Source of the DNA: Paragordius varius | Lineage: Eukaryota; Animalia; Nematomorpha | Reading direction: 5' to 3' | Length of the DNA: 64,000 nucleotides | Assembly: GCA_964247055.1 (NCBI GenBank) | Contig: OZ176051.1 | Location: 6,386,001 to 6,450,000, forward strand | Shown here: positions 1-64,000 of the stretch, one piece after another | Numbering within the stretch: position 1 is the first letter of the stretch | Layout: the number at the start of each line of letters is the position of its first letter | Made by a program: the position numbers and the translations under genes | Notes under the pieces: model-generated | The model's database searches: none | The model's input: only the letters and a program-made list of their open reading frames with translations | What the model was told of the DNA's origin: nothing

Positions 1-30
1 TAGCAAAATATAATAAACAAAAACCATAAC

Positions 31-1111
31 CTGTATTGATGGTGGCGGATGTTGTAGTTTCTATATATAATACATTATAAAAACGTTTATAAAAATACAA
101 TGGTTTGTGCTTCTTGGTTTATTTTTATCCCTCTACTCTTAAAAACCTCCCTGGGAAATTATTTTAAATATCTTTGAAGAAAAAACTAATTGGTCATGGT
201 TATGAATCCGATTTTAATTTATAAAAATAAATGCAAAACATTGTAACCCAAAAAGGTTGTCTAAACGATTCTGAGGTCTAATTAAAGTCATTGTTTCACA
301 ATTGACATAACACACTTTCATGAAAACAAATATCAAGTAATTTTAAATAAATCCAGATAAGAACTTCAATTTTGTATAGAAATAGCTTCTATAATATCAT
401 AGGATTTATTTTAAATTATTTGATATTAATTTTTTATTATTTGGTCAAGGGTATAAAAAAATATCATGATGAAATTAAAATATTATTATAAATAACAGAA
501 TTATCATGGTACTTTTGGTCTTGGAAATTACAGGTGATAAAGAAGATTATTTACACTTTGTGCTAGGTGCTCTATATCAAAATGGCAAAATTTTACCATA
601 TTTTTTGTAATAATTTTTTTTGAAAGCTAAATGTTTCATTCCAAAAAAATCACTAATATAGATATCATGCACTCTTTATAAAAAGCAAAACAATATTTTT
701 ATAATATTTTAATTTTTAGATGTGGGCCCAGAAAGTCCCAAATTTTTTTTCTCTTCCAAAATAGGCTAACTCTTTTAAAATAAACGCAAAGTGCCGGAAT
801 TTCGCAATAAAGTTATATATGCCAAATTTTCACAAAATAATATTTTTTAAAAATGCATACTTTTAGAATTCAATTTTTATCAAAATTTTGTTGGATTTGA
901 TGATGCTCATTTCTATCGCTTCAGAATATCAATTTAAAGGTTTGTTTACTTTTAATTGATAAATTTTTATATAAAAACATAGTTTATATTTAACAATTGA
1001 AGACAAACCAATAATTTTTTCAAAATTCTGAGGTGATAGATATGTTCAATATCATAGAATATTATATAAAAACCAAAAGCACCAGGAGAATACTGATACA
1101 TTTTTCTATTC

Positions 1112-1144
<33 letters not shown>

Positions 1145-3387
1145 TATATATAAATTTAATCTTGATATTTTTTGTGTAAACTATGTGTCCATATAAAAGT
1201 GATCAAATGGAACTCTTTATATAAGGTTTTGTCAAGATATAATTTATTAGCTAAAAGCTAGAACTTAACTTTTTCCACACAAATTCCAAATATGATATTT
1301 TGTGCAAAACTGACTGACCTTGAGAGGGAGGCGTAACTGGCGTCGTAGTTTCATACGTATCTGCCGTCATGGTGTATGTCGTAGTTTCTGGCGTCGTAGT
1401 CTCACCACCTGGAGTCGTAGTTTCCCAAGGAATGGTGTCTATCGTTTCTATAGTAGTTGTCGTTGTGTCATATTCAGGGGTTGTAGTTTCCCAAGGAATG
1501 GTATCTATCGTTTCAATAGTAGTTGTCGTTGTATCATAGCCTGGAGTTGTAGTTTCCCAAGGAACCGTATCAATAATTTCTGTAGTCGTTGTAGTTGTAT
1601 CATATTCAGGAGTCGTGGTTTCCCAAGGAATGGTATCTATTGTTTCAATAGTAGTTGTGGTTGTATCGTAATCTGGGGTGGATTCACTAGGTGGTGTAGG
1701 ATCGGTATGTATGGTAGGGATGGTAAATGTGTAAGTCGTTTCAGGTACCGTTGGGGTAACGGTTGATTGTGCCACGGTTGTTGTTACTATTGAGAAACAT
1801 GGGGAAAATTGTATACCCTAATAAATATATCTCAGAGATTTAGTATCAAAATTATTGAATCGATGCGTCACCTCCTTTATTTTGGAGATCAATTATGTTC
1901 ACGTCCTATTTATTAATTCAAAATTCTGTTCTAATTATTTTGACTGAATTGATTTTTTTCCATTTAACATTGTTTTATGTTTGAAAACTGTTTAACCTTA
2001 CAATTGCAGCTTATATATCCTTAACCGTATTTGACATACCCAAATATTTTAAAAATATATATAAAACATTGAAAATATTTTTCGCTTTTTGCTCAAAATA
2101 TCAATAAATTTCATCATATACAATTTTTAAAAAAGAAATTGATATAAAAATGTTTGTCATTGCAAACAACCGACTTACGCGGACAAGTTTCGATTAGAAT
2201 AAAAATGCGATGTAGGTCACCCTCCACACGAAACATTTCGGTATTGACATAGATGAGAAATGAGTTTTTCCAGCGTCGATATGTCCCTTCATTGTATTCG
2301 AGGACGATAGAATCAGGATATTGGACAATTTTTTTCTATTTTTATAACAAAAAAAAAGTTATTGTAATAAAGTTAAAATCAAAAATAGCTTAAAAAATTA
2401 ATATTGTGAAATCTTACAATATCCTTCAAATTTCTCCCGTAAACGCAATCGGTATAAATTTCGTTGTCAATAATTAAGCGGCAGAGAGCATGATCTTTAA
2501 CTACGACGCCAGGTTTTGGATGCAAATCAAGCTATGAAAATAACTAATGTTAAACATTGAATATATTTCCTGATTAATTATATTATACCAAAAAGTATTT
2601 AAAAAGTTTCTAAAATTTTAATTTTTAAGAAGGCCTGAATGTGTTAACTTTATTAACTTACATTAGAAACAGCTTTGAATCCAATTTTATATTTGGATCT
2701 AAGCCAATATAATGTGGTTAGTAGGGAATAGGAAAGTTGAAATCGATTCACGCTAGGATTGGATTCATTAAACATAAAATTCTTTTCAATGACCCACCAA
2801 ATAGTGTTGAGATCGGTTGTTATATCAATGTTCCCTCTAGTTTTTATATAACATATCATATTATATATGTGAAAAACATTAAAAAAAATATTTTATAATT
2901 AAAATGTACTCACTCGCAATTCGGAGATGTAGAATTTATTATGTCTTTAAGGTAATAAGTTCCATTCCCTCTAACCAAATCACATATATCGATTGCAGCT
3001 AACAACAACACAAAGCCATGATATAAAAATATGTTTTTAATATAAGTTTTTACATATTAATTCATAAATAATATGTATAGTGAATTGTAGAGTATTTTTT
3101 ATTTTATATTCGGTGCCCAAATACACATTTTCCTATATATATATATTTCGTCCTATGTCATATATAAGGGTACATCTACATAAGCTATTATAGAGTGAAT
3201 TATTAAGACATTGATTATATAAATTCCACTTGTTTCGGACAAACTTACATGGTCTCACAGTAACGCCATAAACGGATGATGGTTGATCAAAAATAGCCAA
3301 TAAAATTACATAGGCGATTAGAACATATCCTATGCTTTTGGCGGTGGAATATGAGACAGAACTTGGCAAGCAAAGTTCAAGTTTCAT
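31..3387 (-). CDS. Orphan secreted/cell-surface mucin-like protein, 3'-partial (at least 7 exons, about 414 aa in window)
   Basis: Phase-consistent GT-AG exons: 3387-3174 (or 3180), 2998-2914, 2836-2662, 2531-2418, 2335-2179, 1786-1319, 60-31. N-terminal hydrophobic stretch IGYVLIAYVILLAIF followed by a VYG cleavage-like site, then a Cys-containing region, then a Thr/Pro/Glu-rich repeat exon. In-frame TAA upstream of ATG 3387. No family recognised. Confidence 0.7.
560..1075. repeat. Dispersed AT-rich repeat, related to about 37300-37860 (shorter pieces near 31450-31500 and 33630-33700)
   Basis: Shared blocks seen by eye, such as AAAGCAAAACAATATTTTTA, AAAATAAACGCAAA, AAAAATGCATACTTT and ATGTTCAA.ATCAT.GAAT. 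Ends not defined. Confidence 0.55.
1113..1152. repeat. (AT)n microsatellite (others near 13982, 19405, 31800, 36485, 61157, 62330)
   Basis: Direct reading of the sequence. Confidence 0.9.
1400..1680 (-). repeat. Coding 66-bp tandem repeat (22 aa, WETTTPEYDTTTTTIETIDTIP), about 4 copies
   Basis: TTTCCCAAGG recurs at 1421, 1487, 1553 and 1619 (66-bp spacing); variation is mostly at third codon positions. Confidence 0.95.
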
Positions 3388-6206
3388 AATGAATGTCGAG
3401 AAAAGTTTGTCGCAATTAATTCGTGTGATGAATTATTAAAAAGTGTTTCGTAATAAAATTAAGGATTATATTAAGGATGACTTTGACTTCCAATTATATA
3501 TGAGTATTTGTGACTTATCACCTCCTAACCCCTTATTGCTTTTCATTATTCGACCTTGACCAATAAACCTTCATTCATTGGGTAAGGGGGATGGGTAAAA
3601 ACAAAATGTTTATTTTTGATTTAGCCAGATTTTATCAGTAGTAATTGTTTTTAAGATTAATAAAGATACTTTTTATAAAACTAAAAGGGACAATAGGCTT
3701 TTGGCTGATGATGAAAAGACGACGCACAAATGACAAAATCTATTTTAAGGTAAAAAGCGCTAACAAAACAACACAACGAATTACGTATAACCTGCTGACC
3801 CAAATATATCCGACCACATTTAACTATTGTCCCAAAAAAACAATTCTATAATTACCATTACTATAAATATTTGCTTAGTCATTTAGTTGTCTAAAATTAG
3901 ATATATATGAATTAAACACATAAATAAGTTAAAAGGAAATGCATATTTAAATAATATTTATAGTTTTAAATGATATAGGTAATAATTTAAGGTAAATTAT
4001 TATATTGAAAAAAATAGGTATTAGAATTAGTAATAGGCCCTATGAATTTTTAATTGAATTGGCGTATTGGGATTTATATATCAATAATAAAAATCGAAAA
4101 ACAATAAAATAAGACAAGAGGTTTAAAATTGAGTGTGAACTTTTTAGATATTTAATTTTATAACTAAAAATTAAAAATCATATATTTCCGTTAAGATGCA
4201 GTTTACTAAAAATCGCCTTTGTCATATAATGAGATAAATTAAACATATTGTAATTACAATACACATTTAACATAAATTTCTTGGCTAATTCAGGGTTTTT
4301 AAATATAATTACTTAAGTCATTTAAATAATTATTCCAACAAAGCAAATTCTAGGTTAGAATAAATTTTTAAAAAGTTAATTTGCTTGATTATGTTTCAAT
4401 TGATTGAATAAGCCAAATATATGTAACGTGATAATAATTAATGCACGGGTGTTAGGAAAACGTTTATATTGATAGTATAAATAAATAAAACGACATAATA
4501 ACAAGTTTATTTTAATTTAAATTTGTAGCTAAAGTGTAATTTTTAGCTTGAATTCCTGTAAGTCGGTCAAGGAGATGAAAAATAGGGAAATTTATTTACA
4601 ATAATATTTTGCGTTTAGGAATATCCTTATTTATATCAAGTTTCGATATACAATCTTTTAAAGCCTTTATCTATCGGATATTAACTAAATATGCGATTTG
4701 CTGCATAGGTTAAAATGTATATAGTGATGCCCACAACCCAAAGAGGGAAAATTCAAGCTATAACAATGTTCAAATAAATTTATTATCAAATAAGTTTAAT
4801 CACATAGGTATTTCCATTTTTTGCATAATAAAATATGTATTATAATTCTTAAAAGTAGATGCAATAATACAGGTTCTCTTATATGAATTTTCATTATTTT
4901 TTCCGAATAACATACTGGGATTAATATTATAAGTATTAGCTATTGGCGGTAGAATCAATGTTTCAGTATCTATAAAGGCACTGTATAAAAACATTAGAGT
5001 GTAAGAATTTTACGAGTTTTGATCATACAGCGTTGGTCATTTTGGTTGATGAATATATTGAAACAACAAATCTTTTATTGTAAATAATTAATGGAATGTT
5101 TTTGTGTTGTTCCTCTTTAACAAAATCCACGACTCTTTCATCGGTTCGCAAATCTAATCACTTTGATTGGCCTCATTGGGTAAGGATTACCTATATTTGT
5201 TGTGAGCTATGTTTGTTTTATGATCTGGTTTATGCTTGGCTAATATAAATGGAAACATATGTTAAGTAATCAAAAAATTACATAATATGGGTAGTGGTAA
5301 CAACAACATTTGCTTTATAAGTAATCTTCCGAAGCTATGTTATCCCTTATAACCAATTAAAGTTTTAACCAGTCTAATGTATTTTTTGTCTGTAAATATA
5401 ATAAAACGGTGGTTGTATTTGAATCCAAGTCAAGCCACCCCAAAAATGTGGAATAGAAGCCCGAGCGATTCATTTACCGTTGGAACAAGACTCTTGCTTT
5501 TCAAAAATTTTAAAAAAAGGGACCCAAAATGATTAAATTTTTAATATAGAAATCAGGGTGAAACTTACCTGTTTACAAAATTGTCGGGTTTAAGGACCGG
5601 TTTCTAATCTGGTTTCTAATTACCCCTATTTTCATTACAGATATACTTTTATGACATTATATTTCTTAAAAAACCATGCTTTCTCATACCATAAATAATA
5701 TTTTTCAAATAAATAATTTTAATCAAGTAAATATTATACGATGAAAAGGTGAAACAAAATATAATAAAAACATTTATCAAAAACAAATATATATTTTTTT
5801 GTTGTCCTAAAACACGAATTCATTTTTATAATTTCAATGGTCACAAATAAATTAAACATATGATATTAATATATAACAATCCTTTATTTTAAAAAATTAT
5901 AAAAATAACTTTATTTGTAAATTTTTTTCATTTTCAACATATTTTTTTTAATCTTTAAATAAAAAAATATGATATCCACAATTATTTTTTAGGTGTAAAA
6001 CCGGAAACGTTTATCGAAGGTAGGAATAAAACCGAATTCAAAACTTTAAAAAACGTACTATGGTGGTGGTGTAGAAACAGAAACCAGATCGTTTTTAAAA
6101 AAGTGGAAATAAACCAGTTTTTTTAACTATCGAAACATCCTTACTAATTCAGTCATCTTATTGTTATTATATATTTCTGACAAAATTATAATAAAAACAT
6201 TCTCCA

Positions 6207-9200
6207 TCATATGATGTAAACGTATTTACTTTTTTCCAAACCATGGTATTGCACATCAATTTGTGTGTAATTGGAAAAATTGGTTTGTGGATTTGGGGGA
6301 GATTGAAGATCATCTGGGTGTTCATGTTCACTGCTTAGTGCTATGAGATTGATGGATGATGCCGTACTGCTATTTATTTGATTGCGATTACTCAAGTATC
6401 GGCGTTTGGCATTTAGACCAACCAATGGTAGCAAAGGTAAAATTGGAGGCGTTCCATGTTTCCTCATTTCCTCCTCACTACAAAATGAATGCCTTCCTAT
6501 GGCTGTTAATTTTGTGGTCAAACTTTGTTGCGTAGACGTGGTGTTGGGATGACAATCATCCATACTTACAATCATAGCTGTTAAACCATGTGCCGAGGAT
6601 GTTATCAAATTGTTCTTATTCGAATTTGTATTGTATTTATTGGTGTGGTGGTTTTTGTTTCTTAAATTGGTGCCGTTCGTTACGTAGGAGGAGGATTCAT
6701 TTAAATGCACAGTCTCATAATTACTATTGTTATTATTGCGATTGAGTTCTGTGGTAATGGAAGCATTAACATTTTTAGGTAATCCCATTCCTACTCCTAC
6801 CCCACTGGATCCCATTCGTTTTTCCAGGGCTCCTCCACTAACATTCATCCCCCCATTTTTTGTGGGTAATGTTTTGATTGGGTAGCTATTATCGTTTGTA
6901 GGAGAGCTTTTGCCACTTCCCCCCGCCATAATTCCATTGCTACCTAATAATTTGGCCTTTTTATTACTACCCATTGGGGAATTGGCAGCCGTATTAGAGG
7001 CTGGATTATTCAGGGATGCATTTGAACCGCCGACTCGAATACCCGAAGCGGCAGAAGCCATCAAATTTTGTGTTGAAGCCGTTGGAGTATTGTGTCCGTG
7101 TCCACCTCCTCCTGGGCCATGTGAAGAGGATAGAAGGGCGTTATTTCCACCACCGGCACCCGCTAAACCGGCATTCGAACCTAAATGACCAGGAGAGTGA
7201 TGCTTGATTGCATTTGCTCGACGGGGTTGGAGTGGCCCGCCTCCGAGCCCTCCACCTGGCCCACCACCCAAAGAACCTGGTGGTTTTGTAAGTCTCGGCG
7301 CTTCAACTGGTTGAACTCGCCTCCGTTTTTTGGGTAACTTGGCACGGGCTTGGGAATGGGAATATATCATGGCAAAATTACTTACAATCACAGGAACGGG
7401 CAGGGCGATCGTAAGTACACCCCCTAACGCACAGAAAGCACCAACTAACATACCTAGGTAGGTTCGTGGAACCATATCCCCATAACCCACCGTAGTCATG
7501 GTAACGATGGCCCACCATAATCCCACAGGTATGCTGGTGAAATCGTTATGGGGATTGGTTTCGATCCGTTCGGCATAATAGACAAGACTAGCGAATATGA
7601 CAATACCTAACAAGAAAATTAAAATAACGAATGTATAAAAAAAATTATGTAAAATATTTATATGATTCTCTAAAATTAAAAAGGGGAATAGCAAATAATG
7701 ATGCAACTAAAAAATTGTAATGTCCACAAATTATTAACCATTCCGTTAATGTCAAAGATAATAAAAATGAATGAGAAGTCTCTTTTAAATTTTTTACAAT
7801 TGTATCATAACTCAAAAAATTGCCCGAATAATATTTACTATTAACAGTAATATGTTAGTACACATATATAGGTAGTAATTCGAATATGCGTCAATTGAAA
7901 TAAATTATAAATTTGACTGTTATTTATCTATCCACAATCCTTATAACATTTAAGATATTTAATTTTAAACTAATTAATTTTTTGCCACACACACCAGGTT
8001 ATTCAACTCTTCTTATATTCTTTGTATCGATTTATTTTTTTTTGGCGCGACACAGCCTTAAAACAATTAATAATGTTTTTTGTCAAAACTTGAAAAATGA
8101 AAAACAATATGATTTTTATGCTAATTTAGTTAGCATTTAATTTATTGAGGGATGATGATTTGATTAAAACTATTTAGGTTTTTGAATAAATTGTGTGTTT
8201 GTCTGTGTCACATCATATAAAATAAATTAAGCAGAAAATTTTACAAGAGAGACGAAAATGAAAATCTGCAGAAATTAATTAATTAATAAATAAATTAATT
8301 TCCTAGCGCGCTATAATTTATACAAAATTACTTATTATGAAAAAAAATCTTAAAAGACGTTTTTTCTTCCCGTTACCTAGGACAAGGAAAAAAATGAGCA
8401 GTAATAGTTCTTTAGCACTAGCTTTGAAGGTATGTATCAAAATTTTCAATCCCGTTGAGTGTCGCGTTAACTTGAAAAGTCTCATGATTCGTATAATGCT
8501 AAAAAATTCCAAAATATCTCCGTGTGCCTGTTCCTGTTCCTTCCAAGCCAAATCAATGTATAGACTGATATAAAAGGAGAGTGTAGCTATCACATCTATG
8601 AGATTGAGGGGAGATCGGATAAAACTGGGCTTGTTAGGGCTAACTATGAATCGTATCAGTATTTCAAACGTGAACCAAACATTGCATACGGATTCGATGT
8701 AGAAAAACACCTGATGTGGTTCAGTAGCTACTTTATCTAATGTCCATGTACTTTCGTTGGAAGACAGTTGTATAGTTACGTTTCGTACTATGGGTATCCG
8801 TGCCAAAGGGTATGTTTTGAGGCAGAATGTGAATATGGAAACAAGTATGAAAAACACTGATGTACTGGCAACAATCTAAGTGCGTTTTGAGCAATTCAAT
8901 TAAATTAAGAATTGATTAAATTTTATACACATACATACACATATTGGGGACACTGAAAATTTAATTATAACTGCTTAGCTTAAATTTATATACCGTCTAT
9001 GAAAGTTCGAAAAAAGCGCTTTTTACTGGGTCATATGATTCGTCGATAGCCAAATATAAAGCATTTTCTACAAATTTTAGGTAAGTTCTTTATTGAAAAT
9101 CCCAAATTATGAATCAACAATATAAAATAAAAAAATCAACTGCCTATTCATAGATTAAATTAGTATTTATTAATTAGAAATAAAACAAATTTTCTCTCAA

Positions 9201-10703
9201 CTAGTAATATAAACCGGTTATTTAAACACATATATAATCATAGAGATCATATATTATTCTTAAACTTCGTAATTTAATTAAATTAGTGAACGGGTTTTTT
9301 AAATGTTTTCCTCTATTTTAGCCCTTGTATTTACTTCTTAGCATGGGAACTTTTTGGAGCAACAGTCTTGTTGATTAAACATTACCATCAATTATGTTTC
9401 CAAAATGTTTCAACAATATTATTTAATGAACAAAACTTAAACCATAACAATTGGATAAAAATAATCCTGTTTAGAGCAACCATTGACTACTTAAAGTTTA
9501 AATATACTGTTAAAAATTGTGTTATTAACGACAAATGTCAAAAAAAGATATTGGATACCAAAAACAAATAAACGGGCCATTAATACTACAGATGACGGAA
9601 AAGATGCTGCTTTCTGCAAACGGATTTTACACAAAATTTTGTAAGATAATGGTATTTTTCTAATCATTTATTTTGTAAACAGAACCAAAACCGCCACTTA
9701 AGTTAAATATAATATAAACTAATTTTATATAACAAGAAATTTATTAATGTTATAATCCTGGAAATTTCCTTAACTTAATTTTATTTTTGTAGTTTGGACT
9801 TACTTTTTACTAATTTATTTGATTCCTAATATTATCAATAAATACATGATCATTGAAAAAAAACCATATGGTTTTTTAACAAAGATTTTTAATTTTAACA
9901 TATACGTAATCTGTTAGCCATCTTAAATACAGTATTAATTAAATTTTTTAGGTAATTTCATGCAATAATCAATCAAATTTCTTTACAAATTTTAGATGAC
10001 CTTTGAGTTTCAAATTTAACCTCCTTTACCTTACAATAACTAATTAATAATGAATAAATTGCCAAGTTGATGTTTTTATACCAATATACATTTTTAGGTT
10101 TTCACTAGGTGTAACACATTGACTTTTTAACCTAACAATAAAAAGTGTAAATATGCAAATAATTACTTTGGCAGCTTTGGAAGAGTAGGGCTCATCAAAC
10201 AAGGCCCAAATTTTAGGTTTATACCTTCGCCAAAAACTTATTTCTCGCCTTCGACCGCCAATTCCTCCAGCATATCTATCTTCTTGGAGAGCAAATCTCC
10301 TATTAATTTCATCTTCGGTGGGCTTTTCACTATCCAGGTCTAATCTATCAAGCACCGCTAAAGTTTCTCGCGTGTCTTTGTATTGCGTGTATGTCATCCA
10401 ACAACACGGTTCCACCTGATTTGAATCTAGGCCCCAAAACTCAAGTTCCTCCTCAAACAGGGGCCCACAAACGTCCGTAGGGTAATGTAATTTTCCGGTT
10501 CGATAATAATTTAGCACCTGGCCAAAGACCCCAGGGTGCCGATCAAAGAAATATTCATTGAGGATGGGATCATAATTTGCTAAGGCTTCTGTCAGCCGTG
10601 ATAAACGGGTGGCCGGAATTTTTTTTAGCGTAGCTTTGTATGTTTCATGGCGTATCCCGCCAACATTTATTATGACTCGATTTTCTGCATCGGTCCCAGC
10701 CAT
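6207..10703 (-). CDS. Shaw: Shaw/Kv3-family voltage-gated K+ channel alpha subunit, 3 exons, 811 aa
   Basis: Exons 10703-10167, 8875-8377 and 7606-6207 join in phase. T1 domain ([22 protein letters not shown]; Zn motif HYPTDVC...EPCCW), S4 [12 protein letters not shown], pore [13 protein letters not shown]6 [10 protein letters not shown] and post-S6 KLPKKRRRV are all present. The 3' end could be spliced further. Confidence 0.96.
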
Positions 10704-13700
10704 ATAGCTACTGTGTTTAATGCAATTGCAAAACAATCCCTATTCTGTGCCGTGGTTGTTTTGGTAAATCCATTCTCAAACATCAACTATCAATCGCGCA
10801 TTCATCTCTAAACTTTTGGGATGAAATTGGAGGATAATCACAGTTTTATTTTCAGCAGAAATAGTTTATATGTTAGATTGATTGTATGGTAGGGGCGTTC
10901 TCTATATTTGAAAAAGATAAAATGAAAGATATAGTAAGATTGCAATAATACTCCATATAAAATAAAATCTGTAAAAAACTACCGGGTTTAAATAATTTTA
11001 AATTTATAAGATTTTTTGCTTTTTTTGATACACAGTGATTATATTTATCGATAATGAGGGTAATAAAATTTTGAATGACATGTCTAAGCGTTAAAATAAA
11101 ATTGTAGCGATGCCCAGACCGTATATAATTTTATAATATACTAACTTTTAAATATAACACACATCTATTTAAGTCTATCCGAAATTCTAATATCAGCTGA
11201 TTTCTGATATGTTTTAAAAGGGGCGCATCTATTTAAATTTAGCCACGTGTTACGCATAAAAGTTTCAATGCATATATAAAAAAATCATTTTAAAATCTTT
11301 ATTTAATATATGTATAGTCACATATATGTATATATATGTGATGTTATCGTCCATTATTAAGAAGAGCTGACCTTCAAAATGTATGTGTGGAAAAAATCAT
11401 CATTATGAAGAAAAATAATAATAAAGTAGATGGATAAAACTATTCCTGTATGTATAAACAAATGATAAACGATGTCCAATGTAAAAATTCATCTCTCCCT
11501 ACACTAACTCACATGAAGGCAGACATTGTATAGAGACTATTATTTGTTTATCATAGATACATAGATAAATATACATCTTTCTAAACGAAAATCAATAAAA
11601 TTCAGCTTTCCCCCCTTTTTTATGGACACAAACATACATACAAAAAATATTGATTACAAAATTCTTTAAACAAAATACCATAAAAACTATGATAGAGCCT
11701 AATTTGACCTAAGTTAATCCATAAATTAATACTAATATATGGTAGTATTATTATGTGTAATTTTCAATTTAAAGTTTGAATCTATAAAATATTTGTAATT
11801 TTTAGTGCTAAATTATTAAATGATATTAAATGTTTTAACGTTTTTTATATTTTATTAATGAAATAAGTTTTTATAGACTCTAAAATAGCCGGTTAACATT
11901 AATTTTGAAAGCGACAAAAGGTAAAACAATAATCTGAAATGGTATTAGTGCTCTATAATTTTTATTACATTATATATATATATATATGTGTATTTAGTTA
12001 ATATTGGAAAGGATATGATGTGATTAACTTTAATAACGTATTTATGAATATAACCAAATCAAAATACATTACAAATAAATCAGGGCTTCGAACCGGTTGA
12101 AGAAAGTGGAACAGCTTGGTATCTAAGAAGCTATAACCGGTTCTTTACGTTTAGAATCGGGCGATTTTGGTTCTTGACCTTTTATTGAATGAATTTAAAC
12201 AACATTTCTATTATAATAATGTAAACCAACAAAATATCAACGAATGTAAAGCCAAACAACATATATTATTAGGTAAATTGAATAGGCAAATTAATCAAAA
12301 GTCTATCCCATCTATAGAGGAAATCTTTATAACTTTAAAAAATGATTTTAACAAGTAGGCCCGTAGGTAATACCCCTGTTATATAGTGAGGCTCTTCTTT
12401 TCTGTTATGGGTAATGGATTATGGACGATTTAGTTTATGGTTTTGTTAAATTTTAGATTAAAAAATTAATTAAAAAGAGAAAAAATGTAAGAAGGTATAA
12501 ATTGGATAAATTTATCGTATTTTCTCTTTTCTCAGCTTAGGAATCCTATATATAGTTTATGGTTTTTAACAGGATATTAAATAATTTAAATATTCTTAAT
12601 AAAAAATCTACTAAATAAATCTTCAAGTGTAGAGGGTAGATATTCAAAAAAATAGTCAATATGGTAATTATGTTTTAATCGGATACAAGAAAAAAATGTT
12701 ATCATATTATTAATTTTTTTAAAATATTTATTAAAACAACAATGTAAAATTGTGATGATCCATTTTGATAATACAACTAAAAAATGGTATTTTATTTTTT
12801 AAAATTAAAAACATGGGAAAATTTTGGAGGTGGAATCGGAAACGGACTGGTTTCTATGAATTTGAAAAAATCGGGGTGGTTCCTAAAATTTAAAACCAAA
12901 ACTAAGTTGGTTCCAACCCAACGGAACCGGTCTTTGATTAAATAGGAGGCGGGTTTCGGTTTTGTGTGATTTTGTACGTCCTGTAATAAATGGTAATTTC
13001 AAGAGTTAGATTGGTTGCTAATAATTAGTAATGAAACAACACCGATCATGATGGTCTTTAATCCATCAAATATAGGAGATTCAATTAAAAAATTGATTAA
13101 ATTCATATTAAACAATTTTTTAAAAAAACGGAAAAATTTATATTTTTGTTAAAACTGTTTCTTTCATTTTAAAGAATCCGGGCAAATATTTAACGAAACT
13201 CATAAATATGGCTTATGTTTATCATAGTAAATAAACTAGGGAAATCCCATCGACGATTATTTACAGAAAAAATATGGCAAATCATAATATAATAGCGATT
13301 TTCTTTGAATTTGGCCTTAAAATTTTTCCCCTTACCTAGTATGTTTACAGGTTAAAAAATATGAAAGCTAAAAAAACAACATCTATTTAGGATTCATGAA
13401 ATTGAATGAAACTAAAAATGTTAATATTTATTAATACTTCATTATCTTTTCACCTTTTTTATCCTCGTTGTAGTTTTATATCTTAGAGCTCAATTTTACA
13501 GTATTGAATGATATTTTAGTTAAAATTAATTATCCAACATTGTTCTCATTTATTAATTAAAAAAGCTTATATTTTTTACAGTTTGGTGACTTCTTAGAGT
13601 CTAAAGTTGGGACAGCTCCAAAACACGACTGAAACGAATAGCTGATATAGAAATCAAAATATATCAATTTTTGCTGGTAAAATGTAGTCTGGAAACTTTT

Positions 13701-16329
13701 TAAATTTAATTTACATTTTAATATACATATATATATGCCTTTTGCTTTAGCGATTCGAAAATACAAAAAATGGCCCGAAAAAAGTGTGAGCTGATGATTT
13801 TTTACAATTTTATATTTTTTTAAAAAAAATTTTTTATAATGCGCCTAAAAGGTTAGAGAAGGCATTTTTTAAAAAAATTCGCCTTTATGCCTTAAATATT
13901 TTTAAAAATATCATTTAATAAATTTAATATTGTTTTGCAATTCGCATTTCACAAAATAAGACTCTTAATATATGAAATTAAATATATATATATATATATA
14001 TATTTAAGAAGTTTTTTTTATTTGTTATTTTTGGATAATTTAAATTTTTGCGTTGACACAAGAAATTGATTTTAATCAATCAAACAAAATTATTTGGTTA
14101 TAAATTGAAACCAAATCTGGTTGGTTATGAATATTGATTGATTATTTTATAATTTTATATTGGTTATTGTGAATAAACTGGAATAAAAGGTTTTTTTTTC
14201 AGAATTAACAATGTATGTTAACATAGGGTTATAAGACGATAAGGGTTAAATTTAACACATGAAAGCATTTATGCCCGTGACTGAGCCACATATAAAAACC
14301 AGTTAAAATATTTTAAACACCTGTCACGTGATAAGTAATAAATATAAAATGCGGGAATAAAATTCATATTTATGATATATATTTTCGATTGTCTGGTATT
14401 AATTGTCTGAATAAAATAAATCTGCATTCATAGGAAGTCGAACCCGTTATTATTTTTTGACCTGGCAAAATCACAACCCCAAACAGGAATTTATTAAGAA
14501 AAACTCGGATTTTTTTCATACAAAATTTTTATTGTTGAAATACTATCCTTTTTATATCTTTTATTAAGCCAACTTTTTATTCACCATTTCTCCTATTCAA
14601 ATAATATTAAACTTATATTTTTTAATTATAGGAAAATTTATATAAAAACAATTATAAGCACCATTTTGTGTTCAATTTTTTGTAAAAAAAGTGCAAAATT
14701 TAATCTTTTTTGGCTAAGGGGGTGTAAAATCATTTACCAGAGCTGAGTAAAATATATTATTATTAAAGAGTTAATTTATCCAAATCTCTTATATAAATTA
14801 TAAAAAAAAATTATTTTATATAACAGGTATATTATTTAAGCTATGTTATACATTGATTGAGGGTAAAATACAAAAATACACTTATATTAAGATGTTTTAC
14901 AAATATAATGTAAATAGTTTTTTATATCGCTAAATCCTTCCATCCTTCATAAATTACAAGTATTGGAATTAATGTATTCATTCGTGAAAAAGCTATCTTC
15001 AATTAAATTTTTTTTAAAAATCAAAATTTTTTATGAAAAATGGATACTTTTACCAAAAAAAAAATATTCCCCAAAGTGGTGAAGTCATTTAAAAGTCACT
15101 TAGATTCTGTAAAAAATAAATTTAGTTATAAATAAAAATACTGTTGAACACATTTTCGTAAAGTTTTTTAAAATTGTACTTTTTCCAAACATAAAGTTTG
15201 CAATGATGGTGCCTATTCAAAACTTTTACCATTAAGAGTAAATTTCCATAACTTATTTTCGTACGATATTATTTAGAGTTAATTTCATAGGTATTTACAA
15301 TTTGGAATTTCGTTATCTATAAATACTACAGTACCGACTTTATTGGCCAATTGTTATGATATAAAAGAAATTTCGTTTGTAATTAGAAACAAATTTAAAA
15401 ATCGTTAAATTTATACCATTTTACTATTTTTCGCTTTTTTTATGAGAGGAAAAAAACGAGTTTGAATAATGAACTAATATAAGTAAAACATCTGATTATC
15501 AGATTTTTAAAAAACTTTTTCAGATGTCGAATAAAGCGCTGTGGTTGTAAATAAAATCAGAACAAAAAAACACAAAACACTTAAAATGTTAAAATAATTT
15601 AATTATTTTTGTAAATTTAAATTATAAAACTTTCTATCGAATTTTGTACCTTTTGCTAGTCTTAATATTTTTTTAAATGGGAAAGCACCCGAGGCCTGAT
15701 TATAATATTATGGACGCTATTAATTTATTATATTAGAATATATAATGAAATCAACAATACAATTTAAATTCAACACTGCGTGTCAAATTTAGGGTCTGCT
15801 ACTTTGGTAAAGCAAAAACGGGGTCATATATAGAAAATACCCAACATTTGATTTTTCGCAGTTAGTTTTGAATTTTCCCCTAATATTTATATGTAATCCA
15901 TATTAAAAAAGACTTAAAAAATCCATGAAAATTTAATTTGAGGGCTTTTGAAGGACAAAAAATCTATCAATGATTTCACTTTTTTGAAAATATTTAGAGC
16001 TGTTTATGGTATCAGAAATAAAGAAACAATAAAAACTTTTTGATATCAATACAATATGCTAAAATATTATTTAACTTTTATTAGATTTAGCTCCTTTGAG
16101 TATAAAAATTTCATCAATAATATTATAACACCTGACTGCTTAAATCAGTTTTTTGAGTTTACATATTCAATGTGATTTTTGAATTCTAAAGTAAGTTTCT
16201 TAATCAATCGCCTAAATAATAAAACTACCCTATTCACCATTAATTTGACTATGTTTTTAATTTTGGGTTTTTCCTGGAAAGCCTAATCCAATTCATTTAT
16301 ACTTAACTTGCACAAACCAGAATTTTTAC

Positions 16330-16500
16330 TTTATGATCTGGTGATCTACAAGCAACTTAAATATCTGGGCATTATCCTTCGATCTGATTCCTTGGAAATA
16401 AACATTTTCCTTGGGTTGGTCGATGGGACTCGCAAAAGAGGCCGCCTTAAAAAGCGGTTTCTCGATATCAAGTCACAAGATCGTCTATTAAAAACTTATT
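16330..16500 (+). mobile_element. Degenerate non-LTR (RTE-like) retrotransposon 3' fragment
   Basis: Translation has LKYLG and GLVDGTRKRGRLKKRFLD, resembling the FKYLG and G.R.RGRP...W.D motifs of RTE-clade ORFs. Confidence 0.55.
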
Positions 16501-17933
16501 TATGAGAAAGCTTCCCAAAGACATTAATCAAAAATTTTAAGATTTAACTAACCAAAAATTAAATATGAACGGCCATTAGTATGTATATCATGAACTTGCA
16601 GGTTTTTTGAAAAATGTATTAAAGCCACCTGTATAAACCTATATTTATAAAAGGGTGGCATTTAAAAAGGGCTAATGTGCGGTAAATTAGGAATGATATA
16701 AACAAAAGTTTTATGCGTAATTGAAATACCTAAAACCATAATTAATAAAAGTGTGATGAGTATGGAAAAATGGTCTTCTCCCTTTTTGTCTATTACTTAT
16801 ATGTGGGACAAAGCATTGTGTAAAATATACCACATCACTGTGTCAGACCAAGCCAATTATGTCAAAAAAACCTATCTTAATCATTAAATTAGCAATGGCG
16901 CCACCCGATTTCCACATGGATGCTTTGAAAAAATTAAGGGAAATTTAATAAAACCCAATCATATGACACAGAATCTAAAATATCCAAAAAACGCTATGTT
17001 ACTCATTTCCGAAATTTTTCAAGACCGTCTTTTATTTAGATATAAATATATGAAAACAATTTATTACCATTAAGTCGGGATAATGTTATTAGCTATCCAA
17101 AATAAAATATTTAAAATAAAATATATGTTTTACCTTAAATTTGGCATTTGGTTTTAAGGGTAATCAATCATTCGTTACAAATTATTACATAAGTGTCCAA
17201 TTGGTTTATCCACCGAATACATTTTTGTGCAATATAAAATAGTTGATCCCGTGAAGAGTATTAGGATATATACATTTTAATATTTTACTTTAATCAGATT
17301 ATGCAGGTTGGTTTGTTTTGTTTAAATTTTATAAAAATCATTTCATTTGCCGGGCATCATAGGAACGATATGGGATATTTTGGCGATTTTAGAATTATTT
17401 CGGATTAATAAATAATATTTTTATTGTTATCATGCTATTGTGGAGAATGTTTTGGATAATTGATTTAGTAAAATCATTAGGGTTCTACAAAATTAATCAC
17501 AATCAAAAAACTTTAAAAACAATTATACATTATTTGTTCAACTTAATATATATATTATAGTAGCTATTATTAATGATGATTATCATTTAGCGAAAAAAAG
17601 TTAACGTAACTAAGTAGTACAAGAGGAGAAGAGTGTTGAGGAAAAAAATAGATTAAAAACTGATATTACACCACACATTAGATTTCTTTTTTTCCTTTCA
17701 GAACAACTAAAAACAAAAACATAAAACTCTGTAAGAGGATATTTTGGTTAATTTATTAGCGCGATAACACTACTCTACAAGTTATAACTGCACAATCTAT
17801 TATGGATATTGGCACAGCAGAATGAATTGAGGAAGGATGGATGGATAGATATTTATACTACAGAAACTGAAAACACAAAAAATTGAATGTGCTATGCGCG
17901 TAACGCGGAAAACAACAGAAAAGAATTATGGAA

Positions 17934-17970
17934 CAAGTAAGTAAGCAAGTAAGCAAGCAAGCAAGCAAGT
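17934..17970 (+). repeat. (GTAA/GCAA)n tetranucleotide microsatellite
   Basis: caagtaagtaagcaagtaagcaagcaagcaagcaagt. Confidence 0.9.
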
Positions 17971-18346
17971 TTAAGCGATTATTGGTTATTCAAAGAATCT
18001 CCTATTTCATTATTTCCTTTCATTCCATTTCATTTTTTTTGTATAAATATAGATATATACATATATATTCTTTGTTTTATATCATATACGCATCAACATG
18101 ATGATAAAAATAACACAGTTTTTAACGCTTTTTCTCTGCCTAAATATAAATATTCAACGAAGCTAACTTCCATTTTTTGTATTATCATAATAATTAAAAT
18201 TTTTATATTGTAATGTGTGTCTAGTTAACTGATTAGGTCTTTTATAAAATGTCTCTTTCTAGTTACAAACGGCTAATAAAGGGAAAAAGGTAATCCCAAC
18301 CAATATATTGGAATGAAAATGAACAGGTCATATTATTATTTTATAT

Positions 18347-18607
18347 CAGGGGTGTCCAACACATTAGCTTCGCGGGCCGCATTTTGGGATCGAAAGACCC
18401 GACGGACCGATATGGACATTAACAAATATTCTAGTAGATATTATACATAAGACTGTAAAAACAATGATTTTTCTAACAATATTTGCTATTTAATTGCCCA
18501 AATTGGAAAAAATTTATTCAAAAAATATAGATTATGGTAAAATTTACATTTAGAATTTCTCGCGGGCTGCAGAAATATTTTGGAGGGCATCGTGTTGGAC
18601 ACCCCTG
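18347..18607. mobile_element. hAT-type MITE, 261 bp
   Basis: Perfect 16-bp terminal inverted repeat (TIR) CAGGGGTGTCCAACAC; 8-bp flanks TTTTATAT and ATCTATAT (6/8 match). Confidence 0.85.
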
Positions 18608-20370
18608 ATCTATATTATAGCTTTACTTTTAAGTAAAAATCAAATGATTCCACTTCCAAGTATAATCACTCTGATAAATGTTTAGGAAAATATACTTAAT
18701 CATATGCTCCTAATTTTAATGAAATATGTCATCTTATGGATACGCGTTTTTGAAAAATATTATTAGGAAAAGTTGAAACACAAAAAATTAAATTAGAAAT
18801 TATTATTATTGTGACCTATTATTATTCAATAAAAAATAAATTTTATCATCGTACTTATTATTAATTTCTTTTACAATAAAATCTTTTTATGTGTTGAATA
18901 CGTGGTTGCAGAAGAGAATCTGTTTGCAGAAAAAAATAACTAATTTACTATAAATAAATATTTTTTGCCAAAAATCGATATATACATTGATGTTTTCGTA
19001 TAAAAATATTATTATATTATTATTATTATTGAGATTTAATGCTTTTTTGAAATAAACACTAGGCAAGCACATCTTCAATTCCCTTTTATATTTTCATATA
19101 TTATATTTTTAGTCTATTTACTTAATGAAATAAAATAAAATAAAAAAATACCATGCCATAGTTAACTGGCACTCTTTTTTTAAGTTAGGTTCTGTTCTGT
19201 TCTATTCCATGATGCGTTTTGTAATAACACATAAGCATCATCATATTTATAAAGATTGTTTTGCCTTCATCACTCTTTTCTGCAATAATCATAATTTAAT
19301 TTTACTATAGAGTCCTAATTTATAGCGTTACCAAAATAAAAGCTGCAGACAAAATATGAATAGCTATTTATCTATTTTCATAAAATATAACTAAAAGGAT
19401 GAATATATATATATATATATATATTATAGAGAGCACAAAATCGCGGGTTATAATAAATATCCCTAGACAAAATTTAATATATAATAGACAATTGTATGAG
19501 GTTTCTCATGTTACAATTAGTTTTGGGGCTTAAGAATGACATAGAAAATAATTTGCACTTTTAGGGTAATTGCTCGATATCGAAAAATCCCTAAATTCGC
19601 GGACATTATTTCAAATATTTTTTTTGGAAACTTAATGCTTTCATTTTAAAAAAAACCATTTAAAGATACCATAAACTATATATATAGAGACATAAGATTA
19701 TATTTCGTCAGGATATCTGTGTGGAAAGTGTACTATTACAGATGAAATCATCAGTTATATCCGTTTAAACAAAATAAGATGTCAGAAAAAAATACGCGGT
19801 CGATTGATTTGGTATTCACATTGCCATCAGAACACAAAACTGCTGAAGGTTATTGTTTGCCGGCAGAAACATGTGGTGAACATTTAGTTAACACATGTGA
19901 AACATGGTTATGAAATAAAAGTCGTAATTCCATTAGAAAGAGTGTGGGCGCGGTAGACGACTTCAAACGACGCTAAAGTTTAAAATTTTAGTTTATTTCT
20001 TAAATCCTATATATCATTTTAAACACCACTAATATAAACTAGCTTAAAAAATTATATACCAATTTGTCAGTATTATAAAAAAGGCAAAAAATTGAAATAT
20101 AATTAGTTTATTTATATATAATCACAATTTTTTCGTATAATTATCCGCCTAAATGGCTATAAATGCATATAATTTATATAAATTACATGCATTTTAATTA
20201 TATGGAAAAGGTTTTTAATGAAATTTAAACCAAAAATGGCTACCTAAAATCCAAATATAATCAGCTGATGTCGACATATTTTTTTAGGTAACTAGTTCCA
20301 TCACCCCAAATATTTTTGAATTTTCATTATAAATGTAATTTATATGAATTTTATGAATAATAATAATAAT

Positions 20371-20540
20371 CGGAAGGCAAGTCGCTTCAGCAAACCGTCG
20401 TTTGTTAGTGGGACTAGTGTGTAAATGAATTTCAAACCAGAGGAAACCGTCAATACACAATGTTATCGCCAACGAATGTTTATGAAACCTTACCATAATC
20501 GAAAAAAAACCGGAATGGCCCAAAGGCATGACAAAATATT
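20371..20540 (+). pseudogene. Mariner transposase fragment
   Basis: Across frameshifts and stops it reads SRFSK / C*WD*CV / FKPEETVNTQCYRQ...AQRHDKIF, matching the mariner NRFGKK-CVWWDQ-LKPGETVN..RY.QQ region. Confidence 0.7.
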
Positions 20541-20547
20541 TTGCTAC

Positions 20548-20695
20548 AAGTACTTTTTCAACCAAATGCAATTTTTTAATGAAACTCAACATTTTTTCAC
20601 CCAACGGAACTAATAATGTTGCGTTTGAATAAAAAAATGTTGCATTTGCTTGAAAAGTGTTGCATTTGACTGAAAAATGGTTAACGACCAAGATA
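20548..20695. mobile_element. Mini foldback copy of the 21-bp CAACATTTTTT array family
   Basis: About 3 forward units (tttttcaaccaaatgcaa...) followed by about 3 inverted units (aatgttgcatttgcttgaaaa...), ending GAAAAATGG like the arms at 33108 and 33550. Confidence 0.7.
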
Positions 20696-23638
20696 AAAAA
20701 TCATGCCGTTTAAATTAATGTTATTAAAAATTTATAATATGAAAAAGAGTTAAACAGTCTCAAAGCGCCAAATAGCAAATTTAATCCGGAATAATAATTT
20801 GTTTGGAATTAGTTTGATTAAGGATATAATAATCATTTTAATATCATATCAATTGTTGGGGTTTATGTCAATTCATTTCATTAATTTACCATAAAAATTT
20901 CTAAGCGCGCTATAAGATAAGGATGCCAAAATCAATGTTTTGGCTTTGTCATAATGTGTCGAGAAAAGTAGCCCTGATATATAGACGGAAGGGTCAATAA
21001 ATTGCACAACATATAGCAGATAACGACAAACATTCCAGATACAATTCAAGTCCTTACCCTTTGATAAAAAAAGGAAAAAGGAGACTCTATACTGTATATT
21101 ATTATTCCTTTTACGCTTAAAAGTTGGGGCAAATATTCGATTCATTGTGAAAAAAATTTGTTGCATTGTGCAAAGTACCAAAATTTGTATAACCGTTTAA
21201 ACAAAAATCCTTAAATCTGACAATCAATATCATATACTCAATAATAACCCTATTTTATCCTTTATTTGCTAACTTGAACCTTAACGAACGTTTTTTAAAA
21301 CAACCATATTTAAATTTGATTATTGATCACCAATAAATAGCTTACAAAAATTATTTTAGTTTTAAATAATTATAAAAAATCATTTTTCGATTGAAACGCA
21401 AGGGTTTTTTAAATATCAAAAACCAGCAAAAAACTGAAACCGTTCCAATTTCATTGGTAACTCTTTTAAAATTGAGACCAGGTTTCATATTCAATCGAAT
21501 TGATACCACAGTTCAAAATAGGAAGAGGCTTCAATTAAATGTAAAAAATCAATAATAGGTTTTATGTGGAAACAATCGAAAAACAGATTCGTAAGAAATA
21601 TGCCCCAATAAAATTATCAATGATTGTTTTGAATAATTTTAAATATATGTGCCCATAGTGCCTTCAAGCATGGCTGATTAAATTGATTTGTATGTAATAT
21701 TTCGTAAATTTATCTTTCGCTAAATTTTAACACTCAAATATAAAAACTAACAAACCTTCTGAACACTAACAACAATTAAAAGTTTTACATAATTTAATAT
21801 AACACATCTGATAAAATTTGAGATGTCGATATATAAAATTTTCGTCACAATTTATATCAAAATAATTTTGGTATAAAAGAAAGTCAGTTTTCAAAATTAG
21901 GTCGCAAGTTTCTACCTATTGCAGATGGCAAACGACTAAAAGAATATTGATTTTATGAGCAAAATCCATGAAAATAATTAAAGTGCATGCCAGTCAGCAA
22001 TATATATATATATTTACTAATACTTTCATTTCTAGTTTATCTATTTAAGGCTTTAAAAATGGCATTATTATAAAAAAAACTTTTACCAAGCAAAGCTTTT
22101 TTAGTGATAAAATGTGCTTGCTTTGTGACACATCAATACAAACTAACAAGGGCTAAATAATGGTGAAAATTCTATTATATTTATTATTTTAATAGTTATA
22201 AAGTTGGTTCATTCATTTACAATTTTTTTTATTTTAATCAATATGCATAATTTTATCCAGAGAATTTGTGTTGGTAACATACATTGTACATGGTTTTGTA
22301 GTGTGTGTGCGTCCTAAATTAAAATCTTTTTACTACCTTTTATGGTGTATTGATTTTTTTATTTTTAGTGTATCGTCTTTGTATTATCGCTCTAAGAGAT
22401 ATATATTTGTGTGAAACACCGAAATGGAAAATAGATTTTTGAAGATAAGGCACTCTTTATTTTGACTGCTCTAAAAATACTTTGTTACTTTATAAAAGGC
22501 ATCAGACAGGTCCTATCAACACTTTTGACGCGTTAATAAAACGGGAAGTTAGAGTGTCAAAATGCTTTTTCTAGAAAGATACATACAGTTTCTCCAAATG
22601 AATTTTAAACCTGTAGAAAAGATATGTACTTGATAACTAATTTTCATTACGATGTACCTAGGCTAAGCTAGACTAAATAATTGCTTAAAAAGCTATTCAT
22701 TCTATTTATGGCTAAAGCGTTAAAGAGTACGGCGCCTTTTAATATAAAACCTAAAATATAATGAAAAGATGTATTACAGAGCACAAAATTCTCAAATATA
22801 TCTATATATAAATATAGCATCTTGGGTGTGTTGTTTATATAAAATTCTTGCATTGATAACAATTTAATGTTTTTACAAAATGTCAAATAGGGTTATATAA
22901 TTAGCTAAAAAATTGTTATAACACAATCAATATGTGCATTATAGAAAAGCTAGGTTGAACCACAGGAAGACCAAAAAGCTAAATATACCACACACAAATG
23001 TTAACCACCTTTTAGGTGTGTTGTGTGTAAAAAAAATAAAAAAGGCGAAATATATAAAAATTCATGTCAAAAAATCTATTTTCCAATACATAAATCATCA
23101 CCAAAAAATATAATTGATCCTAATCTAAAACAATGTCTATCTTGTTAAATAACAGAAAAAAAGTCGTAAAACATGATTGATGAAAATTGATAAAACGAAA
23201 AATATATATATAGATTAATTGGTATTTATTTTGTATTAACAAAAAATTAAATAAAAAAGGTGAAGAAATAACTTAAAATAATATTTAATACTGCAGTTGT
23301 GGTGTGTAATAGTTATATCATATCTTTCATATACAGTCAAAATAGAAAATGTAAGGTTAAACGTAAATCATAAAAGTACCTTTTTTGTATAAAGCCGTAA
23401 CTTTAAATCAAAAATCTGTAAATTTTAAAGGGTAGAATTTAAAATTGTAATTTTTCATTGCATAAACCCTACTGGTCTTATATAAAAAATTTTAATTAAA
23501 ATAATTATAAAATTGACAGAATTTTAATTTAAGTTGCACACCGGCTTCTTAAAAAATTGGCCTTTTAATTTACGCCTTAAACTTTCAATTTTTACTGTAA
23601 AACATATATATATATATTGTTGAGCGTCCAAATTTTCT

Positions 23639-26600
23639 TTATTTTATGATAGGCATCGAGGTGGCTGATGACTCTTGGCCAGTGGTTTGTTGTGAGGAAG
23701 TAACATCAGTTTTCCATAATTGTGTTACCGTTTTTGTTTGCGTGAAAAAATTTATTGCCTAACATAAAAAAAATTATTATAGAATAAAATTTAATAAGTT
23801 GTAATTAAACAAAATGATATAAATATTCTAATACCTCTTTCCCGTAAAAATGGGAATCTCCCAAAAAGGAACCCCTTGAACCGGTAAAAGAAAACATGGG
23901 TAATGGCACAGGGATAGGAACATTGACACCAATCTTACAGTAAAAAAATATTTTTTTTTCACATAAAATTATTACATAAAATTTCTTAAAGTTTGTACAC
24001 CCAAATTAAAGTATTTTTTTAATGATTATTTTCTTATTTATATAATAAACATATAGGGTAAAACACACAATCCCAAATAAATTTTCAATTATATAAATAT
24101 ATTAAGAAATAATTTATTTTAAAATACCCACATAGCTATTTTACATTATTGTTGGCCAATTGGCAATAAAATATAGTATAGCATAAAGTATATTTTGTCC
24201 ATAATTCCATATACAAATTCAATGTTATAAAAGATAAGAAAAATTGTTTAATTTCACCCATTTGTGTTTTTTACTCACGCGTTACTATAGTACCAATTGA
24301 CTAAAAATAAAGTGAAAAAAAAATTTTTATTTTCTAAAAAAAACTAAGTATAAAACCAAGTAGAGGTAAATTACCTGACCAACATCTATACGATTAACAA
24401 ATGATTTAGCAGCTCTTCCATCATTAGTGAATATGGCCGTTCCATTTCCATAAGGATTTTCATTCACAAGGCTTATGGCATCGTTCAAGGTGTCAGCATG
24501 ACAAATTAACATAACTGGCCCAAAAATTTCTTCCTTGTAACATGTCATATTTGGCTACAAAAAACATAATTTATAATAATAAGCAAAAACATATTTAAAA
24601 AGTAAATTGGAGCTCCAAAAGTGGTTTTGTAAAAAAAACATTGGAACCGCAAAATATATATTTTTTTTGATGTTTAATCAATTTTTGTTACAATGTTGAC
24701 CTTTGCATATTATTTTCTATATGGTCTTAAAAGTTACCAGTTTTAGATTTAAAACAGCTAATAAAAGAAATATTGCTGTTGCTATCATATTATAATTTAA
24801 TTATCTTTAATTTTGTCATATAATAACAAAATAAAAAGCATATGATCAACAAATATTTAAACTAAAAATCATTTTTTACAAATAAACGGAATCTCACCCA
24901 TTTTTCGCGAAAAAAACCGGTAAACAAATCTGGTTTAAACGCCAACCATATAGAAAAAAATAAAACTTTTTAGCTATATAAGTTTTTTTACCTTGACATG
25001 ACTCAATATAGTGGGTCCCAAAAAATTTCCTCCCAGTGATTCTATTCGATTATCAATGGTGCGTCCATCTAATTGACATTTAGCGCCTTGTTCGATTCCC
25101 TGTGATATGAGCTGTTTTATTCGCTCCTTACTTTGTGGCGATATAACAGGTCCGAAATCGGAATCTTTAACGCTCCCTGTTAAAAATTAATTTTTGTAAA
25201 CAGTTAAAAATTTATTGATTACGTAAATCCGAAAACTAAAATGTGAAAAATCTTTAGGCTGCTATTCCACTAATAGTTGAGATTTGGAAAATTTTCTAAA
25301 AACAGTCAAAATGAAAAAAAATAACAAAAACGTATTATAGTCTTATCTGCCATCTAATTATTTTTTAATGATTTTGCCCACGAATCGGTTATACATATTT
25401 AATTTTATCATAACTAATAATCTTTCTTTTTGCCATTTAAATAAAAAATTAAAATATATTATGTATAAAAATTAAACTATCAAATTATTAAATATTTCTG
25501 TAAAAAATTAAAATATATTATGTATAAAAATTAAACTATCAAATTATTAAATATTTCTGTAAAAAAATTGAATAGACATAAATATTGATAATTTATACAA
25601 TATTTATAAAGTACTTAAAAAAGTTTTTTTTGCATACCACTTACAATACTTTATAAAACCCAGTTCAACTGTTGAAGCCCTTAAAAAAAAGTGTCTGTTT
25701 AAACAATATCATATATAACGAAATTGATAAAATTATTTTTGCAGTTTAAAATAATATAATTTGTCCATAAGATCTAAGCTTAAATGCGTATTAAATATTT
25801 TAAAATTGGATTTAAGCAAATATTTTAACCTGGTCCAACTTTAAGTTGTTTTGCGGCTTTTACAATGTCAGGGATCCATTCTTGCGCTTTTCCAACCAAC
25901 ACAATAGTTGAGAGAGCCATACATCTTTGACCAGCAGCTCCGAACGAGGCCCCAACAATCTCAATAATTTATAGATTATATATGTTAAATTTAATAAAAA
26001 ATAAATTAATTTTCGATTTTGATTGATCTACTTAGTCAAACGTAAAAATGAATCAAAATATAAAAAAAATTCGAAGTAAATACGTATTAAATGGGATTAT
26101 ACAAACCTAGAAATATGTATAGAATTAATGTAAATTTTGGCCTTTATTTTGCTTTTTATTTAAGCTTTCAATTTAGTGATGTACTTGCAATAACCTATAA
26201 TAATCAATTTATTTGAATAATAATGGAATTCATATAGTATTATTAAATAAAGTTTTTTCTTAATATCACACATATTTAAATTCAATTTCGTGGTTTTCAA
26301 AATTGTGTGAGTGTTTTGTTGAAAAATATTTCCAACACTATTCATCATATATAAGTATGTAAAAAAATCGAATTTTCCTCCAAAAAAAATATATGAAAAA
26401 TCAATTAAGATAAAATCATTATTCCAAGTCGATTGTTTGGTAAGCTAAAATTGTATGTACCGATTTTATGGTGGCAGATTTATCAGCATCCGGTAAAACT
26501 ACCCCATGATTTTTGGCTCCCATGTTGGCTTGTACTCGTTTTCCATGTAATGAAGCTGTTTCATGCACGTATTTGCCCTAAAAAATACCATAAATTTTTT

Positions 26601-29600
26601 TCTTAAAAAGGCACGCTAAATAAAAATTTTAATAAACACATTTTATCAAGATTAAAAATAAAATATGAAGGCCCATGTGCACAGTATTGGTATATCTTTC
26701 ATTAATAGAATGGAAAAATAATTATCAAGATAAAATTACTAATAAAGAAATTAATGAGTGTTTAAGTAAAAGGACATATATATTTTAATTCTATATACTT
26801 ATTTTAAACAATTTGAAATATTTACTCAAAGTATATACATGATTATCGATATTATGCATAACAAGGTATATAAGATAAATTAAATTATTTTAAAATAACA
26901 AAATATTTTGTTTCCATGTTAAAAATTATCTATTGATATCAATCAATAAAAAAATTCTTACCGCTTTGTCGGAACCCACAAACGATACGGCTTTAATATC
27001 AGGATGTGTGCATAGAAATTGTACAGCTAAATATAATAATGAGTAACAATATAAAAACATTTTATTTGAGATGTAAATATATATGAAAATTGTAAAGAAT
27101 GTTTAATTAATTCACATAACTATATAATGCTATCTATCCTTAAAATTTACAATGATAAAATTTGCTTAAATAATCAACTCTTTAAAATAGTTACTTGTAT
27201 GGTTCCCATTCAAAAGATATTTTTAGTATATAAACAATTCATAATTTTTTATATTATATTATTATCTAGCATTCTTTAAAATATATCCTTGTATGGTTCC
27301 TAATCAAAATATATTTTTTTACAATTCACATTTTTTAGATCTAACTTTAGATAGATATTGCCATTATCATGTAATAAATAAAAAAAGCTATCTCTCATAA
27401 AACATTAGTCACTGTAATCAAATTCATACCTCCTGATATAAAAAAATCGAAAATTATTAATCAATGAATTTATAATATTAAACAAAAAGTGAAAAAATTA
27501 ACCTTTATGAGACCCGTGTATAATGTTAACTACCCCAGGTGGTATGCCAGCCTCATTGACAAGTTCCATGAGAAGCATTGAGGCACCCGGATTTCGTTCT
27601 GAAGGCTTAAGCACAAACGTATTTCCACACGTGATAGCTACTGGGAACATCTGAAAAAAAAGATAAAAATCAAAATTTTGCATAAAATGATAAAAAGGAA
27701 AGAATACAGTATGCAGAATTTATGTTGACCAATTCACATTATTTTTTGCTAATTGGTATAATATCATATGGATTAAAAATTAAATGGTTAAATTTATCGG
27801 ATTTTTTCATTCTATAACATTATATTTGTTAACTTTTTTGATTGACTAGATTTATTTTATATTATACGCTATCGTTTCCCATTGGCCTAGAATAATGTGA
27901 ATTGCCCAACATAAATATGGCATAGTGTAATTTTTCTATTTTATAAAGAAAATACAAATATAAAAACATAACAGTCGTAAATCGAAATTGTATTTGAAGA
28001 GGTATAATGCGATAGTTTCTTTAAAGGTTAAATACCAATTCCAAAACAGTTCCTGAAATTTTAAATACATCCTAATGTCAGTTTTTTTTATTTTATATGA
28101 ATTATTAGGCTCCAAAACGGTTTGAAATAGATCCATTTTTCAATCTTCCAATTTTATTTTATTAAATCAAAAAATAAAATTGAGCGGGTTTAGTCATCCA
28201 AACCACGTGCTTTTTGCCGTATTAATACTTTTTTACTTTCAACATATTTTTCCACCATTTTCTTTCAGTTGTTTTATATCAAAATTATCATAATGATTCC
28301 TTCCAATACATAAATCCTACATTTTATAAATTCTAAAATCTACCCATAAAGGTATCATGGCAGGAAAATTAAAGGGTGCAATCCCAGCGCAAACACCAAG
28401 AGGTGCTTTATGAGAAACTATATCCATATCTCGACTAATGCCCACTAAATTTTCACCCATAACTAATGAGGGAGCATTGCAACAGTATTCAACCACCTCT
28501 ATACAATATCATAAGAATAATGTTTAGTTATAAATTATTTAAAAAATATGCGTTTGGTCACCTTTAAACAATATAATCTTAGGGGAAAAAACACTTTAGT
28601 TATAGTCATGTATGTTTAGAATTGTCAAACATTCGTTTTTAATTGATTTTACTTTGTTTTTAATTGTTATGGTGTTTGATATGTCAACTTTCAACATGCG
28701 CATTTTGAAGCCTCAAAATAATAATAGCCTATTAATTGTAAACAATTAAGAACGTATGTTTGACAATTTTAAACATACATGACTGTATTAAAGCATCTTT
28801 AACTATAATGGATAATTTAAAATATAACCGTACTAAACGAATTTATACGATTTTTTAAAACAGTTAAAATCAGTGTCATTTAAAAAATGGCACATATATG
28901 TTTGCTCGATTATAAATAGTATCGTCAGTGTTATAAAATTAATTTTATATCATATCAGAACACGTGATAAAAATATTGAAAATGATTAACTGGTTATTCT
29001 TCAAAGTAAGCGCTTATGAATGCAATTATTAGTTTAGGTATAATTTTTAACAAAAAATTATATATAAAAATTAGGCATTAGCACTAAAACATTAGGTTTT
29101 TGCAACATTTTTAGAGCCAAAATAAATTCCAAAAAAGGGGTCACAAAAAAGTAATATTTTAAATTTGCTATTTCGTTAGTTAGTAATGAGGCATATGTTA
29201 ATTTTTTTAAACACTATTTAAATTTATAATTCCCTATATTTTATAAAAATTTGCTTTAGGGAACTATTTATTATCATGTTTAATTTGTTCAAAATTAGTA
29301 AAAACGGAACCAGAATCATTTTAACATTATTATAATTTTTTGGAACCAAAACCGTTTAGTTTTAAACTATTCCAACCCCAACCCGAAAAATATGATTGAT
29401 TTTATATTCATGGTTTTTTTTTAATAAAAAAATATTGAAAATAAATAAATATATACGTACGTAATCCACGAATCACGTCCCCCTCGGCATCAGAAATTGT
29501 TTTACCACCTTGTTCAATTATCGATTCTGCAATAGTTTTCTGTTAATTTTTATAAAACAGTTTAAGTAGAATTCCATAAAAATATTAATATTAAAAAAAA

Positions 29601-30570
29601 TAAAACTTATGTTTGTTATAAATATGTAAAATATTAAAAAACTTTAATATAAGAAAATATATTGTTTATAGATCAAAATAAAGTATCTTGAAAAAATATT
29701 GAATAATTATTATAAAATACAGATAGGTTATAGGCAAATTAAATGTTTGAAAATCAATTTGCAAAATATTTATAATAAAATAAAAAGTATAAATTAAAGT
29801 TAAATATAACTATTCATTAACTAATTAAACGTAAATTGTAAAAGTCTTTATATAAAAATTGTTGCTTTTACTTGAGAATATTGTTATTTTTGCTTGAAAA
29901 ATGTTGCGTTTGGATAAAAAAAATGTGCTTGAAAAAATGTTATTTATTGAAATATGGTAATACTTTATGGTCATCAGGCCATTACATTGCATAAAAAACT
30001 TAAAAAATAAAAATAATTTGTTAACTTAATATTAATTTAAATCCAATTAAATAGGTCTTTAATTTTATATTGTTTATTTTATTTTTGATCATTATCTGAT
30101 CCAGGTTTAAAAAATATTATGTGGCTACAATAAAACTCATATGTTGATGCTATAGTTGAGTTTATTCGTAAACATTTGTTGAATTATTTGAAATTTATAA
30201 ATTATGCAAAGTAAAATATATACCAAATTTTCTTTGATCAGTTGCTGAAGTTTAAACATCATTCCTTGCCTTTGTACAATAGTTGTATTTGACCATTTGT
30301 CAAAAGCAGATTTAGCACTAAGAACAGCATTTTTCATTTCTTCATCTGTAGATATAGGAACTTTTGTCAAAACTTTGTTTGTAGCCTAAAATTTATCAAA
30401 ATAATTTTCTACTGGATTATGGATGTCAATCCAATCATTTGATTCCGATGCTATAAATTGACCATTTATAAACAAGGGCACAGTCTTCGGATATACAGAA
30501 AATATACTTTTTGATGTTGCGAAAATGCAAATTTGTGGATATACCTGCTGATAACTAAGGTGGTTTTCAT
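23639..30570 (-). CDS. ALDH6A1: Methylmalonate-semialdehyde dehydrogenase (acylating), mitochondrial; 13 exons, about 524 aa
   Basis: Exons 30570-30508 (tentative), 30484-30413, 30385-30224, 29539-29461, 28498-28344, 27650-27503, 27026-26962, 26577-26461, 25959-25830, 25176-24992, 24554-24375, 23933-23835, 23758-23639; all phases match. Motifs: [40 protein letters not shown], catalytic [39 protein letters not shown]. Confidence 0.96.
25442..25559 (+). repeat. Perfect 59-bp direct tandem duplication in an ALDH6A1 intron
   Basis: 25442-25500 is identical to 25501-25559. Confidence 0.9.
28593..28795. mobile_element. Tc1/mariner-type MITE, 203 bp
   Basis: About 50-bp imperfect TIR (C/T)AGTCATGTATGTTTA(G/A)AATTGTCAAACAT, flanked by TA on both sides. 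Confidence 0.8.
29745..29962 (-). mobile_element. Degenerate single arm of the 21-bp CAACATTTTTT array family
   Basis: Carries AAATGTTTGAAAATCA and degraded GCTTGAAAAATGTTGCGTTTGG units, as at 32720-33110. Confidence 0.6.
30386..30412 (-). other. 27-nt GT-AG intron in ALDH6A1
   Basis: GTAGAAAATTATTTTGATAAATTTTAG separates IHNP from ATN and ends in an in-frame TAG. Confidence 0.88.
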
Positions 30571-31795
30571 GTGATTAAATGAACGGGTCAAATATTTAAA
30601 AACTTTAGTATTATTTCTATAGGAAATACTTGTTAACAAACTATTATTTAAACTTTTTACCTTTTAACTTTTTTCGTTCTAGTTTACCTTTTAGAGGAGT
30701 TAATTAATGGAAATAAACTAAATTTAATTATCAAAATTGTTGTAGAAAGTAAAAGCTTATTTTAATTTTGTGATTTCCAGAGACTAAAATTGGGACTATA
30801 AAATATTAAAATGAACAGCTAATATTTAAATATAAAATTTTGCTGATAAAATGCCTGATAGCTACTTTAAGTGAATTAATCAATTTATTAACCATAAATA
30901 GCCTGTTGCATTAGCGATTTTAAAAATTTATACAAATGAATTACAGTTTTTAAAAAATTGTATTATGCGCCTAAAAGGTAGATAAAATATATTTTTCGGC
31001 ATTTTTTTTTATTCTGATTTCAATCGCTCTGGGATATAAATCTCGAAAAATTGTATAATTAAATATTCTCAAATAACTATTTGTGTTAACACCATTTTGC
31101 CTTACTGGCACATCATAGCACAAAATCGGGTAAAATCATAAAGCACACAGATTTTGCTTTTGGTTGAGTGAAAGTTATTAAAGAAAGATATTCTTTATTG
31201 AAAACTAGCCATAGTAACCAGTAATATATCATATGTACATATAAAAATGTGTAAGAATTATAAGGGTTATTTGGTTATTAACCTTAAAAATAATTTCATT
31301 AATAATTTTTTATTATTATCCATATCGAAAAAATTAAAAAATATTGCAAATAAAAATGGTTTGGTGAAAGGTTTTCAATACTAAGTATCTCAAACATTAT
31401 TTTACATTAATAAATTTTACAATGGGAGTTAGATCAAAAATTATTTTAGAAAATAACTCATACTCTGCTAAAATTAAATTTTTAGCAAAATTTTGTTGAT
31501 GGGTATCTTATGGTATTTAGACGAATAGAGAAACGAAATATACTTAAACAAAATTTTAAGATATAATTACTAAACAAATCACTTAATAAAAGAGTTCGCT
31601 ATTTAATGAGTTTAATATAAATCGGTTTAGGTAAAAAAACTTAAATCTGAGAAAAATATCAAATATGTTAATTATTTTGCTTTTTATACATAGCTAATAT
31701 TTAGTAAAATAAAATTGCAATTCCCATTTTATGATATGAGGTAGTTATCACAAAAGTGTTAATAACTTTCTCATATTATATGTAAGACAAACCAA

Positions 31796-31831
<36 letters not shown>

Positions 31832-31835
<4 letters not shown>

Positions 31836-33550
31836 CCATTTTTCATGCAAAAACATCATTTTTTCAACCAAATGCAACATTTTTTTAAGCAAACGCAACA
31901 TTTTTTCAAGCAAAGACAACATTTTTTCAAGCACACGCAACATTTTTTCAAGCAAATACAACAATTATTCAACCAAACGCAACATTTTTTTAACCAAAAA
32001 CAACATTTTTTCATCCAAACGCAACATTTTATCAACCAAAGACAACATTTTTTCAAGCAAAAACAACAATTTTTTAAAATAAAAAACCATTTTTTTATTT
32101 TAAGACCTATTGAAACGTAGAATTATGATTTTTATTGTTTTATCATCAATATATGTTGGCATACCATTTGCACTTCAAGAGTGTCCTTGAACACTTCAAG
32201 TTGGTCCTTGAACATTTAAAGTTTAACAATTCAAGTTGTTCCTTTGACTTTTTTGTTTTGTTTTTAACTTTTATCAAACAAATTGTACATTTAACTATTT
32301 TATCGTTTTTAACCTATTTTCTACTATTTAGCATAATTTTGAAATCAATATCTACTATTAATCATTCAGGAACCGTATATCTATATTAATTTTTTTATAA
32401 TATAAGAATTTAACACGAAATTCAAAAATATACAATTTACAATTTTTCATTTAAATCCATTAAAAGTTAATAATTTTTGTTAAATTTAAAAATCGTTAGA
32501 GACAAAAAAGTGGTTTTTAAATAAATTTTTTATTTTTATATGAATAAATATATTATAAATAAAGAAAATTAGGTTAAAAATAAATAAATAAATAAAAATT
32601 AAATCAAAATTTAAAAATTTTAAGGGCCAACTTGAAATGTTCAAGGACCAACTTGAAGTGTAGGACACTCTTTAATATGCAAATGGTATACAATAAATAA
32701 AATAATTAAATTAAGGGCAAAATTAAAATGTTTGAAAATCATTTTACCATTTATAATAAAAGAATAAATACCATAATTCAAAGCTAAAATTTAATTAATC
32801 ATTAACTTAAAATTAAATGAATAATTATAGAATTGTCATAATATAAAAAAATTGGTGCAAAAAAATTGAAATGTTGTCTTTGGTTGAAAAAATGTTGCGT
32901 TTGGATGAAAAAATGTTATCTTTGGTTGAAAAAATGTTGCGTTCGCATGAAAAATTGTTGTCTTTGCTTGAAAAAATGTTGCTTTGCTCGAAAAAATGTT
33001 GTCTTCGCTTGAAAAAAATGTTGCGTTTGCTTGAAAAAATGTTGAGTTTGGTTGAAAAAATGTTGCATTTGGTTGAAAAAATGAGGTTTTTGCATGAAAA
33101 ATGGTATACTTAAATAATGCAATTTTTGGGCTAAATTTAAATGTTTGAAAATCAATCATACCATCAAATATTGATGATACAAAAATAAACATAATTCTAG
33201 TCTAAAATTAATTTACATTAACTTTAAATTTATGTTTTAAGATAAAAAAAAGGGTTTTATTTTTTTTAAAAATTGTTGTTTTTGCTTGAAAAAATGTTGT
33301 CGTTGGTAAAAAAATGTTGTGTTTGGATAAAAAAATGTTGTCTTTGCTTGAAAAAAGGTTGCCTTTGCTTGAAAAAATGTTGCGTTTGCTTAAAAATTGT
33401 TGTCTTTTCTTGAAAAAATGTTGCGTTTGCTCGAAAAACTGTTGTCTTTGCTTGAAAAAATGTTGCGTTTGCTTGAAAAAATGTTGAGTTTGGTTGAAAA
33501 AATGTTGCATTTGGTTGAAAAAATGATGTTTTTGCATGAAAAATGGTATA
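31832..33550. mobile_element. Foldback/MITE cluster with 21-22-bp subterminal arrays (unit about TTCAAGCAAACGCAACATTTT)
   Basis: Left arm from 31832 starts TATACCATTTTTCATGCAAAAA; two inverted right arms end ATGAAAAATGGTATA at 33108 and 33550. About 10 or more units per arm. Confidence 0.8.
32161..32690. mobile_element. MITE of the TTCAAGTTGGTCCTTGAA 21-bp family, nested in the foldback
   Basis: Left end ATACCATTTGCACTTCAAGAGTGTCCTTGAA is identical to 45241 onward; inverted copy ends GCAAATGGTATA at 32690. Confidence 0.85.
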
Positions 33551-33888
33551 TATTGAGAGAAAGTTTTTATGGTACCCAATATATCGCATCAAAATGCCAT
33601 AAATAAAAAAATTTTTTTGATTGCAGAATAGCGTATACTTTCAAAAATGCAATTTTTATAAGAACTCGAAAGTTGTGATTGAAAATATATGCCACAAAAA
33701 CCCAAAGCACCATTTGCCAAATTTAATTATCAATTAATATATATATCAGAATATATTTATATCACCCGATTTTGTGCTTTTAGCAACAAAGTGTAAAATT
33801 TATAATAATAAAAAAATATTTTTGACGCTCTCAATCTATATAGATGCCATTAACACTCATGACCTTTTGGGGTGCTATTGCAGGAAGA

Positions 33889-36670
33889 CAGGGGCGTACC
33901 GAGGGGGGGGCAAGGGGGTGCATCATGCCCCGGGCGCCGTTATTTAGGGGCGCCCAAATGATTTTTTAAAATTAAATTTTAGTTATGCAAAAATAATAAA
34001 AAACTTTCAAATGAGATTTTTCAGAATTAGCTAATAATCCCTAAAATATATATTCTATATTATCCTAATTAGTACCATAAAACAGAATAACTTAGCGTTT
34101 TTGAGAGTGGAAAAACATAAATATGATACATTTTAATAATATAATTGATAATTTTGCAATATCAGAAGCCAGAAAATTTTTTACATAGTTTTCTCTTAGT
34201 TGCTTTTTTTAATATTTTATTGAAAAATGCTTTGTAATTCTGTTCTAGATTTACAATTATTTTTTAAACCATTATTGTTCGCCATTATCATAAGATCTCA
34301 ATATATGCAACAAAAACATTATTTTTATATATAACTAGAGAAAATCTCGGCCTGCTAAGCAGCCCGAGGAAGTCCTGCGGACTTCCGGTTGGGAGGGGGC
34401 GCTATTTGAAAAAAGTATTTCGAAACATTATTTAATAGCTATGATCTCATAAAATTTCAAAACGGTGCATTCATACTAGTATATTGTTTACTTGAGCCAA
34501 ACGGTCTCATACCTAGGGCGAAAAATAGATTTAAAAAATAATTTTTGTGGACTTTGTTTTTTAAAAAAATTGGCATTTTATGGGGGGAGCGGGTAAATAT
34601 AGGGCCTAAATTAAAAAAAGCGAGACGACCATGTTCGAAGCAATCGAAAATGAGTAAACAAAAATTACATTTGAAATATGGTTCAACACGTTCTCCGGAG
34701 TCTCAAAGACACGATTTTTGTTTTTTACACGTGCCCGAACTGGGGACCTATTTCAAAAAAGGGCGAAGCCATTGTCGGGTCATTTATTAATGATTGTATT
34801 TTTTCGATGTTTGGATTTGAATGGGTCTACCGGTTTTTCGGAAACATGCAAAGGGGTTTTAATGAGCTTATATGGCTTCCTAATTTTCTATAAATTAGCT
34901 CCAAAACAAAACAATTTCTATATAATCGACCAGTTTCTGGCGGGTACTCATGACCCAGGGCAGGGATAAAAAAGCGCTTGTCAAAGTTTTTGCCCTCATA
35001 TGGGGATTATCTGGAATTATTATGGAATTCATTGTTCCTATTAGACTCATAGGTTTTCTGAAATTTGGCTCCAAAGGCTAGCTGTATCGAGATTGGACGC
35101 AATTTTACGCGCTTCTAACCAGGAGCGAAACAAAAAAACGCTCAATCAAATTTTTTGCCTTTATTTGGGTAATACCTGGAATCATGATTGATTCCATATG
35201 CCCTCGAGGTGCCCCAAAACTTTTCTAAAATTTGCCTCCAAAGTCACGCTGTATCGATATGGTGACGCAGTTGTTGGGGGGTAGCTCCCTATCCAGAAGC
35301 CAATATAAAAAAGACGTTTGTAAAAAAATTTGTTATAGGGTAATAACTGGAATCATCATTCATTCCTTATGTTATTTATAGTTTTTGGAATGGCTTCAAA
35401 ACTAAATAACAGTTAATGATAGCGCATTTTTTAGGGCGTAAAGGGCCTAATTAACGGCTAATTTAAAAAAACCGCTGGGCTTAAATTTTTGACTTTTACG
35501 GGTAATATTTCAGGCCTATATAAAACTTATATGGCCTGATAAGTTTTTTGAAAATTAACTCCTAAACAACGCAATTTCGATATGGTGGCGCAGTTTTAGG
35601 CGAGTTCCTTACCCAACAGCTGATAAAAAAACGCATATTAAAATTTTTGCGTTTTTACGGAGAATACCTGAAATCATTATTGATTCCATATGCTCTCATT
35701 AGTTTTTGGAAAAATTGCCTTAAAACTAAAAAATCATTCTATAGTGGCGTATTTTTCAGGGCGTGAATAAAAATTCCTACGACCTAAATTTTTGCCTTGT
35801 TATGGGTAATATTTTAACTATTGAACTCATATGGCCTGATAGGTTTTTTGAGATTTGGCCCCAAAGGCACCATATTTACTTATGATGGGACAATTTTTAG
35901 CGGGTATCTCCTTACCCAGCAGCCAATATGAAAAAACGCTCGACTAAAATATTTGCCTTTTAACAGGGAATACCTGGAATCCTTATTGAATTTTTAGATC
36001 CTTATTGAATTTTTAGAGTCTCGTACCTTGGGCAAAATATAGATTCAAAAAATTATTTTTGTGGACAATTTTTTTGCAAAAAATGGCATTTTACGGGGGG
36101 AGCGGGTAGGGGCAGAAATTAAAAAAGCGAGCCGACTATGTTCGGCGCAATAATAAGTAAAAAAAAAATATATGTGAAATCGAATGGTCCAACACGTTTA
36201 GGAGGAAAATTGTCTAGACACGATTTTTCAAAAAAACCCTTTTTCACATGGGGTGGGCCCGAACTGGGGGCCTAATTTAAAAAAAGACGAATCTATGGTC
36301 GGGGCATTCCTTAACGATTATATTTTTTCGACATTTGGATATGAATGGGTCTACCGGTTTTCCGGAAACATACAAAGCCTTATTTTCCATTTTTATAAAC
36401 ATAGATTTTACAAGTTAAAAAACATTTTTTGTTAAATTTTAATTTTATCACTCGCGACCCATAGTTTAAGTAGCCCTGATATAGATATATATATATATAT
36501 ATATATAAATTTAAAATTTATATGACTGTGCTGTCTTATCTATAGTGTTTAGGTTACAATGTTTGTATTTTTTTTACTAAATTTTTTTATTGGCTTTCAA
36601 AAAAAGGGGGGGGATGGGGCGCCATAAAATTTTTATGCCCCGGGCGCCGCAAATGCTCGGTACGCCACTG
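33889..36670. mobile_element. Non-autonomous hAT element (about 0.7 kb once the Helitron is removed)
   Basis: 15-bp TIR CAG(G/T)GGCGTACCGAG (14/15 match); perfect 8-bp TSD CAGGAAGA at 33881-33888 and 36671-36678; ATGCCCCGGGCGCCG near both ends. Confidence 0.92.
34335..36405 (-). mobile_element. Non-autonomous Helitron, 2.07 kb, both ends intact
   Basis: On the minus strand it starts TCTATG.. at 36405 and ends with hairpins plus CTAG at 34335, inserted between A and T with no TSD. Contains about 7 degenerate units of about 160 bp and two copies of a module of about 350 bp. Confidence 0.82.
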
Positions 36671-37082
36671 CAGGAAGATTTAAAATTTATTATCTTAAAA
36701 ATATTTTTAGCATTTGGTCAAATTCTATTAAGGCTATAATAATTTTTTTAAAAAAACTATCTAAAAATATTTTCATCTGAAACTTTTTCGCCGCCATGTT
36801 TTTTGTTTTTATCAAGAATACAACAAGCAAATAAACGTATTATGTTCAAAAATTTATTAACATTGGGAATTTTTTAATTTATAAATAACCATAATATTAA
36901 TCGATTTTATTAACAGCTGTTTTTTCAACCGTGTTTCGGATCTACTAAATTTGGGGCTCCAAGAACTAAAAACTGTAAATTTTAAGCTGTTTATAAGTAC
37001 ATGAGAAAAGGGTGTGATTATTAAATAATCAATATCACCTCAAAACGCTTATAATTTACTAATTCAAAGGATTACTCTAAAG

Positions 37083-39489
37083 TAATGTGACCAGATATTT
37101 TAAACTCCGACGCAGTACAAAATTAAATCATACTTTGTCTGTTTTTACACCATCGGTGTCGTATATAACACAGTTTTCACAAAAAATATCTTGATGAAAC
37201 AAAACATTCTGATAGAAGTGTATCAGGATTATCATGGTTCTTTTGGTTTTAACCTTTACGAGTTATTAAAGAAAGTTATTTACATTTTTGTGATAAGTGC
37301 TCCGTATAAAATTGCAAAAGGTGCGCAATTTCAAATATACTTTGTGGTGAAAACTAATACTTTATTTCAAAAAATATCACTAAAATATAACATAAAATAT
37401 AGAAAGCAAAACAATATTTTTAAAAATTTTAAATTGTTAGGTAGGCTCTGAATGTCCCAAATATTTTAGCTCTTTTAAAATGGACTGTTCTCTCAAAATA
37501 AACGCAAAAATTCCGACCTTGTGCTACAATTTTAAATATATACTAATTTTGATATCAACTAAATATATTTTTTAAAAAATGCATACTTTCAAAAAATTAA
37601 TTTTTAGCAATATTTTGTTCAAGCGTACTTCATAATATTTTTAACATAATGGACGATATTAAAGGTTGAGATGTTATAACATTTTATATATATAATTCGA
37701 TAATGCTCTCAATCGAAATTTTGATTAAAAAATCTCGTTTTTAAATTTATGTTCAATAAAAATTGTGTTTTTTACGAAAGTTCAACAAAATTGGTAAAAC
37801 CTTTAAATTAAAAATCTATCGTAATGTTCAACATCATCGAATTATTTAGAAAAAGAGATATATTATATCTTAAAGCGTTTACCGTTTCCATCAAGCTTCA
37901 AATCGTTAGAAGTACGCTTCAACAAAATATCTGTAATCATGCAAAAAAATAAGAAAACTAATAAAAATTAAAGTTTAGGGGAAAAATAAGTAATATTATA
38001 TCTCCCACCTAATGAGTACAAAAATCGTAAAAATTCTCAATTTTTTGATACGAAAAAAAGGATATTTCGAAATCATATGTCATATGGATTTTATAATCTA
38101 TATATTTATAAAAATGGAAAATGCTGGCTTTGTGATCTGGTACAGGAAAATCGGTAAACCCATTCAAATCCAAACATCGAAAAAATATAATCATTAATGA
38201 ATGCCCCGACAATAGCTTCGCCCCTTTTTTGAAATAGGCCCCCAGTTCGGGCCCACCCCGTGTGAAAAACGGTTTTTTTTGAAAAGAGACAATTTTCCGG
38301 AGAACGTGTTGGTCCATTCTATTTCAAATATGATTTTTATTTAGTTATTTTCGATTGCGCCAAACATAGTCGAGTCACTTTTTTATTTAGGCCCTCTTTT
38401 TACCCGCTCCCCCCGTAAAATGCCACCTTTTTCAAAAAACAAAGTCCACAAAAATATTTTTTTAAATCTTTTTTTCGACCAAGACATGAGACCGTAAAAA
38501 TTCATTATGGATTCCACGTATTCCCTGTAAAAAGGCAAAAATTTTAGCCAAGCCTTTCTTTGATGATAGCTGCTGGGTAAGGAGCTACCCGCGAAAAACT
38601 GATTTCTCATGTAACTTTGTGATCTGTTTCCGGAAAACCGGTGAACCCATTCAAACCCAAATATCGAAAAAATATAATCATTAATAAATGCCCCGACAAT
38701 AGCTTCGCCCCTTTTTTGGAATTAGGTCCCCAGTTCGAGCCCACCCCGTGTGAAAAATGGGTTAAGTCAATTTTTGGAGAACGTGTTGGACCATTCAATT
38801 TCAAATATGATTTTTGTTTACTTATTTTTGATCGCGCTGAACATAGTCGACTCACTTTTTTGATTTAGGCCCTCTTTTTACCCGCTACCCCCGTAAAATG
38901 CCATTTTTTTTCAAAAAAAAAACAATGTCCACAAAAATAATTTTTTGATTGTATTTTTTTGCCCACGGTATGAGACTGTAAAAATTCGAGAAAGACTATA
39001 TAATTTTCCATTTGATAATTATAACAAAAAATGGACTTTCTAAACTTAATCAAACATTTATTTAAATATCAAAATTAATTTTTTTAATTTTAAGTTTTGA
39101 GGCACCTCTTTTTGCGGAAGCCCTGATTGAACGAGCCATTAGCCTGAATCATACCGTGTGGAATCCGAGATTTATAGTTTCGCTACTGCGCGAAAGGCTG
39201 CTATCTTAAGTTTTATGTATAATTCGAGCAGAAAATAAAATATTAACCAATTAAAAATAGGCTATTTTTTACCGCAAAATGAACCATTTCTTTACAAATT
39301 ATGGGGTTATTTTTACAGATGTTATTATATTAGTTCTAAAATAATTTTTTTGAATAGATAAAAGATTATTATATATTTATAAAAAGTAAATATTTTTAAT
39401 TTCAAAAAGCAGTACAAAAGTGGGCGCAGTACAGGCGCAGTTTTGTTCTGAATACTGTACTGCGAAAAACAGCCTATCTGGTCACATTA
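37083..39489. mobile_element. Non-autonomous hAT element, 2.4 kb, with nested insertions
   Basis: Perfect 15-bp TIR TAATGTGACCAGATA; perfect 8-bp TSD CTCTAAAG at 37075-37082 and 39490-39497; repeated subterminal CGCAGTAC motifs. Confidence 0.9.
38097..39010 (+). mobile_element. 3'-truncated copy of the same Helitron family
   Basis: Starts A|TCTATATATTTATAAAAATGGAAAA, the reverse counterpart of about 36380-36405; two tandem 5' modules separated by one partial 160-bp unit; no CTAG end seen. Confidence 0.75.
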
Positions 39490-39600
39490 CTCTAAAGCAT
39501 TGAGGATAAAAAAATTATAGTCTCGCAAAATCTTTTATGCATGATACTTCCACATATGCTTTCCAAATAAACATGTGTTAGATAATTTTCACGATACTGG

Positions 39601-42600
39601 ATGCTAATTTTAATTTTACTTTCTTTTTTATTGGGCGTCACTTTTATTTTATTTATTGAATATTATGGCTTTATTAAATATTTTAGAACGAGACCAAGAT
39701 CTACGGCTACCTCCTATTATTCCACATATGAACATCCCCAAGTTTCAAAATATTTAATTACATAGATTACAAATGCTGATAATCCAGCGTTAAATGTTTT
39801 TAATTTTCTGTTTCAATTTTTATTTTTTGAATTAAGAGATTCTTTCAAAGTGAAACAGTATTTTTTTGATAAAAATTTAGATGGATTATAAATAAAGTAT
39901 ATGCCGAACTTACAGAACTTAAGGCTGCATCATTTTTCGATAAAATATTGGGTGACGTGAAGGTAACTGACATTAATCTTGGCTCATATTTTCCACTCAT
40001 AAAAGATTTGGTCGTGGAAAATCTGGTGTTCGACAATGAGGGAGAGTTTTTAGAAGTTTGAACCACTGTCATATTATTTTTCTTTTAGGAATTGGATATT
40101 AAATTTACATGTGATTACAATTTTAATTGTTCCAAAGACTGTAAAAAATCCATGAAAAACTACTTTTCTACAATCATAAATAACAAAGTGGAAATTGACT
40201 CTTCACAAGGCACAAACGCCGAGCCAGTGATTTATTCTGGTTTTAATGGTTTTTATATGGTTCTTAAAACTCAAATTCTTTTGGTTGGGAAGGCTCAAGC
40301 TTCAGTCGTCATCAATATATCTGAACTCGAAGGGCCAGTCAGATTGCGGTTTTCACGCATTCCCTACACGCATTGGTCATTTATGTTCTTGAAGGTTTCT
40401 TAACTTATTTTTAAGTTTTAAACCTTTCTTGTCAAAAAATGTCCGAATTATCAACTAAAAGTATCCAAAAATTTAGTTTTTAAGGATAATATTTAGCCTT
40501 GAATTTAATTTTAGATACTTACCATTGCTTTATGATTTTTATTGAGAAACATAAATTATATATAACTCATTAGGTAATTTTAGAAAAATAAGATTATTTC
40601 CATTTGTTTATGATCTTTAATAAATCCTCCTAAAAATAGAACATAGCATGGTGATCTTATTTTGTGCTTGTAATGTCTAATGTAATTTTTTATTATTTAA
40701 TTAACTTAAATTACATGATTATTTTTAAAAGTTAATCAAGCGAAGATGTTTAAACGGGCATTAAAATCAGGAAAGTTGTTTTAACCGTTTTTAAACCGTT
40801 TAAAAAGGTTCTCGGTTTAATAGTATATAATAAAAATATTATTATGATTTGTATATCTGTTTATATTTATTTTTCCTTTTTATTCTAAAATAAATGTTGA
40901 TGTAATTATGAATGAATCGGAATCACATTTGAAAATCTTTGTATATAAAACCTAACCAAATTTAACAAAAAATAATTGGAAACGAAAATATTTGCCAATT
41001 TTTTGATAAAAACTCTAGAGCGATCGGAAGCAAAAGGGGTAGAGATTTCATTATAAGTATTGATTCATAGCTTTATATTTCCTATATTCTGGGAAACATT
41101 ATATGAATTACAATATTTTTTATAGCTCTTCAAATCTGTATTTTCTAACTAAAACAGTAATGTTCATCTATAAAAAATGAATTATCCTAATGCATAAGCA
41201 TAAATGTTTTTGTTTTAAATAAATATTTCATTTTTATCGTCTATTGCATTTATTTTTTTGTATCGATTTCCTTTAATAGTCTTTCTATCAATGTTATATG
41301 ATGTGACGCTTGGCTATTAAAATTACATGATATGAGATTGTTTATAATTTGGAATAAATTTTTAGATTTAGAATATTAATACAAAAAAATAAATGTAAAT
41401 TTATTTCTTTATATTCATATATATATAGGAGCCGAAACTGTCTCTAAATGTGGATTGTATCGTTAAAAACAAAAAGGTGCCTCAAATAGCATCCCTTATA
41501 GCCTCACAAGTAATAAGTTTATCAAAATAAAAAAATAATATTTTGATCACTAGCTGTGACTTATAGACGTAGTCATTAATGCAAATTTAATATGTGACCG
41601 CGTAGTTAACATAGGGCGCGGCCTTAATTATGTGCAGATTTACAAATTGTTATTGACTAATATTTCTTCTATATAATCTCAAATAACCAAATAAGATTTA
41701 TTAAATATATATATGTTTTCTCCTTAGCTTAAATTGTTTCCATTCGTATTTGATATATAAACCTATATGTAGCTCCAACCATATGCTAATTTCAAAAAAA
41801 ATCTTAACTAAAACTTTTGCTTTTAAATGGTATACTCATACTATTATTGTTGGATTCATTTATTATAATCCGTAAAATGGTGCCAAGTCATGTTATCTTA
41901 ATTTTACAGAGTTTGGAGCCTTTTATAACGGCAGAAATTTTAAGACGCTCAACTAAAATACATTTATACTGGAAATATCTAAAATCACTGTTGATTTTAT
42001 TTAGTCTCAGAGGTGATATGCTTTAAAGATTTAGTTTTAAGGTTTTTCATTTTACGAATTCAAAAAAGTGGTCCGATTATAATCGGCGCATTAAATTTAT
42101 AAATATTTTCCACTTTTATGACGCCAACACGTTTTACGGAAAATGGTCTCATAGCCCACATTCTAAATCTGCATTGTGAAAATTTCATACAATTTTTAAA
42201 TATATGTTGAATTACTAATGATTTCATAAAACAAAGTTTTAGTATATGGCCTATTACCTTATAGACTCAACTTTTACACATAAGTGTAAAACCATTTTGT
42301 CCTGCTAAACAAACTTGTTTCAAAAATGAAGAAAAGTATGATCTCCTTAATAAGCATTTGTCTAAAACAAGGGTCTCCAGCTTTTGAGTCAAGGATGCGG
42401 TTCACGAAGCCATTTGTATTAGATTTGACATCTCTGGTCTAATTTTATATTTTTTATATTGACAGATACGAAAATCCATATCTAAACGTCACACATTCCC
42501 CCATTATAAGTTACGGGTTAAACCCTTTTTCCATAGCATGTTTGATGATTTACAAAACAACATTTATCAACAAACCAAGCATCAAAACGCAGAAAATCTA

Positions 42601-45600
42601 TCACAGTCACTTCAAATAAATAGTGCTCAGAATGGATCAATTGGTAAATTTTGATTGAAAGGGTTTTTATTAGAAAACCCTCATATAATGACTCTGATTC
42701 GGAATCACAGCTGTATTCCGTATCGAGACCCCTTTTTTTAAAGAGTATTTTAGTTAGATAACACTTTAATAATAATTAAATATGAACAGATTATTAGAAT
42801 CTAATAAAATAATTAGAAATATTATGTATTTCTGCATAATACATCAATTTATTATATTGCCACGATTGAGGGGAGGGGGGGGGTTAAAGCTATTGTATTT
42901 TAATTTAAATGTAATGAGCCGTGATGTAGGACGGACTCTTACACTGCGTGCTAGAGTTCGAACCCCAGAGCTACGCAATTTTTATCACTGTCACCCCTGG
43001 GCAGGCGAGTGTTAAAGCCTTGACATGTCCGGATACAATTTGAATCCTTAAGTTATTAATAAATAAGGAAAAAAGAGACTCTAAACTGTGTAATTATCTA
43101 AAGTTAAATGTAATAAATTTATTTTTTTGCAGCCAACGGTAAAAGTAATCTCTCAAATGCGCCAGAATTTAGTATAAATATTAATAACAATAATCTAAAT
43201 GTAACTAACACATCAATTAACGCAACAAACTCCAATATCAATTCAACATTGAATTCAACTCAACAAAATAGCAATAACACAAATTTTGTGGCCAACAAAA
43301 TTGGACATTTATTACTTAATGCCACATATGGACTTATTAAATTTAATGATAATATAAATTTGATACGAAGTACGTTTTTTATGACACCGCACATATCTGA
43401 ATCGAAAAATCAAAAACCTGAAAACCAAAATGAAGTATTTTTTTTGTAATTTTAATACGCAATAAAAACATTTTTATATAAAAGTATTTTAATGTTTTAT
43501 ACTCACCTATTTTGTTGCAGAATGAAAAAATGCCAACCTCACCAAAACTATTGGGACGCCTTAATATATCCGTTATGCAATTGTATCGCCTCTTACCAAA
43601 TTTGCCAGAAGATTCTGAAATTATATTAGCTCTTTCCATAGGTAATAATTTAGTCAAAATATCATTGTTAAGGTAAATTTTAATATAATTATTCTTTTAC
43701 ACTATTTAAAATCTTTATTGGGTTATTTTCAAAATATATATATGAAAAATGATATGTATTTATTGAATTACCAATATTTAGTATATGGAAATATTTTTTA
43801 TGCTTAACAAAGGAATGAGCCGATTTATTATTGATTAATGAAATATTTTATATATCCTTTTTTGTGATAATTTGATATTTAAGATAACAAATCGTTGAAA
43901 GATTTGAATGAAGAATCAATTGAAAAATATCGGAATTTATATTGGAAAGAATATGAAATTATGATTGATTTAAATGGTCAACCTCCTGGTATAACACTCA
44001 AAGAAGTATTATTTTATATAAACCATTAGAATATAAATGAATCTTTTTTTTCAAATTATTCAATTTTACATATTTTACGTCATAGGTATTTATACCACAA
44101 AAGGGAAAACGTTGTATAATCATACACAGTATTGCTCCAAACTCTCCGGCCTGTCGGTATCAGTTGCAAAAAGTAATTTTTATAAAAATTTGAAATATAT
44201 ATATATATATATATATATAACATATATATCATATTCTAAAATAAATTTTAATTTGGTAATTTTACTAGGGAGATATGATTTTAAACATAAATGGGATACA
44301 ACAAATGAGCGGACGTCAGGCCAACAATTTACTCAAACAATACAGGAAAACGATGATAAAACAAAATGATAAGTAACTTGAAATTTTATCAATTTCATAT
44401 TTCTAATTGTTTCTGTGGTTATATTCACAAATTTTTGTAGTGGACAATTATTATTATAAATTAAAATTTTTTTATTAGGTAATAATTTCAAGATTGCCAA
44501 TAACTCCTTTTAATATCCATAAAAGTTACACGGTTGATATATTTGCTGAATTGTGCGATTTTTTTGCCATCACCATCTGTTAAAAACTATACTATTATTT
44601 TTGCCATTTTTAATTTTTTTTAAGCTACAAAATATATATTAAAACTTTCTTGCTTTTTTCCATTTTTAATATATTTAAAACATGAAAATACTATATTTAA
44701 CCATTTATATATATAAGATATCCCATGATAATTTGGGAAAAATAATTTTGATTAGATTTCTTTTATGTTACAAATAAAGCGTTCCTGATATTTCAAATAT
44801 TATATTTCTTAATAGTCAAACTTTAGGTAATAATATAAAATTTAATATAATATCATTTTATTTTTGCGCACTAGCTATTAAGTTTTTTAGCAAAGAAAAT
44901 AACTATATAGATCTTTACTTTTTTAAAATAGATTAACTATCAAATTTCAACGGTTTGAAAAACCCATATGTATTGCAACTGAACAACCGCATATATCAGA
45001 AAATAAGTTTAAGGATATATTTAGCTATGATGAGGACAAAAACGCAATAGATATAAAAAATGAATCACCATTTGCAAAGCCCACAAGCATACACACTACT
45101 GAACAAAAAGAAATGTTGGTTTTTTTAATTAAAAATTTCAAATCAACAACCCCATCTCTTTTAGATACTTTATTTAATTATTTGTCTGTTAATTAATTAA
45201 ATTTTTCCTTATCAAAACGTATTCTAGTGTGTATTTAAATATACCATTTGCACTTCAAGAGTGTCCTTGAACACTTCAAGTTGGTCCTTGAACAATTCAA
45301 GTTGGTCCTTGAACAGTTTAAGTTGATCCTTGAACAATTCAAGTTGGTCCTTGAATTTGTAAGTTTGCCAACTCTAAACCATTTAAATTAAATATTTTTT
45401 TTATATTTTGTCAAATTTTAGGTTTATTTGCAATAGTACTTTTGATTTTCCTAATTTAATTTATATAGATTATGAACCTATTTAGTGTAATATAATCAGA
45501 AACATTTGAAACAACTATCATTTATTAAATTTTTTCATAAAATATATTTATTGTATATTATAGAATAATCACTAATATAAATATATGATTAATTATGAGC

Positions 45601-48600
45601 ATAAGGATTTCCTGATGCTGCATTTATTAGATTCTTAGTTAACAATTTTGTATATCCTATCACATCCGATTCTGTGACTTTAGAGGCTTCTAAAATCAAC
45701 TCGGACAGTGATGTCTCCACGTCCCTTGATAACATGTCACAAACATAATTTTTTATTTTAGAGAATGCATTTTCAATAAGATTGAGCATAAAGCTGTATG
45801 GAGATAGAAATGAAATTTTATAGGAATAATTGGCGGCAATATCATTTAATGAATTTTACTAAGAATTTTTGCGCTATCCAAAATAAAATAAATATCTTCT
45901 AAATTAGATGAGTTAAGATGTATACAGAGATTAAAAAAATTTGCAAAAATATTAGCATTAACATTTCCGACTCTATATGTGAGTACACTATTCCAGCCGA
46001 ACCTAGGGCTGCTATCAAAGTAACGATTCTTCCTTTAACGTTTGGCAACTTTGCAATCGCTCTGGCTCCCTTCTTAGATCTTCCATAGTTTCTTCTTAAA
46101 TGGTTATGGAATCCTGACTCATCGATGAACACTATTTTGGAATAGTCGCAGCCAAAGGTTTCATTAAACCAAAGGGCGTATTCTAATTAAACTTAGATGA
46201 TCGTTAACCTTATTAATTTCAATATGAGTTTGTTTCATTGTAATGCCAAGCTTTCTGATAACATTATTAATAGTTGTATTAGAAAGGCGGATATTTTTTT
46301 CTACTAGAAAACAATTTAGTGATTTTAGTGTTATGAGTGGATTTATGGTAATTTGGCCTTCAATAAGGGCAACAATACTATCATCAACCTTTTCATATCT
46401 TTTTCCTCTATGATTTGTGTTTTCATTTATATTTTGTTTGTATTTACTAATAATACGTTTGGCAGTAATATATTTAATTTCTAGAGATCGTGGCATATTT
46501 ATTATACTTTCACCCTCTATATTGTTTTTTATCTTGATCAGATAATTTACTTCCTAGAATCTAAAATCTAAAATAAAATAATACTCATTTTGGAATAAAT
46601 ATAAATATTAGTTAAACAGACGATTTTTTTAAAATACATGAAAACTAACGTCTGCTTAAATCAACTAATACGGTGTGTATTTCATGTCAGATATGCAAGT
46701 TAAATTTATCAAATAAATATAAAGGTAGTAAAAATCATTAAATGATATTGCCGCCAATTATTCCTATAAAATTTCATTTCTATCTCCATACAGCTTTATG
46801 CTAAATCCTATTGAAAATGCATTCTCTAAAATAAAAAATTATGTTTGTGACATGTTATCAAGGGACGTGGAGACATCACTGTGTTGATTTTAGAAGCCTC
46901 TAAAGCTATCACAGAATCGGATGTGATAGGATATACAAAATTGTTAACTAAGAATCTAATAAATGCAGCATCAGGAAATCCTTATGCTCATAATTAATCA
47001 TATATTTATATTTGTGATTATTCTATAATATACGATAAATATATTTTGTGAAAAAATTTAATAAATGATGGTCGTTTCAAATGTTTCTGATTATTTTACA
47101 CTAAATAGGTTCATAATTTATAAAAATTAAATTAGGATAATCAAAAGTACTATTGCAAATAACAATAATAACCTAAAATTTGATAAAATATATAAAAAAT
47201 ATTTAATTTAAACGGTTTAGAGTTTTTGGCATAGTTACGAATTCAAGGACCAACTTGAATTGTTCAAGGACCAACTTGAATTGTTCAAGAACCAACTTGA
47301 ACTGTTCAAAGACCAACTCGAACTCTTCAAGGACCAACTTGAATTGTTCAAGGACCAACTTGAAGTGTTAAAGGACACTATTGAAGTGCAAACGGTATAA
47401 CCCAGAAAATTTATATATGTTTTCATTTCATGTTAAAATCTTATAAATATCCAAAATTATTTTAATAAATTAATTAAGCTATACGTTTTCTCAAAGATTA
47501 AAAGTTGATATCGATTTAAAATTTATGTTAAATAATAGAAAATAGGTTAAAAACAATAAAATAGATGAATTATTTATGATTTGATTGATAAAAGTTAAAG
47601 ACAAAACTAAAAAGTCAAAGGAGCAACTTGACGTGTTCAAGGACCAATTTGAAGTGTTTAAGGACCAACTTGAAATGTTCAAGGACCATCGAGAACACTC
47701 TTGAAGTGTAAATGGTATACCTAATTGTTAAATCCCGAATGCCCTGTAATGCAATTATTTTTATGTTTATTTTAAATATATTTATATTTTTCGATATGAC
47801 TAATAGTTTCCAAAATATAATTTAAATTTTAAAAATTGAATGAATTTAATAAACAAGACGTAATATGGCACATAAAACAAATATTTTACAAACTTTGTTT
47901 TAGTAACTATACTTTTGTTTTCCATTTTTTTACATTTACAGGGATTTAGATATACTAATTGATGAATGCGAAGAAAAACTATTTATTAATTCTGAAAACA
48001 TTGACACCATATCGTATTCGGATGAAAGTGCTAAAATATCATGTGCCAATGAATTTTCGCAAAAGGTTAGCGTTTAGAATTAGAGTAGACCCTACTCATA
48101 TTAAGATTTGGGAAAAAATGCATGGCTTAAAATCCACATAATGTTGCCGTTTTGAAAGAATTTAAAAATATTTATTATTATTCCACACATATGATTCAAA
48201 AAATTTAAAAAAATTATTAAGTTTCACCTTTTCTTATTTTTTTGCTAATTCTTCAATAGTAATTTATATAAAACACGGAAAATCAATGATCATTACAATT
48301 TTTTGTCACTGTTAATTTTGTAATGATAAAGAGGGGGGGCGGTCATTTAAAGGAATATTGGCCAAAATTAAAGAATCTTTTATTTAACATATTACAGATA
48401 ATATCTGAGGATACAGATAGTTTATTCACAACCAGCGTAAACCCAAACGAATCTTGTCTATCCCATGTAAGAGTCATTTAAATTATTTATTTTCGAAAAA
48501 AATTTGGTTTGATTTTGTGTTTACACACCTTTTTTAGCGATCAATTTCTTGCGATAATTTGAGCGATTGTGTAAATAAGCGTACTTTATCATGTGAACCA

Positions 48601-51600
48601 CCAGTTAATCGCTCAAGCTATCTTTCCAAATCATTTTTACGACTCCCTTCTTTCAAGCGAACTGGAAAGAAATCTAGGATAAATGCTACCCATTTATCAC
48701 ACAATAGTAATTTATTTTGCAAATATAACTCGTTATAAAATATTAGTCTACCTGATAAGGACCCTTTCCTAATAAGGCTTATAAATATGAGCGTCCATAA
48801 AATAAAAAAATATGGTGATATGCTATTATTTAAAATAAGCAACTTTGGTTTCTTTTGACAACTTTTAATCAGAAAATATCTTAAAATGCATCATAATTTT
48901 CCACGGGCTAATTAGTTTAGGCGCTGTTTATAAATTTTTAAGCCATGAATAGGGTTATTGTTAGGGTGAAATTTTTTTCAATATTGATGTATCAAGATTC
49001 ATAATATAATTTATGTCGTCATAAGTTTTAGAAAACGTGGGTGAAACTACATCCCTCTCCTCAGCATACAGTTCATCGCATCTTACAACCTTTTCTAATT
49101 TATCTACTAAATCCAAGTTTAAACCTGATGAAGTATTATCTATACAAAAATTACCAACTAATATTAATACTACTAATGCTTATAAAAATTCTTTGAATGA
49201 AACAACTATTCAACCTACCGCCCTAAATAATGGTATGATGGGACCTTTACTAGATGATTCCTTCGATGAACTCTCGTGTTCCACATCATTTTACATTGGA
49301 GATTTGGATACTTCAAGGGATGATGATTTATTTTTTGAAAACGCTGCTAACCCTAGCAATAATGATAATTTTAATAATCAGGAATTTGAATGTCCCAATA
49401 AAGTTAATATAAATAAAGTGCCTTCATCAATGAATGATATGTTACTACTGCAATCAAATAATGAAGATATGACCTTGAATGAAAGTGATCACAACTCTGT
49501 GTTTGATAAAAATGCAACGTTGACCAAAAGTATAGTTTTATCTTGTTTAAATAGCGAAAAATGGTTTAATTTTACACGTATGCAACCGACTTATTCTTAA
49601 TTTGATGCAATAATATCGCTTTTTGAAATTTTTAAAATTTTTACAAACATGAGTTATTCAATTTTATATATATGCATGAATTGGCTAAAATTGAATTTAT
49701 ATGATTTTATTACTTAATTAACTTTTTATAATTTAGTCTTTTTAAATTTTAGGTTCTGTTTCAACTGGTTCGATTACACAATCTAAGATTCTCATTTTAT
49801 CTTAACATTGTAATATTTATAGATTCAGTTATTCAATTCCAAAATCTGAATTCTAACATGGTCTCACATAATGAGAAAAATCCTCAATCACTCACCCCTA
49901 AATTGTACCGCTGTAATACTGATCAAACTGATAACACAAATGCATTTGATTCTAAAAGTTGTCACATAATGGACAATAGTGAAGCGTCTAATTTTTTCGA
50001 CTCAAAGAATTCAAATCAAATTTTTCAATCCCAGAATAATCCCTGTAATACCAAGCATAAACGTGTATTTAGTTTACCAATTAATGTCTTATCATTCGAT
50101 GAAACTGATTCAAATACCGATCCCATACATACCACTGATAAGAAACTCATCATAAATGATAAAGATCAGTTCCGCAAAAATTGTAACATAGCTGCCGATA
50201 AGCTTGATGTTTTGACTCCTTTAAAACATAATGAATCTAGCACAAATTTTAGAAATTTAGTAGCATCTAACATACAAAACTCAAGCTCTATCGTAACACA
50301 TACCACGGTACTTTTACCAAAAAGAACGTCCAAAGAAAATTTGAAAAAGGTAAGTTTGTTTTGTTGAGTACAGGAGGTGTCCAACACGCTTTGTTCGTTA
50401 CGCAAAAATGTTCTAAAAATGTGTAAAAAATAGAAAATTGAATTTCAATTAAGAAATTTTGATCATTTTAAAGATTTTTCAACTAAATTGGGCTCAAAAT
50501 TTGAAAAAAACCCAACATTTTTAAAACAACCCGCGATGAGATTCTGTTGGACACCCATGGTAGAGTGCTTAACATTGAATATTAGTGTATATATTATTAT
50601 ATATTTTTTAAGGATAATACTAACGCTTTTAAAACCGATGTTGTGCCAAACGAAAAAACTTTTGCCAATATAACCACCAAAAAAACTGAAAATTATCCAC
50701 AATTTTTACGAGAATTAACTTCGTTTGGAGTATGCCAAAAGCCAAATAGATTTGCCAAGGTATGGACTGGTCTGAATTCGAATGCAACTTTGCTGCATCA
50801 ATCAAAACATTCTATTTTATCGGACCCTTATCCATATAATACGGTTTATTTAATTTTTATAGCGGAGATCCTTTTTATAATAATCTAAATTTATTAGCTG
50901 CAGCGTAAAAACTTATTAAAAAAATTACCATAAAAATTAACCTTAGTTTAAAATTAAAAAGTGCATGACAATCAAAACAATCAGTTTATAAGATCCGTCG
51001 ATTTAATCGAAGAAGGGGGGTTTATATGATTTATAAATATTTTATATGCAATAAAATTAATTAATAAATTTAGTACGATACTTACCTTTTTATTAACATT
51101 AATTAAATATTTTTATTGACCTATTATCTATCTGTTTTTTATTATCGAAATTGTAATTACAAAAATATTTGGTTTAGGAGATACGCATGCCAATGAATAA
51201 TTATTCTTTTTACATATTCGATGGAGATATTCAACAACAACCAAAAAACTCAACACACTGCAACAATGGAAAATTATACTTAAATTTAGCCGTGATTTGT
51301 AAAGTTTATCAAAATTCTCAACCACTGTTAAATACCACCAAAAAAGGTTTTTTTTCGTATTTTGTTACAAGAAATAGGCTTATTAGAATATTTTCGATAC
51401 GCCGTCAATACTCAATAGCATTTGAATAGATTGGTACAAAAATTTTCACATTAATATTAATGTGTATTTTTAATAAAAATCAACATTATTCGGTTTGGAA
51501 ATTTACTAAATAATAACTATTGATTTATTCTATTCTTATTGACAAAAGGATTTATTAAAAATCCGTGTAAACTCTTCAAATCAATCAATATTTATAATTG

Positions 51601-54600
51601 TTAGACTGTGTATTATACTCAACTTTAATATTATTCGCAATCTGGCTAATATTAAGGCACATCTACCCGCAACCCCCTTTGCACTCTTATAGTGGATTAT
51701 AAAATACATAACACTTTTTATCTGTTATGTCGACTATTCTCAAGCCTTTGATAACTTTATGCGATTTCTTAATATAATGACCCACATCACGATAAACTTT
51801 AATTATTTAAAATTTACTTATGTGAAGCCTCTTTAAAAATTTATATTGAATGGTTTTTATGAAAAAGATGTAAAATAGGGTAGTAATCTTCATCCCTTGC
51901 TTTTCAATAGATACACTGAGTATATTATTTGACAAATCATCTTACACAACAATTCTTTGGGGGCTTATCTAGCCTTCGTTTTGCAAAATTAAGTGCCCGT
52001 CAAAAATAAAATATGCATTATAAGATCTCATATGATCTCTTTTTTTGTATAAAAAAATGGGATACAATTAATATTAAGAGAACTATAATTATGAGACTAA
52101 CTGCATCGAATACAAAACACCCATATCTGGTTTCCAGGTCGTCCAAAAAATACAGTTTATAATATGATTGAGCCTTATCGACATTAAATAGCGTGTAACG
52201 CTTGCCAAAATTGACTTTTATCAGCGCAAAAAATCAATCCTTGACCATTATTATAAAAATGTGTAATCTACCAAGTCTTATACGGTTGTAGTTAGATCAT
52301 AAAAAATACATTGATGCCTTGCAATGATAGATTGCAAATTTTTTAACAAATGAACTTATAAAAATGAAAATAACAAACAAGCCTTCTTATAATAATAAAT
52401 AATAATAATATCAAATGACCTTATTTGATATTTTCGATAATAGTTAATTGGAAAAGAAAATATGGCAGACTACCGACGAAATATATTGATTATCAAATAA
52501 TTAAATTGAATAATTTATCTACAATAATGTTGGCTATTACAAACGACTTTAAGTTAATGTATAAAGGTTTGTAAAAGCTTGCAATGTTTGAAAAAATTAA
52601 TAAATTAACAACGCTAATTATCAGTTTTTTCTCAGGCTAAAATTAAATAATGCAAGATTAAATTTATTGGAATATTAGATATAATAATATTTCAATTTAT
52701 ATTTTTAGGTGCCACGCACAACAAACCAACTATCGTAAAAAATTCACCTCAACCAAACTATTTCATTATTGGTCAAGTATAAAATTATTTAGCAATATAT
52801 ATCTAATCATATTTTATATAAAATAATTTATATTATCCTTAGATAAGTCATGAATTTACCTCGGAATTGCTACAAGAATGTAATTTAACTGATAGGGATA
52901 TGACCTTTAAAAAATTACCCCTAGATTGTCCAAACGATCTTTGTGAAAACCTGGGGGCATTTCGTGCGCGGTATAAATGCACATTAATGCTGTTTAAAAT
53001 TTATTTCATATGAAGTTTTGTATTTTTATTTAAACAGAAATTCGAGATTTCAAAAGTCTGTGAGGACTCAACAACCACCCATATATGATGTGGAAAGATG
53101 TTTTGGTGATATACTCATATCATTTGCATTCCAAACTTCAACATATAATGGTATATTTAATAGTTGTTTTAAAAGTAGTAGAAAAAAGTTATTTAGTGAA
53201 ACTAGTTTTTACCCTAAAACACAATGAATTTGTTAGCTAAGAAATATTGAATAAAAATGACGTTATAGCTTAACATCATAGATTTTATTTTATGGAAAGT
53301 TTTAATTAATAATCGAATTAAATCTTTTTACTAATTTTATGTGTTTTCAATTTAGAAATATTAGGTAACAACATTGAACCTCAAAAACTATCTTCCATAC
53401 ACTTGTATAATGCACTTATTACAAAACCTTTAAAAGTTGAAAATAAAGAAGACCACATCAATAGCCCTAAAAATCCACAAGATGAGTTAATTATTCATCA
53501 AAGATTTACAAATGATTGGCTCTCATATTGTGAGACGTCTAAAGGCATTGATCAATCTAATAACCATTTTATTGCCTTACAAAAACATGAAAATCGATTT
53601 GGAATTGTTTCCATGCAGTGCAGTATTAAAGATACCGATGATCTAAACCCAAATACTATCTTTCCAGCATCGATTAAACCATGCATATATTTCAAGCATC
53701 GAGGTTTTATATATTTTTAAACATTACTTGAAAATAAAATTTTTAATGGGTAAGATCCTTATTATTTATGGATTATATATGTGTCATATTGTATATTTAA
53801 GAGTGTAAATACTATCGTATTTGTTGGATTTCTAAAATTACCGATTTAATTAACTATTAAGCCGCTGTTGGTTTATATATGATATATTTATCTACTTTTT
53901 TCATGAATAAATGCAATTGGATAATTTTACTTGTTTATTATTAAATAAATAACACATAGATATTTTCATATTCCCCTACACTTATTCAGTATTAAAGTGC
54001 ATTAATTTTACAAAAAACGATCAGTGCGCTGTAATCAATATTTACTATTTTTTAATAAAAGTTTTAATTTACAGACGAATGGGACGTATTACAAGATTCA
54101 GATGAACAACAGTTTAATGAATCGGGTTTAGCATTATCCGATACGAATATTGTTACAAATCACAACAAACCAAACAATGCTCTTAAAAACAAAGCCATAA
54201 TTGCTAGTGGAAAAAAACTGCTAAAATATGGGTTATCCTACCTCTATCCTGGATCGGTTCAAGGTCAATCACAACAACCTTTGATATCAAAATCTCGGTA
54301 CCATCGTCAAAAATCGCAAAGTTACACCAATATTAATGTAAGTTTTTTTCTAAAATTTTATTATATAATGTGTCATTTTCACGATTAAAATTAACTTTTT
54401 GTTTTTATCAATATGATCCAGTTCATAAATATTTGGTAATGTTTTGGTTTTTTTTTTAAAGTTACATATGCCATAATTGTACGCTTTAATAAGGCAAAAA
54501 GGCATAATTTTAATTTAATATTTATTTTGCGTAGGAAACCGAAATAAATGAAATTGATGATATCACTAACAATACTACCGATATTGAACTTGCAAATGAG

Positions 54601-55748
54601 GCACTTCTTATTGGTATTAATTTATGATATTTATCATATCATGGTTAGAAAAATTCTAAGGGATACATAACTTGGCAAATATTGTTTTTAAATATCAATA
54701 AATTATATATATGTACATAAAAAAAACTTTTTTAGTTTTAAATCCTATGTCTTTTTCTCATTATCTAATGTGCAAGTATCTATTATAAAAATTTCATGGA
54801 AATAAAAATATTAATAATGATTATAGAATCAGGATCTGAACTACAAAAACCACCACTAGTCCAACATAATTTTTGTCTCCAACAATTTCCCAAAGGCACA
54901 TTTTGCATGTTTTGTGATCGCAAAGTTTGATATATGCATAAACAAAATTATTAAGATTTAACGAATTAAAATTTTCAGAAAATATTTTGTAAATTTAGCT
55001 AAAATGTTTTATTTAAGATTTATATTAAGAGTGCAATCTTACAAATTATTGTTTTAAACGTGGATTAATACAGTAAAAATTGAAATAATACGGACAAAAC
55101 CTAAAAATATACAGACAAATATTTTTATCTAAAAGGCAAACTGCTTTTTAACACCTTTAAACTTATATAAGCTATTTAGTTACAATTATATGTTAGTCAT
55201 ATATATTTCTATTTCAGACTTTACCATTTAAAAATGATGAGTTATATTGAAATAAATTAAAATTTAAAAGTATAGTTCTCTCTTAAAAATATTTGTCTTT
55301 ATATATTTATGTTTTGTCAAAATAATGATTGAATTTTACAACATGTAAATATATATATATTTTGCATTTTTTCAAAAAATAATTGTCATTAGATTTGGCT
55401 CAAATCTGCATTTATTTGTAATGTTTGTGGTAAAATTTGTCATAAAAAATGTCTCCTCCGTTGCTCCAATGAAACTGTTTGCCCTCAACAACGGTATTGT
55501 ATTTCAGTAAATATAATTTACATTCTATACATGATTATTTTTTTAAAGAGTTTATTTTTTACAAAAATACATAGAAATCAACACATACCTCCCAGTCCAA
55601 AAACTAAAGTAATAACACTAATTTTATTAATATAATAAGTCATTTATATTAAACGACATTATTTTGTTGTTAGATTTTACCAGATAGGCCAGCTCCACCA
55701 AAGAATGCACAATTATCTAATGATAATACACCAATCAAGCTTCATTAA
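39601..55748 (+). CDS. PDZD8: PDZ domain-containing protein 8 (TM-SMP-PDZ-C2-like-C1), 29 exons, about 1677 aa
   Basis: Exons 39601-39741, 39766-39857, 39881-40055, 40089-40394, 41429-41509, 42466-42643, 43133-43434, 43521-43641, 43884-44005, 44086-44172, 44269-44372, 44932-45114, 47942-48065, 48398-48466, 48538-48706, 49032-49577, 49823-50349, 50613-50843, 51178-51346, 52709-52776, 52843-52970, 53038-53150, 53356-53703, 54075-54337, 54535-54613, 54827-54924, 55393-55493, 55575-55608, 55674-55748 total 5034 nt in frame. Motifs: N-terminal TM; FLFFELRD; GPVRLRFSRIPYTHWSF; KRHTFPHYKLRVKPFF; PDZ IAPNSPA...GDMILNING; CFGDILISF; C1 HNF..CMFCDRKIWLKSAFICNVCGKICHKKC. Some low-complexity middle exons and the 3' end are less certain. 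Confidence 0.9.
39742..39765 (+). other. 24-nt GT-AG intron (PDZD8 intron 1)
   Basis: GTTTCAAAATATTTAATTACATAG; ends in an in-frame TAG. Confidence 0.8.
39858..39880 (+). other. 23-nt GT-AG intron (PDZD8 intron 2)
   Basis: GTATTTTTTTGATAAAAATTTAG; removal gives ELRDSFKVKQWIINKV, colinear with the conserved ELRD....RRW..KK motif. Confidence 0.88.
40056..40088 (+). other. 33-nt GT-AG intron (PDZD8 intron 3)
   Basis: GTTTGA...TTTTCTTTTAG; in-frame TGA at its second codon. Confidence 0.88.
42916..43075 (+). mobile_element. Probable tRNA-derived SINE in a PDZD8 intron
   Basis: GC-rich island with A-box-like GCCGTGATGTAG, B-box GTTCGAACC (42956-42964) and an A-rich tail; no full cloverleaf. Confidence 0.45.
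45240..47399 (-). mobile_element. IS630/Tc1-superfamily element with very long inverted arms, in a PDZD8 intron
   Basis: Arms 45240-45861 and 46725-47399 are inverted copies. Termini are TATACCATTTGCAC and GTGCAAACGGTATA, with 5 versus 7 subterminal 21-bp units. Confidence 0.9.
45589..46496 (-). pseudogene. Frameshifted DDE transposase (IS630/Tc1-like)
   Basis: HTH-like N-terminus, then IVFIDESGF (D1), YFILDSAKI (D2) and FLSPYSFMLNLIENAFSKIK (E), broken by at least 3 frameshifts. Confidence 0.9.
47490..47719 (-). mobile_element. Extra terminus of the same family (arm type seen at 32161-32360)
   Basis: About 4 21-bp units ending GTGTAAATGGTATA; the interior matches the reverse of about 32230-32360. 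Confidence 0.8.
50371..50549. mobile_element. hAT-type MITE related to 18347 and 59528
   Basis: Ends CAGGAGGTGTCCAACAC and TGTTGGACACCCATG; flanks GTTGAGTA and GTAGAGTG (6/8 match). Confidence 0.7.
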
Positions 55749-55759
55749 AGGTAATTGGT

Positions 55760-57150
55760 TACAAATTATAAAAAAAATGTGTGTGTATCGTCTTTGTGTA
55801 ATGGGTTATTGTATCTATATAACTGTAATATTTGCGATCATGCCAGGCGTTACCATCAATATGTTGAACACTCAAATAATTATTTATTGTTTTTTCCCAG
55901 TTAAAAGTTGGTCTACCCCTATGTGGAGATAAATTTTTATTTGTCCATTGCTCTGGAGCACGTTTGATGGGTCCGAAATGTCTAAGCCTATTTATTCTGA
56001 GCATAATATTTAAGAATTCGATTTGGTATAGTTGATAATTTGATTTGTTGTGTACCCACTTACAAGATGTACATAGGATTGAATTAAGTATTACATCTAA
56101 CTCACATACTCCATGGAAACTTAGGTCGTTCATCCCGTTATCAGCACCTTTGTTTTGCTTATATTTATCTTCATTCCACCCTTTTCTAAGTGTGATTTCC
56201 ATGTGTTGTACTTTTAATTTAATTCTTCCATTGATGTTGCGGTGAGGACGATGTCGTCCGCATGGATAAGTTTCCATGGTGGGCCTTGTTTTATATCTTT
56301 TGTTAAATAATCCATTATTAAAATGAAGAGTAGAGGGCTTAGGATGGAGCCTTGATGAAGACCAAATTCGTTTGGGACAAAAGCTGTGTTGCCTAGTGTT
56401 AATCTGACGCAGTTTGTTGTTTTTAGCACATCATTTCTCTTGATTTAATTATCCAATCATCTAAGTTGTTGGCTCGTAGTATGGATGTGATTAACTTCCT
56501 GGGGATACAATCAAAGGCCCTTTGTAGTCAATAAAAACATGATAAAGTTTTTTATTTTTCGCTAAATATTCTTGTAAGTTTCTCAAAATGAAGATAGTAT
56601 CAATTGTGCTGATATGTTTTGGAATCTTTGGTGAAAGTCTAGAGATGCGCTGTATTCTATATGTATCACCTTCTTTGTTATGGATGCCAAAAGCGTTCCA
56701 TGTATTCTCATATAGTCTTGGTCATTAGTGCAAACGTGGGAATTAAAATCTCCACCTATAAAAATTTTGTTAATGAGAAATGTCGTATATTTGGTCCAAA
56801 AGGCTTGTTTGGTTGCTTCGCTTAATTCAGACTGGGGGCATATATGGTAAGTATGTTTAGAGTTTTTTTAAAGATATGTATTTTCCGTTGTGTCTGTTTA
56901 TTTCTATTATATTTTCACAATATTTATTCTTAATAGCTATTAGCACTCAATGTTGGCCTTTTATTTGACCTTTGTAGAATATTATATAGTTGTCAATATT
57001 TAGCTTTTCTTCAAATTTATATCTTGTTTCCTGGAGGCAACAGATGTCACATTTTTCTCTTTGATTTGGTCGATAACTAAGTTTGATCTACTGATTAGTG
57101 TCGGAATATTCCAAGTGCCAATCTTCAGTCATTTTATCATATTGTTGGGT
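55760..57150 (-). mobile_element. Decayed, internally deleted RTE-like LINE (endonuclease and reverse transcriptase remnants)
   Basis: KIGTWNIPTL (APE start) near 57130; VFIDYKRAFDCIPR near 56510-56545; GLHQGSILSPLLFILIMD and LIHADDIV in ORF 56214-56429. Confidence 0.85.
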
Positions 57151-57245
57151 GTTTTTTGATGTTTGAGGTTTTTTAGGAGTTGAAATTATACATATATATA
57201 TTACTATCATAATTATTTGTAAAATCAATATTATCATTTTTAATA

Positions 57246-57596
57246 AGTGTTGTCATTTCAATCATTTTAGTTTCAAAAGTCCGACTCCCACCCCCTTGTG
57301 GTGCACCCTGTTTAATACCAACAGGAGCAAATAATTACTTTTTTTACTATAAAATACCACAATACCTACATTGACACAGATGATAAAGCGGGTTTATCAG
57401 GCGCTATAACCAGTTGTTATAAACAACCAATTAGTATTATATGTAAGCGGAGATGGAACTTCGTAAGCCTAGAAATGCCAGTCCATAGGTTAGAGACACT
57501 GAAATAGTCTCTTGATTTGTAAAGGCATGCAAATCGAAAAAAGAATCTCCTTACTTTAACCGTATATGAAACTAAAATGATTGAAATGACAACACT
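57246..57596. mobile_element. MITE-like element with perfect 30-bp inverted repeats
   Basis: AGTGTTGTCATTTCAATCATTTTAGTTTCA at 57246-57275 with its reverse complement at 57567-57596; no TSD found. Confidence 0.65.
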
Positions 57597-58557
57597 AATC
57601 AATTAGGATAAAATTTTAAAAGTCAAATAAAATTTTATGAATAATCAAATAAATTTGGGGAGATAAAGCTTATTAAAATATAAATTCTTCATATTTATAT
57701 AGGTTATCAATTCCGTTTCATGTATGATTCTCTCCAACAAAAACCTGCTTTTAATCAATATCACACACACTTACTTATTTATATCAAGGTGGCCACTACC
57801 CATATCAAATATATATATTTTTACAGTGTTTTTAGCTAATTTTTATATTGCGCATATATTTCATAAGTGATCAAAATAATATAACCACTAATATTTATTA
57901 ATGTATATAATGCGGTGCATCAGTCACACAAAACCATATTTTAATATAATTTAAAATCTTTTTTTTATAATGTGGAATATTAGTTTATAATATGTAATGT
58001 TTTATACATACAAACAAATAATATGAAAAAAACTAAATTATTTACACTAATTAATGTACACACATTATTATCTGAAAATGAAATAAATGTGAAAAATTAA
58101 GATGTTACACAATCATTAATAAAGGGCAAACAAAATACGGGATAAAAATAGAAATAAATGGTTTATAAATCATTTTTTAAGAAATAACAAGCATTTAGTT
58201 TTGGTAGTAAAACTTCTACTCAAACATTAGGGGGGATATAATTTGAATTTATATTGAAATTTATATATCAGTGGAATCATCCATAAATTTTTCCTTTAAA
58301 ATATGTGCTTTTTTATGTAGGAACTATGCATTATTAGCTGATGTTAATATGAGACAAAAAAAGGAAGTAGGTAGTAGGTAGAGGCATTATTACCTAAACA
58401 TATCCCTCTGAAAAGAAAAGACACAATACACGCACACATCATTCATTTAGTAAGTGTGTGGCAAATACAGGCCACATTCATTCCTAAAAACGAATGCGTT
58501 AGCGGTGTGTGTATTTTCCCAAAACTAAGCAATCGAAATTCACATTGTCCCGGAAAT

Positions 58558-61500
58558 TTAAATTGATAATGCCCTTTCATACTCTGGTTCTAGGATTTGT
58601 TTATTATAAATATTATCAGATTGAAACGATTTTTTATGGTATAGGCCTGTCGTAGACATAATAAGCCTATTTGACGAATCTTTATAACTCATCGCTTTAG
58701 TATTATTATGTATCATGAGTTTGGGTAAACATCTTTTTTTCATCAAAGGGTTGCGGTTAGAAACAACTGGATTCTTATGATTATTGGTAGCGATGGAAGC
58801 AATGTCACCACAAGATGAATTAGAATAAGCCTGTGACTTTTTTTCTTTCGTTACCACCAATAAAAGCTCCTCATTCATTACAGATTTTTCTTCCAAGTTA
58901 TGATTTGTTTTTCTTTTATGATCGCGATTCCGACCTCCGCGTTTTCGTCTCTCAAGCCGCACGCTTTTCAATTTATGTATCAAATAAAATTGGTACCAGG
59001 GCACATATATTTTGCAGGTGTCATCCCGTGAAATACGTTTCCATAGATCATAGAAATCGGAAACATCCATCATATTTATACCTAATGAAAGGGATAGAAA
59101 GGCTATATAATGAAAATTTTATCGAATTTAAAGCAAATTCTAATTTTATATAGTAATGCGAAATTATTTATTTTGTAAGTAAAAATTGATCCAATAAAAT
59201 AATCAACACCTTTATATTTATCCTATAATAGCTTTTCATTTAATCCACTGAGAAAAATATTTACACAAATTTAGCATATATGTGTTAAAATAATATGATG
59301 ATATATATTAGAGTTGATACAAGATATATTATTGGTCGTTTTTTATTGGTATAAGAAAAAACCAATTCATGTTTGTCATATATTTAGTCTGTTAAAATGA
59401 AAAATTGGTAATGTCAATAATAAGGCCTATAACTAACAAAAAATTCATTAAAAATTAATAAACTAAGGTAGCGCCTCCTTAAACTAAAATAATATTATTT
59501 TATAAATTTATGTTTTTGTGGGAAGGTCAAGGATGTCCAACACAGATATTTCGCGTGCTGCTTTGATAATGTGTATTTTTTTATTTATGCTCAAAATTGG
59601 TTGATATATCTTCTAAATAATCGTAAATTTCTGATTAAAATCCTATTTACTTTTTTAAACATTTTTGGAAGCGCTTTTGCGTACCGAACAAAGCGTGTTG
59701 GACACTCCTGGTTTATGACTTAAAACAATAATAACTTAAAGAATAGAGCCGTTTTTAACAATAAAAAAAAGCGTGTTGATGCTCAACATGAGCTTATTAG
59801 TTTAAAGGCTTTTTTTATGAAATCATGGTGTCATCCACTGTAGCATATATTAATATAAAATTGTTAGTGTGATTAAAACAAATTTTTATGGTATGGAAAA
59901 ACATAATATACCCTTAGTCATGCGTCGTACATGCGTTTTACAAAATTTTTCAGCCACATTTGCATGTAATTCATACGTTAATACCAAAGCCTTCACACTA
60001 TTCGTAAGGGATGGTTCATAACCCTGTTCCTCGAGTTCTTGAGGTGTTAGCTCCAATTGTGAGTTAGCATCAGATTTTATGGCAAAATATTTGGCACATC
60101 GTATCGTATCACATAACAATCTGTGGTGATAATGTTAAATAGGAATAACAGTGTAAAATAATGATAAACGAAAATTAATTAAAAAATTAATTGAAAGATA
60201 ATAATTATAAACAATGTGTGAAACTCTTTCGTCAATAGTAATCGCAGATTAGTTTCGTGCTTGTTAGCACTCATCAGTACGACACAAGTATTTGACTTGG
60301 GGTTTTCACAAAGAGATTTCGTATATAGATCCAAATTTGTAATATTGGTATAAAAGCAATCGGTTATACGAATTTAAATTGAATTTAATTGACTTCATGA
60401 AATTTAACTGAAAAATTAACACTAGGGTTTAACCCTAGAATTAGAGTATAGCTACTTAGGGATTTCAAAGAAAGTAATATAATAACTAATTGTTAAAGCA
60501 TGCCATATTATAATATATGGGTATTTTAAATTGTTAATAGGAAAAAAATTATATTTGCCTTCACTTTTACAGAAATTTTTCTCATTAACAAATAAAAGAA
60601 TTTTATAACCAATAATATATATGTTTATTGTATTTTCTTATGTATGTTCATGAAATTAAGTAAAAAACTAATCATATTTTTCGATATAAAACTTTTTAGC
60701 CTACATTAAATCTTTTACATCAAAATATATCATTAATTCATATGGATATTGTTAAATATTTAAAAGATAAAAAATCTAAAATGGGAATCGGAATCGTTTT
60801 ATGATTAAAGTTCCATATTTATATATATATATATATCTAGTTCAATATTTTTTGAGCAAATCAGTTTGGTTTACAATTTTATAAATGATAGCCTGAGACA
60901 TATATTTTTGAGAATAAACAAAATAATAAAATAATTATCAAAAAATAAAATTACAATTCATCTATAAATTTTTCAACAAAGGGTGTAAAGCGATTCCGAA
61001 AAAGATAATGGTATTCCAATATAATAACAGCTTAAATCATATCAAAGTAAAACAATCATTAAAACCTTATTTTCTTGTCACGATCATCTATACCTTGCCC
61101 AAAATGTAAATCATACTGTTCGTATTCAAATTGTACATGGAGGTATCTTTTTAGTGTATATATATATATATATATATATAATACATTTAATAAAAATACA
61201 TATCTTATATATTTTATTTACATTTTGAAAATAGAGTTAAATAAAACTTGTTTCCTTCACGCATTTGTGCTTCTATCCAACGGATGACTTGTCTGGCTCG
61301 ACTGCTGTCTTTTTTCAAGATATCCAGGAGATTTAGTACTGTTTATTTATAAATAATCATGTAGTTTTGGAACAATTATAATATAAATACATTTGCAAAT
61401 ATTTAAATCTTAAATGAAGTAATCAATAATTTAGAATCTTAAACAAATGCCTTGCAATAAACTAAAATTAATGCAAATTAACCTGAACGTGCCAAAACAA

Positions 61501-62330
61501 TGATGAAACTTTTAGAAGCAATCAAAATTTTGAACAAATGAAGTTTTTCACAAAGTGCATGAGTGTCCGGTACAAGGAAAGACGGTGGGGCAACATAGGG
61601 CCCTTCTTTTATCTCATTAGAATTTTCCATTATCTCGGTTGCACATTCTTTCATATTATCCTATTAAATATAAAATACAGTAACTTCGATGATTCTGCAT
61701 AAATATTTTATGAAAAAAACATTTTTATAAAATATATAGAAAGTTATCATAGCATATTGTTTTGTCATTCTTTCCGTTATCGTTTTAACATCCGTGTCTC
61801 CAACAAATATATCTATTTTTAACTTGTCCTTTCTTGTTACCCCATACATCTATTTTTCATTCCAGTATAGCTTGCTTTGGATTTTTTGATCCACGTCAAT
61901 TTTTTTCATGAAGGGGTCAGCAAATTCGAATATTGGAACCTAAACTGGAAAGCCCTGGACTGTTGGTTTTAGCAAATAATATTTCCCTTTTCTGTTATAC
62001 TATTTTGCAAAAAAATATTAAAACTATCAATAAATTTTTATTTGATGCAGGTTGGGTAGAGTAAAAAAAGTGAAAGATTTGGGGATAAGTTCAGATAGCT
62101 TGATCAGATAATTTGAGAAAGAACAGCAGTTGGTGAAAATTTCAAGCGTGGATGCGATAAAAATATTGAGGTTAGAGTGAAAATAAGATATATAGTTCAG
62201 TTGTTAGGCCCACAATGATGTATAATTTACAGACATGGAGCGTCGAAAAATCCGAATAAAGTCATTTTAACGTTATGGAAATGAAAATGCTTAGAATGAT
62301 GTGTGGGTTAACAAGAAAGGACAAAGTTGA

Positions 62331-62366
<36 letters not shown>

Positions 62367-63787
62367 GTGAGAGCACAGATGTTAAATAAATCGATAACAG
62401 AAAGAATTTAATAAAATAGATAGCAAAAACAATAGAAAGTCTTATAGTTAAAAACGGTGCGCCTTAAAGAAAGATGGACACAATAAAGTACTAGAAAATT
62501 ACAAACTAAAAGCTGAAGACGCTATAGAGAAAGTTCTATGACGAAACAGCCTATCTAACATCGCTCTGACAAATGAAAACATGCAAGTGATAATATTTTA
62601 AGGTTAGTTACTTAAATAATGTAATCAATTACATTTTGCATTAATTTTTTTGAAAAAAATTTTTGCCATTCATACCGATGATGTTTTGGAAACTAACACG
62701 TTAGCTTCACATTGTAATCTGAGGTCACCCATTAATCTCATGAGTCGCTTTTTTTCGTCCAAAGCTAATCGATTATTATTGATTGAAACTTCAGATAAAT
62801 TTTCATAATCTTTTACATCGTGGGTGCGTAAGTTGACATTTTCAGTATTTTTATAATCATCATTTTTATACATTTTTAGACCTGTGCTTGTTTTAATGCT
62901 TATTGGGTAGTTTGACGGTTTCAAACTTGTACTAAGATGTTCCAAATCCTCATTTATTTCATCCACTCTATTCTAAAAAAATTTAAAATGACCATTTTTT
63001 TCAATATATAATTAATGATTTCACTTATGGTCTAATTATAAATTGCAATATACATGTCCCTTTTTTTATTTTTCATTATATCTTTCTTATTATGATAATC
63101 TAACGCTTTCAATAATAAATATCTATATGCTTAGAACATTAAACTAAAATTATTTTTAAAAATAATAAGGTCATAAAGTATCGGCTTTAAAAATAAAATT
63201 AAAAGGTGGTTTTAAATACCTGAGCAGCTCTCTTTATACTTCTAGTTTTGCGTTCCTTTTCCGCAATGGTGAATGTGTTAAAAAATTGATCAGTATCTTC
63301 ATCGTAAAGCACATCAATGTCCTTTATATTGGCAACGTAATAGGCAAATTGCCGGAGTTGCATGATACGAATCAAAGCCTATATTAATTTTTTTGTAAAG
63401 AACAAATAAAAAATATTATCTTAACACTCCTTATATTAGTTATATTTTTCCGCGTTACTTTAATAAAAAAAATATCAAATCATATTTGGATTTAGAATAA
63501 ATGTTTGCAATATAGGTTAACCTCATATTCTGGTTTCATAGGAGGTATGTCAAAAGCACTAAGATTTAGCATGTGTGTTTGAGAAGCTTTTAATGGCATA
63601 CAACCATAGAGATAGATATCTTCCGTAAGACTTATAAAATTACGTTTTCCATCACAGTAAAGTTGTGAGAAACGATCATAAAAGGATAAATTTGTCGAAT
63701 CTATCATTGCGATTGGACTGTTAATTCGATCACTTCGTTGACATAGTAATGGTTTTGGTCCTCGGCTGTCATAACTTTTTATTGCAT
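58558..63787 (-). CDS. SMG5: Nonsense-mediated decay factor SMG5 (EST1B), 5'-partial
   Basis: Phase-consistent exons 63787-63522, 63378-63220, 62972-62676, 61660-61483, 61338-61248, 61146-61066, 60120-59912, 59102-58558. Motifs: LTEDIYLYGCMPL, LMRLMGDLRLQCE, and PIN domain SFLVPDTHALC...FIIVLARSVLNLLDILKK...ARQVIRWIE...GNKYLHVQ...DVSDFYDLWK. Confidence 0.88.
59528..59710. mobile_element. hAT-type MITE in an SMG5 intron
   Basis: Ends CAAGGATGTCCAACAC and GTGTTGGACACTCCTG; the right end is the reverse counterpart of 50371-50420. No TSD match. Confidence 0.65.
61665..61880 (-). mobile_element. RTE-like LINE 3' fragment
   Basis: Translates MYGVTRKDK...TDVKTITER. Confidence 0.65.
62100..62590 (+). 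mobile_element. RTE-like LINE 3' fragment, inverted relative to 61665-61880
   Basis: Translates IYSSVVRPTMMY and MEMKMLRMMCGLTRKDKVEN..IRESTDVK; an (AT)n tract interrupts it at about 62330-62363. Confidence 0.75.
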
Positions 63788-64000
63788 CTGTTGTAAGGAA
63801 GGGGATAAAATGAAATTGTGGCTTATTTATTCGGACATAAATAAATATATAATAGAAAGAAAAGAAATTATGTAAATTACGGAAATCTAAAAAACGCAAT
63901 CATTTGGAGTATTATTTTATCAAAAGTTTTTCGTTTAAATGGAATTTTTACATTCAAAAGCAACATAAAACCAATATCTTTTCAAACAAACGAATTTTAT

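What the first reader, a model, noticed from the sequence alone, without database searches (positions are those of the whole stretch)
39742..40088. Three consecutive ultra-short introns (24, 23, 33 nt) open the PDZD8 gene
Seen: the TM and SMP coding sequence is continuous only if GT-AG segments of 24, 23 and 33 nt are removed, and removing the 23-nt one restores the ELRD....xxW..K spacing of PDZD8. Known: animal introns are rarely under about 30-40 nt, and 20-30-nt introns are typical of ciliates, nucleomorphs, microsporidia and dicyemids, which have compact genomes. Inference: this TE-rich animal genome with kb-sized introns in the same gene also splices a minimal intron class, which suggests an unusually compact spliceosome geometry.
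Basis: partly seen in the sequence, partly recalled or inferred. Interest (0 to 1): 0.82.

Follow-up and report, generated by a model that had tools for sequence, protein, structure and literature searches.

The report
Tiny 5' introns in hairworm PDZD8
The first three introns of an ordinary lipid-transfer gene (PDZD8) in a repeat-rich horsehair-worm genome are only 24, 23 and 33 bases long and sit exactly where a related hairworm has introns of 40 to 18,617 bases, which points to a third animal lineage with introns under 30 bases, although no RNA was available to show the cutting at these three sites.

Summary
Confirmed at DNA level. The closest relative, the hairworm Gordionus, has introns at the same codon and phase at all three sites (40, 18,617, 3,282 nt); the bed bug shares site 1. 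A spliced alignment free to use any intron of 12 nt or more picks exactly these three; forbidding introns under 34 nt deletes the conserved ELRD block. A second haplotype has a 1-nt deletion in intron 2 (22 nt) and two stops in intron 1, while 12 of 14 listed exon changes are silent: a live gene, not a pseudogene or assembly collapse. Later introns are 66-1,291 nt; ALDH6A1 in this window repeats the 5' pattern. No RNA covers this locus. A 2026 survey knows sub-30-nt animal introns only in myxobolids and Dicyema (PMC13644364). The 'altered spliceosome' inference is untested and not required. The scan has already noted this intron class many times on other DNA of this genome; this is one more well-supported locus.

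The parts
39601..39741 (+). PDZD8 coding exon 1 (ATG, N-terminal transmembrane helix), 47 codons, ends PQ
   Evidence: aligns to Gordionus residues 1-49 and to Cimex
39742..39765 (+). intron 1, 24 nt, phase 0, GT..TAG, in-frame stop at its end
   Evidence: same codon and phase as a 40-nt intron in Gordionus and a 3,464-nt intron in Cimex; second haplotype carries two changes giving two in-frame stops; bridged without gaps by an X3 contig (record 9)
39766..39857 (+). exon 2 (92 nt), start of the SMP region with the ELRD block
   Evidence: aligns to Gordionus 58-86; linker 7 residues shorter than Gordionus, 4 shorter than Cimex
39858..39880 (+). intron 2, 23 nt (22 nt in the second haplotype), phase 2, GT..TAG
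   Evidence: same codon and phase as an 18,617-nt intron in Gordionus, same four bases after the acceptor; 1-nt deletion at 39861 in the other haplotype; absent in Cimex
39881..40055 (+). exon 3 (175 nt), SMP domain
   Evidence: gap-free alignment to Gordionus 88-145, Sycon 92-149 and Cimex 91-148; weak MMM1 Pfam hit E 0.012
40056..40088 (+). intron 3, 33 nt, phase 0, GT..TAG with a short pyrimidine tract and in-frame TGA
   Evidence: same codon and phase as a 3,282-nt intron in Gordionus; absent in Cimex
40089..40394 (+). exon 4 (306 nt), SMP domain
   Evidence: best hit among 1.84 billion proteins is Gordionus PDZD8, E 1.2e-11
40395..41428 (+). intron 4, 1,034 nt, phase 0: first ordinary-sized intron
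   Evidence: position shared with Gordionus and the sponge Sycon
41429..55482 (+). rest of PDZD8 as far as it could be aligned (SMP end, C2, PDZ, C1); position-anchored introns 66-956 nt
   Evidence: tblastn and local spliced alignment against the Gordionus protein; the middle part is poorly conserved and its boundaries are not reliable
30386..30412 (-). independent 27-nt GT..TAG intron near the start of ALDH6A1, in-frame stop at its end
   Evidence: three-frame translation; later ALDH6A1 introns are about 384-962 nt
30485..30507 (-). probable 23-nt first intron of ALDH6A1 (a 38-nt alternative, 30507-30544, also keeps the frame)
   Evidence: frame switch; not resolved by homology here

Best explanation
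These are genuine, inherited U2-type (GT-AG) spliceosomal introns of a functional PDZD8 gene in a horsehair worm (Nematomorpha) that have been shortened by deletion to 22-33 nt. Shown: position and phase are shared with long introns of relatives, the gene is under purifying selection in the spliced frames, and the intron interiors tolerate substitutions and a 1-nt indel. Inferred: they are recognised across the intron (intron definition) by an ordinary major spliceosome using GT, a branch A about 9-12 nt before the end (A-rich patch at -9/-10 in introns 1 and 2) and the terminal TAG with almost no pyrimidine tract, giving a lariat loop of about 12-15 nt. Inferred, weaker: the tiny class is confined to the first few hundred bases of genes, whereas later introns stay at 66 nt or more; retained copies would be destroyed by nonsense-mediated decay because each holds a stop or shifts the frame.
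For: boundaries, stops; Gordionus introns at the same three codons and phases: 40, 18,617, 3,282 nt; Cimex intron of 3,464 nt at site 1; unconstrained spliced alignment picks exactly these three with two different templates; score 412 falls to 337 at minimum 25 nt and 275 at minimum 34 nt; 12 of 14 listed exon differences silent, expected 21-30%, P about 1e-5; 22-nt allele of intron 2; two stops in the other allele of intron 1; 17 later introns of three genes are 66-1,291 nt; first 3 of 12 anchored PDZD8 introns are the short ones, P 1/220; Shaw gene of the window is 84-90% identical to Gordionus against at most 67-81% to others.
Against: No RNA read or contig covers these junctions, so excision, efficiency and exact sites are not observed. 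The acceptor of intron 1 lies in a variable linker and is fixed by frame, not by homology. Only 40 of 115 haplotype differences were printed. Branch points are guessed from 83-87% A+T sequence. Introns 2 and 3 were found in one outside species only.
Confidence: 0.92

Rival explanations
1. The gene is spliced with longer introns at other sites, or the protein starts downstream, so the tiny segments are never excised as such.
For: Other GT/GC and AG pairs that keep an open frame exist (e.g. 60, 71 and 63 nt). No RNA evidence here.
Against: Those solutions delete the ELRD block and parts of exons 1-3 and lose 137 score units; exons 1 and 2 carry mostly silent changes between haplotypes; donors coincide with those of Gordionus and Cimex.
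Confidence: 0.03
2. Assembly artefact: longer A+T-rich introns were collapsed, or small errors created the stops and the frameshift.
For: Low-complexity sequence; the best DNA run may be the assembly's own source, and run X3 shares its alleles, so it may not be independent.
Against: Short-read contigs of two runs cross the segments with no extra letters: X3 record 9 spans 39625-39841 with 0 gaps, records 10 and 11 cover 39862-40306 with 0 gaps, and both haplotypes of X1 cover intron 1; no joint or insertion is listed at these sites (tables are truncated). A second haplotype differs inside the introns yet is equally short.
Confidence: 0.02
3. Pseudogene or processed remnant: a dead PDZD8 copy whose introns decayed by deletion and are no longer spliced.
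For: No expression shown; one ancestral intron (Gordionus residue 114, also in Cimex) is missing here.
Against: 12 of 14 exon differences silent; all six splice dinucleotides are intact and none is among the listed haplotype differences; the gene continues in frame with conserved intron sites to the C1 domain.
Confidence: 0.02
4. The segments are removed, but by something other than the ordinary major spliceosome (a specialised, cap-linked or variant-U1 spliceosome, or a non-spliceosomal cut).
For: Strong 5' clustering and a size gap (33 versus 66 nt or more) in this window; donors lack the usual +5 G (4 of 22 introns); unchecked scan notes mention a variant U1.
Against: Ends are plain GT..AG and look like those of the long introns, which also lack +5 G; positions are inherited from ordinary introns; other tiny-intron lineages use canonical snRNAs. 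As to machinery this is a sub-case of the best explanation and is untested.
Confidence: 0.1

Closest known systems
Ultra-short introns of myxobolid myxozoans and Dicyema japonicum (PMC13644364)
   Same: GT-AG introns of 22-27 nt at conserved positions; reduced donor and acceptor signals; A-rich patch before the AG; short introns neighbour other short introns; parasitic animal.
   Different: There the short class sets the genome-wide median in compact genomes; here it is a minority at gene starts, beside introns of 66 to over 1,000 nt in a transposon-rich region, in an ecdysozoan phylum not named in that paper's main text (its species list could not be read).
Ciliate tiny introns (Stentor 15-16 nt, PMC9505925; Paramecium about 25 nt, PMC5014332 abstract)
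   Same: Size range, GT..AG ends, U/A-rich interior; shows such lengths fit a spliceosome with conserved snRNA sites.
   Different: Ciliates have only tiny introns; Stentor lacks SR proteins. This genome must handle both 22-nt and kilobase introns in one transcript.
PDZD8 (SMP-C2-PDZ-C1 lipid-transfer tether) of Gordionus sp. m RMFG-2023, XP_065321733.1 / CAK9292867.1
   Same: Orthologous protein; introns at the same three codons and at most later anchored sites.
   Different: Its three introns are 40, 18,617 and 3,282 nt; it keeps an extra intron at residue 114 that this gene has lost.

Membership tests
U2-type spliceosomal intron | GT..AG ends, no U12 donor consensus | tested here: met
U2-type spliceosomal intron | removal restores a conserved open frame; retention breaks it | tested here: met
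U2-type spliceosomal intron | position and phase shared with annotated introns of orthologues | tested here: met
   3 of 3 in Gordionus; 1 of 3 in Cimex; 5' part of Sycon gene not available
U2-type spliceosomal intron | interior evolves as non-coding sequence | tested here: met
   1-nt indel allele in intron 2, stop-creating changes in intron 1; few events
U2-type spliceosomal intron | absent from mature mRNA | tested here: inconclusive
   no RNA run covers the locus
U2-type spliceosomal intron | branch-point adenosine and lariat | not testable with these tools
   A at -9 and -10 in introns 1 and 2, at -13 and -16 in intron 3, but A+T content makes this weak
Animal ultra-short intron class (<30 nt, PMC13644364) | length under 30 nt | tested here: met
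   introns 1 and 2 (24; 23/22 nt) and ALDH6A1 27 nt; intron 3 (33 nt) is just above
Animal ultra-short intron class (<30 nt, PMC13644364) | short class dominates the genome-wide length distribution of a compact genome | tested here: not met
   within this window 5 of 22 scored introns are 33 nt or less, 17 are 66-1,291 nt; window only, not genome-wide
PDZD8 | N-terminal TM helix, SMP, C2, PDZ and C1 in order, best hits named PDZD8 | tested here: met
Nematomorpha (source organism) | closest protein matches are hairworm | tested here: met
   PDZD8 exon 4 and both Shaw exons match Gordionus best by a wide margin; no tree built, species not identified

The most novel reading that the evidence does not exclude
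A third animal lineage with sub-30-nt spliceosomal introns, and the first in which they are not a by-product of genome compaction but a position-dependent class: the first introns of genes are driven to a 22-33-nt floor while later introns of the same transcripts stay long, implying that cap- or promoter-proximal introns are recognised by a distinct route (or by a remodelled U1/U2AF set) in hairworms.
Probability: 0.35. Interest if true: 0.88.

Novelty: new variant of a known kind. Interest (0 to 1): 0.72.

Why it matters
The lower limit of animal intron length was put at about 30 nt until a 2026 survey showed two exceptions, both tiny parasites with compact genomes. A hairworm that splices 22-24-nt and kilobase introns in one pre-mRNA uncouples minimal introns from genome compaction and gives a built-in control (same gene, same cell, orthologous long introns in Gordionus) for asking what sets the minimum and whether position in the transcript matters. 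Practically, gene finders with a minimum intron length of 30-40 nt (my own knowledge, not tested) will truncate or frameshift the N-termini of such genes, which could inflate reported gene loss in this phylum.

Tried and rejected
Word search with exon 4 found nothing; Pfam and PDB left the exons almost unassigned, so the one large search was used; its hits P0002-P0006 match only a low-complexity stretch and were ignored. RNA: runs X4 and X6 (guessed RNA, same species label) gave no exon coverage at 80% likeness; X3, which I hoped was RNA because it held 21% of words, is DNA (it covers intron sequence, no spliced joints). Stop read-through of intron 1 (its 8 codons match an 8-residue gap against Gordionus) was considered and rejected: the other haplotype has two stops there, the donor is shared with Gordionus and Cimex, and the linker length varies (30, 34, 37 residues). 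Sycon 5' exons were not on the fetched contigs; the Lycorma gene was too long to fetch. Literature searches for hairworm intron lengths found nothing; two hairworm genome preprints do not contain the word intron. Joined translation and spliced alignment were done only locally in scripts on stored files.

Full report
Observation. The window is A+T-rich (24-34% G+C in most bins). From the ATG at 39601 the + strand encodes a hydrophobic N-terminus and SMP-like blocks in changing frames. Three segments, 39742-39765 (24 nt), 39858-39880 (23 nt) and 40056-40088 (33 nt), begin GT and end TAG. Kept in, the first ends in an in-frame stop, the second shifts the frame, the third has an in-frame TGA. Removed, 39601-40394 is 238 codons without a stop. 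A short GT..AG is common by chance here (43% of GTs), so the case rests on the tests below.

Gene and organism. Exon 4, searched alone against 1.84 billion proteins, finds two real relatives: a protein of the hairworm Gordionus sp. m RMFG-2023 (E 1.2e-11) and PDZD8 of the sponge Sycon. The Gordionus gene carries PDZD8_N and C1 marks and its N-terminal part retrieves insect PDZD8. The window holds the whole gene to about 55.5 kb. The Shaw channel gene of the window is 90% and 84% identical to Gordionus in its two main exons, against at most 81% and 67% for other animals. The source is therefore most likely a horsehair worm other than Gordionus montsenyensis; the species was not identified.

Test 1, homologous intron positions. 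Mapping the two Gordionus protein models on their own DNA (L001) gives introns after ...ELPQ (phase 0, 40 nt), inside the codon before W in ...RIK-R-W (phase 2, 18,617 nt) and after ...HIE (phase 0, 3,282 nt). These are the same codons and phases as the three segments here; at site 2 even the four bases after the acceptor are identical. The bed bug Cimex has a 3,464-nt intron at site 1 (after ...ELPK) and none at sites 2 and 3, so site 1 predates the hairworm-insect split and sites 2-3 are at least as old as the split from Gordionus. Introns 4 and 5 are shared even with the sponge. The segments are thus shrunken old introns, not new insertions.

Test 2, alternatives. A spliced aligner allowed any GT/GC..AG intron of 12 nt or more chose exactly these three with either Gordionus or Sycon as template. 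With a minimum of 25 nt the Gordionus score fell from 412 to 337, and with 34 nt or more to 275, deleting the ELRD block. One caveat: exon 2 is 7 residues shorter than in Gordionus at its start, so the acceptor of intron 1 is fixed by frame (39765 is the only AG before intron 2 that keeps it), not by homology; the linker is 30, 34 and 37 residues in the window, Cimex and Gordionus.

Test 3, reads. No RNA run holds the locus; two guessed-RNA runs gave no exon coverage. DNA contigs are informative. Run X1 shows two haplotypes. The second has a 1-nt deletion at 39861, making intron 2 22 nt, and two changes at 39760-39761 that put two in-frame stops in intron 1. Of the 14 listed exon differences, 12 are silent in the spliced frames (expected 21-30%; P 4e-7 to 3e-5), and the six downstream of intron 2 would all change residues in the unspliced frame. 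Only the 40 best-supported of 115 differences were printed. Run X3 has gap-free contigs over 39625-39841, 39862-40089 and 40063-40306, so the segments are not collapsed longer introns; X3 shares X1's alleles at low depth and may not be an independent animal.

Context. The nine later PDZD8 introns whose sites match Gordionus are 66-1,034 nt; the chance that the three short ones come first among twelve is 1/220. ALDH6A1, transcribed the other way from 30570, starts with a probable 23-nt and a clear 27-nt intron followed by introns of about 384-962 nt. Shaw, whose first coding intron lies 537 nt after the ATG, has 1,291 and 770 nt. All five short introns start within 460 nt of an ATG, but ALDH6A1 has a 684-nt intron at +347, so there is no sharp distance rule. 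In Gordionus PDZD8 the first coding intron is also the shortest (40 nt; the others 126 nt or more), a single hint. Donors of short and long introns look alike and mostly lack +5 G (1 of 5 and 3 of 17).

Mechanism. Most likely (0.92) ordinary U2-type introns recognised across their short length, with GT, a branch A near -9 to -12 and TAG; the branch point is inferred, not shown. Each retained intron would carry a stop or a frameshift, so failures would be cleared by nonsense-mediated decay (established pathway, not tested). Why they sit at 5' ends is open: cap- or promoter-linked recognition, or stronger deletion and selection against insertions near promoters.

Comparison. A September 2026 survey of 51 animal genomes found introns under 30 nt only in myxobolid myxozoans and Dicyema, with canonical U2 and U2AF kept, and predicted more cases (PMC13644364); hairworms are not named in its main text, and its species list was not available. 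Stentor splices 15-16-nt introns with conserved snRNA sites (PMC9505925). I found no paper on hairworm intron length. So the kind is known; the lineage, the coexistence with kilobase introns and the 5' confinement appear unreported.

Earlier scan notes. The scan has recorded the same class on many other stretches of this genome, two notes claiming RNA support for other genes; I could not check those and did not count them as evidence. Searches were made exon by exon by reference; the joined model was not sent to any search tool.

Verdict. Real, well supported by comparison and polymorphism, not yet shown in RNA at these sites. New variant of a known kind; interest 0.72.

Noticed in passing
window:30386-30570 (-): ALDH6A1 starts with a probable 23-nt (or 38-nt) and a clear 27-nt intron; the gene is head-to-head with PDZD8 across about 9 kb of repeats.
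   Followed up: partly
window:39957-39965: An intron present in Gordionus (residue 114, 1,031 nt) and Cimex (59 nt) is absent here: precise intron loss between two ultra-short introns.
   Followed up: partly
L001:3001-3570 and P0008:1-136: The RefSeq model of Gordionus PDZD8 (XP_065321733.1) replaces the true start with two upstream exons that look like a MULE-type transposase remnant (judged by eye from motifs); probably a mis-annotation.
   Followed up: no
L001:10952-10991: The first coding intron of Gordionus PDZD8 is 40 nt, the shortest in that gene by far.
   Followed up: no
window:39600-42400: The two haplotypes in run X1 differ strongly (about 4% in exons; a 488-nt and a 227-nt segment replaced or missing in introns 4 and 5).
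   Followed up: partly
window:39410-39500: A very high-copy short repeat (depth hundreds of times the single-copy level) lies about 100-190 nt upstream of the PDZD8 ATG.
   Followed up: no
window:7377-7490 (-): Rfam K_chan_RES (potassium-channel RNA editing signal) match, 83 bits, in the Shaw gene; may only reflect conserved coding sequence.
   Followed up: no
window:6207-10703 (-): Shaw (Kv3) gene with two introns of 1,291 and 770 nt and a long glycine/asparagine-rich tail.
   Followed up: partly
window:45240-47720, 31830-33550, 55760-57100: Transposon remains: an element with inverted arms and 21-bp arrays inside a PDZD8 intron, related arrays upstream, and a decayed LINE-like fragment on the minus strand.
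   Followed up: no
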